Of a DNA stretch of 64,000 nucleotides, positions 1 to 64,000 are shown one piece after another. Location: sequence record PP449093.1; one strand, written 5' to 3'. This stretch comes from Escherichia coli phage phiS. The position numbers were made by a program, and so were the translations under genes. The notes under the pieces are model-generated. The model saw only the letters and a list, made by a program, of their open reading frames with translations, searched no databases and was not told the DNA's origin. Numbering within the stretch: the first letter of the stretch is position 1; the number at the start of each line of letters is the position of its first letter.

Positions 1-426
1 ATAAAAACGACGATAAAACTATAAACGATGCATCTAACCTTGAGTGGGGAACTAACAGCGAAAACACGAAAGAAGGTTACGAAAACGGATGTTACAAGTT
101 CAAACGTCGATCATATAAGGTTACTGTTATCCATAAGGAAACCGGACAGGAACAGACATTTAAAAGCGTGAGAAGCCTTTCTGAAACATTGGGCTTACAT
201 CGTAAAAATGTATCTGCAATTCTTGATGGTCGGAAAACCAATACTTATGAATACGAGTTCCGCTATGAAATGCCTAACGACTAGCCGTGATGAATGTAGC
301 GGCGTAGGGTCAAGCGATCCGAAATGGTAGACTATCGAAAGATAGAAGATATAGTCTGATCTGCATGGCGACATGCAGCAGCCGAAAGGCGGGGGTAGAG
401 TAGCGACCTACCCTGAACAAATAATG
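1..426 (+). mobile_element. Group I intron, 3' portion, carrying a homing-endonuclease ORF and interrupting nrdD; 5' end lies outside the window
   Basis: After the ORF stop at 284 come GNRA-loop hairpins (ctatcGAAAgatag, ctgcatgGCGAcatgcag) and an S-element-like AAGATATAGTCT paired with upstream GACTAT (P7-like). The region ends in G just before the nrdD reading frame resumes. T4 nrdD is known to contain a group I intron. Confidence 0.55.
3..284 (+). CDS. Intron-encoded homing endonuclease, C-terminal fragment (start upstream of window)
   Basis: Open frame from the window edge to TAG at 282-284. The translation ...FKSVRSLSETLGLHRKNVSAILDGRKTNTYEYEF resembles the helix-turn-helix DNA-binding tail of GIY-YIG/HNH homing endonucleases. 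Confidence 0.45.
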   Translation, partial: KNDDKTINDASNLEWGTNSENTKEGYENGCYKFKRRSYKVTVIHKETGQEQTFKSVRSLSETLGLHRKNVSAILDGRKTNTYEYEFRYEMPND

Positions 427-1419
427 TGTAGAAGTTTCTTAGGTGTGTGGCATAATGAGAAAGGCGAGGAAGTATTAGACGGACGTAATAACTTAGGTGT
501 TGTGACTCTGAATCTTCCGCGTATTGCCCTTATTGCCGCTCGTCGTGCTGGTAAAGCGTCTGTAATGCGCAGAATTGAGCTATTCGAACAAGAGCTAGCT
601 AATCGTATGCCTATTTGCTTTGATGCTCTCATGAGTCGCGTAGACGCTTTAAAAGGCGCTAAAGCCAATGTTGCTCCGGTGCTGTATACAGAAGGTGCAT
701 TTTTCCGTATTCATCAAAACGATGAAATTTTGGAAGTGTTGAAAGATGGTCGCGCTAGTATCTCTCTTGGATATATTGGTTTACATGAGGTATTGAGCGT
801 CCTGTTTGGTGTTCATCCGTTTGATTCGGAAGATGCGCAGCGATACGGTAAACATATTCTTAAGATCTTGCGTCATTATACTGAAAAATGGAAGGATGAA
901 ACCGGACTTGGGTTTAGTCTTTACGGTACGCCAGCCGAGAGCCTTTGCTATCGATTTAATCGACTGGACCGAGAGCAATTTGGTATTGTTAAGGGTGCTA
1001 CCGATAAAGACTGGTACACCAACTCATTCCACCTTGACGTAGACCGGAAAGTCACACCATTTGAGAAAATCGACTTTGAGAAAGATTATCACTGGCTGGC
1101 GTCCGGTGGCATGATCTCTTATGTTGAGTTCCCAGACATGAAAAACAACCTGAAAGGGCTTGAAACTGTAGTAGACTATGCAATGGATAAATTGCACTAC
1201 TTCGGTGTTAATACTCCTTCTGATGTATGTCATGTATGCGGATCTACTAAGGAAATGAGAGCGACCGAGTCTGGCTTTGTTTGTCCTGATTGCGGCAATG
1301 ACAATCTGGAAAAGATGAATGTTATCCGTCGCGTTAGTGGATATCTTGGATCTGTTGATCTGCGTCCATTTAACCACGGGAAACACTCCGAGATGGTAAA
1401 CCGCGTTAAGCATATGTAA
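427..1419 (+). CDS. nrdD: Anaerobic ribonucleoside-triphosphate reductase NrdD, exon 2 (C-terminal part)
   Basis: Glycine-radical motif RVSGYLG near the C-terminus and a Zn-ribbon CHVCGSTKEM...CPDCG. Position is upstream of nrdG as in T4. The 5' boundary is an inferred splice site; the track ORF 373..1419 begins inside the intron. Confidence 0.85.
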   Translation, partial: CRSFLGVWHNEKGEEVLDGRNNLGVVTLNLPRIALIAARRAGKASVMRRIELFEQELANRMPICFDALMSRVDALKGAKANVAPVLYTEGAFFRIHQNDEILEVLKDGRASISLGYIGLHEVLSVLFGVHPFDSEDAQRYGKHILKILRHYTEKWKDETGLGFSLYGTPAESLCYRFNRLDREQFGIVKGATDKDWYTNSFHLDVDRKVTPFEKIDFEKDYHWLASGGMISYVEFPDMKNNLKGLETVVDYAMDKLHYFGVNTPSDVCHVCGSTKEMRATESGFVCPDCGNDNLEKMNVIRRVSGYLGSVDLRPFNHGKHSEMVNRVKHM

Positions 1420-1424
1420 TTTTC

Positions 1425-1451
1425 AGCCGATCCGAAAGGGTCGGCTTTTTC
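1425..1451 (+). terminator. Intrinsic terminator after nrdD
   Basis: Hairpin agccga-tccgaaaggg-tcggct followed by TTTTT. Confidence 0.6.
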
Positions 1452-1462
1452 GTTTTGGGGTG

Positions 1463-1490
1463 TTGACAACATGATTAGCTAATGTATAAT
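1463..1490 (+). promoter_or_regulatory. Sigma70-like early promoter (TTGACA, 16-nt spacer, TATAAT), followed by a conserved CATCGAAAACAA leader
   Basis: TTGACA at 1463-1468 and TATAAT at 1485-1490. The leader acatcgaaaacaacgagagga recurs at three other sites. Confidence 0.55.
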
Positions 1491-1519
1491 GCTCACATCG
1501 AAAACAACGAGAGGACAAC

Positions 1520-1705
1520 ATGATGATGTTTTGTGTACTGAACAAAGAAGTTAAACTTCGTAAACTGGAAATTGGCGATGGTGTTGTTGTTAAAATGCAC
1601 GCTAGCACATTGACTAGTTTTAATTTAAAGGAAAGTTTTTTATTAGAGGAACGGTGGTTAATATCTGCTGGAGTAAAGGCGAAGGAATCCGTAGCTTTTG
1701 CGTAA
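1520..1705 (+). CDS. Hypothetical protein (61 aa)
   Basis: ORF with RBS GAGAGG just downstream of the promoter. It overlaps the next ORF in another frame. Confidence 0.3.
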   Translation: MMMFCVLNKEVKLRKLEIGDGVVVKMHASTLTSFNLKESFLLEERWLISAGVKAKESVAFA

Positions 1706-2058
1706 TTGACGATGATAATAACCTGTATGTGATTCGCTATCATAATAATTCTGTATTGGTCTATACCGACAATTCACGAGAATTATATACTCTTGAATTT
1801 GTTAAGCGTACTGATTGCGACCGATTTGTTCGTGCTTATGAAGAAGATGGCTGTTTTGCGACTGAAACAGAAACAAATGAATATGTTCCTATGGAAGTAG
1901 GGGCAGAAATTAAACACAAGATCACGGATCGTATTTTTAAGGTTGTGGCGGTTGCTCATACTCAATTTGTAGCGCAAGCGCCGGATGAAGAATTTATTAT
2001 CTACAATATTGGTAATGCAAGTTCTCATTTTCATAATGTACTATATCGCGACCTTTGA
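1654..2058 (+). CDS. Hypothetical protein (134 aa)
   Basis: ORF from the track. Its start is unclear (non-ATG at 1654), so it may be joined to 1520..1705 by a frameshift. Confidence 0.4.
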   Translation: MVNICWSKGEGIRSFCVIDDDNNLYVIRYHNNSVLVYTDNSRELYTLEFVKRTDCDRFVRAYEEDGCFATETETNEYVPMEVGAEIKHKITDRIFKVVAVAHTQFVAQAPDEEFIIYNIGNASSHFHNVLYRDL

Positions 2059-2075
2059 TAATGTGTGAGGTGAAT

Positions 2076-2603
2076 ATGAAATCATTAAACCGTAAGCGTA
2101 AAGCACAACGACACAAAGAACGAGCTAAAAAGATTGCTATTGAACTGGTTGAGCGTGAGGATAGCTATTTGTCTACGGGTCGTTTGTATACATTCCATGC
2201 ATTGATTGATGGTAAGCCAGTGTTGCATAATCATGATTGTTTGGCACTCTTTCACGAAATCAAACCAATTCATCGTGAATGGGATGACAACAAAGCAAAA
2301 GGTCAATATTTCCTTACTTGTTCGTGTGGTCATGCTGGATGTGCTGGATATTGGGAACCTGTTACTATCCGTGAGAAAAATGATACCATTCAATGGGTCG
2401 CCCGTACCCGCGATGGTTATGATAAAGGTGCTGATGGTACTGGAGATAACGTAGTTTACTTTAATCGTGATTGGTATTATATGGCGCGATGTATGATCCT
2501 GTTTTATCTTGACTCGATGCCGTATGAATATTTCAGTTTCCAGAATGGGACCGAACTGACAGGGAAGGAATGGTCTGACTACATTCGAAAAAATTTAAAA
2601 TAA
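2076..2603 (+). CDS. Hypothetical Cys/His-rich protein (175 aa)
   Basis: ATG at 2076 preceded by GAGGTG. Contains CSCGHAGCAG and a basic N-terminus. Confidence 0.55.
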   Translation: MKSLNRKRKAQRHKERAKKIAIELVEREDSYLSTGRLYTFHALIDGKPVLHNHDCLALFHEIKPIHREWDDNKAKGQYFLTCSCGHAGCAGYWEPVTIREKNDTIQWVARTRDGYDKGADGTGDNVVYFNRDWYYMARCMILFYLDSMPYEYFSFQNGTELTGKEWSDYIRKNLK

Positions 2604-2607
2604 ATGC

Positions 2608-2636
2608 TTGACGGGGATCGCGAGATCCCCTATACT
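2608..2636 (+). promoter_or_regulatory. Early promoter with stem-loop in the spacer (TTGACG ... TATACT)
   Basis: TTGACG, then the 17-nt spacer ggggatcgcgagatcccc forming a hairpin, then TATACT. Confidence 0.5.
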
Positions 2637-2678
2637 ATATTCATCAAGACGAGATACAACTTTACAGGAGAATCAAAT

Positions 2679-2831
2679 ATGTGGACTTTACTGATTTGGG
2701 AAACTGAAAACGCACAAGTAGAAATCCGTGAATACGAATACCTAAGCCCAGCTTATCTATTAGCATCTCGCGGTGGTTACTATAAAGCGCAGATTGTAAA
2801 CGAGTTCGGGGTAATTGAATATGAGTTCTGA
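2679..2831 (+). CDS. Hypothetical small protein (50 aa)
   Basis: ATG at 2679 after RBS AGGAG. It overlaps the nrdG start. Confidence 0.35.
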   Translation: MWTLLIWETENAQVEIREYEYLSPAYLLASRGGYYKAQIVNEFGVIEYEF

Positions 2832-3324
2832 TACATACGGCAAACTACGCTATGCCGATATTAAAGATTGTGATATGGTTAACGGTGAGGGAGTGAGAGT
2901 CTCCCTTTACGTTACCGGATGTTCACACGCATGTGATGGTTGCTTTAATGCTAGCCTACTCAATCCTAAGAACGGGGAACCATTCACCGATGATACAATG
3001 GGATTGATTCTGGATCTGCTTAGACCTGATTTTATTCAGGGGCTAACATTCTTAGGTGGCGATCCACTGTATAAACGCAATTTAAAGGGTGTACAGCGGA
3101 TCATCGATGAAGTAAAATCATGGATGCCAAATAAAGATATTTGGCTATGGTCTGGTTATACCCTTGACCAATTGAATGATGAGCAAAGAAAAATTGTAGA
3201 ATCAGTTGACATGTTCATCGATGGGCGTTATATTAAAGATATGCCAACGAAGAAGCCGTGGCGGGGGTCTGACAATCAAGTACAATACAAGATTGTTAAT
3301 AGTATTCCAGTGAAAATTATTTGA
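2815..3324 (+). CDS. nrdG: Anaerobic ribonucleotide reductase activating protein NrdG (radical SAM)
   Basis: CxxxCxxC cluster GCSHACDGC, then KDIWLWSGY and IDGRYIKDMPTKKPWRGSDNQ, matching T4 NrdG as I recall it. Adjacent to nrdD. Confidence 0.85.
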   Translation: MNMSSDTYGKLRYADIKDCDMVNGEGVRVSLYVTGCSHACDGCFNASLLNPKNGEPFTDDTMGLILDLLRPDFIQGLTFLGGDPLYKRNLKGVQRIIDEVKSWMPNKDIWLWSGYTLDQLNDEQRKIVESVDMFIDGRYIKDMPTKKPWRGSDNQVQYKIVNSIPVKII

Positions 3325-3334
3325 GGTGATTATT

Positions 3335-3859
3335 ATGGAATGGGAAGTTGGTAAAACTTACAAGATTGAATGCGAAGCGTCGAAAGCCGAACTGACTAAA
3401 TTTTCGTCGTCTATTAACAGATGTATTGTTGACTTGTTGGCTGGTCGCCCGTTTAGGGTAGAAGACCTTGACGATGATGGTGATGTTAGAGAAATTACTA
3501 TTATTGGTAGTAATTTCGACTCTATGACGTTAAAAGAATCCCCTATTGGCTGTTCCGGTGTGTGGTTTTGGTCGGGTGAGCGTCGTTTCTTTACCGAAGT
3601 TACTATTGAACCTAAGATTCCAGATTCGGAAGAAAAAGAAGACCTAACTTTAGAACGCCTGGGTCTGCTTATGGAAGCCTACGACATTCAGTTGATCGAT
3701 AAGATGGGGTTACATAATAGCATTGCCAAAATTACTACCCTAGAAGGTATTAAGAGCGTACTGGATGGTATGCCTAGCCGGATCGGTGCTATCCGAGAAT
3801 ACAAACAAACGCGCGACCGTATGATCCAATTAGAATCACGTATCAAAAATGAGAGATGA
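3335..3859 (+). CDS. Paralog family member 1 (WExGKTY ... RRFFxEV domain), function unknown
   Basis: Starts MEWEVGKTYKIE and contains WFWSGERRFFTEV. RBS GAGGTGA. Shares its domain with the next three genes. Confidence 0.65.
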   Translation: MEWEVGKTYKIECEASKAELTKFSSSINRCIVDLLAGRPFRVEDLDDDGDVREITIIGSNFDSMTLKESPIGCSGVWFWSGERRFFTEVTIEPKIPDSEEKEDLTLERLGLLMEAYDIQLIDKMGLHNSIAKITTLEGIKSVLDGMPSRIGAIREYKQTRDRMIQLESRIKNER

Positions 3860-3863
3860 TATT

Positions 3864-4328
3864 ATGAAATGGGAAGCTGGTAAGACCTATGCGTGGAAAG
3901 ATGTAAAAGATGCAAACCAATTTTTTAAATGGTATGATGTTGATTATTTGAAATATCTGCGATTACCGTTTAAAGTTGCGTCGGTTGATGCGAAAAAAGG
4001 ATACGTGCGGTCTGTTTATCTTCATGATGGAACTTATATGAGTTCAACCGATGTAGGTCTATCTTGTTGGTTTCTGGATCATGACCGTAGCAGATTTGAA
4101 GAAATTATTATTCCAGAAGAATCTAAATTAATTGATCTTCTCAAGTTGGCGATGGATAATTATAAAATCCGCTTTGAATGCAAATCACATGCGGCTATCG
4201 GTGCTAACGCCTTGCGTCATATCTCCAGTTTTGAAGAGTTGAAAGATTTTCTTGACAAAATGCCGGAAAGGGTGCAAGCTATACAGGAAGCAGAGAAAGC
4301 ATTAAACGAACTTGATAAAATCGGTTAA
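3864..4328 (+). CDS. Paralog family member 2
   Basis: Starts MKWEAGKTYAWKD and contains CWFLDHDRSRFEEI. C-terminal helical tail FLDKMPERVQ. Confidence 0.65.
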   Translation: MKWEAGKTYAWKDVKDANQFFKWYDVDYLKYLRLPFKVASVDAKKGYVRSVYLHDGTYMSSTDVGLSCWFLDHDRSRFEEIIIPEESKLIDLLKLAMDNYKIRFECKSHAAIGANALRHISSFEELKDFLDKMPERVQAIQEAEKALNELDKIG

Positions 4329-4340
4329 GGGGAATATATT

Positions 4341-5165
4341 ATGAAATGGGAAATTGGTAAAACTTACACCTGGAAAGACGAAAACGCTAAAACTGAGTTT
4401 ATTACTAACGGAGAAGGTGTTCTTTCTCCACTTAACAGCGATATTAGTGCAGCTATTGGTGACACGCCATTTACCATCATCGAGATCGATGGCAACGGTT
4501 GGATTAATGCAATAGAGCTAGACGGTGTTTATCATACGGCGAAAACTGCTACAGGAAAAGACATTTGGACTGCAACATATTTCTTTAGTCCATTCGATAG
4601 AAAATTCTTTCGTGAAGTTGAAGAAGTTCCCCAGAAATGGGAAGTTGGTAAAACTTATACTTGGAAAGATGCGAATGCTATGACCGACTTCTGTCATTAT
4701 GCTGAAAACGTATCTAATCTTAATTATGTTATTGCACGAGCAATAAATTATAGACCTTTTACTGTTAAAAATGTTAGTCCATGTGGGCAAATTGATGTAA
4801 TTGAAATTGATGGTAAAGACCATACTCTAATGAGCGCAACCGAAGATAGAGACCATAAAGGAACTAGCTGGTTTATTGATTCTGATAGAAAATTCTTTCG
4901 TGAAGTAGAAGAATTGGAAGTTATAACCACTGATTCTAAAATCGTTGGACAGTTGAAACGTCTGTTTAGTAGTCGTTACGGCCTGACAATGGTTAAATTT
5001 GGCGAAGCAAATGAAGGTAAAACCTTTGAACGTTTCGATGACTTCATTACAGCACTTGACAAGATGGATGAAATCATGCAAGATCGCCAGAAGATTAAAG
5101 ACCTTCAAGAAGACATTAAACGTCGTGAAGTTGAATTTTTGATTGGTAAAGAGCGAGGTTGGTAA
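4341..5165 (+). CDS. Paralog family member 3, carrying two tandem copies of the domain
   Basis: MKWEIGKTYTWKD...FDRKFFREVEEV, then a second copy KWEVGKTYTWKD...SDRKFFREVEEL. Confidence 0.7.
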   Translation: MKWEIGKTYTWKDENAKTEFITNGEGVLSPLNSDISAAIGDTPFTIIEIDGNGWINAIELDGVYHTAKTATGKDIWTATYFFSPFDRKFFREVEEVPQKWEVGKTYTWKDANAMTDFCHYAENVSNLNYVIARAINYRPFTVKNVSPCGQIDVIEIDGKDHTLMSATEDRDHKGTSWFIDSDRKFFREVEELEVITTDSKIVGQLKRLFSSRYGLTMVKFGEANEGKTFERFDDFITALDKMDEIMQDRQKIKDLQEDIKRREVEFLIGKERGW

Positions 5166-5166
5166 T

Positions 5167-5664
5167 ATGTTTGTTGATGGTAATATGTTTGTTGTTGGTA
5201 TGACCTATCAGTGGAAAAACGAGCGAGCGCGGAAAGCCTTTGCAACCAGTGTTGCAAATGATGCAATAGCAGACTTTATCGGTGACCGTACATTTAAAGT
5301 TATCGCTTTTGAAAAAATTGCGTCAGATATCGAATATGTTTCTGCGATTGAAATTGATGGAAAAACATACACCTGTCGAGATGTTGATGATGTACGGGAA
5401 TACGCGCACAACTGGTTTTTGCAATCCGAAGAACGTTATTTTAAAGTGGTGTCGTCAGAACTGACTACTGATGCAATGTTGGAACAATTTTTCAACAACT
5501 ACGAAGTTTCTGTACGTCGCTATGGCGAAGAAGAAGTGTTTAAAATCGATGATTACAATCAGTTTAAACGAGTATTCGCCACTAAGTTACAGCGTGATTT
5601 TGAACGCGAGAATCGAATCAAGGAACTGGAAGAAGAACTAGAAAGATTAAAGGCTGAGAAATGA
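5167..5664 (+). CDS. Paralog family member 4 (divergent)
   Basis: MFVDGNMFVVGMTYQWKNE...NWFLQSEERYFKVV with a coiled-coil tail. The gene starts with an 18-nt near-tandem duplication. Confidence 0.6.
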   Translation: MFVDGNMFVVGMTYQWKNERARKAFATSVANDAIADFIGDRTFKVIAFEKIASDIEYVSAIEIDGKTYTCRDVDDVREYAHNWFLQSEERYFKVVSSELTTDAMLEQFFNNYEVSVRRYGEEEVFKIDDYNQFKRVFATKLQRDFERENRIKELEEELERLKAEK

Positions 5665-5930
5665 TCGAGATATACGGCATACCGAAAGAGGCTTATCATT
5701 GTTATGGTTGTATTAGTGCAATGAAGCTACTGGATGATCTGGGTATTCCGTATACACTTAAACCAGTATTCAAGCAGGTCGGGGTTGACATTATTCCCGA
5801 CCGTGATATGATTGAAGAACTGGCGGGGAGGCTGAACTCAAAGAGCCTCCGGTTTGTATACCCCCAGATATTCATTGACAACGAGCACATTGGAGGCTAT
5901 AAAGAACTGAGGGCGATTTATGATTATTGA
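5661..5930 (+). CDS. nrdC: Glutaredoxin/thioredoxin-like protein NrdC
   Basis: 89 aa with CYGC redox motif and glutaredoxin-like C-terminus ...IGGYKEL. T4-like position near the nrd genes. Confidence 0.75.
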   Translation: MIEIYGIPKEAYHCYGCISAMKLLDDLGIPYTLKPVFKQVGVDIIPDRDMIEELAGRLNSKSLRFVYPQIFIDNEHIGGYKELRAIYDY

Positions 5931-6078
5931 GAATTTAGTTTCGGTATTCATTATTGCTTTATTTGCTATAATGGCTTTACCGTTGAAGAAGTGTAAACAC
6001 TGTAACGGAACAGGATTGCGTGGTGATGGGTGTTGCGCTCATTGTCATGGATCTGGTAAAGTAAGTATCATTAAGTAA
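5920..6078 (+). CDS. Small membrane-anchored protein with DnaJ-type CxxCxGxG zinc-finger repeats (52 aa)
   Basis: My own translation, not in the track: hydrophobic N-terminus VSVFIIALFAIMALP, then CKHCNGTGLRGDGCCAHCHGSGK. Start overlaps the nrdC stop. Confidence 0.4.
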   Translation: MIIENLVSVFIIALFAIMALPLKKCKHCNGTGLRGDGCCAHCHGSGKVSIIK

Positions 6079-6099
6079 TTCTTGAGTGAGGAATATATT

Positions 6100-6387
6100 A
6101 TGTTAGTACACAATGCAATCGCACACATGGTTTATTCTCGATTTGGGCGCAGGGAAGAAATCAATATTACCGACGCAGATTTAGATCTGATGCAAGTCGA
6201 AGGCCAGACATATCTGAAAAATAACGGCGTGAATATCGGTAAAGCGCGTGTGCGTGAATTGTTGGTTGAATATATTCTCTCTGAATTTGGCATTAGTGCT
6301 TTCGGTGTGAAAGAGCTTGCACCTAAGCGCGAAATTTCTGATAAAATGATCAAGAAATGCCAGAAAGCACGACGTAAGGGTTTCTAA
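6100..6387 (+). CDS. Hypothetical protein (95 aa)
   Basis: ATG at 6100 after GAGGAA. Confidence 0.5.
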   Translation: MLVHNAIAHMVYSRFGRREEINITDADLDLMQVEGQTYLKNNGVNIGKARVRELLVEYILSEFGISAFGVKELAPKREISDKMIKKCQKARRKGF

Positions 6388-7856
6388 TGAAGATTGAAAC
6401 ATTAATCGCATTGCCAGCGGCGGGGAAAACTGATGCTATACTTTCCCACGTCCTAGAGACAAAAGAAAAAGCGGTTATTGCTTCGCCATCTCGTGTTTTA
6501 AGTGAACAATCTTACAATAAGTTTAAAAGAATGGGCGGTCGTGCTGTCTTGATCGATAGCACAAGACTAAGAAGCCTTAAGACAGTGCAAGCGTCGATAA
6601 TGCAATCAGTTAAAGACGGTGCTGATGTGATATTCATTACACATACAGCGTTATCTAATATGGAACGTTCAAAAATGTTTGGTGAATATGCTCTTTACAT
6701 TGATGAAGTTCCTCAACTGGTTGAATTTAATGAGTATCCGTTTAAGTCTAATCTTGAACTTATCACGAAGCATTGCGAACCAATCGCCGACGAATCGGAA
6801 TGCCTACAGAACTTAGTTCTAAAAGACTCTGAGAAGGCCGCTATCAAAGAAAAGATAGAAAGTGCAAAGGATGGTACTGATATGATCGATTCTTCTCTTA
6901 GAGGGCTTTATGAGGCGTTATTAGAGAAGAAAATCAACGTTATGGTAAAACATAACGAAGGACACCGGAAGAATGGGTCGAAAATTGTTTTCTTGAACGA
7001 TAACAAACACGGTACGTGGGGAGACTTTAAAAAGGTTACGATAGCATGTGCAAATCTCTTTGATACATATAGTGGGAAGTATCTACGATACTATGCAAAT
7101 TGCGATTTTGTTCCGAGTGCGCTAGAATCCAGACTATATTTCAAAGAGTATAAAAATACAGATAGAGTTAATATCATCCTTATGACGGACTCCGAACGAT
7201 GGTCGCGTCACCAGTCAGAAACAAACAATACCTTTGAACGTCTTGTTGATATGGTTAAAAATGAATGTGGTGATGACTTCATTTATACCGTTAATCGGGA
7301 CCGTGAAGCGTGTACAAATGGTATTGGTGAGCGGATACCTTACGGATCTTATGGTCTTAACTCTTACATTCATCATAAAAATGTTGCTGTGATGTTCAGC
7401 TTTAACCCTCAACGATGGGAGATTGATATTTTAAAAGGTCTTGCTAATAGTTGTGATCTCCCGACAAATGAGTTTTTGAAAGCGCGTCATGTGTCTGATT
7501 ATCTGGAACCAGCATTTCAATTATGTTTGCGTTGTAACCTGAGAGACAACGAGAGCAAGGAGAATGTTAATCTATATGTTCCTGATTGGGCGTTGGTGGA
7601 TTATCTAAAAACGTTTCTACCTAATGCCAATGTAATAACAGACCGAATGATTCCGCTAGAATGTGGTGAGCGTAAAGGGCGAAAATCATTTAAAAAGATG
7701 TTCGACTTTAACGAGCAAGAGAATGCAAGATTTAACGGATTTAAGTACCGCATGAAGAAAAAAGGAAAAACTCTTGATCCGTCTGACGGTGAATCAGTAG
7801 AGATGGTTAGAGTGTGGATAACTAAGCAAAGAAAGTATAATGGCAATGGGGAATAG
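6387..7856 (+). CDS. P-loop NTPase of unknown function (489 aa)
   Basis: Walker A-like LPAAGKT near the N-terminus and Walker B-like ALYIDEV. No assignable family. Confidence 0.65.
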   Translation: MKIETLIALPAAGKTDAILSHVLETKEKAVIASPSRVLSEQSYNKFKRMGGRAVLIDSTRLRSLKTVQASIMQSVKDGADVIFITHTALSNMERSKMFGEYALYIDEVPQLVEFNEYPFKSNLELITKHCEPIADESECLQNLVLKDSEKAAIKEKIESAKDGTDMIDSSLRGLYEALLEKKINVMVKHNEGHRKNGSKIVFLNDNKHGTWGDFKKVTIACANLFDTYSGKYLRYYANCDFVPSALESRLYFKEYKNTDRVNIILMTDSERWSRHQSETNNTFERLVDMVKNECGDDFIYTVNRDREACTNGIGERIPYGSYGLNSYIHHKNVAVMFSFNPQRWEIDILKGLANSCDLPTNEFLKARHVSDYLEPAFQLCLRCNLRDNESKENVNLYVPDWALVDYLKTFLPNANVITDRMIPLECGERKGRKSFKKMFDFNEQENARFNGFKYRMKKKGKTLDPSDGESVEMVRVWITKQRKYNGNGE

Positions 7857-7896
7857 CCCGAAAGGGTTATTTCCTAAATAATAGCGAGGGTGCGAA

Positions 7897-8430
7897 GTGT
7901 CTGATTATGTAAACAATAAAGAGCTTTACGAAGAAATTTGCCGTTGGAAACAACGAATTGCAGCCGAAGGTCGGCAAGTGCCAATGAGCGATCAAATTGG
8001 CCTAGCAATTATGCAAATCTCTAAAAATCTATCACGTCGTTTTAACTTTTCTGGTTATAGTCAAACATGGCGCGAAGAAATGATCGACGACGGAATCGAA
8101 GCGGCGGTCAAGGGTTTGATTAATTTTGACGAGACAAAGTATAAAAATCCTCATGCTTACATCACGCAAGCGTGCTTTAATGCTTTTGTACAGCGCATTA
8201 AAAAAGAGAGAACAGCGACAGCCGCAAAATACAAATATTTTGTGCATCATGTATATGACGAACGCGACGCTGATATGTGCCAGATTGCTGATGAGGCATT
8301 CATACAGGACATTTACGATAAAATCAACAACTACGAGGAATCGGTCAATAAACCGAAAGCGCCAAAGGTTGAAGATGTATTGACTGAGGAATTGCCTAGC
8401 CTGGACCAATTTTATGAGATTGAAAATTAA
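7897..8430 (+). CDS. 55: Late-transcription sigma factor gp55
   Basis: [29 protein letters not shown] and YVNNKEL match T4 gp55 as I recall it. GTG start after RBS GCGAGGG. Confidence 0.85.
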
Positions 8431-8647
8431 CATTTCCCGTTTGCTGGAAGAAGCAGAGTTTGAAACTGACCTCGTGCCGTATTTCGCCAAATTATTTTTG
8501 AGAGATTGCGGCGTTCCGGTGATTATCGATCCGTGCAATATCAAATCACCGGATCTTGAGGTCTTGACGGGTACAATCTCACATAGCTATAATGTATCAG
8601 AAGATGAATTTTCTTTAATAATTGATTATATCCCAGAGGTAAAATAA
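8414..8647 (+). CDS. Hypothetical protein (77 aa)
   Basis: ORF from the track, overlapping the end of gene 55. Confidence 0.45.
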
Positions 8648-8648
8648 C

Positions 8649-8936
8649 ATGACTTACGATGAACAGCATGACAAGATTGCAGTGAATGAAGTAGACAAAG
8701 TACAAGCAGAACTAGAGGCTAAAGCCGCTAAGAAAGCGGAAAAGATCTTGCGTAAGAACTCGCGAGAGATTGCACGCCTTAAGCGGTGGGCTGAACAAGC
8801 TATCATCGATGATAACCGTGATGCGTATATCTACGCTATCGGAAAGTTACGTGATATCTACAAACAGCCACACACGCCAGAACTGCTTTCTGCTATGTGG
8901 ATTAGTACACGGCAAACGGTATTAAGTATGCTGTAA
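8649..8936 (+). CDS. Hypothetical protein (95 aa)
   Basis: ORF from the track; charged, helical N-terminus. Confidence 0.5.
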   Translation: MTYDEQHDKIAVNEVDKVQAELEAKAAKKAEKILRKNSREIARLKRWAEQAIIDDNRDAYIYAIGKLRDIYKQPHTPELLSAMWISTRQTVLSML

Positions 8937-8945
8937 TGGCTTTAT

Positions 8946-8980
8946 AAGGGAGACTCCGAAAGGGGTTTCCCTTTTTATTT
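8946..8980 (+). terminator. Intrinsic terminator
   Basis: Hairpin aagggagactcc-GAAA-ggggtttccctt followed by TTTTTATTTTT. Confidence 0.55.
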
Positions 8981-9026
8981 TTCTATGATATAGTGAGAGC
9001 ATCGAAAACGAAGAGAGGAAGAGACT

Positions 9027-9581
9027 ATGACAAAATTTAAGTATTGGGATGAAGAACTACAGAGTGAAATAAGGGATCATTTTGCCCATGACGAGAACGG
9101 CATACTCTATCACAAAACTCATAGTATTCATAAGGGTAAATTTGCACCTGGCGATATTGTCAAAACTCATGTAGGGTCACAAAGAGGACATTTATCTATT
9201 TGGTTATATCTAGGAAATGGTGTAAAATATAAATTGTATGTGCATAGGGTTGTTTGGTTTCTTGAGCATGGGTATCAGGTTGCTATAATCGACCATATAG
9301 ACCAAAATGTATTAAACAATGCACCAAGAAATTTAAGAGAAGCCACTAACCAAGAAAATAAAAGAAATCAGGGAAAGATCAAGAATGTAGGCGGAAGATA
9401 TAAGGGCGCATATCGTGCAAGTTCAGCTATGAAGTCTAAACCGTGGATATGTAAAGTCAGAATAGATGGGAAAACAAAACATTTTGGATATTTCGCGACA
9501 GAAGAAGAAGCGGCAAGAAAATATGATGAGGTGGCTAAGACTCTGTATGGAGAGTTTGCCGTTTTAAATTTTCCAGAATAA
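9027..9581 (+). CDS. HNH homing endonuclease with C-terminal AP2 DNA-binding domain (copy A)
   Basis: HNH core HRVVWFLEHGY...IDHIDQN...NLREAT..EN, then AP2-like GKTKHFGYFATEEEAARKYDEVAKTLYGEFAVLNF. It sits where T4 has alpha-gt. Confidence 0.8.
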   Translation: MTKFKYWDEELQSEIRDHFAHDENGILYHKTHSIHKGKFAPGDIVKTHVGSQRGHLSIWLYLGNGVKYKLYVHRVVWFLEHGYQVAIIDHIDQNVLNNAPRNLREATNQENKRNQGKIKNVGGRYKGAYRASSAMKSKPWICKVRIDGKTKHFGYFATEEEAARKYDEVAKTLYGEFAVLNFPE

Positions 9582-9600
9582 CTTTTAAGAGGATAATATT

Positions 9601-10626
9601 ATGAAAATTTTGATGTTGGGTGATTTGCACACTGGTATTGGTAATGATGATCCGTGGGTACATGACTATATTCTTGATACCATTAAAAAAGCACTAGATT
9701 ATTCTAAAAAACACAATATTAAGGTATGGATTCAGACAGGGGATTGGTTTGATTGCCGTAAAGCTATTACTCATGCGACGATGAGTTTTAACCGTACTAA
9801 GGTCATCCCGTTACTGGAAGAAGCTGGAATCACCTGTTATGTGACCGTAGGGAACCACGATCTATTCAAACGTCATAAGATCCAGCCTAACGCGCCGCGT
9901 GAAGTGTTAAGCCAGTATGATTGCATTAAGGTTATCGATAAACCAGAAACAGTTACCTTTGATGGGGTATCATTCGACCTGTTCCCGTGGTTTTGTGATG
10001 ACAATAAATCCGAGGTTTTAGAGTTTATTCAAAATTCATTCAGCGAATATTGTGTAGGCCATTGGGAATTGTCCGGCTACTATTTCTATAAAGGGTTAAA
10101 ATCCGAAGGTTATAGCGCGGACTTCCTCAAGAAATACCGTGAAGTGTTTTCCGGTCACTTTCATACTATCAGTGATGGCGGTAACGTAACGTATATTGGC
10201 ACACCATACACACTAACGGCTGGCGACGAAAATGATCCGCGTGGTTTTTGGGTATTCGATACAGATACACACAAAAAGGAGTTTATCCAGAATGACAAAA
10301 CTTATCATGTGCGTATCACTTACCCGTCAGATGATAAAATCGATGTAGAACGCTTTAAAGGGCTTAGTGTGCGCCTAATTGCAACGGTCGCTGATAATGG
10401 GTTAACTAAGTTAGAAAGCGCGTTAGAGGCCGTTGTACACAAGCTAAAAGTGGTCCATAAGCTGGAGAGTAGCGCATCACAGGAAACAGGTGTTATTGAA
10501 GTTAAAAGCACTATTCAGATGGTCTATGAATATCTGGAAGAACAAAACCTAGAACCGGAAGAACTTGCGGCAGTTAAGCGTATCTCCGATGAGCTTTTAG
10601 CCGAAGTAAATAGCGCAAAAAGTTAG
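9601..10626 (+). CDS. 47: Recombination endonuclease subunit gp47 (Mre11-like)
   Basis: MKILMLGDLHTG... and GNHD phosphoesterase motifs; upstream of gene 46 as in T4. Confidence 0.9.
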   Translation: MKILMLGDLHTGIGNDDPWVHDYILDTIKKALDYSKKHNIKVWIQTGDWFDCRKAITHATMSFNRTKVIPLLEEAGITCYVTVGNHDLFKRHKIQPNAPREVLSQYDCIKVIDKPETVTFDGVSFDLFPWFCDDNKSEVLEFIQNSFSEYCVGHWELSGYYFYKGLKSEGYSADFLKKYREVFSGHFHTISDGGNVTYIGTPYTLTAGDENDPRGFWVFDTDTHKKEFIQNDKTYHVRITYPSDDKIDVERFKGLSVRLIATVADNGLTKLESALEAVVHKLKVVHKLESSASQETGVIEVKSTIQMVYEYLEEQNLEPEELAAVKRISDELLAEVNSAKS

Positions 10627-10655
10627 TTGACGCGGGGAGAAATCCCCGTTATACT
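10627..10655 (+). promoter_or_regulatory. Early promoter with stem-loop in the spacer (TTGACG ... TATACT)
   Basis: TTGACG, the hairpin cggggagaaatccccg in a 17-nt spacer, then TATACT. Confidence 0.5.
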
Positions 10656-10681
10656 CTCTAAAAAATTGATGGGAGGTTATT

Positions 10682-10933
10682 ATGATTACTGACACACTGA
10701 AAGAATTTAACGCAAGTTTAGAGAAGTTTACTAAGATCCGAGTTTTTGAGGTTGTTCGGAATGGTCAACATATGCTATCCTTCCGTTCTAATTACGGGAT
10801 GTGGACACATGATGAAATTCCTTTCGACCGAGACAATATCACTAGACTGGAACTAGCAACCATCGTATCCCGTAAGGTTGCTGATATTACCCAGAATGTT
10901 ATTGCTCGTGGGTCTATGGAGTCTGTACGATGA
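10682..10933 (+). CDS. Hypothetical protein (83 aa)
   Basis: RBS GGGAGG; the N-terminus LKEFNASLEKF resembles that of the next ORF. Confidence 0.5.
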   Translation: MITDTLKEFNASLEKFTKIRVFEVVRNGQHMLSFRSNYGMWTHDEIPFDRDNITRLELATIVSRKVADITQNVIARGSMESVR

Positions 10934-11247
10934 AAACACTTGCACAAAAAGTAATGGAATTTAATGCAGCGTTGCCTATGTTTGCTCGCCGTAAGGGGAT
11001 CTCCGTTGATGTATGGTATTCCAAAGAGCATGAAGAAGTTCGGATGATGCTCGAAAAGCGACTCACTGACACTACCGTTAAGTGTAAGTTTCGCTCTATT
11101 CCTCGCGATGAAATAGAATTTGATGAAAGCTATTACTTTACGCTGCGTCATGTGCTGAAACAAGCAATGGATGAACTTTTAGAAGACCTGAAACAATATG
11201 AGATTGAATGGGGAACATATTATGAATACGACTATGGTCGCGGCTGA
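10930..11247 (+). CDS. Hypothetical protein (105 aa), weak paralog of the previous ORF
   Basis: N-terminus VMEFNAALPMF. Confidence 0.5.
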   Translation: MKTLAQKVMEFNAALPMFARRKGISVDVWYSKEHEEVRMMLEKRLTDTTVKCKFRSIPRDEIEFDESYYFTLRHVLKQAMDELLEDLKQYEIEWGTYYEYDYGRG

Positions 11248-11794
11248 TCCAGATAAATTGGTAATGCAACATTTTATTACGCTGTTGCATAACTACACGA
11301 TAAAACAATCACATTACAAGAATCCGATTTATGGTTATCTGAAAGCGAATATTTCATCTACGTGGGGTCAGCCAGTGGTTAAGCTGTATTATGATGATGG
11401 TTATCATCGTTATCTTAAAGTGATACATCCACAAGAATTGATGATCAATATGGATATGGGCGTATTTGTAAAAGACAAAGTAGAAGCTATTATTAAGAGT
11501 GTGGTTGGTGAATATAATCCGATTGTATATGGTGCTTTCGTCCAGTGGAAACAATCCAGCAAATATTATTTTCCGAATACTCCATTGACTCTAACAGGTT
11601 GGATCTCTGTCATGCATAGCGGGGTATTCCTGGAAGCGTCAGAGACAATGTACAAGGGGTATATTCTCCCGCATAGACTGGTGAAATGTGATCACCGCTT
11701 GACTGTAGGTGAATTTCGCGATATTCTGGAACAGCAAGCGGAAGACCTGCAAGGTGAAATTGAAGAATTTTTAGAGGAACATAAACTAAAATGA
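11222..11794 (+). CDS. Hypothetical protein (191 aa)
   Basis: ORF from the track; start moved to the internal ATG at 11222. Confidence 0.5.
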   Translation: MNTTMVAADPDKLVMQHFITLLHNYTIKQSHYKNPIYGYLKANISSTWGQPVVKLYYDDGYHRYLKVIHPQELMINMDMGVFVKDKVEAIIKSVVGEYNPIVYGAFVQWKQSSKYYFPNTPLTLTGWISVMHSGVFLEASETMYKGYILPHRLVKCDHRLTVGEFRDILEQQAEDLQGEIEEFLEEHKLK

Positions 11795-12054
11795 TTCTAT
11801 CGATGACCTACCTTAGACACAGGGTTATAGAAGGTCTTCGCGAATATCTGGCATTGAATAAAGGGATTTATGTTGATCCCTTTATGACATATGATCCTGC
11901 GACACTGGATTATGTGATCATGTTGCCAGATCGCAGAGACACATTAGTTAAAGTGAAGGCGGCAAGTGTTTACAACATTGATGAAGATGTGTTAGCATTT
12001 AATATTATGGAATGTGTGATTGCGGAGTGGTTTAATGGCAAAGTTAAATTTTAA
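11791..12054 (+). CDS. Hypothetical protein (87 aa)
   Basis: ORF from the track; overlaps the gene 46 start. Confidence 0.45.
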   Translation: MILSMTYLRHRVIEGLREYLALNKGIYVDPFMTYDPATLDYVIMLPDRRDTLVKVKAASVYNIDEDVLAFNIMECVIAEWFNGKVKF

Positions 12055-13717
12055 AACCTTGCGCTATCAAAATATAATGAGCGTGGGTGCTGAACCTGTT
12101 GAGATTCAGCTAGACGGATTCAAAAAGACACTGATCACTGGTGTTAACGGTGCTGGTAAATCAACAATGATCGAGGCGCTTTGCTTTGTATTGTTTGGTA
12201 AACCGTTTCGTAGTATCAAGAAAGGCCAATTGATTAACAGCGTCAACAAAAAGAAACTGTTAGTCGAAGTCTGGTTTGAACTGGACGGGAAAGAGTTTTA
12301 TATCAAACGTGGTCAAAAGCCGGAAGTATTCGAAGTGCATCGCGACGGTCAAAAGATCGACGAGAGCGCAAGCACCAAAGACTTTCAGGAATATTTTGAA
12401 GGTATCATAGGAATGAACCTAGCCAGCTTTAAACAGATCGTTGTTTTAGGCACTGCTGGTTATGTTCCGTTTATGAGTCTTCCGGCAGCGGGTCGCCGTA
12501 AACTGGTCGAGGATTTGCTTGATATTGCTACGCTAGGCGAAATGGATAAACTGAATAAAGCGTATGTGCGCGAGATTACCCAGAATATCCAAATGCAGGA
12601 AATGAAAGCTAATCACGTTCAGCAACAAATCAACACTCATAAAAAGTACATAGAGGACGCGAGCAAGGCGAGTGCCGAGAATCTCCAGCGTTTACAGAAT
12701 ATGTATGATAAAGAGGTGGAATCGGCTAAAGCATTTAAAGCCGAAGAAACGCGCTTGACCGATGAGCTATTGGCTGTTGTTATGCCGGAAGATCCTAGCG
12801 CGGCATTGGCTAAAATTAATACGGCAATCGCACAGATTGGTGCGCAGATCCAGAACTTTGACCGTGTTATCCATATGCACGAGAAAGGCGGGATCTGTCC
12901 TACGTGCACACAACCGATCATTCAGGGTAATGATCAGGCTGTACGCGAACAAAAAGCACAAGCAGAACATAAACTGTCTCTTATTGACGAGAAACGCGTA
13001 GAATACGCAGAGAAAGCCAATTCTTTCCAGACAGCACAAACTAAGGTCTTGGAAATTAAACGCGCTATAGAGTCACAGAGAGCGAATTTAACGGCATCTG
13101 TAGGTCGTGCTAAACAGATCCAGAAAGCAATGCAGGAATTGCAAAAAGAAAGGGTTGACAATTCCGAAGAACTTGCTAAACTGGAACACGAACTGGTAGA
13201 GATTACTAATGAAAAATCAAAACTAGTTCTTGAAAAATATCACCGTGGATTTGTAACAGAAATGTTGAAGGATTCCGGTGTTAAGGCGTCTATCGTCAAG
13301 AAATATATTCCATATTTCAATGATCGGATTGCATATTATCTTGATATCATGGAAGCGGATTATATCTTTACGCTAGATGAAGAGTTTAACGAAACAATCA
13401 AATCACGGGGGCGTGAATCGTTTTCGTATACATCATTCAGTCAAGGCGAAAAAGCACGTATTGACCTTGCGATGCTCTTTACATGGCGTGATGTTGCTGG
13501 TAAAGTATCTGGTACTAATATTTCTTTGTTGGTACTCGACGAAATTTATGATGGGGCTACGGACGTTCAAGGCGTAAAAGCACTTGATTCCATCATTGAC
13601 AAGTTAGATGATAACGTGTATATTATCAGCCATCGTGACCATAACCCTGATGATTTTAGCCGTCATCTCAAGATGGTTAAACGTGGGCGATTCACTGAAA
13701 TGAATGTTAACATTTGA
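12035..13717 (+). CDS. 46: Recombination endonuclease subunit gp46 (Rad50/SbcC-like ATPase)
   Basis: Walker A GVNGAGKST, central coiled coil with CPTC zinc hook, C-terminal LLVLDEIYDG. N-terminus matches T4 gp46 as I recall it. Confidence 0.9.
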   Translation: MAKLNFKTLRYQNIMSVGAEPVEIQLDGFKKTLITGVNGAGKSTMIEALCFVLFGKPFRSIKKGQLINSVNKKKLLVEVWFELDGKEFYIKRGQKPEVFEVHRDGQKIDESASTKDFQEYFEGIIGMNLASFKQIVVLGTAGYVPFMSLPAAGRRKLVEDLLDIATLGEMDKLNKAYVREITQNIQMQEMKANHVQQQINTHKKYIEDASKASAENLQRLQNMYDKEVESAKAFKAEETRLTDELLAVVMPEDPSAALAKINTAIAQIGAQIQNFDRVIHMHEKGGICPTCTQPIIQGNDQAVREQKAQAEHKLSLIDEKRVEYAEKANSFQTAQTKVLEIKRAIESQRANLTASVGRAKQIQKAMQELQKERVDNSEELAKLEHELVEITNEKSKLVLEKYHRGFVTEMLKDSGVKASIVKKYIPYFNDRIAYYLDIMEADYIFTLDEEFNETIKSRGRESFSYTSFSQGEKARIDLAMLFTWRDVAGKVSGTNISLLVLDEIYDGATDVQGVKALDSIIDKLDDNVYIISHRDHNPDDFSRHLKMVKRGRFTEMNVNI

Positions 13718-13934
13718 CAGAGTAACGCAGCCGGAGTTAGAATTGTATACATTAATCAATCTATATTCCGGTGAAGAATATGTAGTTAGTATGGGGGATA
13801 TGAAAAACAGCATATACAGCGATGAAGACATAACAAAAATGTTGTCTTGTCGTCATCATGGGTTTATGCTGGTCCCCAAATTTGATAAACTTGATTACCC
13901 TGATGCTGGGGTTGCAACAAACTTTAGAACGTGA
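13704..13934 (+). CDS. Hypothetical protein (76 aa)
   Basis: ORF from the track. Confidence 0.45.
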   Translation: MLTFDRVTQPELELYTLINLYSGEEYVVSMGDMKNSIYSDEDITKMLSCRHHGFMLVPKFDKLDYPDAGVATNFRT

Positions 13935-13964
13935 TATACTGATTTTATTTTGGAGATTAATATT

Positions 13965-14342
13965 ATGACTACTTCCGCAAACCTGGCTAAAATTACTGTA
14001 GCAGACATTCAGAACAAGAAAACCAGTCTCGAATTTGACCGAGCAATGAACAAGATCCGTAAAGCGTGGGTACTACAAATGCCAGAAAGCGAGAAAGCTA
14101 AAATGAAGGTTATCCCGCAGCAAGCACGCTTTGAACTGTACGCGCATATTGATGATATGGTGCAAAAAGAATGGATCGCTGCAATGCGCAAGTATTACGA
14201 TGATTCAATTGCTAAAGGCGCTAAAACTATTCGAGGTAAAGATATTCTCGAAAAGGGTTATCAGATTGACACTGATGAACTGCTGATTGAAGCCGCTAGC
14301 GTAGTAGTAACTCGTCTGATCGCAATTGCTGATGGGAAGTGA
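13965..14342 (+). CDS. Hypothetical protein (125 aa)
   Basis: ATG at 13965 after GGAGA. Lies in the 45.2/rpbA region by synteny. Confidence 0.5.
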   Translation: MTTSANLAKITVADIQNKKTSLEFDRAMNKIRKAWVLQMPESEKAKMKVIPQQARFELYAHIDDMVQKEWIAAMRKYYDDSIAKGAKTIRGKDILEKGYQIDTDELLIEAASVVVTRLIAIADGK

Positions 14343-14346
14343 TAGA

Positions 14347-14724
14347 ATGAAACGTATGAGCTTAAAAGAACAATTAATGTTTATCGAACTTGACTATAAA
14401 CTATTTCCGATACCGTTTGATTATGTCAAACGAGGATGTGTGGTTAATTTTGATATTGGAACCGATAGCAACATTTGGCATTTTGTTGTTGATGAGTTTG
14501 TTGATAATGTGATTCGTCGTAAACTTGCGTTTGATGTTCGTGGTGATCTGATATATCTCGAAGGCAAGAAGACCGCAAAGAATCCTGTTACTGTCTATGC
14601 TCTGCAACAATACTTGACAGCATACATTGGATTTAAGTATACTCATGCTATTGATGAGCAAGCTGCGGAAAACTTCCAAAACAAAATGCTCAAGATTCGT
14701 AACGAACACGCAGTAAACCCATAA
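14347..14724 (+). CDS. Hypothetical protein (125 aa); possible rpbA counterpart by position only
   Basis: ORF immediately upstream of gene 45; no sequence-level identification. Confidence 0.4.
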   Translation: MKRMSLKEQLMFIELDYKLFPIPFDYVKRGCVVNFDIGTDSNIWHFVVDEFVDNVIRRKLAFDVRGDLIYLEGKKTAKNPVTVYALQQYLTAYIGFKYTHAIDEQAAENFQNKMLKIRNEHAVNP

Positions 14725-14754
14725 TTAATTGATTAACATGATAAAGGTGATTTG

Positions 14755-15441
14755 ATGAAACTGACTAAAGAAACCATTGCTACCCTGAAAAACTTTTCCG
14801 CTATTAACCCAGGTATCATCCTGAAAAAAGGAAACGTCCTAATCACCAAAAACATGACAAACGTTGTATATGGTGAAGCGACTCTGAATCAAGAACTGGA
14901 ACACGAAATCGGGATCTATGATCTTAACTCTTTCCTGGGCATTCTGAATCTGGTGGGCGATGAAGCAGATATTACGGTTGATAACCGAACCGGAAACATT
15001 CGTGTGTCTAATGATCGTCTGAAAATTAATTATCCTGGTGCTAGTGCTGCCGCTATCGTATCACCGAAAGGCCGAGTTACTCCACCTGCAAGCGATGTAG
15101 ATTACGAACTGAGCAACGACGATCTGAAACAGCTTATGAAAATGAGCAATCAGCTTAAAGTGGATCGCCTTGAATTTCTTCCGATTGATGGTCGTCTGAT
15201 GATCAAAGGTTGGGAAGAGATTGACAAAAATAATCCTAATGAGATGTTTTGTCTTGACATGGGCGAATATGCCGGAACCGCCGACTTCCATTTCTTTATT
15301 CGTAAAGATAACATGAAACTGGTTGCTACTGACTTCGGCGATTATAAATTGAGCTTCACTCGCCGCAAGGCTGTATGGTTGGCAAGTGAAACCGTGTCTT
15401 ACATGATCGCGTGTGACCTTGACTCCAGCTACACCGACTAA
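14755..15441 (+). CDS. 45: Sliding clamp gp45
   Basis: MKLTKETIATLKNFSAINPGI..., close to the T4 gp45 N-terminus, and about 228 aa. Confidence 0.9.
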   Translation: MKLTKETIATLKNFSAINPGIILKKGNVLITKNMTNVVYGEATLNQELEHEIGIYDLNSFLGILNLVGDEADITVDNRTGNIRVSNDRLKINYPGASAAAIVSPKGRVTPPASDVDYELSNDDLKQLMKMSNQLKVDRLEFLPIDGRLMIKGWEEIDKNNPNEMFCLDMGEYAGTADFHFFIRKDNMKLVATDFGDYKLSFTRRKAVWLASETVSYMIACDLDSSYTD

Positions 15442-15505
15442 TATAATGATTATGGGGAGTATAAAACTCCCCTTTTTAATGATGTAACTTGTGAGAGGTG
15501 ATTAT

Positions 15506-16480
15506 ATGCTGAGTGTTAATGAAAATGAGTTTCAGTGGGAACAGAAATACCGTCCTAAATCAATTTCTGAATGTATTCTGCCGGAAGCAGATAAAAAGAT
15601 CTTCGCGCAGATCGTGAAACAAGGCCGAATCCCTTCAATGATTCTGCATAGCCCATCGCCGGGTACTGGTAAAACAACCGTTGCTAAGGCGCTTTGTGAA
15701 GATGTGGGTGTTGATTATCTGTTTGTTAACGGCGCAGATTGTAAGATTGATTTTATCCGCGATGAGATTACACGCTTTGCGCAGAGTGTATCACTCGATG
15801 AAGAAAAACGAGAAAAAGGCAAAGTTGTTATTATCGATGAGTATGACCGAGCGGGGCTGGCTGATGCTCAAAGACACTTGCGTAGTTTCTCTGAGGCATA
15901 CTCAAACAATGTGACCTTCATTATCACAGCAAACGATCTAGAAGGTATTATCCCAGCGTTGAGATCTCGATTTGATCCAATCACGTTTGGATCTCCGACT
16001 AAAGATGATCAGCTTCGCATGATGAAAGAAATGATCGTCCGGTGTAAAGCAATTCTTGATAAAGAAGGTGTACCGGTAGAAGAAATGCGCGTATTGGCGG
16101 AACTGGTTAAGCAGAACTTCCCAGATTTCCGGCGCGTAATGAAACTTTTGGACCGTTACGCAAAACACGGTAAAATTGATGCTGGCGTATTGAGTATGGT
16201 TATCGAAAGTAGCAATACCGAAGTAACCGATGTAGTGGAAGCACTTAAAACTAAACAGTTTGCTAATGTGCGTAAACTTGCGCCACGATATACCAATACA
16301 TACGCTCAATTTGTCAAGAAACTTTATAATGAGTTGTATACTCAAGTTAAGCCAGCTTCTATTATTCGTCTCACTGAGATTATCGGTGAAAATAATCAGA
16401 TGTTTGCGCACGCGGCTGATAAAGAGATTCACATTGTCTTTTTGTTAATGCAATTAATGGTTGAATTGGAGTTCGTATAA
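15506..16480 (+). CDS. 44: Clamp loader large subunit gp44 (AAA+)
   Basis: EQKYRP...HSPSPGTGKTTVAKALC...VIIDEYDR...NFPDFR match T4 gp44 as I recall it. Confidence 0.9.
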   Translation: MLSVNENEFQWEQKYRPKSISECILPEADKKIFAQIVKQGRIPSMILHSPSPGTGKTTVAKALCEDVGVDYLFVNGADCKIDFIRDEITRFAQSVSLDEEKREKGKVVIIDEYDRAGLADAQRHLRSFSEAYSNNVTFIITANDLEGIIPALRSRFDPITFGSPTKDDQLRMMKEMIVRCKAILDKEGVPVEEMRVLAELVKQNFPDFRRVMKLLDRYAKHGKIDAGVLSMVIESSNTEVTDVVEALKTKQFANVRKLAPRYTNTYAQFVKKLYNELYTQVKPASIIRLTEIIGENNQMFAHAADKEIHIVFLLMQLMVELEFV

Positions 16481-17058
16481 TGTTAGGTCAATTTTTCGGT
16501 GAAGATGATACACAATTAAACGAGCATGAAATTGCATGGCGTTCTCGTGATTGGGAAAAGGTGTCTGAATTAGCGGATACATTCACCGAGAAAACCGACA
16601 ATGCATTATTTGCTCTGATGGATCATATCACCTTAGATAAACAGCGCGTTAATGTGGGAAACAATTCTGCATATAACCAGAGATGGATTAACACCGCTCT
16701 TTCCCAGCACGCAGATTGCCTATATAGCGCGTATGTGATGAATTTAATCGGTCATGGCCTCCCAGATCAAATGCATTTTGATTATCTCTTACAGAGTATT
16801 TCTAAGGGGAAACGATACGGTAAATGGGCTAAACTAACAGAAGAATTGGACCAAAAATTGGTTTTAACGGCAGTGGCGAAAGCATATTGTGTAAATATGG
16901 ATGACGCCCGGTTTTATCTCGATTTGGCTAATGAAAAGGGATATATGGACAAGTTATTGAAGCACATTAAACCGTATGCGACCGATGAACTTTTGGCGGG
17001 TGTTACTAAGAATAAGACAGAAAGGAAACGACTTAAAAAGATTATAGAAAGGTGGTAA
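16480..17058 (+). CDS. 62: Clamp loader small subunit gp62
   Basis: LNEHEIAWRSRDW and KRYGKWAKL resemble T4 gp62; position between 44 and regA. Confidence 0.8.
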   Translation: MLGQFFGEDDTQLNEHEIAWRSRDWEKVSELADTFTEKTDNALFALMDHITLDKQRVNVGNNSAYNQRWINTALSQHADCLYSAYVMNLIGHGLPDQMHFDYLLQSISKGKRYGKWAKLTEELDQKLVLTAVAKAYCVNMDDARFYLDLANEKGYMDKLLKHIKPYATDELLAGVTKNKTERKRLKKIIERW

Positions 17059-17059
17059 A

Positions 17060-17422
17060 ATGATTGAAATTAATTTGATTAGTCCTGAAAACTTCCTTAA
17101 AATTAAGGAGACTTTAACCCGCTGCGGCATTGCCAACAATCGAGACAAGACACTGTATCAGTCTTGTCATATTCTCCAGAAGAAAGGGCGCTATTACATC
17201 GTTCATTTCAAGGAGTTGTTGAAATTAGATGGTCGTAGTGTTAAAATGACGTGGGAAGATGAATTACGCCGCAATAACATTGCAAAACTTCTGGCGCAGT
17301 GGAATCTGTGTACCCTGATTGATAGTGATTTTGAAACTACCGAAGTTAATAATTTCCGTGTACTGTCTTTTAAACAGAAAGAAGAGTGGACGCTGATCGA
17401 GAAATATCAGATCGGACGCTAA
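17060..17422 (+). CDS. regA: Translational repressor RegA
   Basis: LYQSCHILQKKGRYYIVHFKE...NNFRVLSFKQKEEW is near-identical to T4 RegA as I recall it. Confidence 0.9.
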   Translation: MIEINLISPENFLKIKETLTRCGIANNRDKTLYQSCHILQKKGRYYIVHFKELLKLDGRSVKMTWEDELRRNNIAKLLAQWNLCTLIDSDFETTEVNNFRVLSFKQKEEWTLIEKYQIGR

Positions 17423-17443
17423 GATACTGATGGGATAGGGGTA

Positions 17444-17472
17444 TTGACAAACTAGGTCGATTCCCCTATAAT
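17444..17472 (+). promoter_or_regulatory. Sigma70-like promoter upstream of gene 43 (TTGACA, 17 nt, TATAAT)
   Basis: TTGACA and TATAAT in the regA-43 intergenic region. Confidence 0.5.
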
Positions 17473-17504
17473 GAGTGTCTTTCGTAAGTGAAGGAGTTTA
17501 TATT

Positions 17505-20183
17505 ATGTATTTTCTGTCATGTGAGCGAGTAGGTGATAAGATCTACGAGCGTTATATTGATGATGCTGGACAAGAGCAAGAGCGTTACGTTGAATATACG
17601 CCAACTTTATTTCATCATGCCGCGCCTGGTATGGTTACGAATTATAAAGATATCTATGGCAAGCCTTGCATTGCTAAAAAATTCCCATCTATGAACGAGG
17701 CCAACAAATGGCGTAAAAAGATGGGGGAGATGGGGCAAGAGGCACTAGGGATGGATGATTTTATCATCTCCTATCTGTCCGATACGTATAAAGGAGAGAT
17801 TCGATATGACCGAAATAAAATCCGTGTAGCATGGGTTGATATTGAGGTCACTGCACCTGAATTTCCTAAACCAGAAGAAGCGAAATATCCTATCGATGCA
17901 ATTACGCATTATGATTCCGTACATGATCGTTTCTTTGTATTTGATTTGAAAGGAAAGAACGGTGAAATCTGGGAAGCAAGCAAATCTATTCTTCGACCTG
18001 ATATTGTAGAGCGCGTTGTTTATAACGTCTATGATACAGAAGATGAATTGCTATTAGAATACATCCGATTCTTTGAGGAAAACCGACCAGTTGGCTTCAC
18101 TGGCTGGAACACAGAAACATTCGATATTCCATATATCATTAAGCGTATCAGTAATAAGTTTGGAAGTCGAACGGCAAACCGATTAAGCCCGTGCGGTAAG
18201 ATTAAATCCCGAATCTCACAGGATGATTTTGGCAACGAGCGTGAAGCATTTACGATCATGGGGATCGAAAGCCTTGATTATATTGACCTGTACAAGAAAT
18301 TTAGCTTTACGACTCAACCAACATATGCATTAGATTATGTTGCTGAATATGAGACAGGAATCGGTAAGGTTGATTATGATGGTCCATTAAAGAAATTGCG
18401 TGATGACAACCATCAACTTTACATCGATTATAACATCGGCGACGTTGACCGTGTGCTGGCGATTGATAAAAAGCGTGGTTTTATTGATCTGGTGTATAGC
18501 CTATGTTTCTATGCAAAGATTAAATTTAACCATGTTTATAATCCGATGAAAGTATGGGATGCTATTATCTTCGGATCTCTGAAAGCAGAGGGTAAAGTAG
18601 TACCGGAAAATAAGATACAGCCTAAGCAGACGTATCCAGGCGCATTTGTAAAAGAACCTGTGCCGAATGCTTACCGTTGGATGATGAGCTTCGATCTCAC
18701 GAGTTTGTATCCTTCAATAATTAGGCAGGTAAATATTTCACCCGAAACTATCGCTGGGTCTTTTGATGCTGCACCGATGCACGAGTATATCAATAAAACT
18801 GCACCACGTCCGAGTGATGAGTATTCTTGCTCGCCTAACGGATGGATGTATAGAAAAGATATTCATGGTATCGTACCGATTGAGATTAAAAAGGTATTCG
18901 ATCAGCGTAAGCAGTACAAAAACATGATGTTGGCATGTGATCGCAATGCTGAACTATGTAAAGCGATTCTACACGATGAAAATCATGTTTATGGGGGAAC
19001 CATTAGCTATAGCGTTGAAGTGCGTCACGACTTCGATGAAGCGTTTAAATCGATGCTTTCTGAATTAAGCAAAGATACCTTAGAGAAATTGCTGGAAGAA
19101 TGTAAAGACGAGTCGATCTTGTGCAATACAAACCAGCTTTCTCGAAAAGTTTTGATCAACTCCCTTTATGGTGCGTTGGGGAATCCTAAATTCCGTTTTT
19201 ATGATCTCCGTAACGCTAGTGCGATCACCTTGTTCGGTCAGCTTGCAATTCAGTGGATTGAGCGTAAGATTAACGAATACTTAAACGAGCTTTGCGGAAC
19301 AACCGATTTTGCATATGTTCGTTATTGTGATACTGACTCCGTTTATGTGCTGGTTAACAATGTTGTTGATAAGGTTGGCGGGGAAGATCGTTTCGACGAT
19401 ACCGAAAAACTTGTTGACTTCCTTGATAATTTCGGTAAACATCGGATGGAACCTATTATCGACAAGGGATATCGCGAGTTATGCGAGTACATGAATAACT
19501 ATGAGCACTTGATGTTTATGGACCGCGAGGCAATTGCTGGTCCTCCGTTGAAATCTGCGGGTATCGGTGGATTCTGGACTGGTAAAAAGCGTTATGCTCT
19601 TAATGTTTGGGATATGGAAGGAACGCGCTTTGCTGAACCTAAGCTAAAAATCATGGGCTTGGAAACGCAACGTAGCTCCACCCCGAAAGCATGTCAGAAA
19701 TCACTGAAAGAATGTATTCGCCGTATGTTGCAGGAAGGTGAAGAGTCATTGCAGGAATACTACGGTATTTTTGAGCAAGAATTTAGAAAACTTGACTATC
19801 TTGATGTTGCTGCGGTATCATCTGCAAACAACCTACAGAAATACAGCGATTCAAACGGGTATCCGATTAAGGGTTGTCCGTATGCGGTTAAGAGTGTATT
19901 GTGTTATAATCGTAATGCTCGAAAATTCGGACTAGATCCGATTCGTGAAGGCGAGAAGGTTATGATTGTACCGCTTAAAGATCGAAATCCGTTTGGAGAA
20001 ATCTGTTTTGGTTGGTTGTCCGGTACTCGTATTCCTCCAGAAATTGAATCAGAGGTGTTAAAGTGGTTAGACTGGCCTTTGTTGTTTAATAAGACTTTCG
20101 TCAAACCACTGGAGAACATTACAACGGCTGCAAAGCTGCAATATGAAAAAGTGGCATCTCTTACAGACCTGTTTGACATTTAA
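17505..20183 (+). CDS. 43: DNA polymerase gp43 (family B)
   Basis: ERYIDD...VEY.PT.F, exonuclease motifs and the YCDTDS polymerase motif. Start moved to ATG 17505 after RBS AAGGAG. Confidence 0.95.
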   Translation: MYFLSCERVGDKIYERYIDDAGQEQERYVEYTPTLFHHAAPGMVTNYKDIYGKPCIAKKFPSMNEANKWRKKMGEMGQEALGMDDFIISYLSDTYKGEIRYDRNKIRVAWVDIEVTAPEFPKPEEAKYPIDAITHYDSVHDRFFVFDLKGKNGEIWEASKSILRPDIVERVVYNVYDTEDELLLEYIRFFEENRPVGFTGWNTETFDIPYIIKRISNKFGSRTANRLSPCGKIKSRISQDDFGNEREAFTIMGIESLDYIDLYKKFSFTTQPTYALDYVAEYETGIGKVDYDGPLKKLRDDNHQLYIDYNIGDVDRVLAIDKKRGFIDLVYSLCFYAKIKFNHVYNPMKVWDAIIFGSLKAEGKVVPENKIQPKQTYPGAFVKEPVPNAYRWMMSFDLTSLYPSIIRQVNISPETIAGSFDAAPMHEYINKTAPRPSDEYSCSPNGWMYRKDIHGIVPIEIKKVFDQRKQYKNMMLACDRNAELCKAILHDENHVYGGTISYSVEVRHDFDEAFKSMLSELSKDTLEKLLEECKDESILCNTNQLSRKVLINSLYGALGNPKFRFYDLRNASAITLFGQLAIQWIERKINEYLNELCGTTDFAYVRYCDTDSVYVLVNNVVDKVGGEDRFDDTEKLVDFLDNFGKHRMEPIIDKGYRELCEYMNNYEHLMFMDREAIAGPPLKSAGIGGFWTGKKRYALNVWDMEGTRFAEPKLKIMGLETQRSSTPKACQKSLKECIRRMLQEGEESLQEYYGIFEQEFRKLDYLDVAAVSSANNLQKYSDSNGYPIKGCPYAVKSVLCYNRNARKFGLDPIREGEKVMIVPLKDRNPFGEICFGWLSGTRIPPEIESEVLKWLDWPLLFNKTFVKPLENITTAAKLQYEKVASLTDLFDI

Positions 20184-20244
20184 GATAAAGTGTGTATAAT
20201 GGCGGGTGTTGGGTGACGATACCCGCCAATGTGAGAAATATATT

Positions 20245-20433
20245 ATGAGAGACATTGAAAAGATTAAACGTGAACGTGAGGAAGGCATAGAGTATTTCAA
20301 GAAAGTTCACGGAAATCACAGCAACGAAGTATTTGTGACGATCAATGTTGATGCGATGAAAAAGTTAATTCAAGAGCACTACAAAGATCGAATAACAATG
20401 AAGCAATTAAAGTATTACGGATTAACTGAATAG
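20245..20433 (+). CDS. Hypothetical protein (62 aa)
   Basis: The only ORF between 43 and uvsX. It is not membrane-like, so it is not an Imm homolog. Confidence 0.4.
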   Translation: MRDIEKIKREREEGIEYFKKVHGNHSNEVFVTINVDAMKKLIQEHYKDRITMKQLKYYGLTE

Positions 20434-20444
20434 AGGTATTAATA

Positions 20445-21515
20445 ATGTCTGTACTGGAAAAACTGAAAAAGAACTCTACCCTGAAAACTACTGCGGTACT
20501 GTCTAAATCCAGCTTCTTTAACGAAAAAACAAATACTCGCACTAAGATCCCGATGCTGAATATTGCGTTTTCAGGTGATCTTAAAAAGGGCTTTCAATCT
20601 GGTCTGATTTTCTTTGCTGGTCCGTCTAAGCACTTTAAATCAAACATGGGATTAACTTGTGTTAGTGCATACATGAAACAGAATCCTGATGCGGCGTGTT
20701 TGTTCTTTGATTCTGAGTTCGGTATTACACCAGCTTATCTGGAATCTATGGGCGTAGATCCTGATCGCGTAGTGCATGTTCCAATCAAGAACATCGAAGA
20801 ACTTAAATTTGAAATCATGAACCAGCTTGAGCAAATTACCCGTGAAGATAAAGTGATCATCTTTATTGACTCAATTGGTAACTTAGCAAGTAAAAAAGAA
20901 GTTGAAGACGCGATTAATGAGAAATCCGCACAGGATATGACGCGAGCGAAAGCACTTAAAGGCTTGTTCCGTATGGTTACGCCGTATCTGACTATGAATG
21001 ATATCCCGTGCATCGCTATTAACCACACTTACGAAACGCAAGAAATGTTTAGTAAGACCGTTATGTCCGGCGGTACGGGCGCGATGTACAGCGCGAATGA
21101 AGTTTTTATTATCGGTCGTCGCCAGCAGAAAGAAGGTACAGAGTTGACTGGTTATGAGTTTATATTGAAGGCCGATAAGTCACGAACTGTTAAAGAAGGG
21201 TCGAAGTTCCCGATTGATGTAACGTTTAGCGGTGGTATTAACCCATATTCCGGTTTACTGGATCTCGCAATCGAGCTTGGGTGGGTCGTCAGCCCGTCGA
21301 AAGGTTGGTATTCTCGTTCCATTCTGAATACTGAAACAGGAGAAATGGAAACAGAAGAACGCAAGTTCCGTGCTAAAGAAACTAATAGTGTTGATTTTTG
21401 GAGACCGCTTCTGACTAATGATAAGTTTAACGAAGCGATTAACGAACACTATCAGCTGGGTCAAGTTATAAGCGATGAGGCAGTTGACAAAGAAGTCGAA
21501 GATATGTTAGCATAA
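20445..21515 (+). CDS. uvsX: Recombinase UvsX (RecA-like)
   Basis: KIPMLNIAFSGD...AGPSKHFKSN...CLFFDSEFGITPAY...INHTYETQEMFSKTVM match T4 UvsX as I recall it. Confidence 0.95.
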   Translation: MSVLEKLKKNSTLKTTAVLSKSSFFNEKTNTRTKIPMLNIAFSGDLKKGFQSGLIFFAGPSKHFKSNMGLTCVSAYMKQNPDAACLFFDSEFGITPAYLESMGVDPDRVVHVPIKNIEELKFEIMNQLEQITREDKVIIFIDSIGNLASKKEVEDAINEKSAQDMTRAKALKGLFRMVTPYLTMNDIPCIAINHTYETQEMFSKTVMSGGTGAMYSANEVFIIGRRQQKEGTELTGYEFILKADKSRTVKEGSKFPIDVTFSGGINPYSGLLDLAIELGWVVSPSKGWYSRSILNTETGEMETEERKFRAKETNSVDFWRPLLTNDKFNEAINEHYQLGQVISDEAVDKEVEDMLA

Positions 21516-21570
21516 CAATGGTAGTAAAGGGGCTACGTGCCCCTTTTTCATATCTAGAGAGGATTATATT

Positions 21571-21888
21571 ATGGATAAGAAACCAACAAGTTTAGAAGAA
21601 GCACACAGCTTGATTCAAGAAGCAATGAAGACAGTTATCCAGGAACTGATAATTGTTGATGAAGAGGGAGAACATCATATTGTCTATATTCATAATGTTG
21701 AATACGATCCAGACACTAAAGGTATTGTGGTCGACTACTCCACGCCGTCAGATCGTGATGTGGTATATCCACACGTCATTAAGGCGTTAACCGCGCAGAT
21801 CAAAGAAGCAGAAGAAAAGTTGAAAAAAGAAACTTTCTGGTATAAACTCAAGACCTTTGTTATGCGTGTAGTTGGGGGCTATGTATGA
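21571..21888 (+). CDS. Hypothetical protein in the gene-40 position
   Basis: 105-aa ORF between uvsX and 41, identified by synteny only. Confidence 0.4.
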   Translation: MDKKPTSLEEAHSLIQEAMKTVIQELIIVDEEGEHHIVYIHNVEYDPDTKGIVVDYSTPSDRDVVYPHVIKALTAQIKEAEEKLKKETFWYKLKTFVMRVVGGYV

Positions 21889-23297
21889 TTAAAACTATCT
21901 TTTCACAGTTGATTTACAATGGCGCATTCTTTACGAATGTATGGCCTCACCTTAAAGCGGACTACTTCACCGAAGACGAAGAAAAACTGATTTATAAGCT
22001 GATTAAAAAGCACGTAGACGAATATTCCAATATTCCTACGCCAACTGCATTACAGATTGCTTTAGACAAGGAGAGAGGCAATCAGAAAACATATGAAGGG
22101 GCTAAAACTCTTCTTGATTCGCTTGAGAATACACCGGAAGACCTTGATTGGTTAATGAAGGAAACCGAAAAATTTATTCGTGACCGTGCCATGTATAATG
22201 CAATGTCACGGGCGCTAGAGATTCAGGCGAACGCACAACTACCAAAAGAGAAACAGAATAAGAAATTGCCGAGTGAGGGAGCTATTCCTGAGATCATGCA
22301 GGAAGCACTATCCATTACGTTTGATTCTGATGTAGGTCATGACTGGTTTAATGACTTTGAAAAACGATTCCTGTTATATCAGACTAAGGCGAATAAGATC
22401 CCATTTAAGCTGCCGATGTTGAATAAAATCACGAAAGGAGGGGCGGAAAGAAAAACGCTAAATGTGTTGCTTGCTGGTGTAAACGTTGGCAAATCGCTTG
22501 GACTGTGTTCTCTTGCTGCGGATTATATGGAATGTGGTTATGATGTATTGTATATCTCAATGGAGATGGCAGAGCATGTAGTAGCAAAACGTATCGACGC
22601 AAACTTGCTTGACATTACATTAGATGAATTGGATAATGGTAATGTTTCTTTTGCGGAATATTCCGCACGCATGAAGCGTGTTAAGAATAAGAAGATCGGA
22701 GATCGTCCGGTTGGAAAATTGATGATCAAGCAGTATCCGACTGGTGGCGCGAACTCCAATCACTTTGAGGCGCTAATGAATGAATTGCGCCTCAAGAAAC
22801 AGTTTAAACCTGATGTTGTGATTGTTGACTATCTGGGGATTTGCGCATCGTCTCGCTTGCGTGTATACTCTGAGAATAGCTATACTCTAGTTAAAGCGAT
22901 TGCGGAAGAACTGCGAGGATTTTTTGTTAAGTGGGATGTTGTTGGTTGGACTGCGGCACAGACTACCCGCGCGGGTTGGGACGCTTCCGACCTTAACATG
23001 AGTGATACCGCTGAATCAGCAGGTCTTCCGGCTACTGCCGACTTTATGTTGGGTGTTATCGAAACCGAAGACCTGGCTAAAATGGGCGTCCAACTCATGA
23101 AGCAGATCAAGTCTCGTTACGGTGATAAGAACTATTATTCACGGTTTAACGTTGGTGTGAAGAAAGGCAATCAGCGTTGGTATGAAGTACCAAACCAGAT
23201 CGCAGATCAGGAGAATGCACAAGTTAAACCACAAAGCGCACAGCAAGCCGAGAAACGAGAAAAACTCGACGAGCTAGCAAATAACATGACTTTCTAA
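21885..23297 (+). CDS. 41: Replicative DNA helicase gp41 (DnaB-like)
   Basis: The N-terminus resembles T4 gp41; Walker A GVNVGKS; RecA-like C-terminal domain. Confidence 0.9.
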   Translation: MIKTIFSQLIYNGAFFTNVWPHLKADYFTEDEEKLIYKLIKKHVDEYSNIPTPTALQIALDKERGNQKTYEGAKTLLDSLENTPEDLDWLMKETEKFIRDRAMYNAMSRALEIQANAQLPKEKQNKKLPSEGAIPEIMQEALSITFDSDVGHDWFNDFEKRFLLYQTKANKIPFKLPMLNKITKGGAERKTLNVLLAGVNVGKSLGLCSLAADYMECGYDVLYISMEMAEHVVAKRIDANLLDITLDELDNGNVSFAEYSARMKRVKNKKIGDRPVGKLMIKQYPTGGANSNHFEALMNELRLKKQFKPDVVIVDYLGICASSRLRVYSENSYTLVKAIAEELRGFFVKWDVVGWTAAQTTRAGWDASDLNMSDTAESAGLPATADFMLGVIETEDLAKMGVQLMKQIKSRYGDKNYYSRFNVGVKKGNQRWYEVPNQIADQENAQVKPQSAQQAEKREKLDELANNMTF

Positions 23298-23347
23298 TAA
23301 AATGCGCCCTGCGGGGCGCTGGTGAATGATTTGATAGGAGATATAAC

Positions 23348-23983
23348 ATGATCGCTAATGCTTTACCGCCAAAATGGATCGTAAGTCGCTTTTATACTCT
23401 CAAGGAAGGTAACGCACCTGATGGTCGTCCGATCCGAGATCTGTTTCTGGAGATGACTACAGCCGAAGCACAGTTTTATAATGATCTGACAGACGATAAG
23501 CCATTTCTCGTAAATTCGGTGGACCTTGATGGGAATGTCACATCAATTATCACGCATGATGGAACACTGAAAAATATTACTTCTCTGCGTGATCACGGTT
23601 GGGAAATTGCTTGTGTATTTCCTGCGGATGTACGCGGATTCTTTGATGAGGTATCTGACATTAAAGTAAATGCACTGGAACCATATGACGAGATCCCACC
23701 ACTGAAAGAAGAAAAAGAGTTGACACCGGAAGATGTAGATAGTACACTACACCCCGACCAATTTAAGAAGATTAGCGGTTTATGGACTGTTACCTTGTAT
23801 CCAACCGCATTAGGTCTAGAATTGGGTATGTCAACTTATTCTGATATTGATAACTGGAATAAGAGTATTGATAAAGATGTTGAAAAACAGCGAAATAATG
23901 CTAAAATGCAACTTAAAGAGAAACGCAAAGATCTTGAACGACAACTGAAAGAAACAAAACATTTGCTTTCTACATTCGCTTGA
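23348..23983 (+). CDS. Hypothetical protein (211 aa)
   Basis: ORF from the track, preceded by a GC hairpin gcgccctgcggggcgc. Confidence 0.55.
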   Translation: MIANALPPKWIVSRFYTLKEGNAPDGRPIRDLFLEMTTAEAQFYNDLTDDKPFLVNSVDLDGNVTSIITHDGTLKNITSLRDHGWEIACVFPADVRGFFDEVSDIKVNALEPYDEIPPLKEEKELTPEDVDSTLHPDQFKKISGLWTVTLYPTALGLELGMSTYSDIDNWNKSIDKDVEKQRNNAKMQLKEKRKDLERQLKETKHLLSTFA

Positions 23984-24013
23984 TCTATAATGAAACTCTA
24001 AGGAGACTATATT

Positions 24014-24391
24014 ATGAAAAATATGATTACGCCGGAAGATGTAGCATTCAAAACCGCATTCAACGGAGATATTCTTATTTTTATCGACGGTAAACACGCC
24101 GGAATGATTGAACCGGAAGGTCGCTGGGGTGTTGCTGAACTATATAACGTGGCGGGTGTAGAAGGTCATAAAACAGCACTTGTTTTCTTGTCAGATAAAG
24201 ATCAAATGCGTCGAAAAATTGCTGCGCTCTATAATGAAGCAGTATATTTCTACGAACCGTTTCATCGTATTAAAACGATCTCCCGCGTGACTCGAAAAGA
24301 TGTTAATGCTTGTGTTATCAAGATTGTAGAGAATCAGGATAAACTGACGAAAGACCAGATTGTTGACTTACTGAAAGAGATTATTCTATGA
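24014..24391 (+). CDS. Hypothetical protein (125 aa)
   Basis: RBS AAGGAG. Confidence 0.55.
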   Translation: MKNMITPEDVAFKTAFNGDILIFIDGKHAGMIEPEGRWGVAELYNVAGVEGHKTALVFLSDKDQMRRKIAALYNEAVYFYEPFHRIKTISRVTRKDVNACVIKIVENQDKLTKDQIVDLLKEIIL

Positions 24392-24564
24392 TTGGATTTA
24401 AACAGTTTGTTGAAGAAAATAAACTCAAAGAAGATATGACCGCTGGCGATGCTGGCGGCAATCCTGAGAAGATCGCAGCAGGTGAAACGAGCGGATCTAT
24501 TACCAATCGTGGACCTAGTGTAGCGGGTAAAGAAAAACGCAAAAAGGAGAAAGACGGTGCTTAG
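24388..24564 (+). CDS. Hypothetical small protein (58 aa)
   Basis: My own translation; start overlaps the upstream stop (ATGA). Confidence 0.3.
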   Translation: MIGFKQFVEENKLKEDMTAGDAGGNPEKIAAGETSGSITNRGPSVAGKEKRKKEKDGA

Positions 24565-24715
24565 TATCATCATGTTTATCGTTGGCTTGCTGTCCGCTAT
24601 TATCGGTGTTGTTGTTTTCGGATTATCTGGACACAAAACAAAAACAGAAAAGTTATCCGAGATCACAATGTATGTTGGTGTAGTTCTCATTCTGTTGTCG
24701 GTGGCGCTTAAATGA
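24557..24715 (+). CDS. Small two-helix membrane protein (52 aa)
   Basis: GTG after AAGGAGA. Two hydrophobic segments, IIMFIVGLLSAIIGVVVFGL and MYVGVVLILLSVAL. Confidence 0.35.
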   Translation: MLSIIMFIVGLLSAIIGVVVFGLSGHKTKTEKLSEITMYVGVVLILLSVALK

Positions 24716-24915
24716 TTACGATGAAATGTCTTAAAAGCACATATGCACTTTTTGAAGCCGGAAAAGAATATGAATTTACAGAACTTGATTCGGTAGGCCG
24801 TTTTCGTGTATTCTCTTACACATCGCCAGATGGTAGTGTCTACAAATTTGGCTTAGATGAAAACGGAGAGAATGCAAATGAAAGTGTGGGAACTTTCATG
24901 AAATTTGAGCTATAA
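24712..24915 (+). CDS. Hypothetical protein (67 aa)
   Basis: ORF from the track. Confidence 0.45.
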   Translation: MITMKCLKSTYALFEAGKEYEFTELDSVGRFRVFSYTSPDGSVYKFGLDENGENANESVGTFMKFEL

Positions 24916-24924
24916 GAGGTTATT

Positions 24925-25953
24925 ATGATTTACTACGCAGATTATGAAATAGCGGAAAAAGCCATATATGGCGAACGAAATTTTAAACGGTTGCATACTA
25001 GCTCATTTACGCTGGTCTGTAGTTGTCCGATCTGCGGTGACTCAAAGAAAAATCATACTCAAGCGCGATTCCGTATCTATACCTATAAGGATAGTTTGCG
25101 AGCCGGATGTTTCAACTGTAACTACAATCAGCCGTTAGGTGAATTTCTTAAACAATATAAGCCGGACCTATTCAGGGAATGGCTTATGGAACGACGGAAG
25201 GAACAAGGAGATCACAAGAACACTACGTTCAAGCCACTGAAAAAGGTAGAAAAGCCGGAGATTAAGAAAGTGCAAACATTGCCTTTCTGCGAGAGGTTAG
25301 ATACTCTTCCGGCTAATCATCCTATAATAAAGTATGTCAGTGATCGTTGCATCCCTCACGATAAATGGGATCTTCTGTATTTCACGAGAGAATGGCAAAA
25401 GGTAGCAAATCACATTAAGGCTGATACTTTCAAGAATCCACAACCTGAACCGCGTTTAGTGATTCCTATCTTTAACCGCGAGAACAAGATAGAATCCATT
25501 CAGGGGCGAGCATTGAGAAAGGATTACGGAAAGACCAAATATATGACGATTAAAACTCACGAGTTAGCGAGTAAGGTCTATGGTCTTGAACGCGCCGATC
25601 CGAGTAAACCAGTGTATTTCTTAGAAGGTCCGATCGATTCATTGTTTATTGATAACGGGTGTGCAATTACTGGCGGTACGTTGGGATTAGATGAAATCCC
25701 TTTCCCAGACCAGCGAGTGTTTGTACTTGATGCGGAACCACGGTCTGCCGATACAATGCACCGACTGGAAAAGTTTATCAATGCAGGGGAAAAGATTGTA
25801 TTGTGGGACCGTTGCCCGTGGCATTCTAAAGACGTTAACGCCATGATTCAGGACGAGGGCGCTACACGCGACCAGATCATGGAATACATCAAAGAGAACA
25901 CCGTACAAGGTCTGATGGCTAAAATGCGGTTTATGAAATATTGTAAATTTTAA
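24925..25953 (+). CDS. 61: DNA primase gp61
   Basis: Zn-ribbon CSCPICGDSKKN...CFNCNYN and toprim-like C-terminus; ...EGATRDQIMEYIKENTVQGLMAKMR matches T4 gp61 as I recall it. Confidence 0.9.
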   Translation: MIYYADYEIAEKAIYGERNFKRLHTSSFTLVCSCPICGDSKKNHTQARFRIYTYKDSLRAGCFNCNYNQPLGEFLKQYKPDLFREWLMERRKEQGDHKNTTFKPLKKVEKPEIKKVQTLPFCERLDTLPANHPIIKYVSDRCIPHDKWDLLYFTREWQKVANHIKADTFKNPQPEPRLVIPIFNRENKIESIQGRALRKDYGKTKYMTIKTHELASKVYGLERADPSKPVYFLEGPIDSLFIDNGCAITGGTLGLDEIPFPDQRVFVLDAEPRSADTMHRLEKFINAGEKIVLWDRCPWHSKDVNAMIQDEGATRDQIMEYIKENTVQGLMAKMRFMKYCKF

Positions 25954-25970
25954 TTAATGAGGGTTGTATT

Positions 25971-26534
25971 GTGAGGGTAAGGAAAGCCAAAGAATGGAGA
26001 GATGAATTAAAGGATGAAATACGTCGAAGATATAGACACGAAAGGGGTATATTGATTCATAAAACAAACAGCAAAGCAAGCCGAACGACGAAAGAAGGCC
26101 AGTTTTATAAGGTTGGTGATATAGTAAAGGTATCTAAAGTCACAGCCGGACACCTAAAAGTCTCATTTTCTTTTGAAGGAAAACAATATTTTGAGCTTGT
26201 GCATAGAATAGTATTCTTCTTAGAGCATGGGTATTGCCCACCTGTCATTGACCATATTGACGGGAATCCAGAAAACAACGATCCTCCAAACTTAAGAGAG
26301 GCGACACAAAAACAGAATACCCAAAATATGAGAAGAAATAACCAAACTAAAACTAGCAATTTTAAAGGAGTGCATTATAATAGTCGTTCGGGTAAATGGG
26401 TCGCCCAGATAAGGGACAATGAAGGAAATAAAGTCTATATAGGACAATTTGACCTAGAAATAGACGCCGCAATAGTATATAATGACTATGCGTATAAGTA
26501 TCACGGTGAATTTGCAGTGTTTAATGTTATTTGA
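25971..26534 (+). CDS. HNH homing endonuclease with AP2 domain (copy B)
   Basis: VHRIVFFLEHGY...IDHIDGNPENN...NLREAT, then AP2-like KGVHYN...GKWVAQI...YIGQFDLEIDAAIVYNDYAYKYHGEFA. GTG start. Confidence 0.8.
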   Translation: MRVRKAKEWRDELKDEIRRRYRHERGILIHKTNSKASRTTKEGQFYKVGDIVKVSKVTAGHLKVSFSFEGKQYFELVHRIVFFLEHGYCPPVIDHIDGNPENNDPPNLREATQKQNTQNMRRNNQTKTSNFKGVHYNSRSGKWVAQIRDNEGNKVYIGQFDLEIDAAIVYNDYAYKYHGEFAVFNVI

Positions 26535-26544
26535 GAGGTTTATT

Positions 26545-27063
26545 ATGAGTGAATTTAATTCTTGTGCTGGTCTTGTTAATGATGAAACTATGTCTAAAGC
26601 TGGTATTGCGTATTCCGAGGCAATCACTAGCGGTAAAGATCCGCTGCAAGTAATGTTAGATATGCAAAAAGGATTGCAGGTCGCACTAGCTGATAAATTT
26701 GAGTGGGTAATGCATCCTGATAAGCTGGAAACTTGCGGGGAGATCCTTGACTGGATGAAGTTGTGGGATGACGCAATCGACGACGAGACACGAGAACTTT
26801 ATGTTGCCCTGGGTGGCATGTCAAATGGCAAAGATGCAAGCGCAATTACTAAAGTGTGGAAGAAGAACCACGGCGAAGCACGAGCGCGTAAATTTGCTGA
26901 TCTGTCAGATGACGATAAAACCGAAATTGCGATGGAATTGATCGATATCTGGCATTTTGTGCTGATTAAAATGCTGGGCTTAGGTTTAACCGCTAAGGAT
27001 ATCTTCAAGCTGTACTATCTGAAAAATGCTGAAAACTTCGCCCGTCAAGAACGCGGCTACTAA
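26545..27063 (+). CDS. 56: MazG-like nucleotide pyrophosphohydrolase, probable gp56 dCTPase homolog
   Basis: PLQVMLDMQ...HPDKLET...FKLYYLKNAENFARQERGY fits my recollection of T4 gp56. Position between 61 and dda. Confidence 0.6.
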   Translation: MSEFNSCAGLVNDETMSKAGIAYSEAITSGKDPLQVMLDMQKGLQVALADKFEWVMHPDKLETCGEILDWMKLWDDAIDDETRELYVALGGMSNGKDASAITKVWKKNHGEARARKFADLSDDDKTEIAMELIDIWHFVLIKMLGLGLTAKDIFKLYYLKNAENFARQERGY

Positions 27064-27070
27064 AAATTAG

Positions 27071-27099
27071 TTGACACTACTCTATAATGGTTTTATTAT
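27071..27099 (+). promoter_or_regulatory. Early promoter (TTGACA, 17 nt, TATTAT) followed by a leader hairpin that includes the RBS
   Basis: TTGACA ... TATTAT. Downstream hairpin gcctcc-cgtcgaaagatt-ggaggc plus a T-run sits 8 nt before ATG 27133. Confidence 0.4.
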
Positions 27100-27132
27100 G
27101 CCTCCCGTCGAAAGATTGGAGGCTTTTTTATT

Positions 27133-27636
27133 ATGCAATTTACACCAGAAGAACTTAACATCATTGATCAGGTGATGAACTCTAAAGAAAATATCGATAT
27201 GTCGATCCTTAATGGATTGATTGAAAAGACTGAGCGGTTAGTGCATCATGAAGCCTTGTATCGCGGTGTGAGCAAAAGAGAAGGTCGTAAGCTGGATACC
27301 TTAATTGTAGGCGATTCTTTCGTTGTAGAGCGTCCTATGAGCTTTACGCCACTGCAATCAACAGCAGAGGACTTTGCAACCGATGTTTATGCAACGGGAA
27401 AGATTATTGCAATAAAACCTACCAAGCCTTGCATGAATTATTACGAACATGCTATTGACCGAGTGGTGTCTAAAGAGTATGACAATCCGACTACTCGACT
27501 GTCTTTGTATGCTATGTTGGCAGATGAGCGCGAGTGCATATACAAGACAGGGACGACCATGATCCTTGATGAGATCGAGGAAGTTTACGCGTGTAATGGC
27601 GATCTGATAGAGATTTACAAATTTTCTTTAATTTAA
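27133..27636 (+). CDS. Hypothetical protein (167 aa); possible ModA/ModB-like ADP-ribosyltransferase
   Basis: Ordered YRG ... SFT/QST ... EIEEV motifs resemble the R-S-ExE ART triad. It occupies the T4 modA/modB neighbourhood. The function call is weak. Confidence 0.45.
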   Translation: MQFTPEELNIIDQVMNSKENIDMSILNGLIEKTERLVHHEALYRGVSKREGRKLDTLIVGDSFVVERPMSFTPLQSTAEDFATDVYATGKIIAIKPTKPCMNYYEHAIDRVVSKEYDNPTTRLSLYAMLADERECIYKTGTTMILDEIEEVYACNGDLIEIYKFSLI

Positions 27637-27697
27637 GTGTTGACAGCACAAACCAGATAGACAATAATACACACATACCAACTAAGGAGAATCAATT

Positions 27698-28453
27698 ATG
27701 AAACTGTTTGCTTTTAAATCTAACGAAGAATTGGCGCTGGTTGTTTTCCGGCTGAACTCTATCATGGCTGGTGCTTCACGTCGCAACAAAGACTTCTCTA
27801 TGAGCTTAGTCACTGTGCGTAACATTTACCGACAGACTCATTGCGCCTATTCCGGTGAGGCTTTCGGTGAAGGTGATGATGGACTCTCCTTAGAGCGCAT
27901 TGATTGCAATCTGGGATATGTTGATGGCAATGTAATTCCGGTTAAACTGAAATACAATTCTTTCCGTGGCAATCACACTATCGAATCTCTTAAAGAGATC
28001 CAGGAACTAGGAACTAACGGTAAACTTTCTGATGATGAAATTGCCCTACGTGCGAAGTACATCGAGTGGATCGAACTTAACGAGAATCGCATCAAAAATC
28101 AGGAAATGGCAATCGAAGAAAAGAAATTAGCAATCGAGCGCCACAAAAAGCACAACGAACCGGAGAAAGCAGAGGCAGCCGAGCGAGCGATTAAAAATAC
28201 TCTCTTCCGTATGGAAGAACGTTATCAGAAAATTGCCGATCTCAAGCAAGCCCTTAGCGAAATCAACAAGAAAGAAGAAAAACTTAAGGCTATTGCAAAC
28301 AATACCGAAATCGTGCTAAAATATACCAGCGTTTTGATTGAATCTCTTTCTAAGTATGAGAACTTAACGCCAGCACAAAAAGAACGCGTGAAATACGGGA
28401 TTCCGATTGATGCGTCGTGGATTGAATTGATGAAAGCGAAGGTAGGTTTATAA
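27698..28453 (+). CDS. HNH-motif protein with C-terminal coiled coil (251 aa)
   Basis: CAYSGEAF...LSLERID...GYVDGNVIPV...NSFRGN (HNH-like); the C-terminal half is K/E-rich and helical. Confidence 0.55.
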   Translation: MKLFAFKSNEELALVVFRLNSIMAGASRRNKDFSMSLVTVRNIYRQTHCAYSGEAFGEGDDGLSLERIDCNLGYVDGNVIPVKLKYNSFRGNHTIESLKEIQELGTNGKLSDDEIALRAKYIEWIELNENRIKNQEMAIEEKKLAIERHKKHNEPEKAEAAERAIKNTLFRMEERYQKIADLKQALSEINKKEEKLKAIANNTEIVLKYTSVLIESLSKYENLTPAQKERVKYGIPIDASWIELMKAKVGL

Positions 28454-28767
28454 TGCATGTATTTGCTGTATGTTATCGTGATAAAGACGGATTCTTTCAA
28501 TACTCAGTGGACGCGAAAGGTCGAGTCCTAACTTGCGAAACACATGATGCTGCGTTAGCGTCAATGTGTGATCAGATAGATTATTGTGAGAGTCTATTGG
28601 CAGGTGAACCGAAATACAAGGTTGTACCTAAACGAAAATTTGGCATAATCCGGTCTTCTGAAATTGTTCGGGATGGTATCGAATATAAAATTCCTGAATA
28701 TGAAAAAGAACGGGTACGGCGAGAACTCAATACTATCTGTGTTCGCAAGGTGAGGATTTTAGGATAA
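28453..28767 (+). CDS. Hypothetical protein (104 aa)
   Basis: ORF from the track; start overlaps the upstream stop. Confidence 0.5.
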   Translation: MHVFAVCYRDKDGFFQYSVDAKGRVLTCETHDAALASMCDQIDYCESLLAGEPKYKVVPKRKFGIIRSSEIVRDGIEYKIPEYEKERVRRELNTICVRKVRILG

Positions 28768-30158
28768 TGAGCAGAGTATTAACTTTCGATATGTTAACAG
28801 ACGGGCAAAAACATGCTTTTGATGTTCTAATGAAACGCATTGAACAAAAGAAGCATACAACTGTCCGGGGTGCGGCGGGTACTGGTAAAACCGCAATGAT
28901 GAAATTCATTGTTCAGGAAATGGTCCGCCGTGGTGTAACTGGTGTGGTTTTGGCAACGCCTACCCACCAGGCTAAAAAAGTTTTGAGTAAAGCGGTAGGT
29001 CGTCAAGCATTTACTTTACATGCTTTATTGCGTCTTAATCCGACCAACTATGAAGATACTCAAGTATTTGAACAAAAAGATACTCCTAAGCTAGATGATG
29101 TTCAGATCATCATTGTTGATGAAGCGAGTATGGTCGATAAGAAGTTATTTGATATTCTCATGAAGAGTATCAACGGTCGAATTGTTGTTATTGCAGTTGG
29201 CGATCCTCACCAGTTACGACCAGTTGATCCGAGCGGTGCAACGTCAATTTCTCCTTTCTTCACGGATGAAAATTTTCAAAACGTGGAGTTGACAGAAATT
29301 AAACGATCTAATGCACCGATCATTGATGTGGCGACCGCTGTCCGTAACGGTAAATGGGTATTCGAAAAGCAGTGCGGTAACGAGGGTGTATTCCATAGCT
29401 CAACTCTGCCGGAGTTTATGAAGCATTATTTCGAAACCGTTAAAACGCCGGAAGACCTTCTAGAAAACCGTATTCTGGCTTACACTAACAAGAGCGTCGA
29501 AAAACTCAATGAAATTGTGCGTAAGCGCGTTTATAACACCGATGAACCCGTGATTGTAGATGAAATTCTTGTTACTCAGGAACCGTTGATCGAATATCTG
29601 CGAGATGAACGCGGGAAGAAAATTCCCAATGTTATTTTTAACAATGGTGAGATGATCCGGGTTAAAGAGGTTATACCGCGTGAATTTACATTACGTTGCA
29701 CGGGGGTAGATCCGCAACCAGTTTTAGGCTATACTCTGAAAGTGGAAAGCGTCGATGATGACGAAGACAAAGAAATCCTAAATCAGAAAGTCGGTTTAGA
29801 TGCAGTCGGAATCACTACAGATAAACCGGATTTGGTAGAAATCAACATTCTGACAGAACAACGTCAGAAGAACATTTTCTCTATCTATCTGAATACGGTC
29901 GCCGGACAATATCGCGAAATGAAGAAAGAGAATCCAAAATTTAAACCAGATTGGGATTCCTTCTGGACGATGAAGCGTATGTTCTTGAATGTAAAAGCAT
30001 TACCAGCTTGCACCATTCATAAGTCACAAGGGATCAGCGTAGACCGCGTGTTCCTGTATACTCCTTGTATGTGTACAGACAATGTTGACTTTGAATTGGC
30101 AATGCAGTTATTATATGTGGGTGTTACCCGTGCGAGGTATCGAGTAGACTATATTTGA
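28767..30158 (+). CDS. dda: DNA helicase Dda (SF1)
   Basis: GAAGTGKT, VDEASMV, TEIKRSNAPIIDVATAVRNGKW and LYVGVTRARY match T4 Dda as I recall it. Confidence 0.9.
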   Translation: MSRVLTFDMLTDGQKHAFDVLMKRIEQKKHTTVRGAAGTGKTAMMKFIVQEMVRRGVTGVVLATPTHQAKKVLSKAVGRQAFTLHALLRLNPTNYEDTQVFEQKDTPKLDDVQIIIVDEASMVDKKLFDILMKSINGRIVVIAVGDPHQLRPVDPSGATSISPFFTDENFQNVELTEIKRSNAPIIDVATAVRNGKWVFEKQCGNEGVFHSSTLPEFMKHYFETVKTPEDLLENRILAYTNKSVEKLNEIVRKRVYNTDEPVIVDEILVTQEPLIEYLRDERGKKIPNVIFNNGEMIRVKEVIPREFTLRCTGVDPQPVLGYTLKVESVDDDEDKEILNQKVGLDAVGITTDKPDLVEINILTEQRQKNIFSIYLNTVAGQYREMKKENPKFKPDWDSFWTMKRMFLNVKALPACTIHKSQGISVDRVFLYTPCMCTDNVDFELAMQLLYVGVTRARYRVDYI

Positions 30159-30168
30159 GGAAATTATT

Positions 30169-30336
30169 ATGATTATGCGAAGTATCCCAGAATTTAATGA
30201 TGTGACGGTAAGCCGTCACAATGGAACTGTTACCATGTGCTTTAGATGGGGTCTATACGGCTGGAACGTGTCCGGCGATAGTGAAGCTGCATGTATCAAT
30301 AAAATGATCGAGCATTTCACTAAGCGAGGTTTTTGA
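30169..30336 (+). CDS. Hypothetical small protein (55 aa)
   Basis: My own translation; ATG after GAGGAA. Confidence 0.35.
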   Translation: MIMRSIPEFNDVTVSRHNGTVTMCFRWGLYGWNVSGDSEAACINKMIEHFTKRGF

Positions 30337-30337
30337 T

Positions 30338-30580
30338 ATGGTTGTTATTAATGATATGGCTAATGTAATACATCTACAATCAATTGTCGCGTGGAACCGT
30401 CAAAAGATTCATTGTGACTATGCACAACATGTAATGAATTTTAACAACAAAGTACGCGCATACATGGCAACGGACCGACTGTTAACCGATAATTACGGTA
30501 ACGGGATTATTGATTGTAGCGGTTTCATTCTGGATAAAAACGATCTGGATTTGTTCCGGCATATCGCGGAGGATATTTAA
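30338..30580 (+). CDS. Hypothetical protein (80 aa)
   Basis: ORF from the track. Confidence 0.5.
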   Translation: MVVINDMANVIHLQSIVAWNRQKIHCDYAQHVMNFNNKVRAYMATDRLLTDNYGNGIIDCSGFILDKNDLDLFRHIAEDI

Positions 30581-30581
30581 A

Positions 30582-31250
30582 ATGCTTCCAGTGGATTTAA
30601 TGATTGACTTTGAAAGTTTAGGTTATCCGCCTGATGGGGCGGTGATCAATATGGCGGCAATCGGATTTAAAGAAGATCCGCACAATCCACCTACATTTAA
30701 AGAACTGGTTGACAATTCCTTTCTGGTAAAATTTGATATTCCTTCCCAGAAAGGTGTAAGGGTGTTTGATCATGGTGTGGTTGAATGGTGGAAGAATACC
30801 GCCTCAGAAGGCATGAGAAAGCAATTAATCACAAATGGTACGGAAGTATCAACTAAAGAAGGTTTAGCGCGTTTTAACGCATTCTGTGAAGCCGTAGGAG
30901 TAGATCCGGTTAAATCCGTAATGTGGTCACGCGGTAATGCGTTTGATATTCCGTTACTAGTTGATATGATCCGCCGTGCACACAATACACGAGATACGTT
31001 CAGCCTTGAACCTGTGCGATTCTGGAATATCCGAGATGTTCGCACCGCCATTGAGCGTACATTGATGCATCGCGGGATGTGTGAGTGTCCGTTACCAATG
31101 GGTACGCTAGATGGTTTTATCGCACATGATGCGATTCATGATTGCGCTCGCGATATTCTTATGCTAATCTATGCACAACGTTATGCTATGGGTCTGGAAG
31201 ACCTACCAGAAAATCCAGATCCAAATTCAGTTAAGAAACAAAGGGGATAA
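30582..31250 (+). CDS. dexA: Exonuclease A DexA (DnaQ-like 3'-5' exonuclease)
   Basis: DFE..G, WWKN, FWNIRDVRT and CPLPMGTLDGFIAHDAIHDCARDILM match T4 DexA as I recall it. Start moved to ATG 30582. Confidence 0.85.
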   Translation: MLPVDLMIDFESLGYPPDGAVINMAAIGFKEDPHNPPTFKELVDNSFLVKFDIPSQKGVRVFDHGVVEWWKNTASEGMRKQLITNGTEVSTKEGLARFNAFCEAVGVDPVKSVMWSRGNAFDIPLLVDMIRRAHNTRDTFSLEPVRFWNIRDVRTAIERTLMHRGMCECPLPMGTLDGFIAHDAIHDCARDILMLIYAQRYAMGLEDLPENPDPNSVKKQRG

Positions 31251-31251
31251 T

Positions 31252-31425
31252 ATGCCATTATACGATTATTCTTGTGAAGAACACGGTCAATTTCAGAAAA
31301 TCCGCAAAATTTCCGAGCGTGAAAAGGCAGAATGCCCTGAATGCGGTAAAGAATGCAAACAGGGATTGACTGCCCCGCGCGGGATTAATGGCGGGTACTA
31401 TGATAAAAATGTGCGCGTGTCATGA
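31252..31425 (+). CDS. Zinc-ribbon protein (57 aa)
   Basis: CEEHG ... CPECGKEC, two CxxC pairs (FmdB-like). Confidence 0.5.
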   Translation: MPLYDYSCEEHGQFQKIRKISEREKAECPECGKECKQGLTAPRGINGGYYDKNVRVS

Positions 31426-31531
31426 GTCATATACTTGACAATCACTCAATTTTTAATATGATTGTTGCAGCCGTCTTTGTGGCGGTTGCAGTAAGTTATG
31501 GTTATGTTATGAGCAAAATTAAGGTTTAGCT

Positions 31532-32071
31532 ATGGGCGATTTGGAATTATATGAATATCTCCACGAAAGATACTACTACGAAAACGGTAGGCTATTTTTC
31601 AAAAAGGATTTAAAGAATCAGATTAAAGCTGGCGATGAAGCCGGAAACCAATTGACAAAATATGCCGAGGATGGCAGTATCATGTGGAGTCGATGGGTCA
31701 TGAAGGTCAACCGAAAACATTTTTATCGGGCGACCGTTATATGGGTGATGTTTAACAAACAATTACCGCCTAAAGGTTTTGAGGTCGACCATATTGACAG
31801 AAACTCATTAAATGATAAAATAGAAAACCTTCGATTGGTGACTCGAACCAACAACGTAAGAAACCGAGGGAAGATGAGAAAGAATCCTTCGTCAAAATAT
31901 ATTGGCGTTTGTTGGAACAAGTCACATAAGAAATGGGTTGCTAGGATAGGTGGTTATAAGCGCGTATACTTAGGATCATTTAAAGACGAAAAAGAGGCTG
32001 CATTGGCCTATGATAAAGCCGTTAAAGAACTTCATGGAGAATTTGCGGTTTTAAATTTCCCAAATGACTGA
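31532..32071 (+). CDS. HNH homing endonuclease with AP2 domain (copy C)
   Basis: VDHIDRNSLNDKIENLRLVTRTNN, then AP2-like YIGVCWNKSHKKWVARIGG...YLGSFKDEKEAALAYDKAVKELHGEFAVLNF. Confidence 0.8.
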   Translation: MGDLELYEYLHERYYYENGRLFFKKDLKNQIKAGDEAGNQLTKYAEDGSIMWSRWVMKVNRKHFYRATVIWVMFNKQLPPKGFEVDHIDRNSLNDKIENLRLVTRTNNVRNRGKMRKNPSSKYIGVCWNKSHKKWVARIGGYKRVYLGSFKDEKEAALAYDKAVKELHGEFAVLNFPND

Positions 32072-32088
32072 TAAATGAGGAAAATATT

Positions 32089-33912
32089 ATGACAGATTTT
32101 TTGATCCTTTCAGATAGGGAACATGTGATTCGCAGACCTCATATGTACGTGGGGAGCACAACGTATGAGGCTCAAAAACGCTTTTTGTTTGGTAAATGGC
32201 AGTCTGTATCATACGTTCCCGGACTAGTTAAAATCATTGATGAGATCATCGACAACTCTGTAGACGAGGCGATTCGCACTAATTTTGAATTTGCCAATGT
32301 GATTAGCGTCGATATCCAAAACAATATTGTTACGGTAACAGACAACGGTCGCGGTATTCCTCAACATATGGTTACTACACCAGAGGGCACGCAGATTCCG
32401 CAACCTGTAGCCGCATGGACACGAACAAAAGCAGGGTCTAACTTTGATGATACCAATCGATTAACGCAAGGGATGAACGGTGTTGGGTCGTCGTTGTCAA
32501 ATTTCTTTAGCGATTGGTTTACTGGTGTGACCTGTGACGGTGAAACAGAAATGACCGTTCAATGCACAAACGGTGCTGAAAATATCACATGGTCATCAAA
32601 ACCATCAAAATTGAAGGGAACGAAGGTTACATTTTGTCCAGACTTCGACCACTTCGAAGGTTATATGATGGACAACTCTGTTTTAGATATTGTTCATGAT
32701 CGTCTGCAATCATTGAGCGTAATCTTTCCTAAGATCACGTTTAAGTTTAATGGTAAACGTATTGTTAGTAAGTTCAAGGATTATGCTAAACTATACAATG
32801 ATGATCCGTTTGTCATTGAAGATAAAAACTTCTCACTTGCCCTAGTTCCTGCGGTCGAGGGAGAAGGTTTTAAATCAGTATCCTTTGCTAATGGTCTGTT
32901 TACCAAAAACGGGGGAACACACGTAGACTACGTGACAGATGATCTTTGTGAAGAGATTGTAAAACGAATCAAGAAAGAATATAAGGTTGATGTTACTAAA
33001 GCTGCGGTTAAGTCTGGATTGACCTGTATTCTTATTGTTCGTGAATTGCCAAACCTCCGTTTTGATTCACAGACAAAAGAACGATTGACTAATCCAACTG
33101 GTGATATCAAGCGTCATATTGATCTTGATTTTAAAAAGCTGGCTAAAGTCATTGCGAAGAAAGAAAACATTATCATGCCTATTATTGCTGTAGTCCTGGC
33201 ACGCAAAGAGGCAGCAGATAAAGCGGCAGCGACTAAGGCAGCAAAGGCAGCAAAACGGGCTAAGGTAGCAAAACACGTTAAAGCTAACCTTATTGGAACT
33301 GACGCAGAAACTACCCTGTTTTTGACGGAAGGTGATTCCGCGATCAACTATCTGATCTCTGTACGTGATCAAGATTTACATGGAGGTTTCCCGTTGCGAG
33401 GCAAAACTCTTACAACGTGGGAACAACCGGAGGCAAAGATCGTTAAGAACGCCGAAATTTTTAACATCATGGCGATCACTGGCTTGCAATTTGGTGTTGA
33501 TGCATTGGAAGTTATGCAATACAAAAATATTGCGATTATGACCGACGCTGATACTGACGGGATCGGGTCTATTAAACCTAGTCTGATCTCTTTCTTTGCA
33601 CGTTGGCCTGAATTGTTCGAAGATGGACGAATCCGGTTTATCAAAACACCTATTATCATTGCTGAACCAAAGAAAGGTGATGATGTTCGATGGTATTATG
33701 ACCTAGAAGAGTTCGAGAACGACCGAGATAATATCAAAGGTTACAACATTCGATATATCAAAGGTTTAGCATCGCTCACAGAATCAGACTATCATCGCGT
33801 GATCAACGATCCTGTCATGGAGATCATCACGTTACCGGAAAACTATAAAGAGCTATTCGATTTGCTCTATAGTGAAGATGCAGATCAGCGCAAAATTTGG
33901 ATGCAATCATAA
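32089..33912 (+). CDS. 39: DNA topoisomerase II large subunit (GyrB-like), 39 and 60 fused in one ORF
   Basis: GHKL ATPase motifs (IDNSVDE, DNGRGIP, GMNGVGSS) and a C-terminal toprim region (TEGDSA, IMTDADTDG) in one 607-aa frame. Confidence 0.9.
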   Translation: MTDFLILSDREHVIRRPHMYVGSTTYEAQKRFLFGKWQSVSYVPGLVKIIDEIIDNSVDEAIRTNFEFANVISVDIQNNIVTVTDNGRGIPQHMVTTPEGTQIPQPVAAWTRTKAGSNFDDTNRLTQGMNGVGSSLSNFFSDWFTGVTCDGETEMTVQCTNGAENITWSSKPSKLKGTKVTFCPDFDHFEGYMMDNSVLDIVHDRLQSLSVIFPKITFKFNGKRIVSKFKDYAKLYNDDPFVIEDKNFSLALVPAVEGEGFKSVSFANGLFTKNGGTHVDYVTDDLCEEIVKRIKKEYKVDVTKAAVKSGLTCILIVRELPNLRFDSQTKERLTNPTGDIKRHIDLDFKKLAKVIAKKENIIMPIIAVVLARKEAADKAAATKAAKAAKRAKVAKHVKANLIGTDAETTLFLTEGDSAINYLISVRDQDLHGGFPLRGKTLTTWEQPEAKIVKNAEIFNIMAITGLQFGVDALEVMQYKNIAIMTDADTDGIGSIKPSLISFFARWPELFEDGRIRFIKTPIIIAEPKKGDDVRWYYDLEEFENDRDNIKGYNIRYIKGLASLTESDYHRVINDPVMEIITLPENYKELFDLLYSEDADQRKIWMQS

Positions 33913-33915
33913 CAC

Positions 33916-33963
33916 TTGACATACAAGGGAGATTCTCTATAATGGGAGTCTCCCTTTTCTTTT
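33916..33963 (+). promoter_or_regulatory. Promoter-stem-loop cassette: TTGACA, TATAAT inside a hairpin loop, then a T-run (terminator-like)
   Basis: cttgacatacaa-gggagattc-tctataatgg-gagtctccc-ttttctttt; the 9-bp stem encloses the -10. Confidence 0.5.
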
Positions 33964-33977
33964 ATGAGGATTTAATA

Positions 33978-34277
33978 ATGAGCAAAAAGAATAACATGAT
34001 GATGAGTATGGCAAAGTTCATGGAAGCAGACCTGATCAAAAATACAGTACAGCATGAACGCCAGCGCGAAGCCGCAGTGATTGCAGAACAAGGTTTTCAG
34101 GTTATCCGCAATCCACCTAAAGACACGGTTAAATCGAAATACAGAGACGATCTGAAAGACCATGAAGTACGGGAACTGGTTAATGATCTGCGTGACATTG
34201 CCATCAAATATCATGGTTATCAGTGCTTACGAGAACTGATCGCAGAGCGAGTAATGGACGCACTGAAAAAAGATTAA
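33978..34277 (+). CDS. Hypothetical protein (99 aa)
   Basis: ATG after GAGGA. Confidence 0.5.
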   Translation: MSKKNNMMMSMAKFMEADLIKNTVQHERQREAAVIAEQGFQVIRNPPKDTVKSKYRDDLKDHEVRELVNDLRDIAIKYHGYQCLRELIAERVMDALKKD

Positions 34278-34284
34278 AAATCTG

Positions 34285-34313
34285 TTGACACTGGATCGGG
34301 GATATATCATAAT
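34285..34313 (+). promoter_or_regulatory. Early promoter with hairpin spanning the -10 (TTGACA ... CATAAT)
   Basis: ttgaca-ctggatc-ggggatatatcataatgtcccc. Confidence 0.45.
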
Positions 34314-34343
34314 GTCCCCATCAAAAACAAAAGGTTGACTTAT

Positions 34344-34538
34344 ATGAAACCGTTTAAGAATGAAGAAACTCAAAAATTTTGTGAAAAAATTGCAGAAATC
34401 TACTTGACAGGGGATAAGGAAAAAGCTAATATTATGTTCAAAGAGTCGGTTTCCATGATGAAAGTAGCACGCTGGGAACTGATCGCAATGCAAGACCAAA
34501 TTCGTTATCTAGTAACAAAGGAGAATCAAAATGCGTAA
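34344..34538 (+). CDS. Hypothetical protein (64 aa)
   Basis: ORF from the track; its 3' end overlaps the start of the interrupted ORF. Confidence 0.4.
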   Translation: MKPFKNEETQKFCEKIAEIYLTGDKEKANIMFKESVSMMKVARWELIAMQDQIRYLVTKENQNA

Positions 34539-34725
34539 CCATTACATCTAACTGGCAAGCCGTAAAGTTTCAGACCTGAAAGGCGTAATTGCTTACTATG
34601 AAGAAGTCCTGAAAAACAAAATTGCTGATTGGGAACGTAAAGAATACAGCAAGTGCTTAGAGAAAAGCCGCGCTGAACTGGTTGACGCAGAAGCCCATCT
34701 GCAATGGGTGATTGAAAATGTATAA
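34531..34725 (+). pseudogene. ORF with strong RBS interrupted by an in-frame TAA at codon 7 (pseudogene or recoding candidate)
   Basis: AAGGAGA, then ATG CGT AAC CAT TAC ATC TAA, then 57 open codons (LASRKVSDLKGVIAYYEEV...QWVIENV) ending just before the next gene's RBS. Confidence 0.3.
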
Positions 34726-34735
34726 GGAGTAGAAA

Positions 34736-34993
34736 ATGAATAGAAGTTTTGATTTTATGTTCGCCAAGTATCATCGAGACAAGAAATCGATGGACCTGTT
34801 TATGAAATGTCTGAGGTATGAATATGCGCACCTTCGTAAACACAAAATTGACCCGCAAGTTTCCTACGAAAACATCAAGAAATATGCGAAAGAAGTGATT
34901 GACAACGATTGCACCGTGACATATAATGCGTTTATTGATTTATGGGCGTGGGATGTAATCTACGCAGAGATGGACAAAGAAGATTTTAATTAA
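34736..34993 (+). CDS. Hypothetical protein (85 aa)
   Basis: RBS AAGGAG. Confidence 0.5.
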   Translation: MNRSFDFMFAKYHRDKKSMDLFMKCLRYEYAHLRKHKIDPQVSYENIKKYAKEVIDNDCTVTYNAFIDLWAWDVIYAEMDKEDFN

Positions 34994-35007
34994 GTGAGGA
35001 TTATATT

Positions 35008-37116
35008 ATGAAAATGCATATTGATAATGAAGAAGTATTTGGTAGTGACCTGAGCGGTGCGGTTGATTTTTCACTGAAAGCAAGTAGCAAGGCTTTTATG
35101 GTGCTTTCTAAGAATACCTATCAATATTGTGAGCGTGCTTGCGTCCGTGAATATTCATGTAATGCTACCGACACTCACAAAGAAGCCGGAACCTTAGACC
35201 GTCCGTTTGATATTCATTTACCGACTGCAATCGAACCGTATTTTTCTGTGCGTGATTATGGTACTGGTATTCCGTCTAAGAAAGAATTAGAACAACTGTT
35301 TACGGTTTACTTTGAATCAACAAAAGACCAGACTAATGACTATATCGGATCTTTTGGTTTAGGTGCGAAGTCTGCGTATAGCTATACCGACACCTTTACA
35401 ATCGTAAACTATTACAATGGTCGCGCTTATGGCTTTACAGCATTTGTGCAAAACTCTATGCCGAAAATGGTGCAGATTTTCGACGAACCGACCTATGAAG
35501 ACAATGGTCTGAAAATCACTATTCCGGTGAAAGAAAAAGACATTCAGACATGGCATCGAGAAGCGCAATTTGTACTGCGTCATTTTGGGGAACACAAACC
35601 TAATATCAATGCAATCGAAATTAATTATTTCCCTAGCTTTGATAATTATTATGTGTGTAATGGGCGTGATAACGATTCCTATGTAGTATATGCAATCATG
35701 GGTAAGATTCAGTATCCGATCCCGTATGAATATGTTCGCGGAACATGGTTAGAAGCTGTAAACCGCCAGCACCAGACCATTTACATTAATTTTGAGTTGG
35801 GTGATCTGGACCTGATGCCATCGCGTGAAGAAGTTCACTTGTCAATTGAGACTAAAGCGAACATCGAAAAACGTATTGCAGAAATCAATGAAATGATGTT
35901 GGAAAAGGTCAAAGAGAAGATCGCCAACATTAAAACAGAGCGTAAACTTGCGCAATTTATGAGCGAGTATTCATCGACTCAACGCAATATTATTAGCAAG
36001 ATGGGTAAGATCGGACAATGGGATGATCCGGTAGCAATCTATAATAAGTTTGTGAATGCGGGTAAAGATTCGCCTAATGACGTAGAAGGTCAGGTGTATA
36101 CTCTGTATCGTACTCGTCACACAATCAGTAAATTGCGCCCTGCTTTCGTTAGAAGTCAATACAACATTACGCATTTTGTATGGATGCATAAAGAAGATAT
36201 TCTGTGTGTAATTGATGATACCGATAAACCGAAACTGCGTGCACTGACTCTTAACGGCATGGTCCAGGAATACGGAATCAATAAAAAGGTACTTGTGTTC
36301 CGTCAGCGCAACGAAAAACATATGGAGACTTTCGAGTACATCAAACAGTATTATGATGATTCTGAAATGACCGTGATTAAAGTGTCTGAGGCCGATGATC
36401 TGCGTGCTAAAGCAGTTAAACCGGAGAAGACCGAGCGTACACAACATGAAGCGACTCCTAAGCTGCCTAACGTGTATATCATGGAAAAGATTGGTGACAG
36501 TTGGCATAAAACCAGCCATCACATGAAAGCGGCAGAGATTCGCGAGTTATCAGGCTTGCACATGTTCCGCGTAGGTGATGCATTCGAAAGCCGTAGTCGT
36601 AAATCGATCCATAGTGAAAATACATTACACACGGCGCTTGACTACTTCGGGGTAACAAAGTATATTATTACCCGTAACGAGACACAAAAATATCTCGTTG
36701 ACGAACAATTGGAATGTGCGCTAGAATTTGTTCGCGGTAAGCTGGCTGGTCTGGCTAAGAAGGTTAAGACCAATCATCTGGGGTATGGCGAATATCTGGG
36801 TGTGATCACTATGTTGTTTCATGACGATGAACTAGAACGCTGTGTTCCAGAATTTATTGACAGACTGTACGGTCGTCATTATAATAAAGAGGTTTCCAAG
36901 TTACTCCTTCGCACCCGTTGGATTATGGACGAAGAAACTAAAAAGATTTGTGATGAAAAATTCACGGCAGCAAACGAACGAATTAAAGCAGTTTGTGCGA
37001 AGTTTAAAGAGAATAGCCCGTTACTGTATGATATTGTAGATAACTGGTATCGTATTCTGCATAACGACAAACGCGCACAAGACTTTATGAAACTGGTTAA
37101 GAATGTTAAATTTTAA
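35008..37116 (+). CDS. rIIA: rIIA protein (GHKL-ATPase-like)
   Basis: 702 aa with DYGTGIP and GSFGLGAKS motifs; sits between 39 and rIIB as in T4. Confidence 0.85.
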   Translation: MKMHIDNEEVFGSDLSGAVDFSLKASSKAFMVLSKNTYQYCERACVREYSCNATDTHKEAGTLDRPFDIHLPTAIEPYFSVRDYGTGIPSKKELEQLFTVYFESTKDQTNDYIGSFGLGAKSAYSYTDTFTIVNYYNGRAYGFTAFVQNSMPKMVQIFDEPTYEDNGLKITIPVKEKDIQTWHREAQFVLRHFGEHKPNINAIEINYFPSFDNYYVCNGRDNDSYVVYAIMGKIQYPIPYEYVRGTWLEAVNRQHQTIYINFELGDLDLMPSREEVHLSIETKANIEKRIAEINEMMLEKVKEKIANIKTERKLAQFMSEYSSTQRNIISKMGKIGQWDDPVAIYNKFVNAGKDSPNDVEGQVYTLYRTRHTISKLRPAFVRSQYNITHFVWMHKEDILCVIDDTDKPKLRALTLNGMVQEYGINKKVLVFRQRNEKHMETFEYIKQYYDDSEMTVIKVSEADDLRAKAVKPEKTERTQHEATPKLPNVYIMEKIGDSWHKTSHHMKAAEIRELSGLHMFRVGDAFESRSRKSIHSENTLHTALDYFGVTKYIITRNETQKYLVDEQLECALEFVRGKLAGLAKKVKTNHLGYGEYLGVITMLFHDDELERCVPEFIDRLYGRHYNKEVSKLLLRTRWIMDEETKKICDEKFTAANERIKAVCAKFKENSPLLYDIVDNWYRILHNDKRAQDFMKLVKNVKF

Positions 37117-37127
37117 GAGGTGATATT

Positions 37128-37259
37128 ATGACTAAACTGACCGCTATCCAGAAAGAAACCATCCGTAAACAATACGCTCGCGGCTTGACTAAAGGCGAAC
37201 TGGCACGAATCTATAATGTATCAGACCGCACAATCCGCAAGGTTGTAGAAGCAAAATAA
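37128..37259 (+). CDS. Small helix-turn-helix protein (43 aa)
   Basis: My own translation; RBS GAGGTGA. GLTKGELARIYNVSDRTIRKVV is a classic HTH. Confidence 0.4.
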   Translation: MTKLTAIQKETIRKQYARGLTKGELARIYNVSDRTIRKVVEAK

Positions 37260-37321
37260 TTCTGGTATAATGATGTGAATCGGGCGGCGATAGTCGCCCA
37301 ACTAATAGAGGAATGAATACT

Positions 37322-38314
37322 ATGACTAAAGCAAAAATCACCGTCTCTGACCGTAACGTTCAATGCCTGGATTCTGCGAAACAAATCAAACTGGCTAAAC
37401 AGTGGGGCGAAGGTAAGTTTACTACCCGCGAAGCACTTGCGGCAGCATTTGGTGTATCTCGTCGTACTGCTTCCCGTGTATTACTGATTCAGAAAGACGC
37501 AGTAGCGGAAGGTCGCAAGGCACTAGAAAAACGTAAAGCACGCCGTAAAACAAGTAAAGGAAAAGGCGGTGAACGCGCAAAAAAGCCCGTGACTACTACC
37601 TCAAAAATCGTAGCCATAGCCTCAACTAAGTTTATTACTATTACATGCGGTGACATTGTTTATATTGCTGATCCATCACATGTTAACTTTAAGGAAGCAC
37701 TGGAAGCAGTTAAGCAGAATGATTTTATTAAAGCAATTACGCTGATTGACATTAAGAAAGCGGTTGAAGTATATTATCACGGCGCTTTCCGTATCGAAAA
37801 TGGTATTGTGTATTATCATAATATTGTTCTTGATAATAATCTGACTCGTCGAGTTGTTGAGTCTATTAAAGAGAATAAGCCATATACGCACTATCTGAAC
37901 TTCTTTGAGAAGTGCAAGAAAAACCCTAGCCGTAAGGCGGTAGATCGTCTGTTTGACTTCTTAGAACACAACGACATTGAGATCGGGGAAGATGGTTGTT
38001 TCTATGCATGGAAACGTGTTGATGTTGATTATAAAGATTTCTTTACGCATACGTTTGATAATAGCCCAGGGCGCACGGTTAAAATGAAGCGTAAAGACGT
38101 TGGCCCAGATGATGATCGCACTTGCTCTAATGGCCTCCACGTTGCAGCGAAACACTATATTCCACACTATGGCGGTGGACGAGGCCGAATCATTAAATGT
38201 AAAGTTGATCCGCGTCACGTTGTAAGTATCCCGAAAGATTATGCGAATGCCAAAATGCGCTGTCATCGTTACTATGTGGTTGAAGATGTAACCGAAGGTT
38301 TTAGCCATTACTAA
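37322..38314 (+). CDS. rIIB: rIIB protein
   Basis: SRKAVDRLFDFLEHNDIEIGEDGCFYAWK...TCSNGLHVAAKHYIPHYG...DPRHVVSIPKDYANAKMRCHRYYVVEDVTE matches the T4 rIIB C-terminal region as I recall it. Confidence 0.85.
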   Translation: MTKAKITVSDRNVQCLDSAKQIKLAKQWGEGKFTTREALAAAFGVSRRTASRVLLIQKDAVAEGRKALEKRKARRKTSKGKGGERAKKPVTTTSKIVAIASTKFITITCGDIVYIADPSHVNFKEALEAVKQNDFIKAITLIDIKKAVEVYYHGAFRIENGIVYYHNIVLDNNLTRRVVESIKENKPYTHYLNFFEKCKKNPSRKAVDRLFDFLEHNDIEIGEDGCFYAWKRVDVDYKDFFTHTFDNSPGRTVKMKRKDVGPDDDRTCSNGLHVAAKHYIPHYGGGRGRIIKCKVDPRHVVSIPKDYANAKMRCHRYYVVEDVTEGFSHY

Positions 38315-38328
38315 CAGAGGAATTAATT

Positions 38329-38655
38329 ATGGTTGATATGAAAGTTACTTGCGAAAGTGCACATGTTGAAGTTGAAAGTAGCCAATATTCATTGCGTCCG
38401 TCCGGTCGCGTTACTGTGACTATGGATGATGTTGATTTGGTTAATAATGTTAGTGTTGAAGATATCGTTAATGAGTATGATCATAGCGAACTGCTAGACG
38501 CAATTCCTGAACATGTTGTGATCCAGCACGTAGTAAGCAATAATGATCCATCGACTTTCATTAAAGAATATGGCGCTGATGAAATGCTCGATGAAATTGG
38601 CGAAAAGATTGTTATTGCATGGCTTGAAAACAACGGCTATACTGTAGAACAATAA
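38329..38655 (+). CDS. Hypothetical highly acidic protein (108 aa)
   Basis: About 25 percent Asp/Glu and no Cys clusters; candidate DNA-mimic-type protein. Confidence 0.5.
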   Translation: MVDMKVTCESAHVEVESSQYSLRPSGRVTVTMDDVDLVNNVSVEDIVNEYDHSELLDAIPEHVVIQHVVSNNDPSTFIKEYGADEMLDEIGEKIVIAWLENNGYTVEQ

Positions 38656-38700
38656 TCAACATAGGCCGCTTTGCGCGGCCTTTCTTAGAGGGAATACATT

Positions 38701-38994
38701 ATGACGGTCACGGTTATTACCAAATACGACGACGAAAATGTGATTTACGGTGACGTGGTTGTTGTTCACGGTCGTAGCATGAAAGTTACTGGTAATTGTA
38801 AAGATGGTGCTATTATTTGCGGTGAATTGGTGAGAACAGTCAATCCTATCACCGACGAACAAAAGCGAGTTATTATCAGAAAACTTAAAGACAGTGGATA
38901 TTGTAACGTCGTGGTGATTCAAGAAAAAATTGAAGTAGGCCAGTTATACACAAACCAGAAAACAATTCCAGTATCAATGATAAAAGGCGGTTAA
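38701..38994 (+). CDS. Hypothetical protein (97 aa)
   Basis: ORF from the track; its 3' end lies inside a 30-bp tandem duplication. Confidence 0.5.
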   Translation: MTVTVITKYDDENVIYGDVVVVHGRSMKVTGNCKDGAIICGELVRTVNPITDEQKRVIIRKLKDSGYCNVVVIQEKIEVGQLYTNQKTIPVSMIKGG

Positions 38995-39025
38995 TTTCCA
39001 GTATCAATGATAAAAGGCGGTTAAT
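38966..39025. repeat. Perfect 30-bp tandem direct duplication (two copies)
   Basis: ttccagtatcaatgataaaaggcggttaat occurs twice back to back, spanning the stop codon of the 38701 ORF. Confidence 0.85.
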
Positions 39026-39026
39026 A

Positions 39027-39389
39027 ATGCTAGGTCATTCTAAAATAGAAGATTGCTCATTCAGAGCAATGAAAGATGATTTTTCAGTCCTGTACGCGTC
39101 TATCCGAGAGTTGTTTGTAGATTTTAAGCAATTCAGAGAATACAAAGGCGTTAAGATGCGGGAGTGGGTATTCTGGCCTTTCTATATCATTACTCTGTTT
39201 TCTATGGTATTTTGTTTTGTCGGGATCACGATCGCTAGCTTTGTTACTTGCGCTTTCCTGATTATCCGGTGTATCATGTTTGCTTTGATTGCTGCCCCGT
39301 TTATTGTTTCAATCCTTCCGTTAAAATGGCTATTGGATTGGGCTGATAAATCTGATAAAGTAAAGAATGTGATTTGTAAGCGTGTATGA
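39027..39389 (+). CDS. Integral membrane protein (120 aa); possible ac counterpart by position
   Basis: Two or three hydrophobic helices (FYIITLFSMVFCFVGITIASFVTCAFLII, ALIAAPFIVSILPL); directly upstream of gene 52. Confidence 0.5.
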   Translation: MLGHSKIEDCSFRAMKDDFSVLYASIRELFVDFKQFREYKGVKMREWVFWPFYIITLFSMVFCFVGITIASFVTCAFLIIRCIMFALIAAPFIVSILPLKWLLDWADKSDKVKNVICKRV

Positions 39390-39396
39390 GGTGAAG

Positions 39397-40743
39397 ATGA
39401 ATAAATCAGTTACTTACCGTAGCCTTGAAAGCATTGTACATAATGAAGCTAAGGAATATGCGATCTATTCTGCCGAGGAACGCGGGATTCCTCAATTAGT
39501 TGATGGTCTTAAACCAGTGCAACGCTTTGTTATGGAATGTGCTTTGCAAAAGAGTAAAGGCGACCGTAAGAAATTCCGTAAGATGGCAGATATTGGATCT
39601 GGTGTTGCTGAGTTGGGTTATCACCACGGGGAAACTAATGCCGTAGAAGCCGGATCACTCATGGCGAATACATGGAGCAATAATACTCCACTGCTTGATG
39701 GTCAAGGTAACTTCGGATCGCGTTTAGTCCAGAAAGCAGGTGCGGCACGTTATATCTTTGCTCGTGTGCATGAAAACTTCTTTAAAATCTATAAAGATAT
39801 GAATTGCGCACCTAAGCACGAAGATCTGGAACACATCCCGCCAGCGTTCTACTTGCCAGTTGTTCCAATGGTATTGGCTAACGGTATTAGTGGTATTGCT
39901 ACAGGGTATAAAACTGACATTTTACCGCATTCACTGGAAAGCCTTATTGAATGCACAGAGCTAGCACTTGCCGGAAAACTGGATAAAGAACCTAGTGTTC
40001 AATTCCCGAAATTCACGGGTAAAGTTATCCCACGAGATGATCGCGATGGTGTGATTCTTGAGGGTACATATGAACTAAACGGCAAGACTAAACTGACAAT
40101 ATCAGAAGTTCCTTATAAGTTCGACCGTGAAGAATATGTAGCGGTACTGGATGCACTGGAAGAAAAAGATCTGATTGTCTCATATAATGACCGTTGCTCT
40201 AAGGACGGATTCAGATTTGAAGTAACACTGAAACGCGATTATTTCAAAAGCGAAGATGAATCCGCTCGACATGAGCAGATCATGAAGGATTTTAAACTAA
40301 CGCAGTTAGTAGCACAGAATATCGTAGTGGTTAATGAACGTGGTTTAGTCGAAGTATTCGAGAAAGCGAGCGATCTGATCCGTCGATTCGTCGAAATCCG
40401 CTTAGGCTATATAGACAAACGCATTGAATTGATGCAAGCGGAAACGCTAGAAGCATACAATTATGCAATGGCTAAAGCCGAATTTATCGACCGCGTAATT
40501 AAGGGCGAAATCGAGCTACAGGGCAAGAAAAAGGCCGAGGTAATGCAATCCATCAATGGACATGAAAAACTGCGTCCATACGCCGATAAGCTAGTTTCTA
40601 TGCCATTGTATAGCGTTACTCAAGAAGAGTATGAACGACTGGTCAAAGATGCCGATAAACATCATAGTGAATATGAGTATTGGACAAAGACGACCGCAAT
40701 GAAGGAATATAAGAAAGATCTTAAAGAACTTAAGAAGGGTTGA
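39397..40743 (+). CDS. 52: DNA topoisomerase II medium subunit gp52 (GyrA-like)
   Basis: DGLKPVQRF, GYHHGE, LLDGQGNFGSR and RYIFARV match T4 gp52 as I recall it. Confidence 0.9.
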   Translation: MNKSVTYRSLESIVHNEAKEYAIYSAEERGIPQLVDGLKPVQRFVMECALQKSKGDRKKFRKMADIGSGVAELGYHHGETNAVEAGSLMANTWSNNTPLLDGQGNFGSRLVQKAGAARYIFARVHENFFKIYKDMNCAPKHEDLEHIPPAFYLPVVPMVLANGISGIATGYKTDILPHSLESLIECTELALAGKLDKEPSVQFPKFTGKVIPRDDRDGVILEGTYELNGKTKLTISEVPYKFDREEYVAVLDALEEKDLIVSYNDRCSKDGFRFEVTLKRDYFKSEDESARHEQIMKDFKLTQLVAQNIVVVNERGLVEVFEKASDLIRRFVEIRLGYIDKRIELMQAETLEAYNYAMAKAEFIDRVIKGEIELQGKKKAEVMQSINGHEKLRPYADKLVSMPLYSVTQEEYERLVKDADKHHSEYEYWTKTTAMKEYKKDLKELKKG

Positions 40744-40949
40744 TTATGAAAGAATATCCAGAAGGCGGTTATATTGCATTTGTGTACAACAATAAAAAGA
40801 TTGTGCCAATGGTCGTTGAGACTATGGAAGAAGCCAACCGGATCACTATTGAATCTCTGAATAAGTTAGCAGAGATAACAAACACACCAGAACACAGAGC
40901 AACGATAGACTATTTGATGAAAGAATTTTTGGAGGGAAAGTATGACTGA
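40740..40949 (+). CDS. Hypothetical protein (69 aa)
   Basis: ORF from the track. Confidence 0.5.
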   Translation: MIMKEYPEGGYIAFVYNNKKIVPMVVETMEEANRITIESLNKLAEITNTPEHRATIDYLMKEFLEGKYD

Positions 40950-41337
40950 ACGACGCATTACTTCAAGTAATTTAGGCAATCATCATGCATGGATGGTTGA
41001 TCCAGACAAAAATCCTTATAAACTGTACGACACAACAATTCAACCGTGGGATACTGGCGTATGGAAAACATCACCGACAACAGCACCTATTATGACCGAT
41101 CCGAAACCGATTAGCCCGATGGCGGAACCAGTACAGATTAAGCCGTTACCATACCAGATAACGACGAATAGCATCGCCAACAAGCAAGAAAATGATATTG
41201 ATATGATCTACGAGATGATCAAACTTTGGCGTGATGTTTATCTTGGTGTTCTTTGCAACACAGATAAAAGTGCACATGCGGCAGCGGTACTTGCATCTCA
41301 TGCGGTAGACGAAGCCAAAAAGAAATTTAGTAAGTAA
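40942..41337 (+). CDS. Hypothetical protein (131 aa)
   Basis: ORF from the track. Confidence 0.5.
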   Translation: MTERRITSSNLGNHHAWMVDPDKNPYKLYDTTIQPWDTGVWKTSPTTAPIMTDPKPISPMAEPVQIKPLPYQITTNSIANKQENDIDMIYEMIKLWRDVYLGVLCNTDKSAHAAAVLASHAVDEAKKKFSK

Positions 41338-41346
41338 CTGATTATT

Positions 41347-41378
41347 AAGCCGATCCTTGTGGTCGGCTTTTTTATTTT
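41347..41378 (+). terminator. Intrinsic terminator
   Basis: aagccgatcc-ttgt-ggtcggctt followed by TTTTATTTT. Confidence 0.65.
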
Positions 41379-41387
41379 AAAAAGTTG

Positions 41388-41416
41388 TTGACTTACAGAA
41401 TCCAACATCGCATAAT
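41388..41416 (+). promoter_or_regulatory. Early promoter (TTGACT, 17 nt, CATAAT) with conserved CCCATACCAAACAAAAGGAGAATCA leader
   Basis: Leader shared with promoters at about 27639, 41921 and 42234. Confidence 0.5.
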
Positions 41417-41447
41417 ACACCCATACCAAACAAAAGGAGAATCAAAG

Positions 41448-41720
41448 ATGTGCAACGAAAACAGCAAAGTGTTGGCAATTGCAGATAAAGTAGGTTACTG
41501 GAAATGCTGGGATGATATGGAGAAATTAGGCGGTCGCTATCTCGATAACTTAGAGTTGCATTATTGCCAAGCGCGTAATGCAGAAGTTGCGGGAGTAGCA
41601 ATCGAAGATATTCCGTCTAAAGTCTTCGGATTCTCTAAAGATGATACTCTAGAGTATGTTTTTAAGGCTGTAATGGATCAAGCATGGGAAGACGCAGAGA
41701 CACGCGCTCTTGATTGGTGA
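41448..41720 (+). CDS. Hypothetical protein (90 aa)
   Basis: ATG after AAGGAGAA. Confidence 0.5.
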   Translation: MCNENSKVLAIADKVGYWKCWDDMEKLGGRYLDNLELHYCQARNAEVAGVAIEDIPSKVFGFSKDDTLEYVFKAVMDQAWEDAETRALDW

Positions 41721-41724
41721 TAAT

Positions 41725-41943
41725 ATGAACTGGTATAAAATTTGGAAAAATCAGGTGGAGGCTTATCTAGGGTATAAGCCCACCGACGAAGAATTACTCG
41801 ATGCAATGTACGAAGACGGACTAAATCCGAAAGTAGCCGCGCAAGAATACGCGGAATGGATGAAGGTCGAAAAGAACCTAGAGGCAACGAAAAATTTTCA
41901 CGAAAATAATAAAAAAGCAGTTGACGCCAAAGGTCATCGGTAG
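41725..41943 (+). CDS. Hypothetical protein (72 aa)
   Basis: ORF from the track with adjusted start. Confidence 0.45.
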   Translation: MNWYKIWKNQVEAYLGYKPTDEELLDAMYEDGLNPKVAAQEYAEWMKVEKNLEATKNFHENNKKAVDAKGHR

Positions 41944-41949
41944 TATTAT
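41921..41949 (+). promoter_or_regulatory. Early promoter (TTGACG, 17 nt, TATTAT) with CCCATACCGAAACGAA leader
   Basis: Lies inside the 3' end of the upstream ORF. Confidence 0.4.
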
Positions 41950-41983
41950 ACCCCCATACCGAAACGAAGTGGAGGAAATAAAA

Positions 41984-42226
41984 ATGGTTAAAGTTAATGT
42001 TATCGAAGTTGCACTGTACGACGCTGGAATCTTCCTGAATGAAAAAGAAGCTGCCGTCCTCGACGAACTGAAAACTGTTTTTGTTCCTGTAGTAGAAGAC
42101 GTAGAAGCAATCAAAATCGCTTCTCGTAAACTGTCCCGTGAAGCATTTGACATGATTGATCCGGTTTTCAAAGTTATGCACGAATGCGCGGTTATGATGA
42201 CCGAAGAAGAAGCGAAAAATTTCTAA
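41984..42226 (+). CDS. Hypothetical acidic protein (80 aa)
   Basis: ATG after GTGGAGGAA. Confidence 0.5.
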   Translation: MVKVNVIEVALYDAGIFLNEKEAAVLDELKTVFVPVVEDVEAIKIASRKLSREAFDMIDPVFKVMHECAVMMTEEEAKNF

Positions 42227-42233
42227 AAACCAG

Positions 42234-42262
42234 TTGACGTAAAGAAACGGGAGTAGTAAGAT
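42234..42262 (+). promoter_or_regulatory. Early promoter (TTGACG ... TAAGAT) containing hairpin gggagtagtaagatactccc
   Basis: The same 20-nt palindromic element recurs in the promoter at 42512. Confidence 0.4.
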
Positions 42263-42291
42263 ACTCCCATACCAAACGAAAGGAGAATCAC

Positions 42292-42504
42292 ATGAAATCT
42301 ATCGAGCAAGTAGTAACAGAGTTTATGAGCTACGAAGGAAACCGCATCTTTGGACGTTCTCAAGTTCGCGAGATCGTGGAAGAGGTCTCTGGAGAGTTTG
42401 CGGAATCTGGTCACGTTACCACGCAAGAACGTAAAGAAGAAGCAGTAAACCAGATCATGGCTATGCAGAAAATGCGTATTAATGCACGAGCGGGTAAAAA
42501 TTAA
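42292..42504 (+). CDS. Hypothetical protein (70 aa)
   Basis: ATG after AAGGAGAA. Confidence 0.5.
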   Translation: MKSIEQVVTEFMSYEGNRIFGRSQVREIVEEVSGEFAESGHVTTQERKEEAVNQIMAMQKMRINARAGKN

Positions 42505-42511
42505 AAAGTAG

Positions 42512-42540
42512 TTGACACCGGATTAAGGGAGTAGTAAGAT
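42512..42540 (+). promoter_or_regulatory. Early promoter (TTGACA ... TAAGAT) containing hairpin gggagtagtaagatactccc
   Basis: Duplicate of the element at 42249. Confidence 0.4.
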
Positions 42541-42573
42541 ACTCCCATCAAGAAAAACATTGAGGAATATATT

Positions 42574-43332
42574 ATGAAAAACATTATCGCTGCTATCGTT
42601 CTTTCTGCTACTGCTTTCGGTGCTAACGCTGCGTCCTTTGATTGCGCTAAAGCGACTACCAAATCAGAGAAGTTTATTTGTGCTAACGAGTCTATCTCCG
42701 CGCTGGATTCGAAACTTCATGAAGTATATGTTAAGGCTGTTAAGATTGATCCGTCTCTTAAACAAGAGCAACGCAACTGGAATAAAACTGTTCGTGATAC
42801 AATGATCAATATCGGGCAGATTCAGCCACTGGAGGCTGTATACAACGCTCAAATCCAAAACTTGATGAATGCATTACCTAAAGAAGAAACCGCGTCAGAA
42901 AGCGATTCAGAGACTTCTGTGAAGGTTGACGAAGAACAACCGAAACAGGAAGAAAAAGTGGTGGAAGAACCGAAGGTCGAAACTTTTACCTATCAATGCA
43001 CCGTTCGTTATGAGTGGAGTATGAAAGATGGAATTTCCACAAAAATTAAAGAAGCGCCACTGTATGCCAAATATGGAAATCAACCAGGAGATCTTAAAGT
43101 AACCATTAAAAATGGGAAGATGGTTGATTTTGTATACATTGATGAATACAACGTACACAAAGCAAACGTACAAGAAACCGTTATGACTAAAGGCGGGTTT
43201 TATAAGAATGTTGGCAAGAAAGATCTATATGAATACTCCGTTTTCGAACCAAACGACGGAACTATTCGATTTGAAAAACGTCATCCTACATTCGGTGGCG
43301 CAATTGATGTAGATCAATACGTTTGCAAGTAA
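42574..43332 (+). CDS. Secreted protein with DUF1311/LprI-like (lysozyme-inhibitor-type) N-terminal domain (252 aa)
   Basis: Signal peptide MKNIIAAIVLSATAFGANA, then SFDCAKATTKSEKFICANESISALDSKLHEVY, the DUF1311 signature as I recall it. Acidic linker and a C-terminal domain follow. Confidence 0.65.
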   Translation: MKNIIAAIVLSATAFGANAASFDCAKATTKSEKFICANESISALDSKLHEVYVKAVKIDPSLKQEQRNWNKTVRDTMINIGQIQPLEAVYNAQIQNLMNALPKEETASESDSETSVKVDEEQPKQEEKVVEEPKVETFTYQCTVRYEWSMKDGISTKIKEAPLYAKYGNQPGDLKVTIKNGKMVDFVYIDEYNVHKANVQETVMTKGGFYKNVGKKDLYEYSVFEPNDGTIRFEKRHPTFGGAIDVDQYVCK

Positions 43333-43343
43333 GAGGTTAAATT

Positions 43344-43631
43344 ATGCAATTCAATAACATGAAGATTACAAAAGATTGGTGGAAGGCGATGCAAGATACT
43401 CCAGAAACCAAATTAAGCGAGACAACAACCACGATACAAGTTGATTACGAAGATCCGAAAGACATATACAGGGAAATTTTAATCAGAGAGCTTATAAAAG
43501 CTGGTAATTATCAAACACCGGACGGTCTTATTGACATGATGGTTAAAGGTCTGTATAGTGGTAAAAATCCAGATGTTTTACCGTGGTACGAGGGATATTT
43601 TAAAACATATCGTGACCACAACCGAAAATAA
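43344..43631 (+). CDS. Hypothetical protein (95 aa)
   Basis: ORF from the track. Confidence 0.5.
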   Translation: MQFNNMKITKDWWKAMQDTPETKLSETTTTIQVDYEDPKDIYREILIRELIKAGNYQTPDGLIDMMVKGLYSGKNPDVLPWYEGYFKTYRDHNRK

Positions 43632-43654
43632 GTTGTTGACGTGAGGATTATATT

Positions 43655-43846
43655 ATGGTAATTTTTAATCGCGATGGTATCATAGTTCGGCAACATCCAT
43701 TCCTTGAATACTATCAGGTTGAACAATGGGGATATGGGGATTGCTCGCGATCATACGGTCAAAGCTGGGGATACCGTACAGTTTTTGAATCAACTAATAT
43801 TGACAAAGTACGACAGAAAGTTTTAGAACTTCTTAACGATAAGTGA
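43655..43846 (+). CDS. Hypothetical protein (63 aa)
   Basis: Preceded by TTGACG and a GAGGA RBS. Confidence 0.45.
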   Translation: MVIFNRDGIIVRQHPFLEYYQVEQWGYGDCSRSYGQSWGYRTVFESTNIDKVRQKVLELLNDK

Positions 43847-43856
43847 GGATTACATC

Positions 43857-44225
43857 ATGGAAATTCAAAACAATTACGAAAAATGTGTTATTATCAATGA
43901 TTTGCAACGTCAATTGCATCATTACGAAACCGATTATAAAACATCAACAAAAACCGGAAAGTTGAAAGTGTGGGAAGTCTGGTATAACCGAAACTATCTG
44001 GGAAGCATCCACAAACTTGATCGCAGTGATGTTTATACAATGCATGTGGGCGCTTGTGGTGAATCGGATGTAGCATTTAATTTCATGGAAGCACTTGCAT
44101 TCTATGTAGAATATCTGGTAGACTATATCGAGTTGGAAGAGGAAGTGGTAGAATTGCTTCCTCCACCGGAAGAAGCGCCGGAAGCAACGATCCTGAAAGC
44201 ATTAAAGAAAATCTTTGTTAAGTGA
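43857..44225 (+). CDS. Hypothetical protein (122 aa)
   Basis: ORF from the track; acidic C-terminus. Confidence 0.5.
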   Translation: MEIQNNYEKCVIINDLQRQLHHYETDYKTSTKTGKLKVWEVWYNRNYLGSIHKLDRSDVYTMHVGACGESDVAFNFMEALAFYVEYLVDYIELEEEVVELLPPPEEAPEATILKALKKIFVK

Positions 44226-44233
44226 GGTGAACT

Positions 44234-44566
44234 ATGAAAAATGTACTGATTGTGTGGGAACTGATTCCAGAAACTACTGAATTATACATGGTACAGGTTG
44301 ACAATAAAGAATTTGAAATTCTGAAACGCGTCAACTGCAAATATATTAACATTGATGACATGACCCCAGAAATGGACTATGTAAACTATGCTCTCATGCA
44401 GCCTAGTTGGATTATGGATGAAACTAAAGCAGACGCCGAATCACTGGGTGTACCGGAAGAAGTATTAGCGAAATGGCATCAATTCAAAGTTGAAATAAAA
44501 GAGGGTGAACCGTTTATTCCTAGCGGTATGATCGATGCGGTGATTGTAACAGGTTTTCATCTGTAA
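44234..44566 (+). CDS. Hypothetical protein (110 aa)
   Basis: ORF from the track. Confidence 0.5.
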   Translation: MKNVLIVWELIPETTELYMVQVDNKEFEILKRVNCKYINIDDMTPEMDYVNYALMQPSWIMDETKADAESLGVPEEVLAKWHQFKVEIKEGEPFIPSGMIDAVIVTGFHL

Positions 44567-44578
44567 GGACATTATACA

Positions 44579-44911
44579 ATGTTTAATTATGACAAATATG
44601 AATCATGGAAAGCAACCGAATTGAAAGAGGCAGCGCGGTTAATCACACCGCGTCTTTATCCGGTGTTGTTTAGCGCCGATAAAGTAACAAGGGAAGTAAA
44701 CGAGGCGCTATCGGTTTTAGGCTATCTGATCGATAAAGTAGAGAAAACATCGGTATTCACAAATAGCGTAGAATATACCAGATATCGAGTGTTTTTAGAT
44801 TCCTTGCTCGTTGTCATTAAGGCACTAAATGATCATAACTACACCATGAACATGACGAAAATAATCGACGAAGCAAGAATTATGACAGAGAATATTTTCG
44901 GTAAATTTTGA
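44579..44911 (+). CDS. Hypothetical protein (110 aa), paralog of 45026..45349
   Basis: C-terminus IDEARIMTENIFGKF is paralogous to VKDARKLAENVYGKF. Confidence 0.5.
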   Translation: MFNYDKYESWKATELKEAARLITPRLYPVLFSADKVTREVNEALSVLGYLIDKVEKTSVFTNSVEYTRYRVFLDSLLVVIKALNDHNYTMNMTKIIDEARIMTENIFGKF

Positions 44912-45025
44912 TTATGAAAGATGATGAATCATTGAAAATTGCACTGGTTATGCTATTACAAGGTATAGAATTAGCAAACCACGAAAAAATGTTGAAACAA
45001 CAGCGTGAAATTATGAGAGGTGATT

Positions 45026-45349
45026 ATGATCGAGTTTGAAATTGACAACTTTCACGAAAAAGCAGAAGACCTAACCAAAATTTTGATTAGTCGAGGTGCA
45101 TATAATACGAAAGATATTATAAAAGAAGTTAATGTAGCGATGGACGCGATCCGAAAGGAATTTAAACACATTTCAGCGATTGGAGAAAATGGTCATCTTG
45201 AAGATGTTGAGCTGGTAGCACTGCGACGCTATTACTTCTTTGTTGATTGTATCATTGATCTAGCTAAAAATTATAGTCATTACATGAAAGATATTGTAAA
45301 AGATGCACGTAAGCTGGCAGAGAATGTTTACGGGAAGTTTCCAGAATGA
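45026..45349 (+). CDS. Hypothetical protein (107 aa), paralog of 44579..44911
   Basis: As above; RBS GAGAGGTGA. Confidence 0.5.
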   Translation: MIEFEIDNFHEKAEDLTKILISRGAYNTKDIIKEVNVAMDAIRKEFKHISAIGENGHLEDVELVALRRYYFFVDCIIDLAKNYSHYMKDIVKDARKLAENVYGKFPE

Positions 45350-45594
45350 AATTAGAGCAAGCGATTGTATACTTTGAGATGGGCTATGATATTGCTCGTG
45401 TAGAGTGGGAAGATGGTGATTTTGTCCGATTGATTGATCTTCCAGAAACAGCTATTGCACTGGTCAAAGTAGAAAACGGCATACAACGAAATTACGCGTT
45501 CTCTGACGAAGACAAACAAGCAGATGACTGGTACGCTACATGTTTTCATCATACAGCGTCAAAATGTGATTCAGGGGCTTCTATGCGCCAATAA
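45346..45594 (+). CDS. Hypothetical protein (82 aa)
   Basis: ORF from the track. Confidence 0.5.
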   Translation: MKLEQAIVYFEMGYDIARVEWEDGDFVRLIDLPETAIALVKVENGIQRNYAFSDEDKQADDWYATCFHHTASKCDSGASMRQ

Positions 45595-45596
45595 AA

Positions 45597-45630
45597 AGAA
45601 GGGGAGGCCGAAAGGCTTCCCCTTTAAGTT
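45597..45630. terminator. Bidirectional terminator between convergent early (+) and late (-) transcription units
   Basis: aagggga-ggccgaaaggc-ttcccctt hairpin with flanking A/T runs. Confidence 0.55.
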
Positions 45631-46285
45631 ATCTAATCCTTCCGAGGATTCTGGCAGATTGATTGCAAAGAGTATCTAAATTCTCAATGTCAATATCCGG
45701 TTTATTCTTCCATGCAATGGAGATACTACCAGAATAGACATTATCGAGATTGAATATAGGACAAGAATACATAACCCCTATATCGATACTCTCTAATTTC
45801 TTTTCTCTTGATGGAATATACTGGAAATCTTTATCGGTAAAATAGGATTTACCTAAAAGATGTCTACGATATTCTTCACTCGTTTTATTGATAGGGAATC
45901 CGCCTAAATTTTTTTCATCGATTGTATGCGGTAGCTTTCCTTCATATGCCACCAAATCAACAAAATAGTTTAGGTTTTTCGGACGAAAACTAAAAACAGC
46001 AGAAAAATCGGCATCAGCCGACACATGAACTATCTGTAACTGCTCCTGTGCTGCATTATCAAAATTGCGGTCTTTCTCTACCTGGAGAACGTGAGCATAA
46101 GTCTCATAACGAGTCTCTTTATAAAGCGCAAATAACTCGTTTTTACTATAAACGACAAATGCTAATATAGACAACACGACGGCAGCAAAAACACGAAGTA
46201 CGAGCAACTCCGTGCTTTTAGTTGTGAAAATAGCGCGCAGGACATTTGAGATAGCAAAGTCTTTCCCTTTTTCAGAAACTTGCAT
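45629..46285 (-). CDS. t: Holin T
   Basis: 218 aa; LQIVHVSADADFSAVFSFRPKNLNYFVDLVAYEGKLP and CNQSARILGR match T4 holin T as I recall it. Confidence 0.9.
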   Translation of the reverse strand: MQVSEKGKDFAISNVLRAIFTTKSTELLVLRVFAAVVLSILAFVVYSKNELFALYKETRYETYAHVLQVEKDRNFDNAAQEQLQIVHVSADADFSAVFSFRPKNLNYFVDLVAYEGKLPHTIDEKNLGGFPINKTSEEYRRHLLGKSYFTDKDFQYIPSREKKLESIDIGVMYSCPIFNLDNVYSGSISIAWKNKPDIDIENLDTLCNQSARILGRIR

Positions 46286-46318
46286 ATAATGCCCTAAGAT
46301 AACTATGACAGTGTACTC

Positions 46319-46558
46319 TTATTTAGGTAGTTGACTATCACTAGGTTTATCTTGCTCGTTGCTATCTTCTGACTGATCTTTATTAAACTCCTTATAAAGT
46401 TCTTCCACAAAACGATCATCAATTGGCGTATTGGTATAAGCCGCAAGACGACGAGCGCAATAGAAGAAAATTTTAGTGAGCATTTTTTCACTAATTAACT
46501 TTGACAATAATTTCATTCCGAAATTAGACAAAGCACCAATGACGATATTATAGACCAT
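46319..46558 (-). CDS. Hypothetical protein (79 aa) inserted between gene 38 and t
   Basis: Strong RBS AAGGAGAA; hydrophobic N-terminal stretch IVIGALSNFGMKLL and acidic C-terminus. Confidence 0.5.
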   Translation of the reverse strand: MVYNIVIGALSNFGMKLLSKLISEKMLTKIFFYCARRLAAYTNTPIDDRFVEELYKEFNKDQSEDSNEQDKPSDSQLPK

Positions 46559-46622
46559 AGCCGTTTCTCCTTAGTAGTTTCCCTTCCGTGGGAGTTTTCC
46601 TTAATTCTTTTTATAATTAAGT

Positions 46623-47405
46623 CTAAACAGCCGGTCCGTAAATGGCTCCGCGATTTTGCCACGTTGGGGCAGACCCTATAACAGCATAACCGGCATCGCC
46701 GCCATTGTATTCATATCCTTGACCACGAATATTACATCTACCTCCTGCGGCGCCTACCTCACCACCGCTTCCGCCATTATAGACATCGTTCATGGACCCC
46801 GAACCAGGCGCATAAAGAGTACCAGCAGTTGCGCCTGATTGCATGTTGGCAGATCCACCAGCAGCACCAAACGGACGACCGCCGCCACCACCAAAAGTTA
46901 ATTTCATTGGTTTCGTAGGAGAATAATACCCACCACCTCCACCGCCACCGCCGCCAGCGATAGCACCGCCATTATTAATTCTTAGCCTCCCACCAATATC
47001 ATTTTGAATACAATGACCCCCAGCTGATCCAGGACTATTGCTACCGCCATTCCCTCCACGACCATACATCGTTACGCCATGTATATTCAACTGAACATAT
47101 TCATTCGGTGTATCTCCATACATAAAGAATAAAGGAACATCTTTAGAATATGATACTAAATCTCCAGTGATATTAAACACTATAGGTGTACTACCTGCCT
47201 CAAAGCATCTATCACGGAACCACTGACCATTGAAGTTATGGTCTGCTCCAAGTGTATGAATAATTTCTCGCGAGCGACCTGCAAATTGACTCATCCAGCA
47301 AGGAACACCCAATCTTAATTGACCAGCCGCTTGACTCATCCATCGTTGTCCTGTTTCATTTACGGATGAACTACCAATCCAACCAGGAACACCAACTACT
47401 GCCAT
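46623..47405 (-). CDS. 38: Receptor-recognising adhesin gp38 (T2-type, glycine-rich motifs)
   Basis: Poly-Gly segments [12 protein letters not shown] and [15 protein letters not shown] typical of T2-like gp38; follows gene 37. Confidence 0.8.
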
Positions 47406-47441
47406 AATTTATACTCCAAAGGGGGCATTGCCCCCTTGTTG

Positions 47442-50342
47442 TTAGAATTTAAAATATTTACTAATTTTGCGAGCAATTTTAGTGAAGAAAGGAGTTTTCA
47501 ATTCTTTAATTTCTTCACTCATTTCCTGAATAGCCTTAATTAAAAGAGCATTCACAGCAGAGTTAGAAATTGTCAGAACATCGTCTGGATTATCAAGATT
47601 GCCAACCTTTGAAGATTTTACAGCTTCCGGTAATATTTCTTGTAAATCCTGTGCGATAATGCCGATCTCGTGACCGATAATTTCACGGTCTTTAAGAGAT
47701 TTAACTTTATCGTAAGTTTTCACTTTCAGTTTGCCAATTAAACTTAACGCATTTCCTGTATAATCTTCTATATTGTCTTTAAGGCGACGATCTGAACGAA
47801 TATACACATCGTTAAAGCTACCGTTTCCGGTTGCGTTAAATTCACCGCTTGCGTGGAATTGGAACTCCCCAGCTTGAACATGAAGAACAGCGGCTGCGGT
47901 ATTATTACCATCACCGGGACAATGAACGTCCATAGCAGCGATATATTGACGCCCCCAATCAACCGCTTTCCAAACAGCATGAGCACTGTCAATACTTTTC
48001 TGGCAGTCAACCAACAAACCAGCAGGGCGGTCTCTCCATGAAACATATGCACCACCATCAACTTCACCACGGATAAGTCCTTGATCTGCGGCATAAGGAA
48101 CACGCCCTTCCAGTTGAATCATTGCGCCCTTAAAGTGATGACTAAATGGTCCACCGTGGTTATTGCGAATATGTAAAATACCCTCATCGGTCGCCCAAAT
48201 AACAGCCTTTTCTGTTTCGCTAGCATCTCTAAACCAGATATGGCGTGCACCAGTTGAGTTTTTGATGGTTATTCCATTAGGTCCACGCACGGTCAAAGCA
48301 CCGGATACATCAAATAAAACGGTGTCATCTGTTCTACGTTCCGTATAGAAGTGATAACCTTTGGAATCACCGATTTCCATTACTGCCGCGCGTCCAACTT
48401 CTGAATTTCCCCAATTGTTGATAGAGAATCGTTCAGAGCTATTATTCATCTGATTTAGGTATAATGTACCGTCAGTGAAGGTTTCGCCAAAGAATCTGGT
48501 TTTAACGCCGTTAGTACCCCCCACGCGTTCAAATTCAGCCAAGAAACCTTTGGAATCTCGCATACTCAAAACGTTATTGCGTCCTGTATTACTGTTACCC
48601 CAATGGATTAATTCAATATAGTCCATTGACTGACGAGACCCTGATCTAAACACCATATTATCTTCGATGCGGGTGCTACCATCAATTCCCAGATGTAAAC
48701 AGCGTGCGGTAGCTGTGCCACCTAGATCTAATCCACCTTCGGCGAAATCATAGCTGAATGGTCTACGAGTATTCCAATTTCCAAAAGAATCTTTTAAATC
48801 GGTAGTCAGTATATGGAAACTAGTACCATCATTTCTAAAAATTAAGCCATAATTGCCACCTTTAACAGCCAAACGAGCATTTTCAGATAATGCAACTTCG
48901 CTATTCATTACAATTTTCTGGCCTTTACCGCCAGTAATATGCAATTCACCGTTTTCGATCAAGTTTATTGAGTTTTGACCGTTATCGTTCCACCAAATAA
49001 AATCTTTGGTCGTCAAATCACCAAAACCAAACCAGCCATTACGAACATCTTGACCAGTGCGATAATCCATAAAATTAAAATGGCTTGCTTCGTTTGGTCC
49101 TCGACGAATATCAATACCAGCATTAGAACCGGAACCTAAGCCACCATCGATGGTCAATCTACGAATATGCAAACCGGTTACAGCCGAAAGCAATAATTGT
49201 TGGGTTACATCGGTATATCCAGTAGCAAGACGATAATTTTGGTCATCAACACTTTCGTGCCAGATAGTGGCAGGACCAGAGCTTCTAAACCGACGTAACA
49301 TCTTTTTAGCATTTGTCGGTTGTTCGTTCATATGCTCAATGTCATATTGTCCTTGATGGTTGCCAGCAAAATTTAATGTTCCACGGTTACTGAAACTGTT
49401 AAAAGAGCGTATTGTATATGCATCATAGATATGATCAGCTACAGGTTTTTCGCCTACATATTCAGGTCGATCAAGTACAGTTAAATTAACATCGCTGGAC
49501 GCTTGATATTCAGCCATTACCATATTAGTAAATTCGAAGTAACATGCATAGATATCATAAGTGTCATCACCTGTATTAATGGCACAAAATTGATTTTCGT
49601 AACCGGAAACATGATGATACGCAACAAAGTTAATTCCTTTAGGCGAACCGTTGCTAGTCCTTATAACAAGTTCAATAATATTACATTGTCCAGTTCGTCC
49701 TACGTTCCACCCATTTCCACCAATCAATCTAATTTTCAAGCCACGTCCGTCATTTTGCGGAATAAAGGCGGTAGCAATTTTAAACCATCCACTTTCTACA
49801 CCAAAGTTGATGGTCTTCTGGAACATCCGATCTACTTCTTGCTTGCTGTATACATTCAATTCCGACGGACTAGGCTTATCTCCTTCGTGATACATGCGAT
49901 ATGAATATGCTAATACACCATCGGCATTATAACCATAGGTTTTTACAGTAGGGACAATGCTAGAACCATAAGTAAAATCAAACCCACGAGCATGATTGAT
50001 ACCGCTAGGATGGGGAATATGCAAAGCAAGTGCTAGATGACCATCCATATCATTAGTGCGAAATGCCCCGAATTTGTCAAGATTTCGTGCGGTCGGATCA
50101 TCGAAATAGTTTGCGGTATTACTCCACACAAGGTCACCCACAACCACGCGACCGTTTACATTAAAGCCTTTGTCATAAACAGGAGGGCAGCTTAAATTAA
50201 CAATTTGCCCATCATCATTTTTTGTAAGCAGATATTGGTCTGCTAAGTTAATTGCCAACTCTCCCGGATTCATCGTACCAGCATCCGGTTTACGTCCGGC
50301 TGCGCTAGTGCGTTTAAACTGGATTCTGTTTAAATCTGCCAT
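47442..50342 (-). CDS. 37: Long tail fibre distal subunit gp37
   Basis: MADLNRIQFKRTSAAGRKP...GELAINL resembles the T4 gp37 N-terminus. The C-terminal ~120 aa look like an intramolecular chaperone domain. Confidence 0.9.
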   Translation of the reverse strand: MADLNRIQFKRTSAAGRKPDAGTMNPGELAINLADQYLLTKNDDGQIVNLSCPPVYDKGFNVNGRVVVGDLVWSNTANYFDDPTARNLDKFGAFRTNDMDGHLALALHIPHPSGINHARGFDFTYGSSIVPTVKTYGYNADGVLAYSYRMYHEGDKPSPSELNVYSKQEVDRMFQKTINFGVESGWFKIATAFIPQNDGRGLKIRLIGGNGWNVGRTGQCNIIELVIRTSNGSPKGINFVAYHHVSGYENQFCAINTGDDTYDIYACYFEFTNMVMAEYQASSDVNLTVLDRPEYVGEKPVADHIYDAYTIRSFNSFSNRGTLNFAGNHQGQYDIEHMNEQPTNAKKMLRRFRSSGPATIWHESVDDQNYRLATGYTDVTQQLLLSAVTGLHIRRLTIDGGLGSGSNAGIDIRRGPNEASHFNFMDYRTGQDVRNGWFGFGDLTTKDFIWWNDNGQNSINLIENGELHITGGKGQKIVMNSEVALSENARLAVKGGNYGLIFRNDGTSFHILTTDLKDSFGNWNTRRPFSYDFAEGGLDLGGTATARCLHLGIDGSTRIEDNMVFRSGSRQSMDYIELIHWGNSNTGRNNVLSMRDSKGFLAEFERVGGTNGVKTRFFGETFTDGTLYLNQMNNSSERFSINNWGNSEVGRAAVMEIGDSKGYHFYTERRTDDTVLFDVSGALTVRGPNGITIKNSTGARHIWFRDASETEKAVIWATDEGILHIRNNHGGPFSHHFKGAMIQLEGRVPYAADQGLIRGEVDGGAYVSWRDRPAGLLVDCQKSIDSAHAVWKAVDWGRQYIAAMDVHCPGDGNNTAAAVLHVQAGEFQFHASGEFNATGNGSFNDVYIRSDRRLKDNIEDYTGNALSLIGKLKVKTYDKVKSLKDREIIGHEIGIIAQDLQEILPEAVKSSKVGNLDNPDDVLTISNSAVNALLIKAIQEMSEEIKELKTPFFTKIARKISKYFKF

Positions 50343-50410
50343 TTTATAAAATCCTTAAACGGTTATTAGAATAATATTATTTAGAAAAGCGGGGATTCTC
50401 CCCGCTAGAA

Positions 50411-51901
50411 TTAGAAAGTACCAAAATCAATTACCGCATTGAGCGGAACAGCGCCAACCTCATCAGGAGTTGGTTTATGTCCTTCGTGGTATAATTCAAA
50501 GGTATCGGTGTCCTGAGTATTGCCACGAGATTTAACGAAAATAATTTTAGAATCATGTGTGATTCCTAGTTTCTCGTGCGCTTTAATATCGCTAACACGA
50601 TGAATCATTGCTGTACCATTTAAGCTATTAAGTCCAGCGTAGCAATTATCACCATTATAGTTAGCTTCGGCTGTATGAACGCCGTTTGCAGCAGGAACCG
50701 TCAACGCACCTGTCATGGTATCGCCAGTCACATTAACATAGCGAGCATCAGCCAATTTACGGTGATCTACATAGTTCCATGCGGTCCACGAGTTACCGGA
50801 ACAAGAACGCCAGCAAACAGGATGATTAATTGATTCAGGGTAATAGACCTGAACAACTCGAACAGTACCAACCGCATCTTCCGGTCGATATACCATCAAA
50901 ACACCGTTATAATAGCTATCAGATGGTTTATTTTGTCCGGCTTCGGCATTCTCCACCCTGAACATACCGCGATTAATAAGGGTATTCCAATCAACATTTC
51001 CAATGATAGTTGGACTAGCTACCATTGCTTTTTTCTCAAAGTAGCTCAATCTAACCAGATCATTAGGTCCAGATGGATCGGTTGTCACAAGCATTTTGGG
51101 CGCTTGCAAATTACCTTCCATAATGTCACCAGCACGCTTAACTTGCGCGTCATTGGTGACATTACCCAATCCTACGTCGGCTTTAGTAGGCTTGTTGTTG
51201 GTATGATAAAAATTACCTTCACTACCGTTAACAAAAATTTTAGGCTCGTTCTTGCTACGAAATACTAAAGTATCAAGAACGTTTCCATAATAAATGTTTT
51301 CAGCATCGAAAGTAATAAAATCCCGATCCCTCGCAACCAGCTTAGAATCAACCGACAATTTAAAATTAACCGTGTTTAAATTATAAGTTCCGGTGATTGT
51401 ATCGCCTTGTCTGGAAACCAAATCCAAATCATTGTTTGTTGGCTTATTAACAGGACTATAGACGCGTTGACCAGTGTCTTTAATGGTTGTCCCTTCGATG
51501 GTCCCTTTAGTTTTAAAATCACCTGTGGTAGTGTCAATATAAGCCATGATAACATCATCACGAGCATTAACAAAACCAATAGATTTCCACGAATGCAGAC
51601 CCCAACTTACGCCATCAAAGTTAGCCGCATCACTATTTCCTTTAAAGATCCCGTTCTTTTTGGTTTCTCCACCGGATGCGCTACCTACGCTTAAACCTTC
51701 CTCAAAATGGACCTGCTTTTGAAATGTGCCACCGTCTTTAGCACTAACAGCATCAAAATCGGCAGCCGAAGGTTTATCAAAAGCGGTATAGATTTTATGA
51801 CCTTTGTAGAAAAGCTGATCCCCCGCTGGCTGGATCGTCAAGTTTCCTTGCGTCCAAATGGGAGATCCGCCTACAGTAGATCCATGTTTCAAATCTGCCA
51901 T
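50411..51901 (-). CDS. 36: Long tail fibre subunit gp36 (enlarged, 496 aa)
   Basis: MADLKHGSTVGGSPIWTQGN resembles the T4 gp36 N-terminus; position between 35 and 37. Confidence 0.8.
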   Translation of the reverse strand: MADLKHGSTVGGSPIWTQGNLTIQPAGDQLFYKGHKIYTAFDKPSAADFDAVSAKDGGTFQKQVHFEEGLSVGSASGGETKKNGIFKGNSDAANFDGVSWGLHSWKSIGFVNARDDVIMAYIDTTTGDFKTKGTIEGTTIKDTGQRVYSPVNKPTNNDLDLVSRQGDTITGTYNLNTVNFKLSVDSKLVARDRDFITFDAENIYYGNVLDTLVFRSKNEPKIFVNGSEGNFYHTNNKPTKADVGLGNVTNDAQVKRAGDIMEGNLQAPKMLVTTDPSGPNDLVRLSYFEKKAMVASPTIIGNVDWNTLINRGMFRVENAEAGQNKPSDSYYNGVLMVYRPEDAVGTVRVVQVYYPESINHPVCWRSCSGNSWTAWNYVDHRKLADARYVNVTGDTMTGALTVPAANGVHTAEANYNGDNCYAGLNSLNGTAMIHRVSDIKAHEKLGITHDSKIIFVKSRGNTQDTDTFELYHEGHKPTPDEVGAVPLNAVIDFGTF

Positions 51902-51934
51902 AAAGTAACCTCAAAAATTAGTTATAGTTCCGAG

Positions 51935-51942
51935 TATTTATA
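51935..51942 (-). promoter_or_regulatory. T4-type late promoter TATAAATA upstream of gene 36
   Basis: Minus-strand TATAAATA about 35 nt upstream of the gene 36 start. Confidence 0.5.
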
Positions 51943-52057
51943 GAATGTTAACAAAATATCGCTTCGCGACGTGCCGTAGGCACTGACTATTTTTTAACCG
52001 AAACAAATTTTCTATTATTCTAAAGATCTTTCTTCGTTTTGGTTATGTTTTAACCAA

Positions 52058-52093
52058 CTGTATAAAAATAAAGCCGACCACGAGGATCGGCTT
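52058..52093 (-). terminator. Intrinsic terminator after gene 35
   Basis: Minus strand reads aagccgatcc-tcgt-ggtcggctt followed by a T-rich run. Same hairpin family as at 41347. Confidence 0.5.
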
Positions 52094-52103
52094 GTTAAAA
52101 ATG

Positions 52104-53243
52104 TTAATCAACATCGAACTCTTTAAAGTTGTTGGATGTGATGTGTTTATTATCTCTAGGCAGTTTAAGAAGACTCATTACAGGGTTAGTAAAATCACCG
52201 TTATCCTGAATGTGAGTTGTTCTAACACCATTAACACCAAATGAAGTAGGACCAGTAGTTTTGACTACTCCACTGATCGGCGTTATTAGTATGTTTCTAA
52301 TTTTAACAATACCTTCATTTGAGTTGGTTGGATATCTGATACAACCAGTGGCAACACTATCAACTCCTTCAGGTACGGTATAGACGGCTTCAAACTTTTC
52401 CCATTGATCTTTCTGGCTGGCATTATAACGAACGCCAGTTTGATATTGTCCATCAGTGAAGTAGTTGTGATAGAAACGCGCTGTTACGTTGGCTGCGGCT
52501 GCGGCACTATCACGGAACAATTCAAAGGATATTGATAGTTTGTCACCTGCCTTTATGTTAAAATATTCAAGTGGTGCGCTGATCTCATCATGAGGCCATT
52601 GTATTAGCTCGAAATGTTCGGCATCTTCGCTAACATATTCAACCGGATTATCTAAAAATCGTTGTGGTGTTCCTGTTATTGCAAGATCGTCTATAGTATC
52701 ATAAACTTTCTCGATCTGTATAGACGAATCTTGACCTTCCCCGTTCGTTGCTTGCATCCCTTCGCACACAATTTTGCCCATTTTAGTAGAATAAATTGCT
52801 GCATAGGATACACGAGGCATTTGCTGTAACAAAATGTGATTCGGGAATGATACAGATCCCAGCTTAGAAAATATATCATCACTTATCGGATCTGCAAACA
52901 ATTCTCCATGCGTTGCCATCGCAATGATATAGTCACCTTTCAGCAAATAAAGATAATCACGCATTGCCAATACAGCACCACGACCATAGAATACCTTTTC
53001 TTCGTGCAATTGTCCAGTTGGAGTAAGAACTTTAAAGTTTAGGCCAGTCTCATAGCCAGCGCCAACGATCTCCACTCCATTAAATCTAATTCTTGCTGGT
53101 TTGGTAGAATCCGCATTAGATCCGCGCACTTCCAGCTTATACATCACAGAGTTGTTTTCTGAAATGCTTGTAAATGTCGCGGAGTCTTCGTCGAAATGCG
53201 CAAACTTAATTCCAGTATTGCGTAATTCTATCTCTTGTGTCAT
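52104..53243 (-). CDS. 35: Long tail fibre hinge connector gp35
   Basis: 379 aa, immediately downstream of gene 34; FGVNGVR and RFYHNYF resemble my recollection of T4 gp35. Confidence 0.75.
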   Translation of the reverse strand: MTQEIELRNTGIKFAHFDEDSATFTSISENNSVMYKLEVRGSNADSTKPARIRFNGVEIVGAGYETGLNFKVLTPTGQLHEEKVFYGRGAVLAMRDYLYLLKGDYIIAMATHGELFADPISDDIFSKLGSVSFPNHILLQQMPRVSYAAIYSTKMGKIVCEGMQATNGEGQDSSIQIEKVYDTIDDLAITGTPQRFLDNPVEYVSEDAEHFELIQWPHDEISAPLEYFNIKAGDKLSISFELFRDSAAAAANVTARFYHNYFTDGQYQTGVRYNASQKDQWEKFEAVYTVPEGVDSVATGCIRYPTNSNEGIVKIRNILITPISGVVKTTGPTSFGVNGVRTTHIQDNGDFTNPVMSLLKLPRDNKHITSNNFKEFDVD

Positions 53244-53276
53244 AATAACCCCATAGGGGGCTTTCGCCCCCTTTAA

Positions 53277-56200
53277 TTAGTCTTCCCAGATAAAATCTAC
53301 GGTACGAGTCAGATTATTGGCAATAATTTTAACATTACCAACCTTGATCCAGTCACGAACCGTCATAGAGTTCATTAAACCACCTTCGGCAACCACTGCC
53401 CCGATTTCCTGAGCGGTAGGCTTGTTCTGTTTGGTGTAAATTTCGCCCCATGCGGTCCATTGACCATCTGTACCGGAACGGATATAATGCTTATGAGTAC
53501 CATCAGGCGACCAGATTTGGGTAAGGCCGTTTTCATCAGTACCCCATTGCATCAATGTACCATTTTTCTTTTCTGGGTAGGTTTCTTTGATGTTCTGGGT
53601 AGTAACTCGCATATTCCAGAAACCGATGTTACCGATTGCAGGAGCGGTTGCCGCGCTAGCTTCATGCTTAACAGAAACAATAGGCGCATTATCCATAGTC
53701 AGCTTACCGACCATTGTATCGCCAGCATTCTTAACAAACTGACGGTTAAGAACTTCGTCGGCGTTTCCTGCGTGTACGATCTGATATTTCTGTCCGGCGA
53801 TCTCTGTAGTTAACGTTTGATAACCTGCCTTGATGTTAACACTTCCACCGTGACCGATATTCAACATACCGTCTGGAGAGCGAGTCATTGCCGGATTGGA
53901 GTGGTCTACAATATATAAACCGCCTTGCTTCGCATACAGGTTACGACCTGCTATGAAGTCTCTATATGCTAACGCATCGCCGTCACGTTCCATAGCAAAG
54001 GCATAATGTTCAACAGATCCAGAATCGTCAATCTTACAGAAAGCGATAGCATCACTATTAACTGCTTGCGCCGTTCCAGTGCCACCAACGATAATAGACC
54101 ATGAGTTTTCCATACCTTCTGACAAGGTTGTGCCATGCAGAGTAATTCCGGTGTGACCGTCAACTCCACGCTCACCCAATACCAGATGACCATTACTCGG
54201 ATCGTCAGTCGAGTTCTTAGTCACAAACAGAGTTTCAAAGGAACCGGATTTTAAGCACTCTAAATCGCCCTTCACGTTAACGTTTTTATTAAACGTGTAA
54301 TTGCTCTCAATGGTCTGGTCAATGTCTCTACGCGCCCATTTAGCGGCCTCTACGTTACCCAATTTCAAACTATTCTGAGCGGTTGCCATTTTAGGTAAGA
54401 AATTAGCAAGTGCGTAGTTTAATCCTTTCGGAGTTACCGCAATCCCATCATGCTGATATTCATCAAGCTCTTGAGTAGAACCTTGCAGATTATCACCAAC
54501 AAAACAGTTTTCCTGAGTAGCAACTTTCAAGAATCCACGACGCGCTTCGGTTGCTTTCCATGTATCCTCTGTATGGACAACATATTTGAAATTCTTCGGA
54601 GAAATTGCTACATTGTCCAGTGCACCAGCGACGGTTTCGGCTTGAGTACCAACTCTGATAATACCTTCTTTACCTTCGGTGGCCTTTTTGCCTTGCAGCT
54701 TTTTAGGAGTAATGATCGTGGCGTCATCTTCTCCCACATCGGTAAGCTGACTAGTAGCAACTTTCGCGACACCTTTTGTATCTTCGGTTGCATCAAGACC
54801 GCTGATCGTGATACCTTGCCATAAATCACCCGTAAGGTTAAGCCCCTGATTCGGATCTACTCTCAAACGCTGTGCTTTCTCAAAGAAGGTTTTAATCTTC
54901 AATGGAGTAGAAATGCGAGCATCGTCACGACCTGCGTCAAATTCCGGCTGAGTTGCAATTTCTGCTAAACCATGTAAAGTTTCAGTTGCGCGGCGAGTAT
55001 GCAGCTTTTTAGGCGTGATGATATGGTTATCACTCTGGCCTAAGTTAGTTTCTTCCTGCGTAGCAATTTCAGCGATACCAGTACGCGATTCGGTAGCAGT
55101 ACGCTTGGTTAACGTGCGAGTAGTGATCAGCATTGCATCTTGCGGGGTTGCTTCTGTAGCCCCTTGCACTTCCGCGTCAGTTGCCAGATAACCAACACCA
55201 CGGGAAGTTTCGGTCGCCTTAACTTCGTTGATGTTTTGTGGTGTAACGATTTTAGCATGGTCATTGATGTTATAGACCCCTGTACCAGCTTCGCCACGTC
55301 GAGCGGCAGCACTACCACCCATCTGAACAATTTCAGCGATACCAGCAAGGTCTTCCGACGCGCGACGTTCCTCTAATTTCTTAGGGGTGATTGCGCGTGT
55401 ATCGTCTAAACCTACGTTGGTTTCTTCCTGAGTTGCAATCTCCAACACGCCTCGATGTTCTTCGGAAGCAACACACGCATTTAGTTTTTTAGGAGTTACG
55501 ATCACATCATCAAGAAAATTTGCCCCTGTATGTTGGTGCGTTTCTTCTTGAGTAGCGATTCTAGCAATACCTCGACGCGTTTCGTTTGCAGTCTTATTGG
55601 CAAGCATTTTTGGCGTTACTGCAACTTCGTCGCTAGGATTATCTTCATGGTTTTTGTTGGTTTCGTCCTGTGTTGCAAGCGCAATAACACCAACACGCTC
55701 TTTACGAGTCGGATCTACTCGTTCTACGATCGGGTGAGCATGTGCTACCAACCAGTGTTTCTTACCATCATCACCTTCTGAATAAGAGAACTCCAGATAA
55801 GGTACATAATCATTTGCAGCGTTGAAAGACAATTCAGACACTTCCTTCCATGTATCGGTCCCATTGAACGGGTACTCGCTACGCTTAGGAAACTGAACCA
55901 TGTTTTTCTGCATAAGGATTTTTGTATCCTCTTCTGCGGTAACGATTCGGCAATTCTGGTTTCCGTGCATATACTGCATAGAAATTTGGATACGATCACC
56001 ATGCTCGACGCTGGTCGGTAAAGTCAAGGTAACATCACGATCACCAAATACTGCAACATAGCTATTGGGGGACAAGCGAGTATCACTAATGATAGGATTC
56101 AAGCGAACAGACTGATCACCATCCCACAAACGCCATAAGTTTTCCGGTTTGTCAAATATGAATACACCATGACCGCTACGCTTACCAACAATTTCTTTTA

Positions 56201-57017
56201 CCCCGAAAGTACCGATCGATTGTTCTTGCGCACCTTCATGCACTTTTACCGTAACATGGTTGGTTGCAGTCAATCCGTCAAGATCGGTAGTCTGGATCAT
56301 ATCACCGTTATTAGCAAACTTAGGAAGCATCAAAACAATGTTACCCAAAGAACTACGGCGGAATACCTGATCACCGTTTTGCATCTGGATCGGGTCGATA
56401 GATGGTTGTGCATATACCCCGCGTGGCTCCGTTCCCGTCTGGTAAACGTGCCAGCGATTGCGAACAAAAATGAAGTAGTTCATTGCATAAGGGGTAGTAC
56501 AGTACCATTTGCGGTTGTTTACCACACCATTATGATAGAACTCATGACCAACCGAAAGGAACGATAACTCATTAACACCGCACTTGCCACCGATATCTTT
56601 TACTGTTATAGTGTCGCCCTCTACCGGATTTGTAGGCATTGAGAATGTCAAGTTTGCAAACTGACAGTCCGCTGCGATATAATCACCGGACTTTAAAGGA
56701 GTATCGCCGGAAGTTGCTGCAACATAATCCCAACGTGGGTCCGTGCGCAGTGCTTGCCATTTAGTCGGGTCAAAATCACCTGCTGGTTTTGTGATATCTT
56801 CTTTTGCATAATACGGACGGTTTTGATAGATTGTAGTGCCGTATTGATCATAACCGCGAGTTGCGTCATACTGAGTAATACCATTATGGTAATTGAAAAA
56901 TTCAACGTTGACCGCATCGGTGTTGACATTCTTATCAGCCAATGCTACATTGACGACCTTTTCATTACCAGCGTCAAAGCCAAATGTGGCCTTGAAATGT
57001 TGAGAAAAATCTGCCAT
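53277..57017 (-). CDS. 34: Long tail fibre proximal subunit gp34
   Basis: 1246 aa; N-terminus resembles T4 gp34; repeated ...GIAEIATQEETN... motifs. Confidence 0.9.
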   Translation of the reverse strand: MADFSQHFKATFGFDAGNEKVVNVALADKNVNTDAVNVEFFNYHNGITQYDATRGYDQYGTTIYQNRPYYAKEDITKPAGDFDPTKWQALRTDPRWDYVAATSGDTPLKSGDYIAADCQFANLTFSMPTNPVEGDTITVKDIGGKCGVNELSFLSVGHEFYHNGVVNNRKWYCTTPYAMNYFIFVRNRWHVYQTGTEPRGVYAQPSIDPIQMQNGDQVFRRSSLGNIVLMLPKFANNGDMIQTTDLDGLTATNHVTVKVHEGAQEQSIGTFGVKEIVGKRSGHGVFIFDKPENLWRLWDGDQSVRLNPIISDTRLSPNSYVAVFGDRDVTLTLPTSVEHGDRIQISMQYMHGNQNCRIVTAEEDTKILMQKNMVQFPKRSEYPFNGTDTWKEVSELSFNAANDYVPYLEFSYSEGDDGKKHWLVAHAHPIVERVDPTRKERVGVIALATQDETNKNHEDNPSDEVAVTPKMLANKTANETRRGIARIATQEETHQHTGANFLDDVIVTPKKLNACVASEEHRGVLEIATQEETNVGLDDTRAITPKKLEERRASEDLAGIAEIVQMGGSAAARRGEAGTGVYNINDHAKIVTPQNINEVKATETSRGVGYLATDAEVQGATEATPQDAMLITTRTLTKRTATESRTGIAEIATQEETNLGQSDNHIITPKKLHTRRATETLHGLAEIATQPEFDAGRDDARISTPLKIKTFFEKAQRLRVDPNQGLNLTGDLWQGITISGLDATEDTKGVAKVATSQLTDVGEDDATIITPKKLQGKKATEGKEGIIRVGTQAETVAGALDNVAISPKNFKYVVHTEDTWKATEARRGFLKVATQENCFVGDNLQGSTQELDEYQHDGIAVTPKGLNYALANFLPKMATAQNSLKLGNVEAAKWARRDIDQTIESNYTFNKNVNVKGDLECLKSGSFETLFVTKNSTDDPSNGHLVLGERGVDGHTGITLHGTTLSEGMENSWSIIVGGTGTAQAVNSDAIAFCKIDDSGSVEHYAFAMERDGDALAYRDFIAGRNLYAKQGGLYIVDHSNPAMTRSPDGMLNIGHGGSVNIKAGYQTLTTEIAGQKYQIVHAGNADEVLNRQFVKNAGDTMVGKLTMDNAPIVSVKHEASAATAPAIGNIGFWNMRVTTQNIKETYPEKKNGTLMQWGTDENGLTQIWSPDGTHKHYIRSGTDGQWTAWGEIYTKQNKPTAQEIGAVVAEGGLMNSMTVRDWIKVGNVKIIANNLTRTVDFIWED

Positions 57018-57045
57018 TATTGGGTCTCCTTTTATAGTATGTTCA

Positions 57046-57053
57046 TATTTATA
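57046..57053 (-). promoter_or_regulatory. T4-type late promoter TATAAATA upstream of gene 34
   Basis: Minus-strand TATAAATA about 30 nt upstream of the gene 34 ATG. Confidence 0.5.
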
Positions 57054-57091
57054 AAATAAGGCTTGATAGAAACAAAAGAGGATGATATATT

Positions 57092-57277
57092 ATGGTTAAA
57101 TTTGATTTGTCAGATGGTGCAAAATGGGTAGTTGACAGAATCCCTGATAAGGATTACAATTATTTCCGTGCCGAATTAAACAATGCAATTCTGCGAGTTA
57201 TGGAGAAATACGGGTATGATCGTGAAGTATCTAACTCGTTTGGCGAATATGTTGTTGTGAGAGTGGAGAGAACTTAA
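57092..57277 (+). CDS. Hypothetical protein (61 aa)
   Basis: RBS AAGAGGA; divergent from gene 34. Confidence 0.4.
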   Translation: MVKFDLSDGAKWVVDRIPDKDYNYFRAELNNAILRVMEKYGYDREVSNSFGEYVVVRVERT

Positions 57278-57279
57278 TT

Positions 57280-58227
57280 ATGACGTATAACCCGTTTACA
57301 AAAACTACCGCTACACTTAATGATTTCTTCGATGATCCAGAAGATAAACTACCGGAAGGTGTGCATTTGATTGATATGTCACAGCTTATGATTGCTACTA
57401 TCTCTCATACATTTAAACCGGAAGATCCTATTAATGAAGGCATGATCCGTCATCTTATTCTTGACACCATGCGTTATAATATGACAAAATTCAAAGAGCA
57501 ATACCCAATAACGGTACTTGCATTCGATTCAAGCAAAGGTTACTGGCGACGTGATATCGCCCCTTACTATAAACGCAACCGTAAGGAAAAACGAGACGCA
57601 GATCCGCGTGATTGGGAGATGATCTTTGCTGCGATCAATAAGATCACCGAAGAGTTTAAAGAGAACATGCCTTATCACGTTATTAAGGTTGACAAAGTTG
57701 AGGCAGATGATATAATCGCTGTGTTAACTAAAAAGTTTTCTGTAGAAGGTCGTCAGGTGCTAATCAACTCCGGCGATGGTGACTACACACAGTTACACAA
57801 ATACAAAAATGTGAAACAGTGGGCGCCAGTACAGAAAGCATGGAAGAAATGCAAATATGGTAGCCCTTACAAAGACCTTATGGTAAAATGTGTTAAGGGT
57901 GACGCAAAAGACGGTGTGGCTTCTGTCAAGTGTCGTAGTGATTTCATTATCTCTCGACTGGAAGGGGAACGAGCTAAACCAATTGCAACCAAATGGTTAG
58001 AGCAAATTTTCGATGCCGAAGATCCAAAGTCTTTGATGACAGAGGAAGAAGCACGACGTTTTGACGAAAACCGCGAACTTATTGATTTCGATTACATCCC
58101 AGACAATATTCAGAATCAGATTCTGGAGTCATGGGAAAAATCTAAACCAGCACCACGCGGTAAAATTTATAACTATTTTGTAACAAATGCGTTAGTTAAA
58201 ATGTTGCAGAAAATTGGTGAGTTCTAA
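57280..58227 (+). CDS. rnh: RNase H (5'-3' exonuclease / flap endonuclease)
   Basis: GYWRRD, YYKRNR, EADDIIAVL, ERAKPIATK and FDYIPDNI match T4 RNase H as I recall it. Confidence 0.9.
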   Translation: MTYNPFTKTTATLNDFFDDPEDKLPEGVHLIDMSQLMIATISHTFKPEDPINEGMIRHLILDTMRYNMTKFKEQYPITVLAFDSSKGYWRRDIAPYYKRNRKEKRDADPRDWEMIFAAINKITEEFKENMPYHVIKVDKVEADDIIAVLTKKFSVEGRQVLINSGDGDYTQLHKYKNVKQWAPVQKAWKKCKYGSPYKDLMVKCVKGDAKDGVASVKCRSDFIISRLEGERAKPIATKWLEQIFDAEDPKSLMTEEEARRFDENRELIDFDYIPDNIQNQILESWEKSKPAPRGKIYNYFVTNALVKMLQKIGEF

Positions 58228-58237
58228 GGGTTGACAT

Positions 58238-58834
58238 ATGAAAGAACTTGAATTAAAATACTATGCACACTCACAAATTGGCGTCGAAACCATCTGTGAT
58301 TTGTGGGTAGCAATGTATGACGGGTACAATCTCGTAGACCGAGATAACATTCTAAAACACGAATTTTATTATGATACCGAAGATCATGCACTGCGTCGAA
58401 AAGGAATTTATGCTCGACTTGACGTTAATAGATCATTGATCATGGTCAAAATAGGTGATGGTGAATCTGGACCATTCAACCGAGAAGAAATTACTTTTTC
58501 AACAATGGATGATTTCTATCATTATGTTGATAGTCTGGGTGTTAACTCCGACCTTATCGTTCCTTTACTGCAAGTAAAGACATATCGCAAGTCATTGACA
58601 CTTGACCTTGAGGGTGCTATAGTGGAAATGTGCAAAGACACTTTCTATTATTGCATAGTCGGCGAAAGAATGGGAGAGGCTCACTATGAACTTGAGTTCG
58701 AGTTAAAATCAGGTGATGAAAAAGCACTTGGCATTATCCGAGAAATGATGCTAGAATATGTGGGTGACGATTTAAGTCCTAGCGAAATCTCAAAAGCTGA
58801 ACGTGGTTTTCAATTAATGACGAAAGAGGGTTAA
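58238..58834 (+). CDS. CYTH-like (triphosphate tunnel metalloenzyme / class IV adenylyl cyclase-like) protein, 198 aa
   Basis: N-terminal ExExK (MKELELKY), paired Arg (ALRRKG), C-terminal acidic strand HYELEFELK; about 200 aa. An insertion relative to the T4 rnh-dsbA junction as I recall it. Confidence 0.5.
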   Translation: MKELELKYYAHSQIGVETICDLWVAMYDGYNLVDRDNILKHEFYYDTEDHALRRKGIYARLDVNRSLIMVKIGDGESGPFNREEITFSTMDDFYHYVDSLGVNSDLIVPLLQVKTYRKSLTLDLEGAIVEMCKDTFYYCIVGERMGEAHYELEFELKSGDEKALGIIREMMLEYVGDDLSPSEISKAERGFQLMTKEG

Positions 58835-58839
58835 ATATT

Positions 58840-59115
58840 ATGACTGAACAGAAAAAAGAAAAAGTAGTATTCGATGAAAATGTACACGGAAATACCCTGG
58901 CACAACTGATTAAAGAAGCCAGCGATCAGAAAACCATTCAAGAAGCATATGGCGATAAGATCAAAGAGATCAAACAGCGTGCTAAAGAAGAATTAGGCGT
59001 AGATGGTAAAATGTGGGGCATTCTGTTTAAACTGTATCACCAGCAACAGCGCGAAACCTTCGAAGCAGAACGCGATGAAGCAGTAGAACTCTATGATCGG
59101 GTGTTCAATGCTTAA
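58840..59115 (+). CDS. dsbA: Small protein in the dsbA position (91 aa)
   Basis: Right size and position between rnh and 33; sequence assignment is tentative. Confidence 0.45.
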   Translation: MTEQKKEKVVFDENVHGNTLAQLIKEASDQKTIQEAYGDKIKEIKQRAKEELGVDGKMWGILFKLYHQQQRETFEAERDEAVELYDRVFNA

Positions 59116-59362
59116 TGAACATGCGGTAAAAGCCGCGAACAAAACAGCAAACGGTCTTGCAATCGAAAAACTGGTTGTTGAAGAGGGATTGACTTATCTT
59201 GAAGCGACCACTCAGTTTGTAGAGGAAAACTCTATAGAATATGGTCACTATCAGAAGTATATTCCGGTGTCCATTATTGACAAGATCACACAAGAATGTA
59301 TAGTAAATAGAACACTCAGGAAGGGAGTGATCGACGAACCGACCAACACTCTCGATATTTAA
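59108..59362 (+). CDS. 33: Late transcription co-activator gp33
   Basis: EKLVVEEGLTYLEATTQFVEENSIEYG...KYIPVSIIDKI...NTLDI matches T4 gp33 as I recall it. The start could instead be 59093. Confidence 0.75.
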   Translation: MLNEHAVKAANKTANGLAIEKLVVEEGLTYLEATTQFVEENSIEYGHYQKYIPVSIIDKITQECIVNRTLRKGVIDEPTNTLDI

Positions 59363-59371
59363 GGGGTATGT

Positions 59372-60052
59372 ATGATCAGAAACCGTCTTCCTCCAGATCC
59401 AGATATGCGAATTAATGCTAAATCTGTGTATATGTTATATTGCATGATGAAAGCTCATATGAACGGGCGTTATGATTGCGTAAAATATAATTGGAGGATG
59501 CGGTTATCTGATGCCGCATTCAATAAACGCAGAGATAAGTATTATTTCGCGAAATTAGCGGAAAAATACAATCTAAGAGAATTATACTTTCTATTCCTAA
59601 GCAATCTGGTAGCCAATACCGATGCATGGGTAGGTGAAATCACTGATGTTGACGCATACGGCTTTTATATGGAATACATAGGAAAGATAACCGATGCAGC
59701 AACACGATTTGACGATGACATTAAAAGTCTGGTATACTTCTCCGAGAAACGCGGGGTTACTCTTAAAGAGCTAATTACATACAATCCCGCAACCGAAACT
59801 AGCGGTATCTTTAAACTACTGCAAAATCGGATTATATCGTTTGAGTCGTTTATGTTGTTAGATAGCTTTCTAAATATAATCGACGAACACGACAAGGTAG
59901 CCAAAGACTTGATTTGGCAAACTTATAGTGTTAAAATGAAGGCGTACAAGAAACTACTTGTTATTGACGCCGCAAAAGCAAGAGCATTATTTGTTAAAGT
60001 AGTTAAAGAGTGTAAAGAAATATCTCAATTAAAAGCCGAAACAAATAGTTGA
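59372..60052 (+). CDS. 59: Helicase loader gp59
   Basis: KSVYMLYCMMKAHMNGRYDCVKYNW, FLSNLVANTDAW and ISFESFMLLDSFLNIIDEHD match T4 gp59 as I recall it. Confidence 0.9.
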   Translation: MIRNRLPPDPDMRINAKSVYMLYCMMKAHMNGRYDCVKYNWRMRLSDAAFNKRRDKYYFAKLAEKYNLRELYFLFLSNLVANTDAWVGEITDVDAYGFYMEYIGKITDAATRFDDDIKSLVYFSEKRGVTLKELITYNPATETSGIFKLLQNRIISFESFMLLDSFLNIIDEHDKVAKDLIWQTYSVKMKAYKKLLVIDAAKARALFVKVVKECKEISQLKAETNS

Positions 60053-60076
60053 CAAGTAAACTTAAATCTGTATAAT
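60049..60076 (+). promoter_or_regulatory. Promoter upstream of gene 32 (TTGACA, 16 nt, TATAAT)
   Basis: Overlaps the gene 59 stop; an AT-rich unstructured leader follows. Confidence 0.45.
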
Positions 60077-60118
60077 AGTCTAGCAAATTAATAGTTAATG
60101 TATAAAAGAGGTATAATT

Positions 60119-61066
60119 ATGAACATTTTTCGTCGTCAAGATTCTTCCAAACTGCAAGCTCAACTGGCAGCACTGAAAGGTAGCAACGGCTTCTCCAAAG
60201 AAGATCCGAAAGAGTGGAAGATTAAGACTGATGCAGCAGGTAACGGTGAAGCCCTGATTCGCTTCCTGCCGTCTAAGACAGAAGACGGTCTGCCGATTGT
60301 GAAACTGGTAAACCATTCCTTCAAAGTTAATGGCAAATGGTATTGGGAAAACTGCTCCAGCACCCACGGTGATTTTGATTCTTGCCCTGTGTGCAAATAT
60401 ATTAACGAAAAAGATCTGTACAATACCGATAAAACAGAATGGCAACTGATTAAGCGTAAAGCCTCTTACTACGCAAATATTCTGGTACTGAAAGATCCTC
60501 AAGCACCAGAAAATGAAGGTAATGTATTCAAATTCCGCTTCGGTCAGAAAATTTATGATAAGATCGTTGCAATGGTGAACGTGAATACCGACATGGGCGA
60601 AGTTCCGGTAGATGTAACTTGTGTGTTCTCCGGTGCTAACTTCCTCCTGAAAGCTAAGAAGGTTGATAAACACCAGAACTATGATGATTCTCGTTTCATG
60701 CAGCAATCACAGCTTCCGAAAATTGAAGACGAAGCATATCAGAAATATCTGATGGAAAACATGGTTGACCTGAGTGAGATTGTAGCGCCTAGCCAGTTTA
60801 AACCGTTCGATGAACTGGAAACCAAATTTAAGAAAACTATGGGCGTTTCTATGGTAGCTGGTGCTGCGGCTTCCAGTGCTGCGGCAGCGATTAACAGCCA
60901 GCTTGACGATTTTGACGCACAGATGAATGCATTCGATTCTGGTATAACCGCAGCTAGCACGGCGTTAGATTCTTCCGCTGATGACCTGATGGCATCTCTG
61001 GACCTGGGTGGCGGTACTTCCTCCGCTTCTGATCTGGATGATCTTGACGCTCTGTTAGGGATGTAA
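60119..61066 (+). CDS. 32: Single-stranded DNA-binding protein gp32
   Basis: IRFLPSK, KWYWENCSSTHGDFDSCPVCKYI, NILVLKDPQAPENEGNVFKFRFG and acidic C-terminus DLDDLDALL match T4 gp32 as I recall it. Confidence 0.95.
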   Translation: MNIFRRQDSSKLQAQLAALKGSNGFSKEDPKEWKIKTDAAGNGEALIRFLPSKTEDGLPIVKLVNHSFKVNGKWYWENCSSTHGDFDSCPVCKYINEKDLYNTDKTEWQLIKRKASYYANILVLKDPQAPENEGNVFKFRFGQKIYDKIVAMVNVNTDMGEVPVDVTCVFSGANFLLKAKKVDKHQNYDDSRFMQQSQLPKIEDEAYQKYLMENMVDLSEIVAPSQFKPFDELETKFKKTMGVSMVAGAAASSAAAAINSQLDDFDAQMNAFDSGITAASTALDSSADDLMASLDLGGGTSSASDLDDLDALLGM

Positions 61067-61076
61067 TGAATTTTAA

Positions 61077-61104
61077 AGCCTTCCTTCGGGGAGGCTTTTT
61101 TATT
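61077..61104 (+). terminator. Intrinsic terminator after gene 32
   Basis: agccttcc-TTCG-gggaggct hairpin (UUCG loop) followed by TTTTTATT. Confidence 0.65.
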
Positions 61105-61128
61105 GCCTAAAATTTTATGAAAAAGGTG

Positions 61129-61156
61129 TTGACATGCTGATGTTAGGATGTATAAT
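61129..61156 (+). promoter_or_regulatory. Early promoter (TTGACA, 16 nt, TATAAT) with CATCGAAACAAAGGAGGA leader
   Basis: Near-identical cassette to the one at 62420. Confidence 0.5.
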
Positions 61157-61186
61157 ACAAACATCGAAACAAAGGAGGATAAAAAT

Positions 61187-62431
61187 ATGAAAACTTACTT
61201 TGCAAAAGATGTTTGTTATATTATCAAAAATAAATCCGTCTCAAAAACACCAGAACATTACGAGAATCTCTCAATAAGTTATGCATTGTCTCATGGTTTC
61301 GTTTATTTGGGGTTTATTGGAGAATATTCTGGATGCCAAACCCTGTCAAATTTTGAATGTAAAAGACATGGAACGTTTGCGGTCAGAGTAAAAAATCTAA
61401 ATCATGCTAAACATGGTTGCCCAAACTGTGCCCTTGAGAATAGGGCAGAAAAAAGAAAATTGAGTATAGAAAAGATTTATAACGACATAAATCGAATCTG
61501 TGATGAGAACGGAACCATAGAATTAACAGAAATTAAAGGTGGGTATAAAACAACAAAAACACGAAATTTATTTTTTAAATGTAAATTGTGTAATGGCATG
61601 TTTAATACATCACATGATCATTTAAAACGAGGTCAAGCATGTCCAAAATGTCGGTATAAAAAAATTTCTGTGTGTAATACTAGAAACCAACTTGATATTG
61701 AACTTGACATAAAAATAGAATGTAAAAAAAGAAAAACCGTTGAATTTGTAGAATTTGAAAATGGATATTGCAGATACAAGTCAAAAAATTTAATAATGAG
61801 ATGTTTGCGTGGACACGGAAATTACACAACAACAGCAAACGACTTTTTTAAGGGATGTGGTTGTCCTACATGCGGAGGAACGAAAAGACTAACAGAAAAA
61901 CAAGCATCTGAACAAATGATAAAAGAGTGTGAAATTAGAGGTTATGATTTTTTGGGATTTTTTAATGGGTATAAAAAGTCGGCAGAACCTAATGCAAAAT
62001 TAAAATGTAAACGCAGCGGGGTAAGTTTTTATACATCACACAACAATTTTATGAAAGGACAAAACTGTAAGTGTTGCTCTGAATTTGGATATAGAACAAC
62101 GAAATCTGGTGTTTTCTATGTACAGAAACTGTTAGAAAATAATATTTTTTGTGGTGTTAAATTTGGTGTAACCAATAGAACAACAAAAGAACGAATTGGA
62201 GGTCAATCTCGCCTTTCCAAATTCGACCACGAGATCTTTTATGAACTTACTTTACAAGACGGTCAAAAGATCTTAGACTTAGAGAACAAGATCAAGGAAG
62301 CGATGAAAGGTAAAACTTCCTATATCTCAAAAGAAGATATGCCGGATGGCTACACAGAGACAGTAGCACCGTCCGAATTGAGCACTATCATGTATATCGT
62401 AAAATCTTTTGAAAAAGAGTTGACAAAGTAA
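61187..62431 (+). CDS. Zinc-finger-repeat protein with C-terminal GIY-YIG / T5orf172-like motif; putative free-standing homing endonuclease
   Basis: Repeated CxxC modules (GCPNCA, CKLCNG, ACPKC, GCPTCGG) and C-terminal GVFYVQKLLENNIFCGVKFGVTNRTTKER. Inserted between 32 and frd. Confidence 0.55.
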   Translation: MKTYFAKDVCYIIKNKSVSKTPEHYENLSISYALSHGFVYLGFIGEYSGCQTLSNFECKRHGTFAVRVKNLNHAKHGCPNCALENRAEKRKLSIEKIYNDINRICDENGTIELTEIKGGYKTTKTRNLFFKCKLCNGMFNTSHDHLKRGQACPKCRYKKISVCNTRNQLDIELDIKIECKKRKTVEFVEFENGYCRYKSKNLIMRCLRGHGNYTTTANDFFKGCGCPTCGGTKRLTEKQASEQMIKECEIRGYDFLGFFNGYKKSAEPNAKLKCKRSGVSFYTSHNNFMKGQNCKCCSEFGYRTTKSGVFYVQKLLENNIFCGVKFGVTNRTTKERIGGQSRLSKFDHEIFYELTLQDGQKILDLENKIKEAMKGKTSYISKEDMPDGYTETVAPSELSTIMYIVKSFEKELTK

Positions 62432-62447
62432 CATAGTATTGTATAAT
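62420..62447 (+). promoter_or_regulatory. Early promoter (TTGACA, 16 nt, TATAAT) with CATCGAAACAAAGTGAGGA leader
   Basis: Lies within the 3' end of the preceding gene; paralogous to 61129. Confidence 0.5.
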
Positions 62448-62478
62448 ACGAACATCGAAACAAAGTGAGGATTACATT

Positions 62479-62808
62479 ATGTGGACTGTAGAACAAGAAG
62501 TTAACGGATCAATCGAAATTCTGTCTTGTGGTACTATTGAGGAATGTCTTAATACAGCCAACCGCAATTGTATTACAATTTATGAGTCTCGTCGCGGTGA
62601 TGGTAGTTTAATTCAAAGTGATTATCGTTACACTGCCGATAAAATTATCTTTCGTTTCTGGGAAAATGGTGTTAACGTTGGTGTCAGCCTACTGAAAAAG
62701 TATCGTGACTATTCAGAACGCTATTATGTTTGCCCTGATGATGGCACAGTGTTTAAAACAGAGATTAACGAAGAAAACGTTAACGAAAACTACCTTAAAA
62801 TGGTCTGA
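62479..62808 (+). CDS. Hypothetical protein (109 aa)
   Basis: ORF from the track. Confidence 0.5.
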   Translation: MWTVEQEVNGSIEILSCGTIEECLNTANRNCITIYESRRGDGSLIQSDYRYTADKIIFRFWENGVNVGVSLLKKYRDYSERYYVCPDDGTVFKTEINEENVNENYLKMV

Positions 62809-62821
62809 TAGGAGATATATT

Positions 62822-63403
62822 ATGATTCAATGTGTATTTGCGATTGGTGACACTAAAATGTCGGATGAAAATTGGGCGTTTGGTTTTAAAGGCGGCTTAC
62901 CGTGGGGTCGTCCAATCAAAAAGGATATGGAAAACTTTAAAATGCGCACTATGGGAGATGTTGATCTTGCGGCGGTGGTAATGGGACGTAATACCTTTGA
63001 AAGTCTCCCTAAAGCACTGGAAGGTCGTGTGAATGTGGTTGTTAGCACCGATACCAGTAAGCCAGCACCGAAAGCAAAAAACGGCGACCAACCAGATGTG
63101 TATACCGCGATTACTAATGATGGTGGATTGAAGGAATTATTAGAAGTCATAGAGAAATTGCAAGGTTTGGTAAGCGTTATTGGTGGACCTTCCCTGATTG
63201 AAAAAGCAGTTGACTTTGCGGACCGTATTGTGTTAACGTATGTTCAACGTTCAGGGATCAACGATCCATTTGAATATGATGTTGGTATATCTAAGGAAAT
63301 GATTCAGGAATTGTATTTTGACTTTGTAACCAAAGAAGAACATAATTACTTCCTTGATAATTACCTGATCAGCGAACAAATTTTAGAACGTAAGAAGGCG
63401 TAA
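62822..63403 (+). CDS. frd: Dihydrofolate reductase
   Basis: AFGFKGGLPWGRPIKKDMENFKMRT, VVMGRNTFESLP and VIGGPSL are DHFR hallmarks. Start moved to ATG 62822. Confidence 0.85.
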   Translation: MIQCVFAIGDTKMSDENWAFGFKGGLPWGRPIKKDMENFKMRTMGDVDLAAVVMGRNTFESLPKALEGRVNVVVSTDTSKPAPKAKNGDQPDVYTAITNDGGLKELLEVIEKLQGLVSVIGGPSLIEKAVDFADRIVLTYVQRSGINDPFEYDVGISKEMIQELYFDFVTKEEHNYFLDNYLISEQILERKKA

Positions 63404-63404
63404 C

Positions 63405-63497
63405 ATGAAAATTCTGACAGATTATGAGTGCAAACATTGTGGTGAATCTTTGATGTTTGCTGGTAGTCGGTGCTTACATTGCGGACGGGAGCAATAA
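63405..63497 (+). CDS. Small zinc-ribbon peptide (30 aa)
   Basis: My own translation: MKILTDYECKHCGESLMFAGSRCLHCGREQ. Confidence 0.3.
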   Translation: MKILTDYECKHCGESLMFAGSRCLHCGREQ

Positions 63498-63766
63498 TGA
63501 AAGTCGGTATTATTCAATTATGGACGGCTACCAGTGAAAACTACGCAGTAGCCGTAGATTATTACGGGTTACAATATCTCTATGATGAAGCTAAAGCGTC
63601 ATGGCTTCCAGTACAGGAAAATAGCGACATTTCAAGACCTGTTACTGTATTCGATCCTGGAGTTGTCTTTATCGATATTGACGAGACAGTAGCAAAACTG
63701 CGTAAGAAAGCAATCAACAAGAAAAAGGTGATGTGGGATGAAAGAATATTTGAAACTGTTGCGTGA
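63497..63766 (+). CDS. Hypothetical protein (89 aa)
   Basis: ATGA overlap with the upstream stop; start moved from the track's 63470. Confidence 0.45.
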   Translation: MKVGIIQLWTATSENYAVAVDYYGLQYLYDEAKASWLPVQENSDISRPVTVFDPGVVFIDIDETVAKLRKKAINKKKVMWDERIFETVA

Positions 63767-64000
63767 TGTTCTTGATAATGGCTGGCCTCGTGAAGACCGA
63801 ACTGGGGTAGGTACGCTCTCTAAATTCGGCGCAGAGATGCGAATTGATTTAAGCAAGGGTTTCCCATTACTGACCACTAAAAAGATGGCTACAGCCTCTG
63901 TAATTGGCGAATTGCTATGGTTTATGGAGGGATCACTTGACCGCCGTCGCTTACAGGAAATTACACGCGGCAAGTTTGACGAAGAAGCCTTCGACATTTG
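63738..64000 (+). CDS. td: Thymidylate synthase, N-terminal fragment (continues beyond window)
   Basis: MKEYLKLLRDVLDNGWPREDRTGVGTLSKFGAEMRIDLSKGFPLLTTKKM is a ThyA N-terminus; follows frd as in T4. Confidence 0.85.
   Translation, partial: MKEYLKLLRDVLDNGWPREDRTGVGTLSKFGAEMRIDLSKGFPLLTTKKMATASVIGELLWFMEGSLDRRRLQEITRGKFDEEAFDI

Follow-up and report, generated by a model that had tools for sequence, protein, structure and literature searches.

In bacteriophage T4 the large subunit of DNA topoisomerase II is made as two proteins, gp39 and gp60, from a gene that is split by the MobA insertion and its bypass. The MobA cassette consists of an HNH endonuclease gene and a recoded copy ("HomR") of the topoisomerase sequence that the enzyme targets (Manning and Atkins 2022, and Bonocora 2011 as described in later papers). 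In published work the unsplit gene is the usual form, from which the MobA-bearing one derives, and the insertion was mapped with parental genomes that are 96–99% identical to the split ones; its published limits run from aa 466–473 to D490/G491. The gp39 of T2/T6 is unsplit and forms a two-subunit enzyme with gp52, for which structures have been solved (PDB 8ylu and related; Nat Commun 2024, PMC11461880). The records of RB49 and phi1 already annotate the unsplit state as "60+39", and the RB68 record does likewise as "60plus39". T4 also contains free-standing Seg and Mob endonucleases, which move by intron-less homing (review PMC2988022), and HNH-AP2 genes have been counted previously in RB49, JSE, RB43 and RB16.

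The locus described here lies in a 64,000-nucleotide stretch of Escherichia coli phage phiS (PP449093.1), hereafter the window. The genome is a Krischvirus, an RB49-like T4-type coliphage, at 98–99% DNA identity. The topoisomerase large subunit gene, equivalent to T4 genes 39 and 60 together, is present in one piece on the plus strand (32089..33912) as an ATG-initiated ORF of 607 residues, with a GAGG Shine-Dalgarno sequence 9 nt 5' of the ATG. The unsplit gene is already known, and the sole fresh point at this locus is an endonuclease cassette upstream of it. With a probability of about 0.9, we read the locus as a one-piece ancestral gene for the ATPase/Toprim subunit, preceded by an HNH-AP2 cassette for which intron-less homing is the most likely mode of spread.

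The 607-residue product is covered from residue 3 to 606 by phrog_543, "DNA topoisomerase II large subunit" (PHROG, E 1e-251), and an exact-sequence look-up with the protein found no identical entry on record. A GHKL ATPase domain occupies residues 45–186 (32221..32646, plus strand; Pfam HATPase_c, E 5.8e-9, 36.8 bits against a cut-off of 26.4). The sequences DEIIDNSVDE (51–60), DNGRGIP (85–91) and GMNGVGSS (128–135) are found in the product, and the N-box, G1 and G2 motifs of the GHKL (Bergerat) ATP-binding fold are all present. Next comes a transducer domain (residues 259–383, 32863..33237, plus strand; Pfam DNA_gyraseB, E 5.4e-17), whose QTK loop reads QTKERL (328–333). The Toprim domain (residues 409–518, 33313..33642, plus strand) contains the catalytic glutamate motif TEGDSA (413–418), PLRGK (435–439) and the acidic DxDxD motif in MTDADTDG (484–491). 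Its Pfam score of 21.2 bits is just below the cut-off of 23.1, yet the domain was accepted because the motifs and a structural homologue cover the region. The C-terminal Toprim-associated domain (residues 519–606, 33643..33906, plus strand) passes its cut-off (Pfam TOPRIM_C, E 3.9e-7). The structural homologue is the solved, unsplit T6 gp39 (PDB 8ylu_C), which matches residues 3–606 in one collinear stretch (E 1e-230). An artificial T4 gp39-gp60 fusion aligns to the same structure as two stretches, whereas the window protein aligns as one. The initial annotation placed a GHKL ATPase and a Toprim region in a single product, and the domains, motifs and PDB match agree with this.

A partner subunit is encoded in the same genome at 39382..40743 on the plus strand (ORF limits, start unrefined), equivalent to T4 gene 52 and similar to the GyrA/ParC breakage-reunion subunits (Pfam DNA_topoisoIV, E 4.9e-69). 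With GHKL, transducer and Toprim domains and a same-genome partner, the product falls among the ATPase/Toprim subunits of type IIA topoisomerases (GyrB/ParE/phage gp39 family). Judged from the homologous topoisomerase II of T2/T6, the gp39-like product and the gp52-like subunit would assemble into an A2B2 enzyme. At a catalytic centre composed of Toprim and winged-helix domains, this enzyme would break both DNA strands transiently and, using ATP bound by the GHKL domain, drive one duplex through the gap. ATP-dependent strand passage is predicted for the product from its approximately 57% identity to the characterised T4/T6 enzymes. The T2/T6 type belongs to a different genus; for the unsplit Tequatrovirus protein of RB68, rather than for T6 gp39 itself, the identity to the window protein is 57.6%.

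BLASTP aligns residues 6–474 of the window protein with residues 8–475 of T4 gp39 (57% identity) and residues 476–605 with residues 31–158 of T4 gp60 (55% identity, E 9e-50). These end points locate the junction at residues 474–476 (33508–33516, plus strand). The two halves bear out the statement of the initial annotation that one gene encodes without interruption what T4 makes as gp39 and gp60, and the C-terminal 150 residues are indeed related to gp60. The T4 split falls inside the Toprim domain: TEGDSA and PLRGK align to gp39, and the counterparts of MTDADTDG and of the C-terminal tail are in gp60, the DxDxD stretch corresponding to its HomR segment. The description of gp60 as the Toprim region therefore applies to the DxDxD half of the domain and the C-terminal tail, but not to the TEGDSA and PLRGK motifs, which sit in gp39.

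MobA insertions in T4-type phages fall in a zone that corresponds here to residues 466–491 (33484..33561, plus strand), where BLASTP and a four-way alignment show an unbroken frame. The codon for Gly-491 is GGG, followed in frame by ATC GGG TCT; the T4-type GGA-UAG take-off is absent, and there is no 50-nt coding gap after Gly-491. In the same comparisons no mobA gene or relic was found between the gp39- and gp60-like halves, and there is no sequence at this position that could hold one. In T4 the split is accompanied by an extension of about 41 residues at the C terminus of gp39 (476–516), a 30-residue extension at the N terminus of gp60 (1–30), mobA and a stop/gap, all of which are missing from the window. 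Neither extension has a counterpart in the window protein or in RB68, and both are therefore taken to be element-derived. Apart from one indel of 1 aa, every residue of the junction has a partner in RB68, and there is no additional segment. The family for gp60 exon 1, phrog_19082, matches the window protein at residues 476–491 only, which correspond to HomR positions 30–45 of that family. None of the four characteristics of a T4-type split gene with MobA and bypass was found in the window gene, and the MobA/bypass site is free of insertion or leftover element sequence.

The unbroken junction is widespread. Of 1946 phage records, 1870 (96%) carry a 96-aa segment across it without interruption, all 58 Krischvirus records match it at 95% identity or more, and 30 of 30 among the Krischvirus matches listed align without a break. 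Cellular and eukaryotic homologues also match through this stretch in one piece. The one-piece gene is the ancestral norm in T4-type phages, and gene 60 was never separated from gene 39 here. The term "fused 39+60" in the initial annotation is accordingly a misnomer, given the 1870 uninterrupted records and a literature in which the unsplit gene is parental. That the gene might be a derived fusion, or else hold special information on how the T4 split and hop arose, is very improbable. The end-to-end alignment of the halves with gp39 and gp60 and the T4-centred label "60+39" do invite the idea of a fusion, but the prevalence of the unsplit form, the element-derived additions of T4 that are missing here and in RB68, and the homologues from cells and eukaryotes that cross the junction intact all argue against it. 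For tracing how the T4 split originated, the gene is of low value as a reference. The window gene is only 50–57% identical to the T4 parts, whereas RB68 is approximately 86–93% identical to them; RB68, T2 and T6 are published unsplit references closer to T4, have been used already, and the insertion has been mapped. The chance that a former MobA/bypass insertion was excised and a single ORF restored is close to negligible. Such a hit-and-run event has been proposed in the literature for some Aeromonas phages, but those published cases retain approximately 70 residues of element-derived CTE/NTE, and the window junction has no extra segment, matches phrog_19082 over HomR positions 30–45 only and is shared by the Krischvirus records in unbroken form. 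As originally stated, the finding of an unsplit gene matters little, as this state is the rule in T4-type phages, is annotated in near-identical relatives and has been analysed in print.

Directly upstream, on the plus strand at 31532..32071, is a free-standing gene for a 179-aa HNH-AP2 homing endonuclease. The protein contains HNH_3 at residues 69–110 (Pfam, E 9.4e-13, 48 bits against a cut-off of 24.8) and AP2 at residues 121–169 (Pfam, E 1.5e-11, 44.8 bits against a cut-off of 33.3), and it matches phrog_99, "HNH endonuclease" (E 1.2e-50). An intact HNH motif, an AP2 module, polymorphism at the locus and a co-inherited divergent flank were all found, as expected of an HNH-AP2 homing cassette. 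The cassette is present in 0 of the 58 deposited Krischvirus genomes, a sensitive search included. No relative of the gene was found at the DNA level in deposited phages, where the closest protein is 40% identical. A large protein collection holds one nearby cluster (98% identity), and all others are at 59% or less. At least 23 metagenome contigs encode the exact protein at this site, and at least 24 carry the cassette there; the arrangement was found in contigs from at least nine independent samples.

The inferred mobile cassette is 696 nt long (31513..32208, plus strand), delimited by a sharp left break and by low diversity relative to its flanks. It comprises the endonuclease ORF with its ribosome-binding site, 17 nt of spacer in which gene 39 has a new Shine-Dalgarno sequence, and a recoded start of gene 39. 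Compared with RB49 and ELT4, the left break is at 31512|31513. RB49 gene 39 also encodes 607 residues, as does phi1 "60+39", and the RB49 protein is 97% identical; dda, dexA and 39.2 lie upstream and rIIA downstream in the same way. In RB49 there is no endonuclease gene upstream, and 12 nt separate the shared sequence from the start codon of gene 39. The recoded patch covers codons 1–40 (32089..32208, plus strand). Against ELT4, the closest isolate, 53 of its 120 nt differ (55.8% identity), in contrast to 7 of the 1692 nt in the remainder of gene 39 (99.6% identity). At the protein level, 14 of the 15 differences from ELT4 are within the first 40 residues (Fisher p 4e-17), as are 14 of the 17 differences from RB49. 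A 48-nt stretch of the patch includes a SNP that is private to the window.

Base-by-base comparison of nine carriers and four endonuclease-free sequences revealed perfect linkage between the patch haplotype and the endonuclease gene. Among the nine carriers the cassette has 0.72 segregating sites per 100 nt (5 in 696 nt), tenfold fewer than the 7.1–7.6 of the flanks, so that an almost invariant cassette sits on diverse backbones. The window backbone is nearest to that of the endonuclease-free ELT4 (6 mismatches), and any other carrier differs by at least 20. This population pattern is a direct observation; a near-invariant cassette on divergent backbones, one of which is nearest an endonuclease-free isolate, indicates recent spread as a unit. 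The right-hand boundary is essentially identical in all nine carriers, with variation only at 32220 and 32226. Repeated homing would be better supported if the co-conversion end points were widely scattered instead of shared.

A donor phage for the patch, or a copy of the patch without the endonuclease gene, was sought with blastn, tblastn, IMG/VR and metagenome contigs, and none was found. At distant sensitivity, all that blastn with 32075–32230 matched was ordinary Krischvirus genes, at 71%. In tblastn with the first 53 residues, the top full-length match listed was a Krischvirus sequence at 73.6%, and two records at 80–90% identity stand outside the matches listed. An exact 54-mer of the patch had no match in IMG/VR and occurs in one metagenome contig, on which the endonuclease gene is also present.

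Taken as a sequence-based prediction, the cassette is probably an actively homing element, and as such it adds a new member to a kind already known. It would have docked between the early promoter of gene 39 and the start codon, bringing with it the divergent first 120 nt or so. In a mixed infection the enzyme would nick or cut the allele that lacks the endonuclease gene, within or close to the beginning of gene 39; divergence and linkage mark codons 1–40 as the predicted target position in endonuclease-free phages. Repair would then copy the cassette from the carrier genome, which makes intron-less homing the most likely mechanism, and the recoded patch would shield the carrier from its own enzyme. 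We lean towards the fuller picture of an active element that is spreading in wild Krischvirus, uncaptured in deposited isolates, and that replaces approximately 40 codons with a self-immune version while the gene stays whole.

The endonuclease gene and the patch could also have been acquired from a diverged phage by recombination, whether ordinary or mediated by PeSLs, and be inherited passively, the enzyme being inactive or irrelevant. A PeSL-like promoter and stem-loop 18 nt left of the cassette boundary would suit such an exchange, PeSLs having been proposed as recombination sites in RB49 and phi1, and activity of the endonuclease is a prediction from its amino acid sequence. We regard this origin as unlikely, since the right boundary lies inside gene 39 and has no PeSL, the ORF is intact and has the low diversity of the cassette (5 sites, against approximately 7 per 100 nt in the backbones), the window backbone is nearest an endonuclease-free isolate, and both HNH_3 and AP2 score well above their cut-offs.

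The cassette that is proposed here to home resembles the MobA element: both pair an HNH-family nuclease gene with a diverged copy that replaces a portion of the host gene, and the host gene is the same in the two cases. It differs in its HNH subfamily, which carries AP2, in its position at the 5' edge of the gene and not inside Toprim, in the absence of an ORF split and of bypass, and in that its nuclease is a predicted one. JSE, W115 and L005 have another HNH-AP2 gene, distinct from this one, immediately against the 3' end of the topoisomerase gene, together with a recoded terminal patch. The JSE/W115 gene is free-standing, encodes 187 residues and lies directly downstream of the topoisomerase gene, of which the last 33 nt or so are recoded. 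Its product is 46% identical to the window enzyme over the C-terminal 97 residues, and the gene is absent from the window. As with the free-standing Seg and Mob genes of T4, the window gene is intergenic, sits beside a conserved DNA-metabolism gene, has no obvious promoter between itself and the promoter of the host gene, and is sporadic among close relatives and co-inherited with flanking sequence. An AP2 domain is found in the window enzyme but in none of the free-standing T4 enzymes.

If the homing interpretation is correct, the Krischvirus topoisomerase gene is, together with the 3' HNH-AP2 gene of JSE/W115, a two-ended docking site for homing endonucleases. The cassette would then invade the same essential gene as MobA by a gentler route, offering a comparison for why MobA needed a split and a bypass. 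It is one more case of a selfish nuclease gene that carries a recoded copy of its presumed target, beside a gene famous for such invasion, and should be useful but not surprising to specialists in homing endonucleases. Crosses in which a phage with the cassette is the donor and RB49 or ELT4 the recipient would provide a simple experimental system for homing, for the HNH-AP2 target and for invasion strategies.

The order dda-dexA-39.2-39-...-rIIA is the same as in RB49 and T4. On the plus strand, 5' of the cassette, a consensus scan found an early-promoter-like site (TTGACA-16-TATGAT) followed by a stem-loop (31435..31494), which is identical in RB49, common to endonuclease-free relatives and similar in architecture to the published PeSLs of RB49 and phi1. 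We considered and rejected an origin of the cassette by PeSL-mediated shuffling alone, as a PeSL is missing at the right boundary and the cassette is near-invariant. The same scan revealed a sigma-70-like promoter with a perfect 12/12 match, overlapping a stem-loop, directly 3' of the topoisomerase stop codon (33916..33956, plus strand).

The topoisomerase large-subunit gene (window 32089–33912, + strand) starts with ATG and encodes a protein of 607 residues. Pfam places HATPase_c at residues 45–186, DNA_gyraseB (the transducer) at residues 259–383, Toprim at residues 409–518 (21.2 bits, just under the cut-off of 23.1) and TOPRIM_C at residues 519–606. All seven diagnostic motifs sought are present: DEIIDNSVDE (residues 51–60), DNGRGIP (85–91), GMNGVGSS (128–135), QTKERL (328–333), TEGDSA (413–418), PLRGK (435–439) and MTDADTDG (484–491). 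PHROG family 543, "DNA topoisomerase II large subunit," matches residues 3–606 with an E value of 1e-251. The partner subunit, equivalent to T4 gene 52, is encoded at 39382–40743 (DNA_topoisoIV, E 4.9e-69). The topoisomerase region is 98–99% identical in DNA sequence to that of Krischvirus phages (58 records in all), with 99.3% for ELT4 and 98.2% for RB49. The gene order, dda, two small ORFs, dexA, 39.2, the topoisomerase gene, four small ORFs and rIIA, agrees with that of RB49 and, more loosely, with that of T4.

For comparison, T4 gp39 (516 residues) and gp60 (160 residues, with the 50-nt gap taken out) were reconstructed from NC_000866. By BLASTP, residues 6–474 of the window protein correspond to gp39 residues 8–475 with 57% identity, and residues 476–605 correspond to gp60 residues 31–158 with 55% identity (E 9e-50). 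The two alignments meet at residues 474–476 (nucleotides 33508–33516), which places the junction that the initial annotation had proposed to locate in this way. No counterpart of T4 gp39 residues 476–516 or gp60 residues 1–30 was found in the aligned window protein, and the same holds in a comparison with RB68, a Tequatrovirus in which the gene is unsplit and annotated "60plus39." Of PHROG 19082, whose 45 positions represent gp60 up to the take-off codon, only positions 30–45 match the window protein (residues 476–491), and the reading frame is unbroken at Gly-491 (GGG, then ATC GGG TCT). The solved, unsplit T6 gp39 (Protein Data Bank code 8ylu_C) matches residues 3–606 in a single stretch (E 1e-230), whereas an engineered T4 gp39-gp60 fusion (8yo3_C) matches only as two stretches. 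The ORF, the Pfam domains, the motifs, PHROG 543 and the two BLASTP halves bear out the initial annotation of an unsplit counterpart of T4 genes 39 and 60. Because residues 476–605 are gp60-like and the match to T6 gp39 is collinear, the possibility that the C-terminal 150 residues are unrelated to gp60 falls away. The equation of gp60 with "the toprim region" is incorrect: the T4 split point lies inside Toprim, with the catalytic Glu and the RGK motif on the gp39 side and the DxDxD cluster and C-terminal tail on the gp60 side.

A 96-residue segment spanning the junction was traced in 1946 phage records and scored as uninterrupted when at least 80% was found in one place. It is uninterrupted in 1870 of these records and matches all 58 Krischvirus records at 95% identity or more. 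The gene is also unbroken at the junction in all eight metagenomic relatives examined, and the six contigs with the whole gene contain the full 607-residue ORF. In the published analysis of the insertion, the MobA element entered an unsplit parental gene between residues 466–473 and D490/G491, bringing about 44 residues to each new end as well as a recoded "HomR" and the bypass; the parental genomes used there share 96–99% identity with their split counterparts (Manning and Atkins, bioRxiv 10.1101/2022.08.31.505936). The window gene is thus not a fusion of genes 39 and 60, as the term "fused" had implied, since the junction segment is uninterrupted in most phage records and the unsplit gene is the parent in published work. 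It is also ill suited to tracing how the T4 split came about, a use that had been suggested for it: it is 50–57% identical to the T4 gp39 and gp60 parts, whereas much closer unsplit relatives exist, such as the RB68 protein with about 86–93%. The unsplit state is already known, because the RB49 GenBank note reads [quoted passage not shown] the phi1 record labels the gene "60+39," and the published analysis contains closer parental genomes. What is described here is an ordinary gene in its ancestral, unsplit form, which annotations and publications already cover.

The only addition to the known picture is an HNH-AP2 cassette with a recoded 5' patch, situated upstream. Alignments to the 58 Krischvirus records each span only 77% of window 31400–34400, as two pieces, and the cassette portion is absent from all 58 deposited genomes, even by sensitive search. 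In the alignment the window follows RB49 and ELT4 up to 31512 and then breaks, and identity returns only about 120 nt into the topoisomerase gene. The cassette (31513–32208, 696 nt) comprises a ribosome-binding site, an endonuclease ORF, a spacer of 17 nt that holds a new GAGG for gene 39, and the recoded start of gene 39. The ORF (31532–32071) encodes 179 residues with HNH_3 (E 9.4e-13) and AP2 (E 1.5e-11) domains and matches phrog_99, "HNH endonuclease" (E 1.2e-50). Compared with ELT4, 53 of the first 120 nt of gene 39 differ (55.8% identity), against 7 of the remaining 1692 nt (99.6%). Among the first 44 codons 34 are altered, 20 synonymously and 14 nonsynonymously, and 14 of the 15 amino acid differences from ELT4 fall within the first 40 residues (Fisher p 4e-17).

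The exact 179-residue protein is present in 35 blocks of a public assembly collection. In each of the eight contigs examined, the endonuclease gene is flanked by 39.2 and the topoisomerase gene, and a ninth contig, retrieved with a patch-specific 54-mer, also carries it. Overall, the cassette occupies the same site, nearly invariant, in at least 24 metagenome contigs, of which nine were examined base by base. Among nine carriers of the endonuclease gene, the cassette has 5 segregating sites in 696 nt (0.72 per 100 nt), compared with 71 in 931 nt upstream and 117 in 1643 nt of the rest of gene 39 (7.1–7.6 per 100 nt). Two discrete haplotypes of the patch occur, in perfect linkage with the endonuclease gene: carriers differ from one another at no more than 1 position and non-carriers at no more than 3, but 49–53 differences separate the groups. 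The gene 39 backbone of the window is nearest to endonuclease-free ELT4 (6 mismatches), and every other carrier differs from it at 20 or more positions.

These sequence patterns suggest that the cassette travels as one piece, and they are the expected signature of a spreading free-standing homing endonuclease. Spread would proceed by double-strand-break repair, co-converting a flank that contains and disables the enzyme's own target. The main alternative is PeSL recombination, with the promoter and stem-loop beside the cassette acting as a recombination site. An early-promoter-like site with a stem-loop, identified by consensus match only and common to RB49, lies just left of the cassette at 31435–31494 and is similar to the PeSL motifs, for which a role as recombination sites has been proposed in RB49 and phi1 (PMC2839356), but the right boundary of the cassette lies within gene 39, where there is no PeSL-like motif. 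The endonuclease gene would then be transcribed from this putative promoter, that of the topoisomerase gene itself, in agreement with the description of many free-standing T4 endonuclease genes as promoter-less cassettes (PMC2988022). A second promoter-like site, again a consensus match only, is found within the endonuclease ORF (31794–31821). Similar promoter-like hexamers with a stem-loop (12/12 consensus), also resembling the RB49/phi1 PeSL motifs (PMC2839356), occur at 33916–33956.

HNH-AP2 homing endonuclease genes have already been counted in RB49, JSE, RB43 and RB16 (PMC2993671). Among deposited phage proteins the nearest to the cassette endonuclease shares only 40% identity with it, and a collection of 5.8 billion proteins contains a single close cluster (98% identity). 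The cassette is thus a new representative of a familiar class, and so far it is found only in metagenome assemblies and the window. It is a modest, clean example of a homing endonuclease adjoining the gene best known for such invasion.

A different HNH-AP2 gene, encoding 187 residues, directly follows the topoisomerase stop codon in JSE (L012 1220–1783), W115 (L011 1400–1963) and a metagenome contig (L005 6383–6946). Its product is 46% identical to the window enzyme, in the C-terminal half only. It is always accompanied by recoding at the very end of the topoisomerase gene, over about 33 nt (...SEDSDMRKAWMAS instead of ...SEDADQRKIWMQS), and the gene would thus offer docking sites at both ends. 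The window lacks the downstream gene and has the endonuclease-free 3' end. In another contig (L007, about 6345–6381) the topoisomerase gene has yet another, third 3' end (...SEDSDRRKAWMQS) and is not followed by an endonuclease gene; this sequence could be a resistant allele or else the trace of a loss.

Elsewhere in the window, an HNH endonuclease ORF of 184 residues (9027–9581; insertion 9039–9587 relative to ELT4), which shares about 48% identity with the enzyme encoded downstream of the JSE topoisomerase gene, lies directly upstream of a gene-47-like ORF (9601–10626). An HNH-AP2 ORF of 187 residues (25971–26534; insertion 25963–26550) lies directly downstream of a primase-like ORF (24925–25953). 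Both sites are empty in ELT4. A single ORF of 902 residues (17475–20183) stands where ELT4 has DNA polymerase genes; ELT4 has an additional 1.13 kb there (L015 20409–21539), and its polymerase is annotated as two parts separated by an ORF. About 250–290 nt near 4626–4878, within ORF 4341–5165, have no ELT4 counterpart. Megablast similarity to ELT4 ends at 46613, at the point where tail-fibre genes are annotated in ELT4, and from 46614 onward the window genes are on the - strand; the GC skew changes sign at about 46000.

Follow-up and report, generated by a model that had tools for sequence, protein, structure and literature searches.

T4 Arn is a DNA-mimic inhibitor of McrBC, which targets modified cytosine, and binding of Arn to H-NS has also been reported. 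In lambda and P22, the stretch between N and cIII holds ral and other host-interference genes. T7 Ocr (gp0.3) is a DNA-mimic inhibitor of type I restriction-modification (R-M) and of BREX (PMC11341690). Wang et al. (2013) characterized DNA mimics by a length of less than 200 aa, at least 10 surface Asp/Glu residues, and a surface that is at least 10% negative (PMC3902945). Here we describe a small, very acidic protein of an RB49-like phage and compare it with these systems. A literature search found nothing on any member of its family.

The window, i.e. the whole stretch of 64,000 nucleotides that was analyzed, is a Krischvirus (RB49-like) genome: the 3 kb around the acidic gene are 97–99% identical to 58 phage genomes, all of them Krischvirus, including RB49, Phi1, JSE, GEC-3S, TB34, SAP, and kaaroe. 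Krischvirus forms the 'pseudo-T-even' group among the T4-type coliphages. The initial annotation had placed a 108-aa open reading frame (ORF) 3' of rIIB, and this was confirmed by the match of the upstream 333-aa protein to the rIIB family (Table 1). The genes follow each other in the order rIIA, a 43-aa ORF, rIIB, the acidic gene, a 97-aa ORF, a 120-aa ORF, and gene 52, the product of which is the topoisomerase II medium subunit. In RB49 the acidic gene is RB49p272 (NP_891843.1), and 'hypothetical protein' is its sole annotation there and in all 58 genomes. In the T4 reference genome, the interval between rIIB and 52 contains denB, ndd, ndd.1–6, stp, and ac. By position, the Krischvirus acidic gene occupies this host-takeover slot, and it is orthologous to none of the T4 occupants. 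The family HMM detected no T4 homologue in the rIIB–52 or arn regions (ndd.1, denB.1, asiA.1, and arn.1–4).

The acidic gene starts 14 nt past the rIIB stop codon, and this gap is too short for a promoter of its own, so that the gene would be read from the rIIB transcript. The AGAGGAA within the gap probably serves as its strong ribosome-binding site. The two perfect sigma-70 sites, upstream of rIIA and of rIIB, are candidate early promoters for a unit of rIIA, rIIB, and the acidic gene, in a consensus scan whose total number of sites was not above the shuffle expectation. Early co-transcription of the acidic gene with the rII genes is suggested by this arrangement. The GC-rich hairpin behind the gene (RNA fold −13.6 kcal/mol, z −2.4) is possibly a weak intrinsic terminator or an RNA-stability element on the plus strand; the consensus scan gave it on the minus strand only.

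Table 1. Coordinates of the acidic gene, its parts, and other features of the window
Feature	Position	Strand	Size or residues	Description and basis
Sigma-70 consensus-like site upstream of rIIA	34899..34927	+		TTGACA-17-TATAAT; 12/12 matches
Second perfect sigma-70 consensus site, upstream of rIIB	36857-36885	+
ORF in the rIIA-rIIB interval	37128-37259	+	43 aa	Bare helix-turn-helix (HTH); Pfam CENP-B_N, E 7e-6; PHROG 15481; conserved as RB49p274
rIIB	37313..38314	+	333 aa	PHROG 609 'RIIB lysis inhibitor', E 3.7e-105
Shine-Dalgarno-like AGAGGAA	38316..38322	+		6 nt 5' of ATG, 1 nt past rIIB stop codon; read from sequence
Acidic-protein CDS	38329..38655	+	108 codons	ATG to TAA; ORF list and sequence
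N-terminal beta-hairpin region (predicted)	38341..38427	+	Residues 5-33	AF2 strands 10-16 and 27-33; column statistics
Internal repeat, copy 1	38467..38541	+	Residues 47-71	VNEYDHSELLDAIPEHVVIQHVVSN; self-alignment
31-residue insertion	38482-38574		Residues ~52-82	Missing from 70-77-aa members
Internal repeat, copy 2	38560..38634	+	Residues 78-102	IKEYGADEMLDEIGEKIVIAWLENN; self-alignment and family alignments
GC-rich hairpin	38663..38686	+		7-bp stem AGGCCGC/GCGGCCU, 5-nt loop, then UUCUU; just past stop codon
Further acidic ORF	41448-41720	+	90 aa	pI 4.44; match to a PHROG of no known function
Further acidic ORF	44234-44566	+	110 aa	Net charge -11, pI 4.41; match to a PHROG of no known function
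PHROG 9457 ORF	44579-44911	+	~110 aa	E 3e-43
PHROG 9457 ORF	45026-45349	+	~110 aa	E 8e-57
Further acidic ORF	58238-58834	+	198 aa	Net charge -16, pI 4.67

Some other ORFs of the window were characterized alongside. The 43-aa HTH ORF gives a weak match to the rIIB PHROG profile within its HTH segment (E 0.009); that it is a copy of the rIIB N-terminus was rejected, as BLASTP showed no similarity to that region. The rIIB protein itself is strongly basic (net charge +22, pI 9.6), with an HTH-like segment at residues 37–57 and a Lys/Arg-rich linker. It is conceivable that rIIB (net +22) binds the acidic protein (net −18) directly; the prophage contexts described below, which lack rIIB, give no support for this. 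The two adjoining PHROG 9457 ORFs appear to be paralogues.

The acidic protein contains 23 Asp and Glu among its 108 residues (21.3%), i.e. about one in five, and the 'one in four' of the initial annotation was an overstatement. A pI calculation, proposed there as a check, gave 4.09 at a net charge of −18, with only 5 Lys and Arg, and thus a very acidic protein. No other ATG-started plus-strand ORF of 60 aa or more in the 64-kb window, not even one of 892 aa with a net charge of −16, has as high an Asp+Glu fraction, as low a pI, or as negative a net charge. Its distinguishing trait is the near absence of basic residues. As had been stated, the acidic residues are distributed along the entire chain, which is evident from the charge string. 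The reported lack of enzymatic motifs also holds: Pfam (E up to 1, in a second scan up to 5), NCBIfam and PADLOC (both E up to 1) gave no match, PDB sequences (E up to 10) gave matches at chance level only, for the single protein as well as for profiles, and these library searches revealed neither an enzyme nor a DNA-binding domain. Pfam searches with 43 members of the family yielded nothing beyond chance level, and a sigma-70 region 1.1 match of one member (E 0.086) was regarded as noise.

For comparison, the sequences of T7 Ocr and T4 Arn were taken from the reference genomes. Ocr has 117 aa, 29% Asp+Glu, and a net charge of −28 (−0.239 per residue), and Arn has 92 aa, 17% Asp+Glu, and a net charge of −9 (−0.098 per residue); the charge density of the acidic protein (108 aa, 21%, −18, −0.167 per residue) falls between the two. 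Like Ocr, it is small, very acidic, and non-enzymatic, and it would be expressed early. Like Arn (pI 4.55), it is acidic and of similar size, and the two genes share the early arm of T4-type genomes. Its composition also agrees with the description of DNA mimics cited above (108 aa, 23 Asp/Glu, 21%), where surface exposure is assumed from the amphipathic pattern (PMC3902945). The original proposal, a DNA-mimic candidate of the Ocr/Arn type, is partly supported. No sequence similarity to Ocr, Arn, or any other known mimic or anti-defense protein was found, and the model described below, which is confident only locally, gave no fold match. The family HMM scored 1.3 bits against T7 Ocr and 1.0 bit against T4 Arn, i.e. 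no similarity; Ocr and Arn entries were absent from the PDB sequence profile matches (E up to 10); and neither the acidic protein nor the 43 family members had a Pfam match to Ocr, ArdA, KlcA, or Ral beyond chance. Moreover, Ocr is all-helical, whereas the acidic protein is predicted to form a beta-hairpin and helices, and arn lies between asiA and motA, whereas the acidic gene lies between rIIB and gene 52. The more general idea of an early acidic inhibitor, possibly a nucleic-acid mimic, is plausible from the sequence data.

The gene was found in 58 of 58 Krischvirus records, each of which matched both the 3-kb region and the protein, with protein identities of 86–100% (98.1% for the TB34 orthologue). 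When the window copy was compared with those of RB49, Skers, UPWr_E1, and SSG23, dN/dS was 0.12–0.25 (Nei-Gojobori). These results demonstrate a real gene that is subject to purifying selection. When the window was compared with three divergent Krischvirus copies, every amino-acid change and every indel fell within residues 1–54, and residues 55–108 showed 4–7 synonymous and no non-synonymous differences in the same three comparisons. In nucleotide terms, dS was about 0.9 for positions 38329–38490 versus 0.24 for 38491–38655, and the flanking rIIB showed 96.7% nucleotide identity. This sharp contrast between the 5' and 3' parts has the appearance of a recombination or mosaic junction within the gene. 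The pattern is suggestive of the exchange of an N-terminal module and is no evidence of positive selection; the N-terminal half is a local hotspot of divergence, such as occurs in mosaic host-interaction genes. Two Krischvirus alleles from metagenome assemblies are defective: the reading frame of P0007 shifts past about residue 75, and P0008 is cut off at residue 78. Either the assemblies are in error, or the C-terminal repeat was lost naturally.

In the PHROG library, the protein matched PHROG 14049 over its whole length (E 5.2e-66, residues 1–108 on profile positions 1–108 of 108) and, more weakly, PHROG 7311, which has no known function; PHROG 11519 is linked to it via the family. PHROG 14049 was matched by all 43 aligned family members, PHROG 7311 by 42, and PHROG 11519 by 22. 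The acidic protein belongs to these groups, to which no function is attached, so that membership explains no mechanism. A word-indexed search of 5.8 billion proteins returned near-identical Krischvirus copies only, and an exhaustive HMMER search of 1.84 billion representatives returned two remote relatives of about 103 aa and several of 73–76 aa. Two profile searches led to about 90 clusters, all of them nameless and free of Pfam domains, and their sources were Yersinia (many), E. coli, Citrobacter, Cronobacter, Lelliottia, Pantoea, Izhakiella, Providencia, Proteus, Vibrio, and metagenomes. Lambdoid prophages of Yersinia, E. coli, Citrobacter, Proteus, and Vibrio encode short members of 70–77 residues. 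Overall, the family is rare: a search of 5,426 complete E. coli genomes gave no close DNA match to the allele from the E. coli prophage, 14 loci were present in IMG/VR, and a narrow pattern matched just 2 of 185,579 species-representative genomes.

Even at 25–45% identity and in unrelated phage types, the remote homologues keep a family signature, (D/E)IV.EY...(D/E)LL..IG...ϕI.WLE..GYTV, at the C-terminus. N-terminal of it lie two beta-strand-like segments, ϕKϕK followed by ϕEϕEϕ. The conserved aromatic and hydrophobic residues of the signature are Y50, W98, L87, I90, G103, and V106. Acidity is a property of the whole family, with 20–28% Asp+Glu in every member and, in the intact ones, a net charge of −9 to −20 and a pI of 4.05–4.4. 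In about a dozen columns of the alignment, acidic residues account for at least 50%, and conserved basic residues are restricted to the first strand. The protein is best placed in an uncharacterized, mobile family of small acidic early accessory proteins.

The genomic contexts of the relatives bear on this description. The closest long form (P0009, 41–43% identity) is encoded on another T4-type contig, two genes upstream of gene 52 and syntenic with the window, and the 103-aa form P0012 lies in a block of small early genes on a 135-kb phage contig. In lambdoid prophages of Yersinia, E. coli, and Proteus, the short forms belong to the pL (early-left) operon, which runs leftward from the cI/N region, and they have N on their upstream side and cIII, kil, and the Erf/RecT/exonuclease/SSB genes on their downstream side. 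This is the N–cIII/kil stretch in which the pL accessory genes of lambda and P22 reside; among such accessory proteins are Ral and the RecBCD inhibitors Gam and Abc2, with T7 gp5.9 as a further RecBCD inhibitor. These differ from the acidic family in that they share no homology with it, and no Ral Pfam match occurred in the contexts shown. In Vibrio prophages the family gene is located between a RecT and exonuclease module and Dam, and on metagenomic siphophage contigs just upstream of exonuclease/DUF2800/SSB or RecT/Gp157 genes. Kagunavirus ST20, Xuquatrovirus Pondi, and several Vibrio phages have weak relatives, again in early blocks, and some contexts adjoin helicase-primase, a PD-(D/E)XK nuclease, or polymerase. 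Wherever it was located, the family gene lay in an early accessory block. No neighbor gene was conserved across the contexts compared.

Several neighbors were examined individually. A gene of about 320–360 aa that frequently lies 3' of the short homologues in Yersinia prophages belongs to PHROG 1376; it was considered as a relative of rIIB, which would have made a recurrent pair of rIIB and acidic protein, and this was rejected (BLASTP E 1.2). A basic partner next door, as in antitoxin- or chaperone-like pairs, was likewise rejected, as the neighbors have no consistent charge. Since no neighbor is consistently basic, the partner of the acidic protein is probably not a cognate phage protein encoded next to it. 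In a Yersinia massiliensis prophage, the pL-type operon of the short family member also includes, two genes ahead of it, the gene of a 157-aa pentapeptide-repeat protein (L010, 5266–5739). Pentapeptide-repeat proteins include the DNA mimics Qnr and MfpA. In the Vibrio prophages, the YqaJ-type exonuclease (562–579 aa; L015 3515–5254, L016 3568–5256) bears the Pfam domain Phage_T7_Gp5_9. It therefore appears that, three genes upstream of the family member, a YqaJ exonuclease is fused to a RecBCD-inhibitor-like module.

The Krischvirus protein contains an internal duplication. Residues 47–71 and 78–102 align with a BLOSUM62 score of 48, compared with 18.4 ± 3.8 for shuffled sequences, none of which reached 48 in 2000 trials. 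Repeat copy 2 bears the signature EY..(D/E)LL..IG...ϕI.WLE..GYTV and is identical in every intact Krischvirus copy, and copy 1 overlaps a 31-residue insertion that separates the 103–108-aa forms from the forms of about 75 aa. The self-alignment and the insertion together indicate that the Krischvirus form arose by tandem duplication of a helical unit. In the N-terminal hairpin, strand 1 alternates hydrophobic residues with Lys across the family, strand 2 alternates hydrophobic residues with Glu, and the loop (residues 17–26) is the variable, indel-bearing part within Krischvirus.

AF2 predictions from a shallow, Krischvirus-only alignment were unusable (pLDDT 43.8), and those from 43 family sequences reached a pLDDT of 74.8 and a pTM of 0.32. 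This model contains the beta-hairpin (10–16, 27–33) and helices at 43–47, 52–58, 61–71, 74–90, and 92–101. Confidence is local only: the predicted secondary structure is credible, and the tertiary arrangement is not. A pTM of 0.32 is too low for a DNA-like charge array to be mapped on the model, and the protein may require oligomerization. In the predicted helices, which are amphipathic, acidic residues lie opposite the hydrophobic face, a pattern compatible with many functions. A fold search with this model, whose tertiary arrangement is not credible, gave no match to Ocr, Arn, ArdA, or any solved structure, and in BFVD only the protein's own orthologue and two small unnamed phage proteins were matched.

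What might such a protein do? We tentatively favor a stoichiometric acidic inhibitor of a host nucleic-acid-binding protein, acting by mimicry or by electrostatic occlusion, as a possible function, held with low confidence. A stoichiometric binder is suggested by the lack of catalytic features, the large and strictly conserved negative charge with carboxylates kept in position, and the early location beside DNA-metabolism and host-interference genes in phages of unrelated types. The small, folded accessory protein would be made early from the rIIA–rIIB transcript and would bind, stoichiometrically, a basic surface of another protein, so blocking its partner. The probable target would be a host nucleic-acid binder, e.g. 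a nuclease or defense component or a protein of the nucleoid or of DNA metabolism, and inhibition would be of the nucleic-acid-mimic type or electrostatic. The basic unit would be the prophage form of about 75 residues, with a Lys-rich/Glu-rich hairpin, amphipathic helices with an acidic face, and the terminal WLE..GYTV; duplication of the helical unit in Krischvirus may have enlarged the acidic surface. Some prophages encode GamL or gp5.9-like domains alongside family members, which makes RecBCD a less likely target and weakens the reading as a RecBCD inhibitor.

Nearly as likely, in our estimate, is a regulator that does not imitate DNA, i.e. an adaptor, a chaperone, an anti-factor in replication, recombination, or transcription, or a counter to an abortive-infection toxin. 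Acidity would then serve solubility or a specific interface, for example with a topoisomerase, a recombinase, or RNA polymerase. This possibility agrees with the recurrence of the family beside DNA-metabolism modules (gp52; Erf/RecT/exonuclease/SSB; helicase-primase, nuclease, and polymerase), and the conserved Y50, W98, L87, I90, G103, and V106 point to a defined fold or interface rather than a simple charge array. However, no gene partner is kept across the contexts, and the large negative charge, strictly retained in all members, exceeds the needs of solubility.

Considerably less probable is the Ocr- or Arn-type anti-restriction mimic, directed against type I R-M, BREX, or McrBC. Its size and charge density are comparable with those of Ocr and Arn, T4 arn is found in the same general arm (rIIB ... 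52 ... motA-arn-asiA), the prophage relatives sit in the N–cIII interval, which is the place of ral on the lambda map, and restriction can act on most Krischvirus DNA, as it is unmodified. Against this stand, besides the HMM scores and the lack of a Pfam or fold match given above, the published phenotypes of TB34, which carries a 98%-identical orthologue. Salmonella BREX restricts TB34 10–100-fold, and about 10^4-fold more when brxL is deleted, and T7 Ocr or SP6 Gp5 supplied in trans fully abolishes this defense (PMC11341690). As TB34 is restricted by BREX and rescued by Ocr, its gene set should lack an effective Ocr-like BREX inhibitor. An EPEC island that contains type I R-M and DarTG2 restricts TB34 about 10^4-fold (PMC12255303); this result is weaker evidence than that for BREX, as the shares of the two systems were not separated. 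Restriction of TB34 by BREX and by the island indicates that at least those systems are not neutralized, and type I R-M and BREX are improbable targets. The finding that TB34 does not trigger PARIS was set aside as uninformative, as the PARIS used by the authors was not activated even by Ocr (PMC11341690).

With respect to McrBC, TB34 DNA has canonical cytosines, and Krischvirus genomes have no genes for hydroxymethylcytosine (hmC) synthesis (PMC13390438). An Arn-like anti-McrBC role would therefore have no obvious substrate. SAP, which is 99.96% identical to TB34, reportedly has glucosylated methyl-cytosines where TB34 has canonical cytosine, and known modification genes are absent (PMC13390438). 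The last alternative, a dispensable ORFan without specific function or a non-coding stretch, accords with the bare 'hypothetical protein' label in 58 of 58 genomes, the frameshifted and truncated alleles P0007 and P0008, and the rarity of the family, but it is already largely refuted and essentially excluded by the presence of the gene in all 58 Krischvirus, the dN/dS values, residues 55–108 unchanged against three divergent copies, the same signature in remote homologues of unrelated phage types, and the strong ribosome-binding site.

In summary, the gene had already been catalogued as a hypothetical protein in PHROG 14049. New here are its tie to the pL genes of lambdoid prophages and to other early modules, the family-wide acidity, the internal duplication, and the mosaic N-terminal half. 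The gene is now a well-defined candidate, on the sequence evidence, and not a discovery. RB49-like phages have mostly unmodified DNA, are used in phage-therapy cocktails, and serve as models in defense studies (TB34), and knowing which of their early genes counter host functions would help to predict host range. If the acidic protein is an inhibitor, as we tentatively favor, the few acidic or mimic inhibitors known would be joined by one with a new fold, directed at a host factor that has to be silenced by virulent and temperate enterobacterial phages alike. A more far-reaching form of this idea, which we hold with low confidence, is an unrecognized, horizontally mobile family of acidic inhibitors with a fold of its own, made up of a K/E beta-hairpin and a repeatable helical unit, and neutralizing a host defense or nucleoid protein outside the targets of Ocr, Arn, ArdA, Ral, and Gam. 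Virulent T4-type phages, further virulent siphophages, and temperate lambdoid prophages of Enterobacterales and Vibrio would share such a family, and, if this is true, the duplicated helical unit would give the Krischvirus protein a larger mimic surface or a higher valency.

Follow-up and report, generated by a model that had tools for sequence, protein, structure and literature searches.

A perfect 30-bp tandem repeat at the ORF97/ORF120 boundary of Escherichia coli phage phiS: recent duplication or assembly artefact

The window, a 64-kb stretch of DNA (64,000 nucleotides), is part of the 168,209-bp NCBI record of Escherichia coli phage phiS, one of the RB49-like T-even phages of the genus Krischvirus. 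In the region considered here, the window is 97-98.6% identical to other Krischvirus coliphages. Five genes follow each other on the plus strand: rIIB (37313-38314; protein WWV92240), ORF108 (38329-38655), ORF97 (38701-38994; WWV92242.1), ORF120 (39027-39389; WWV92243.1), and the gene of the topoisomerase II medium subunit gp52 (39397-40743; WWV92244). ORF97 is the homologue of RB49p271 and phi1 ORF271 (phrog_14759), and ORF120 is that of RB49p270 and phi1 ORF270 (phrog_16033). ORF108, ORF97, and ORF120 belong to PHROG families without assigned function, and searches of Pfam gave no match for any of the three. ORF120 is hydrophobic, and its counterpart in phage W115 is annotated as a putative membrane protein. 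An ORF on the minus strand (38885-39007, 40 aa, TTG start) is regarded as spurious, since its neighbours are all on the plus strand and it is unannotated in the relatives' records inspected.

Between ORF108 and ORF97, a GC-rich, perfectly palindromic hairpin (AGGCCGC-TTTGC-GCGGCCT, 38663-38681) parts rIIB and ORF108 from the group formed by ORF97, ORF120, and gp52; the records of GEC-3S and Makalu_002 label it a terminator, and it lies outside the duplication. At the start of gp52 (39397-39420), the relatives show two lengths of the protein, 448 aa as in phiS and 454 aa as in MIZ6 and G5211. This difference is an 18-nt N-terminal indel and not a tandem repeat.

At the ORF97/ORF120 boundary, which lies after rIIB and before topoisomerase gene 52, positions 38966-38995 and 38996-39025 read as the same 30-mer, TTCCAGTATCAATGATAAAAGGCGGTTAAT, placed head to tail with 0 mismatches. 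A perfect 30-bp tandem duplication had been claimed here in the initial annotation, and it is borne out both by direct reading of the window and by TRF (period 30, 2.0 copies, 100% matches; at 120, its score exceeds every other in the 64-kb window). When up to 3 mismatches were allowed, a pattern search of the window returned the two tandem copies only, and the pair is the only perfect direct repeat of at least 24 nt in the 64 kb. The 30-mer repeat occurred 0 times in shuffled sequence (n=100), and chance cannot explain a perfect 2.0-copy repeat of 30 bp. The repeat is not extended at either edge: base 38965 is an a while the last base of the unit is a t, and base 39026 is an a while the first base of the unit is a t. 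Since neither flanking base extends the repeat, the junction has 0 nt of microhomology. AAT motifs near the repeat are spaced by 29 or 32 nt, not 30. The novel junction (38995/38996) passes from GGTTAAT to TTCCAG; written across both sides it consists of GGCGGTTAAT on the left and TTCCNGTATCAATG on the right, and GGCGGTTAATTTCCAGTATC is the junction string of the two-copy form.

Copy 1 (38966-38995, plus strand) is the native 3' end of ORF97, encoding PVSMIKGG followed by the stop TAA (38992-38994), and it also holds a Shine-Dalgarno (SD) motif, AAAGGCGG, which is now orphaned. Copy 2 (38996-39025, plus strand) is the native 5' leader of ORF120 with its SD, and it ends one base short of the ATG at 39027. 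The unit had thus been correctly read as the last eight codons and the stop of the ORF at 38701, with a copy directly before the gene at 39027. The start of that gene had also been called RBS-less, which is wrong. Its SD (AAAGGCGGU) lies inside the repeat unit, 5-6 nt before the ATG, and the annotation of Makalu_002 places a ribosome-binding site there too. The predicted pairing of the ORF120 leader with the 3' end of 16S rRNA amounts to -7.8 kcal/mol, compared with weaker values of -6.0 to -6.9 kcal/mol for three neighbouring genes and a mean of -2.4 kcal/mol for random 22-mers of the window, of which approximately 4% reach -7 or lower.

In all relatives, the single-copy arrangement is …AAAGGCGGT TAA TA ATG…, with stop and start 2 nt apart. 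Since the two genes abut in this way, the final 30 nt of ORF97 also serve as the ORF120 leader and include its SD. In phiS, the distance from stop to start is 32 nt. The left flank runs through copy 1 and the right flank proceeds from copy 2; therefore both ORFs and the leader are kept, and neither the ORF97 protein nor the ORF120 protein with its 30-nt leader is altered. The wider gap probably loosens the translational coupling between ORF97 and ORF120, as judged from the arrangement of the two genes. Copy 2 also contains a mini-ORF (ATG 39007 to TAA 39024, encoding MIKGG) whose stop lies 2 nt before the ATG of ORF120. This mini-ORF is incidental; the orphaned SD of copy 1 lies 15 nt from its ATG, a spacing too wide, by established spacing rules, for initiation to be efficient. 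Ribosomal bypass or readthrough was considered, given that the insertion keeps the frame and that GGT TAA ends each copy. It can be ruled out, since hopping over or reading through the first TAA adds FPVSMIKGG at most before TAA TAA is reached.

As had been suggested, the junction was compared with related genomes, and every relative examined proved to be single-copy, including contigs with the identical 30-mer allele. All of the 58 matching Krischvirus records in GenBank carry one copy, and the span around the junction is 30 bases shorter than in the window; where the longer gp52 variant is present, 18-19 bases are regained away from the junction. A 120-nt probe centred on the repeat did not align across it in one piece in any of the 55 records that it matched, and base-by-base alignment of ten diverse records showed a clean gap of 30 nt relative to the window. 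The metagenomic set comprised 18 Logan/ENA loci and 2 IMG/VR contigs, 20 in all. Single copies were found in all eight Logan contigs that encode the exact ORF97 of phiS, in all ten contigs that encode its exact ORF120, and in both IMG/VR contigs examined. The feature therefore amounts to a segment that related genomes have once and phiS has twice, side by side and head to tail. A different variant of the same junction occurs in UPWr_E1 (L009, approximately 325-331, homologous to window 38992-38995), in which a 1-nt deletion in the stop region of ORF97 gives GGTT-ATAATG; there the ORF97 counterpart is annotated with 103 aa and overlaps the ORF120 homologue.

Compared with the GenBank relatives, the 30-mer of phiS has one substitution, ATGATA for ATGATG (Met to Ile). 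The Ile allele is present in both copies of phiS, and the same 30-mer occurs once in each of seven contigs; therefore, the substitution came before the duplication. The closest haplotype (L011, L013, L014, and L021) equals the window over 38956-39605 (650 bp) except for the extra 30 bp. As it is continuous across the repeat, a mosaic or recombination breakpoint at the junction is ruled out. Its identity to the window falls from approximately 39600, about 600 bp to the right of the junction, and most strongly at 40800-41100.

The novel junction, searched for both in allele-specific and in allele-independent form, had no match in IMG/VR, the JGI metagenomes, or the GTDB genomes, while the positive control, the single-copy arrangement, recovered contigs. 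Look-ups by exact protein for an independent assembly of phiS found only contigs of relatives with 96-99% identity. The gp52 and rIIB sequences specific to phiS occur in one NCBI record only, and the gp52 of phiS is absent from the contig index.

That perfect identity implies either a very recent event or an artefact, as had been claimed from the sequence, is in agreement with the single copy in every relative examined. About even is the chance that the first alternative holds, namely that the repeat is a genuine, very recent, phiS-private tandem duplication of 30 bp (10 codons), which would be present in the phage DNA itself and not in the assembly alone. Its origin can be potentially described as follows. 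The ancestral sequence, as found in all relatives, is …AAAGGCGGTTAATAATG, in which ORF97 shares its last 30 nt with ORF120 as the leader for translation initiation. At this tight boundary of two small early-region genes, an error of replication or recombination may have duplicated the shared segment, so that each gene would have obtained its own copy while both proteins and the SD of ORF120 were kept. Such an event would be near-neutral and, being so, could persist in a phage stock.

A placement that leaves the proteins unchanged is what selection would leave behind. According to the homologous ELT4 annotation, approximately 10% of random 30-bp placements are protein-neutral, so that this argument carries a weight of no more than about 10:1, and probably far less. 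It bears equally on the possibility of an assembly or finishing artefact, as a join at a random place would leave all proteins unchanged in only approximately 10% of cases. That possibility is given a somewhat less than even chance. It supposes that an overlap of k-1 nucleotides was joined untrimmed and the sequence then re-opened elsewhere: in a circularly permuted genome of the T4 type, the ends of a contig, or two contigs, would have overlapped by 30 nt with k = 31. The value k = 31 is widely used in de Bruijn assemblers, in which the end overlap is k-1 = 30, and the length of the repeat is suggestive in this respect. The two copies are 100% identical and the junction is found in one record only, against 58 GenBank genomes, 20 contigs, and three whole-collection scans, as would be the case for an artefact. 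No microhomology, hairpin, or recombination breakpoint points to a biological mechanism; and no publication was found on phiS or on the assembly and validation of its genome. Perfect identity, uniqueness to one record, and the k-1 length fit an artefact as well as they fit a real event.

Other observations are less easily reconciled with a faulty join. SPAdes, the most common pipeline for phages, leaves overlaps of other lengths (21, 33, 55, 77, or 127, not 30). Since WWV92242 and WWV92243 are consecutive across the repeat, it lies within the record and away from its ends, so a rotation or a manual join must be assumed. The window has the 30-mer at no other place, and the 120-nt stretch around it hits a single site in the record of each relative; a contig break induced by a repeat is therefore not expected here. 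There is also no second join of this kind in the 64 kb. Relative to ELT4, 37 small indels were counted in 50 kb at approximately 97% identity. With so few, a noisy long-read assembly is unsupported, and the phiS assembly looks otherwise clean.

A natural precedent for a real duplication exists in the same genus. The gp32 of ELT4 (L032, CDS 27336-28310; window approximately 60940) carries an in-frame insertion of 27 nt that is 78% identical to the adjoining 27 nt, and this is the only other indel of at least 6 nt in the 50 kb of aligned blocks. It is an older, imperfect tandem duplication and demonstrates that Krischviruses undergo such events naturally. The manner in which a duplication would have arisen in phiS is less typical. 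Replication slippage had been named as one origin of the repeat, and while the choice between a recent event and an artefact stands, slippage in its classical form is weakened, as the zero microhomology and the lack of a hairpin are atypical for slipped-strand duplication and argue against a real event.

Several other origins can be set aside. Folding of the single-copy sequence as DNA gave -0.7 and -1.5 kcal/mol for the two strands, with z-scores of +1.07 and +0.33 relative to shuffles, and no DNA or RNA structure at the repeat exceeded the shuffled background. As the fold energies do not exceed those of the shuffles, slippage promoted by a hairpin is ruled out. A target-site duplication left by an excised mobile element is also ruled out, as nothing lies between the copies and known target-site duplications are far shorter than 30 bp. 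No promoter-like (sigma-70) or terminator-like site was detected in 38966-39025, and no Rfam match over the repeat attained the gathering score. Nor does the genus as a whole conserve the 30-bp repeat as a regulatory element. Two sub-threshold Rfam matches were found in 38300-39500, neither overlapping the repeat; one of them, a ribosomal S15 leader at 38398-38490 (plus strand, 25.5 bits against a gathering score of 39.5, E = 0.0017), lies within the coding sequence of ORF108 and is most likely due to chance.

It is also conceivable, though very improbable, that the duplication is real and was selected as a change in ORF120 expression that was advantageous on the isolation host. The stop of ORF97 and the start of ORF120 would have been separated, and two SD motifs would be available, as a stand-by site or by way of the mini-ORF MIKGG. 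The precise preservation of both ORFs and the duplication of a strong SD agree with such a change, as does the mini-ORF of copy 2, which recreates the ancestral distance of 2 nt between stop and start. For the mRNA with two copies, the predicted fold around the first SD is somewhat more stable, at -22.5 kcal/mol compared with -15.7 kcal/mol, over a longer sequence. On the other hand, the duplication occurs in one genome only, with no spread or recurrence seen in the collections searched; the 15 nt between the first SD and the ATG of the mini-ORF would hamper efficient initiation; and nothing sets the duplication apart from neutrality. An adaptive one-step 'un-overlapping' of coupled early genes, by which ORF120 would have gained an independent leader with a stand-by SD, is accordingly thought highly unlikely. 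If it were true, the dosage of ORF120 relative to ORF97 would be changed, and the locus would be a case of compact phage gene-junction remodelling caught in the act.

The window contains other repeats. At 3326-5664, there is a diverged tandem array of paralogous small genes (ORFs 3326-3859, 3849-4328, 4341-5165, and 5143-5664), each of which opens with M.WE.GKTY.WKD. The ORF at 4341-5165 contains the module twice, in diverged form, and a 30-nt motif recurs in it at 4596 and 4884 (spacing 288 nt). The array as a whole is approximately 287 nt longer than in ELT4, which is a copy-number difference within it. This array counts as support for natural tandem duplication in the lineage. At the start of the ORF at 5143-5664, a repeat with a period of 18 nt (5160-5200, 2.3 copies, 95%) encodes GNMFVDGNMFVVG; it is conserved in ELT4 and is therefore old, not a recent event. 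A further difference from ELT4 concerns the DNA polymerase, which is one ORF of 902 aa in the window (17475-20183). In ELT4 it is split by an insertion of approximately 1.1 kb (window break 18700/18707; L031 17918-19039) with an ORF of 825 nt; the insertion is probably mobile, for instance of the homing-endonuclease or intron-like type. Dispersed repeats of 24-26 nt are also present, containing TATAAT at 1483, 61149, and 62440, and TTGACA at 23711, 42503, and 62411. These repeats with the sigma-70 -10 and -35 hexamers are probably the early-promoter/PeSL motifs of RB49 and phi1 (PMC2839356).

Overall, the 30-bp repeat is an ordinary feature, either a private indel without effect on any protein, in a phage genus that is well sampled, or a finishing error, and its biological weight is very small. 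Its practical value is that of a quality flag for the phiS record at the position of the repeat, since untrimmed overlaps recur among the errors of deposited phage genomes. A real duplication would illustrate, in a small way, that a tandem duplication across a gene boundary can be protein-neutral and can uncouple overlapping gene signals.

Among known systems, slipped-strand tandem duplications of the Streisinger type are classic in the rII and lysozyme genes of T4. Like these, the phiS repeat is head-to-tail and ancestrally single-copy, it adjoins the rII region of a T-even-type phage, and its copies would be identical because the event is recent. However, the classical Streisinger model requires a short direct repeat that brackets the duplicated unit, while the phiS repeat has exactly 2.0 copies, 0 nt of microhomology, and no hairpin. 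Given the lack of microhomology, either a mechanism independent of it, such as template switching or end joining, would have been at work, or the feature has no biological origin. The latter case resembles the untrimmed end overlaps that de Bruijn assemblers leave in circular or circularly permuted genomes. The phiS repeat is likewise perfect, private, without microhomology, and of length k-1 for k = 31; but such overlaps are normally found at both ends of a record, whereas this one is internal and needs an extra step of rotation or joining.

PeSL (promoter-early plus stem-loop) cassettes are responsible for indels and for the shuffling of genes in RB49, phi1, and JSE (Arbiol et al. 2010, PMC2839356; PMC4122927). 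They are dispersed conserved motifs, composed of a sigma-70 consensus promoter and a stem-loop, which act by homologous recombination (PMC2839356). The phiS repeat shares with them the genus and a repeat-associated, small-scale plasticity of the genome between small early genes. Unlike PeSLs, its 30-mer is found only here and is single-copy in the relatives, and it carries no promoter-like site or stem-loop. With no promoter or terminator site, no stable fold, and no other copy in the window, its identity as a PeSL element is ruled out.

The ancestral junction itself is of a familiar kind. The early regions of T4-type phages contain coupled gene pairs whose stop and start codons overlap or lie a few nucleotides apart, with the SD inside the upstream gene. 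The ORF97/ORF120 junction of every relative, GGT TAA TA ATG with the SD AAAGGCGG inside ORF97, corresponds to this arrangement. In phiS, by contrast, the pair stands 30 nt further apart with the SD kept, and it appears from this spacing that coupling by termination and reinitiation is probably weakened.

Follow-up and report, generated by a model that had tools for sequence, protein, structure and literature searches.

What fills the interval between the topoisomerase gene 52 and the holin gene t in Escherichia coli phage phiS, and what accounts for its dense array of small genes? In the 64,000-nt stretch analyzed here (record PP449093.1, hereinafter designated the window), these two genes enclose 15 plus-strand open reading frames (ORFs; O1–O15), annotated in RB49 and phi1 as ORF255–268, including ORF256.1, and all hypothetical. 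phiS is a Krischvirus, and the whole block shares 98.1% DNA identity with 011D4 and 96.5% with RB49. Taken as one explanation, it is highly probable that the block is a hyperplastic accessory early region of Krischvirus, the RB49-type T4-like coliphages, lying where T4 carries motA-arn-asiA. The architecture is ordinary and already described, PeSL cassettes and the absence of MotA and AsiA having been published for RB49. New here are three gene-level results, which provide modest leads: O15 is Tad2-like, O7 is a mosaic related to an E. coli gene, and O9 is common to rV5-like phages. Most cluster genes have no assigned function; the best-supported assignments concern O15, O7 and O10.

Coding content and conservation of the block

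The boundaries and ORFs are as follows.

39382–40743, plus strand: gene 52 (topoisomerase II medium subunit), upstream boundary on the cluster's strand (RB49 annotation; Pfam DNA_topoisoIV on the L018 homologue)
40746–40949, plus strand: O1, 67 aa (RB49 ORF268); phrog_15105; 82–99% amino-acid identity in all eight relatives
40942–41337, plus strand: O2, 131 aa (ORF267), N-terminal part proline-rich; phrog_15644; 89–95% identity in eight relatives; third-position bias
41448–41720, plus strand: O3, 90 aa (ORF266); phrog_7287; 96–99% identity in relatives; third-position bias
41725–41943, plus strand: O4, 72 aa (ORF265); phrog_8655 over residues 4–54
41984–42226, plus strand: O5, 80 aa, single-gene cassette between P2 and P3; 26 synonymous versus 1 non-synonymous codon change
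42292–42504, plus strand: O6, 70 aa (ORF264); phrog_14966; 86–99% identity in relatives
42574–43332, plus strand: O7, 252 aa (ORF262); Pfam LprI/PF07007, 24.8 bits (cut-off 22); signal peptide
43344–43631, plus strand: O8, 95 aa (ORF261); phrog_15915; two allele classes, ~45% identical to each other
43655–43846, plus strand: O9, 63 aa (ORF260); shared with rV5-like phages
43857–44225, plus strand: O10, 122 aa (ORF259); T4 Arn.4 homologue; Pfam Phage_T4_Y16F; in 58/58 Krischvirus records
44234–44566, plus strand: O11, 110 aa (ORF258); phrog_4658; 98–100% identical across eight relatives; 39 synonymous versus 6 non-synonymous changes
44579–44911, plus strand: O12, 110 aa (ORF257), O14 paralogue; in 48/58 Krischvirus records
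44914–45039, plus strand: O13, 41 aa (ORF256.1); phrog_17009; no ribosome-binding site
45026–45349, plus strand: O14, 107 aa (ORF256), O12 paralogue; strong ribosome-binding site
45346–45594, plus strand: O15, 82 aa (ORF255), Tad2-like (DUF2829); Pfam PF11195, 27.9 bits (cut-off 25)
45629–46285, minus strand: holin t, convergent downstream boundary; Pfam Phage_holin_T, E 3e-60

A sequence-only reading of the window had counted about 14 small early ORFs between gene 52 and the holin, and 14 of the 15 are indeed well supported. Every ORF is short and none has a characterized homologue, as would be expected if much of the cluster were non-coding and its genes were calling artefacts in an AT-rich spacer separating core genes; O13, with neither a signal of purifying selection nor a ribosome-binding site, fits that description. 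However, substitutions relative to eight relatives, the comparison set for substitutions and indels, are strongly biased toward the third codon position in 13 of the 15 ORFs (O13 shows no bias and O4 was left out), and in O2, O3, O5, O7–O12, O14 and O15 the differences are mainly third-position, with synonymous changes well in excess of non-synonymous ones. All ORFs but O13 have a ribosome-binding site (weak in O1), most of them canonical and correctly spaced, and most have their own PHROG family (the search with O5 gave no match). Positive GC and AT skew, a purine excess, favors plus-strand coding throughout the block, and confident structure models were obtained for two ORFs, O15 and O7, either whole or for one domain. 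We regard the artefact explanation as extremely improbable and treat the block as an accessory gene region. O1 evolves fast: across the eight relatives its codon changes number 78 non-synonymous and 47 synonymous.

The coding status of O13, earlier proposed as a possible 41-aa peptide, is doubtful: the ORF exists and five relatives keep its frame open (at 36 aa in one of them), but it lacks a ribosome-binding site, its codon changes are 1 synonymous against 15 non-synonymous and favor no codon position, and it is absent from Makalu_002, Makalu_003 and AV108.

About 10 of the 15 ORFs are kept in 8/8 relatives at 82–100% identity, mostly above 94%, and the variable parts are limited to O5, O8, O12–O14 and the C-terminal half of O7. 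Conservation of O4 is confined to its first ~52 aa; the tail enters cassette P2 and varies among relatives (breakpoint 41868–41884). Presence and absence were counted across 58 Krischvirus records, 31 of which carry O5; it is missing from RB49, phi1 and AV108.

Repeated promoter cassettes and gene turnover

The regulatory elements predicted in the block are listed below.

41347–41369, plus strand: terminator hairpin and T-run (terminator scan; RNA fold; annotated terminator in Makalu phages)
41370–41447, plus strand: P1, PeSL-like (A-tract, GTTGAC, 17 nt, CATAAT, ribosome-binding site), predicted to drive O3–O4
41903–41983, plus strand: P2, PeSL-like (A-tract, GTTGAC, 17 nt, TATTAT, ribosome-binding site), predicted to drive O5
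42216–42291, plus strand: P3, PeSL (GTTGAC, 17 nt, TAAGAT, 7-bp stem GGGAGTA/TACTCCC over the -10 box), predicted to drive O6
42494–42573, plus strand: P4, PeSL with the same 22-mer stem-loop as P3, predicted to drive O7–O15
45598–45625, no strand assigned: GC-rich hairpin with a 12-bp stem and GAAA loop between convergent O15 and t (RNA fold dG -23.6 kcal/mol, z -4.6)

Four GTTGAC-17 nt-TAnnAT sites (41388, 41921, 42234 and 42512) each lie at or beside a gap preceding a ribosome-binding site and ATG; the site at 41921 also overlaps the end of O4. The four cassettes align in register over ~80 nt and share AAAAAnnnGTTGAC, CCCAT(A/C) and the ribosome-binding site. P3 and P4 contain an identical 22-mer (0 expected by chance) that forms the 7-bp stem over the -10 box, and their -10 boxes, TAAGAT in both, are imperfect. 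A generic promoter scan gave no enrichment over shuffled sequence (13 found versus 22.5 expected), so the evidence for promoters comes from the recurrence of the cassette rather than from matches to the consensus.

The four internal promoters noticed earlier match the PeSL elements published for the same genus and the same locus, ORF255–268, in the hyperplastic regions of RB49 and phi1 (Arbiol et al. 2010, PMC2839356; Comeau et al. 2014, PMC4122927); what had escaped that reading is that they are known recombination cassettes, and these explain the architecture of the cluster. Common to both sets are the A-tract, near-consensus sigma-70 -35 box, 17-nt spacer, -10 box, ribosome-binding site and ATG, a stem-loop over the -10 box or upstream of the -35 box, placement at or beside gaps 5' of orphan ORFs, and inter-relative indel breakpoints on the cassettes. 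In contrast to the pure G-run/C-run stems of RB49 and phi1, the stems here are GGGAGTA/TACTCCC, and P2 has no convincing stem-loop by RNA folding. Compared with RB49, the phiS block has O5 and is without ORF263 and 263.1. Experiments have demonstrated that other PeSLs of RB49 and phi1 act as promoters and terminators (PMC2839356; PMC4122927), and the functions predicted for the phiS elements extend from those experiments and from sequence.

Host sigma-70 RNA polymerase would thus read rightward through gene 52, O1 and O2 to the hairpin at 41347–41369, which probably closes this unit and also supplies the stem-loop of P1. Transcription would restart at the four PeSL-type cassettes, three of them with a stem-loop, to cover O3–O4, then O5, then O6 and finally O7–O15. 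The last unit is predicted to be a nine-ORF, translationally coupled operon: gaps are 2–23 nt or the ORFs overlap, and the start of O15 overlaps the stop of O14 (ATGA). It would end at the strong hairpin at 45598–45625, shared with the convergent holin gene and likely a bidirectional terminator; the Makalu_003 annotation has a terminator here on each strand. No cassette-type promoter was found downstream of P4, and a lone 11/12 consensus site inside O8 (43531) may be a fifth promoter or chance. The late-promoter motif TATAAATA is absent from both strands of 39000–46500, which argues for early-only expression.

In the left half, every indel breakpoint among the eight relatives (41414–41450, 41868–41884, 41876/42233 and 42494–42523) coincides with a cassette or its edge. 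Makalu_002, Makalu_003 and SFHK24 have an extra 68-aa ORF at P1 (breakpoint 41414–41450), and P4 is an insertion hotspot, occupied by ORF263 in RB49 and by ORF263.1 in phi1, the latter reported as unique relative to RB49. The ~80-nt cassettes may serve as substrates for homologous recombination, through which single genes between them would be inserted, deleted or replaced. Such shuffling would generate the left-half array, with the right-half operon largely fixed within the genus save for allele swaps. Variation in the right half (O8, O12–O14 and the C-terminal domain of O7) is not bordered by PeSLs and must arise by some other route of recombination.

Comparison with the T4 motA-arn-asiA region

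The flanking genes, transcription direction and convergence with t are the same as in T4, and O10/arn.4 is common to both regions. Over T4 arn.4 and an upstream extension, O10 gives a tblastn match at E 1.8e-6; precomputed Pfam annotation assigns PF26821 to near-identical O10 homologues, and the RB49 note on its counterpart names a 12.8-kDa asiA-motA-region protein. O10 is the counterpart of Arn.4, whose gene lies at the same relative position and has no assigned function. The regions otherwise differ: the cluster lacks homologues of MotA, AsiA, Arn, Arn.1–3, AsiA.1 and MotA.1, and the remaining gene number and content are unrelated. The earlier statement that no member matches T4 motA, asiA, ndd or stp is upheld: MotA and AsiA have no Pfam match at E<0.1, BLASTP and phmmer against the T4 asiA-motA block returned nothing, and a tblastn search (E<0.1) of the T4 segment from 37 to rIIB gave no ORF match to ndd or stp.

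The shared position, between gene 52 and t, suggests another possibility, that the block functionally replaces takeover by MotA and AsiA, with small helical proteins near t such as O12 and O14 remodeling sigma-70 or RNA polymerase. These two occupy the place of asiA, are ~110 aa long, near the 90 aa of AsiA, and have helical coiled-coil proteins as their sole PDB profile matches. As proposed earlier, they are tandem paralogues, with 32% identity over the full length (BLASTP E 9e-7), common matches to phrog_9457, and the motifs EVN.A, RY..F.D and AR...EN.(Y/F)GKF. However, similarity to MotA or AsiA is not detected by Pfam, BLASTP or phmmer, and the hhalign probability is 0.9%. O12 is missing in 10/58 genomes and O14 has a second allele class ~50% identical to the first, a pattern not expected of an essential transcription factor; moreover, RB49 has no identifiable motA or asiA orthologue or middle-promoter consensus (PMC1524935). 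We consider such a replacement very unlikely and favor the accessory-region reading.

The suggestion that phage-specific host-takeover and anti-defence genes accumulate here holds insofar as the region is accessory, hyperplastic and early and contains a Tad2-type candidate, O15; it does not hold for phage specificity, since about 10 of the 15 ORFs occur in all eight relatives. Conservation in relatives was thus found, and matches to T4 genes of known function were not.

Features of O15, O7 and O9

O15, found in 58/58 Krischvirus records with 63 synonymous versus 7 non-synonymous changes across the eight relatives, makes a credible candidate for a Tad2-type anti-defence protein. Sequence-profile searches against PDB gave no match, and O15 belongs to a very small, isolated clade with 5 true matches among 1.8 billion representative proteins. 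The eight best Foldseek matches of its AlphaFold model (pLDDT 76.5) in PDB are all Tad2, with probability 1.00 and TM 0.54–0.62. The known counterpart is Thoeris anti-defence 2 (Tad2; DUF2829/PF11195), from Bacillus phage SPO1 and in homologues. At 82 aa O15 is close to its 89 aa, and the predicted topology likewise has helix 1 and five antiparallel strands, the last of them preceded by a short helix; the second helix, which in Tad2 separates strands 2 and 3, is missing. O15 is only 14–18% identical to the solved Tad2 proteins, and the ligand-contact residues appear to be matched in part. Its predicted place in an early-gene transcript is what would be expected of a Tad2 sponge, and O15 is likely a Tad2-family protein that, early in infection, would sequester a nucleotide immune signal. 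Members of the family differ in ligand, so the target signal is not assignable from family.

O7 is the secreted DUF1311 protein that the earlier reading had recognized, with PF07007 above cut-off and a signal peptide cleaved at MKNIIAAIVLSATAFGANA|AS. Its AlphaFold model comprises an LprI/DUF1311 helical domain (~24–100), a disordered acidic linker (104–132) and an 8-stranded beta-barrel (135–251) flanked by Cys142 and Cys251. O7 is a mosaic gene: the N-terminal half is near-invariant and matches, at ~95% DNA identity, a chromosomal gene that is rare in E. coli, and the C-terminal barrel is hypervariable. The best-supported description is a protein predicted to be exported to the periplasm, with a conserved DUF1311 domain and a swappable barrel. 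Like the periplasmic LprI/DUF1311 proteins (M. tuberculosis LprI, Salmonella ScwA and inferred T6SS orphan immunity proteins), it has a Sec signal peptide and a cysteine-containing helical DUF1311 domain, and as in LprI a small beta-barrel follows. Unlike LprI, it is no lipoprotein (it has no lipobox cysteine) and its barrel is not detectably MliC; it also differs from these proteins in its hypervariable C-terminal domain and in its residence in a lytic phage, with ~95% DNA identity to an E. coli accessory island. Such a layout would suit a protein that acts at the cell envelope as a binder or inhibitor. The narrower idea of a periplasmic peptidoglycan hydrolase inhibitor, acting as T4 Spackle does on the tail lysozyme of superinfecting phages or as T6SS immunity proteins do, with the barrel tracking variable targets, is speculative and on balance unlikely.

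O9 is also present in rV5-like Vequintavirus phages, at 90% amino-acid and 82–85% nucleotide identity. A bare GTTGAC remnant lies 5' of this gene, at 43635–43640.

The small-ORF block between gene 52 and the holin gene

The 4.9-kb block shows 98.1% identity to Escherichia phage vB_EcoM_011D4 (hereinafter 011D4) and 96.5% to RB49, and it matches 58 phage records, every one a Krischvirus-type coliphage. In the RB49 and phi1 annotations it corresponds to ORF255-268, each a "hypothetical protein". The sequence-only reading had described it as a dense cluster of about 14 small ORFs with four internal promoters; these features, together with the flanking genes, are as follows.

Features of the block (O1-O15, ORFs from left to right; P1-P4, promoter cassettes)
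39382-40743, plus strand: gene 52, left flank
40746-40949, plus strand: O1, directly 3' of gene 52
between O1 and O4, plus strand: O2 and O3
41388: P1, upstream of O3
41725-41943, plus strand: O4
41921: P2, upstream of O5
41984-42226, plus strand: O5
42234: P3, upstream of O6
42292-42504, plus strand: O6
42512: P4, upstream of O7
42574-43332, plus strand: O7, predicted exported protein
43344-43631, plus strand: O8
43655-43846, plus strand: O9
43857-44225, plus strand: O10, Arn.4 homologue
44234-44566, plus strand: O11
44579-44911, plus strand: O12, paralogue of O14
44914-45039, plus strand: O13, doubtful
45026-45349, plus strand: O14, paralogue of O12
45346-45594, plus strand: O15, predicted Tad2-family protein
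45629-46285, minus strand: holin gene t, convergent right flank (Pfam Phage_holin_T, E 3e-60)

We compared the block with eight relatives (RB49, FL15, kaaroe, Makalu_002, Makalu_003, AV108, SFHK24 and 011D4). Third codon positions carry most substitutions, and synonymous changes outnumber non-synonymous ones, in O2, O3, O5, O7-O12, O14 and O15; the codon changes are 63 synonymous versus 7 non-synonymous in O15 and 39 versus 6 in O11. O1 and O6 evolve more quickly and retain the third-position excess. O13 carries 1 synonymous and 15 non-synonymous changes with no codon-position bias, has no ribosome-binding site and is absent from three of the eight relatives. The 41-aa peptide suggested earlier thus stands as an ORF, its frame being open wherever it is present, but its coding status is doubtful on account of its codon changes and missing ribosome-binding site. 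As O13 is the sole doubtful member of the 15, the other 14 being solid, the original estimate of about 14 ORFs is accurate. In O1, unlike its neighbours, non-synonymous changes (78) exceed synonymous ones (47) and amino acid identity is only 82-99%; relaxed or diversifying selection may act on this ORF.

None of the 15 ORFs has a match in NCBIfam. The proposed tandem paralogy of O12 and O14 is borne out by BLASTP (E 9e-7), by assignment of both to phrog_9457, and by 32% full-length identity with three common motifs. A profile of the pair matches only coiled-coil proteins in the PDB, and the possibility that the two are remote AsiA homologues was rejected, the hhalign probability of their profile against AsiA being 0.9%.

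The equivalent interval of T4 contains motA.1, motA, arn.4 to arn.1, arn, asiA.1 and asiA. As the sequence-only reading had stated, the cluster holds no match to T4 motA or asiA by Pfam, BLASTP or phmmer: the MotA (PF09114/PF09158) and AsiA (PF09010) families give no Pfam match in the block at E<0.1, and a BLASTP/phmmer comparison of all 15 with the nine proteins that T4 encodes in this interval reached a best E of ~0.03, with only a weak signal between O10 and arn.4. By Pfam and by direct comparison with the T4 proteins, no ORF resembles MotA, AsiA, Arn, Arn.1-3, AsiA.1 or MotA.1. The lack of motA and asiA orthologues in RB49 has already been published (PMC1524935). A tblastn search with O10 against T4 recovers arn.4 together with the extension upstream of it (E 1.8e-6; 62 aa aligned, 29% identical). 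Two Krischvirus contigs have PF26821 (Phage_T4_Y16F) recorded on the 122-aa gene at the corresponding position, and the RB49 record describes the counterpart of O10 as a "12.8 kD protein in AsiA-MotA region". On these similarities, O10 is a homologue of T4 Arn.4 in the same relative position and the sole gene common to the block and the T4 interval.

The sequence-only reading had further proposed an accessory region in which anti-defence genes accumulate. The observation itself is confirmed, and part of the interpretation holds: MotA and AsiA are lacking, and the region is an accessory one that yields one good anti-defence candidate (O15). Most of it is nevertheless conserved within the genus, and architecturally it is a known hyperplastic region of the promoter-early stem-loop (PeSL) kind.

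PeSL-type cassettes and proposed gene shuffling in the left half

PeSLs of RB49 and phi1 are described as strong sigma-70 promoters that are preceded by an AT-rich tract and carry a stem-loop serving as terminator or attenuator; they are concentrated in hyperplastic regions, 5' of orphan ORFs, and reporter assays have shown both promoter and terminator activity (PMC2839356; PMC4122927). All four promoters claimed for the block are recovered here (sites 41388, 41921, 42234 and 42512) as one recurrent cassette that aligns in register over ~80 nt, with an invariant AAAAA followed by GTTGAC, CCCAT, a ribosome-binding site and ATG. In each, 17 nt separate GTTGAC from a TAnnAT -10 box; the -35/-10 pairs are TTGACT/CATAAT, TTGACG/TATTAT, TTGACG/TAAGAT and TTGACA/TAAGAT, each matching the consensus at 9-10 of 12 positions. 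The invariant AAAAA lies 3 nt 5' of GTTGAC in all four cassettes and supplies the AT-rich upstream tract. One 22-mer, GGGAGTAGTAAGATACTCCCAT, occurs in identical form in P3 and P4, against a chance expectation of none, and forms a 7-bp stem across the -10 box (z -1.8 and -2.3). P1 lies directly 3' of a terminator hairpin with a 9-bp stem and a T-run, and P2 shows weak pairing only (z -0.95) and no convincing stem. A simple pattern finds 15 cassette-type sites in the 64-kb window, three of them here within 600 bp, with P1 falling just outside the pattern. With near-consensus sigma-70 hexamers at a 17-nt spacing, the AT tract and an association with indels all present, P1-P4 are predicted promoters of the published RB49/phi1 PeSL type.

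Gene shuffling through recombination between PeSL cassettes has been proposed previously (PMC2839356; PMC4122927). Among the eight relatives, every indel junction in the left half (O1-O6) falls on a cassette or cassette edge. An additional 68-aa ORF is present at 41414-41450 in three phages and an additional 66-aa ORF at 41868-41884 in five; RB49 and AV108 lack the O5 cassette (junction 41876/42233); and further ORFs occupy 42494-42523, among them RB49 ORF263 and phi1 ORF263.1, the latter already on record as unique to phi1. Of the 58 Krischvirus records, 31 have O5. The block is thus a clear further case of PeSL-mediated gene shuffling and nothing new in principle; the shuffling has now been checked in detail in eight relatives and by search in 58 sequenced Krischvirus records, instead of in two phages.

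The 3' end of O4 (41884-41943), whose final ~20 codons extend into P2, varies among relatives because the recombination breakpoint at 41868-41884 lies inside this ORF, and its 72-aa form is common to 011D4 only. Beyond the holin gene, the window carries a T2/T6-type gp38 adhesin gene (46623-47405, minus strand; Pfam GP38, E 2e-72, with Gp38_N), whereas in 011D4 (the closest relative over the block), RB49, kaaroe and AV108 the dc5-like ORF is immediately followed by a long distal tail-fibre gene instead; a host-range module swap therefore adjoins the block.

The predicted right-half operon and the Tad2-like protein O15

No cassette-type promoter is found in 42574-45594, nor any T4-type late-promoter motif within 39000-46500. 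O7-O15 are joined by gaps of 2-23 nt or by overlaps, and a GC-rich hairpin with a 12-bp stem (dG -23.6 kcal/mol, z -4.6) closes the unit. Variation in this half is allelic, not cassette-like: O8 falls into two allele classes with ~45% mutual identity, O14 has a second class that is ~50% identical, and O12 is present in 48 of 58 records. O9, O10, O11 and O15 are 98-100% conserved among the eight relatives, and O10 and O15 occur in all 58 records. The site of the region that comes closest to the sigma-70 consensus (TTGACA, 17 nt, TATAGT; 11/12) lies within O8, at 43531-43559, and has no A-tract; it could be a promoter for O9-O15 or a chance match.

O15 matches the Pfam Tad2-like family (DUF2829, PF11195) with 27.9 bits (cut-off 25; E 3.4e-6) over profile positions 1-71 of 73, and two distant members of its clade also exceed the cut-off (26.1 and 25.5 bits). 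The clade is tiny, with five genuine matches in 1.8 billion representative proteins; three large repeat proteins (fibronectin type III and similar) returned by the exhaustive search were treated as repeat-inflated false positives. Searches of PDB sequences with O15, the clade profile or a Klebsiella-phage relative gave no usable match. The AlphaFold model (pLDDT 76.5) comprises a helix (3-11), four strands (14-19, 26-32, 36-43 and 46-50), a helix (54-58) and a final strand (63-67), which is the published Tad2 topology but without the second helix. When the model is compared with the PDB by Foldseek, ranks 1-8 are all Tad2 proteins of SPO1 or Myroides (probability 1.00, TM 0.54-0.62, E 6e-3 to 8e-2) and the first match after them is noise (E 0.9). 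Profile score and modelled fold together place O15 in the Tad2 family as a predicted member.

SPO1 Tad2 contacts its ligand through W25, N26, W73, S76, T78 and D79. Judged by spacing and secondary structure, the residues W21, Y50, S/T53 and D56, invariant in the O15 clade, could correspond to W25, W73, S76 and D79, in which case N26 and T78 would be E22 and E55 in O15. Tad2 proteins form tetramers that act as sponges for Thoeris signals, and some homologues also block CBASS, Pycsar or Thoeris types II and IV. Strong purifying selection on O15, its presence throughout the genus and its predicted co-transcription with early genes fit a working sponge, as which O15 is a candidate. Every Krischvirus carries this Tad2-like early gene, labelled hypothetical in every annotated record seen, and its conservation predicts that therapy-relevant Krischvirus coliphages resist at least one nucleotide-signalling defence.

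The mosaic protein O7 and possible exchange with other genomes

The most unusual item of the block is the mosaic structure of O7. The sequence-only reading had identified it as a DUF1311 secreted protein, with which its Pfam LprI score (PF07007; 24.8 bits, cut-off 22), AxA signal peptide for predicted export, helical fold and conserved cysteines agree. In the model, four helices make up the DUF1311 domain; a disordered acidic linker follows, and then an eight-stranded barrel that is modelled with confidence. Among 17 homologues, median pairwise identity is 98% in the N-terminal domain and 30% in the barrel, which forms at least eight allele classes with only C142, G153 and C251 invariant. In AV108 the exchanged stretch is exactly the barrel, its breakpoints lying near 42975 and 43314. 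O7 is thus laid out as a near-invariant exported DUF1311 module, a low-complexity linker and a barrel swapped as a cassette.

The 5' half of O7 (42568-42981) shows 94-96% DNA identity to an E. coli "lysozyme inhibitor LprI family" gene. Of 5,426 complete genomes, 27 have this gene, on a small island adjoining hicAB/yncJ/rlhA; Pfam was uninformative for the gene's neighbours. The likeness stops at the linker, and at the DNA level the C-terminal barrels bear no relation to each other. One allele class is found in both a chromosome and a phage: an E. coli chromosomal allele (P0025) and a phage allele (P0026) have 80% full-length identity. The loci compared include L011 (6001-6795) and L013 (5007-5777).

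PDB sequence searches with O7, and likewise with O11, gave no usable match. The O7 barrel may or may not be of the MliC/PliC type (PF09864), the type found as the second domain of M. tuberculosis LprI. According to the literature, inhibitor activity of the LprI domain itself is not proven, although inferred T6SS immunity genes include it. It is plausible that O7 acts in the periplasm by binding or inhibition. A speculative reading that we regard as unlikely is that O7 represents an unrecognised family of polymorphic envelope proteins exchanged between lytic T4-like phages and the E. coli island by hicAB. On this reading, were the barrel to bind a variable partner (for instance a secreted toxin, or the tail lysozyme or tip of an incoming phage), phage and bacterial copies alike would serve in exclusion or immunity, with targets that depend on the allele.

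The 63-aa O9 is 90% identical in amino acids, and 82-85% in nucleotides, to a gene of rV5-like Vequintavirus phages (~119 records), the likeness being confined to the ORF itself (window 43643-43863; 1513-1704 in comparison locus L010). The rV5-like copy has a complete sigma-70 promoter, where the window copy has GTTGAC alone (43635-43640), abutting the ribosome-binding site; this remnant looks like a recombination scar. O9 and the O7 mosaic point to single genes or domains moving between unrelated coliphages and the host chromosome, and such genes or domains are good candidates for host-interaction functions. O9 is absent from a 174.8-kb metagenomic Krischvirus contig (L018) and is therefore not universal in the genus; there, one 102-aa ORF (3761-4069) replaces O8 and O9 and overlaps the end of the O7 homologue.
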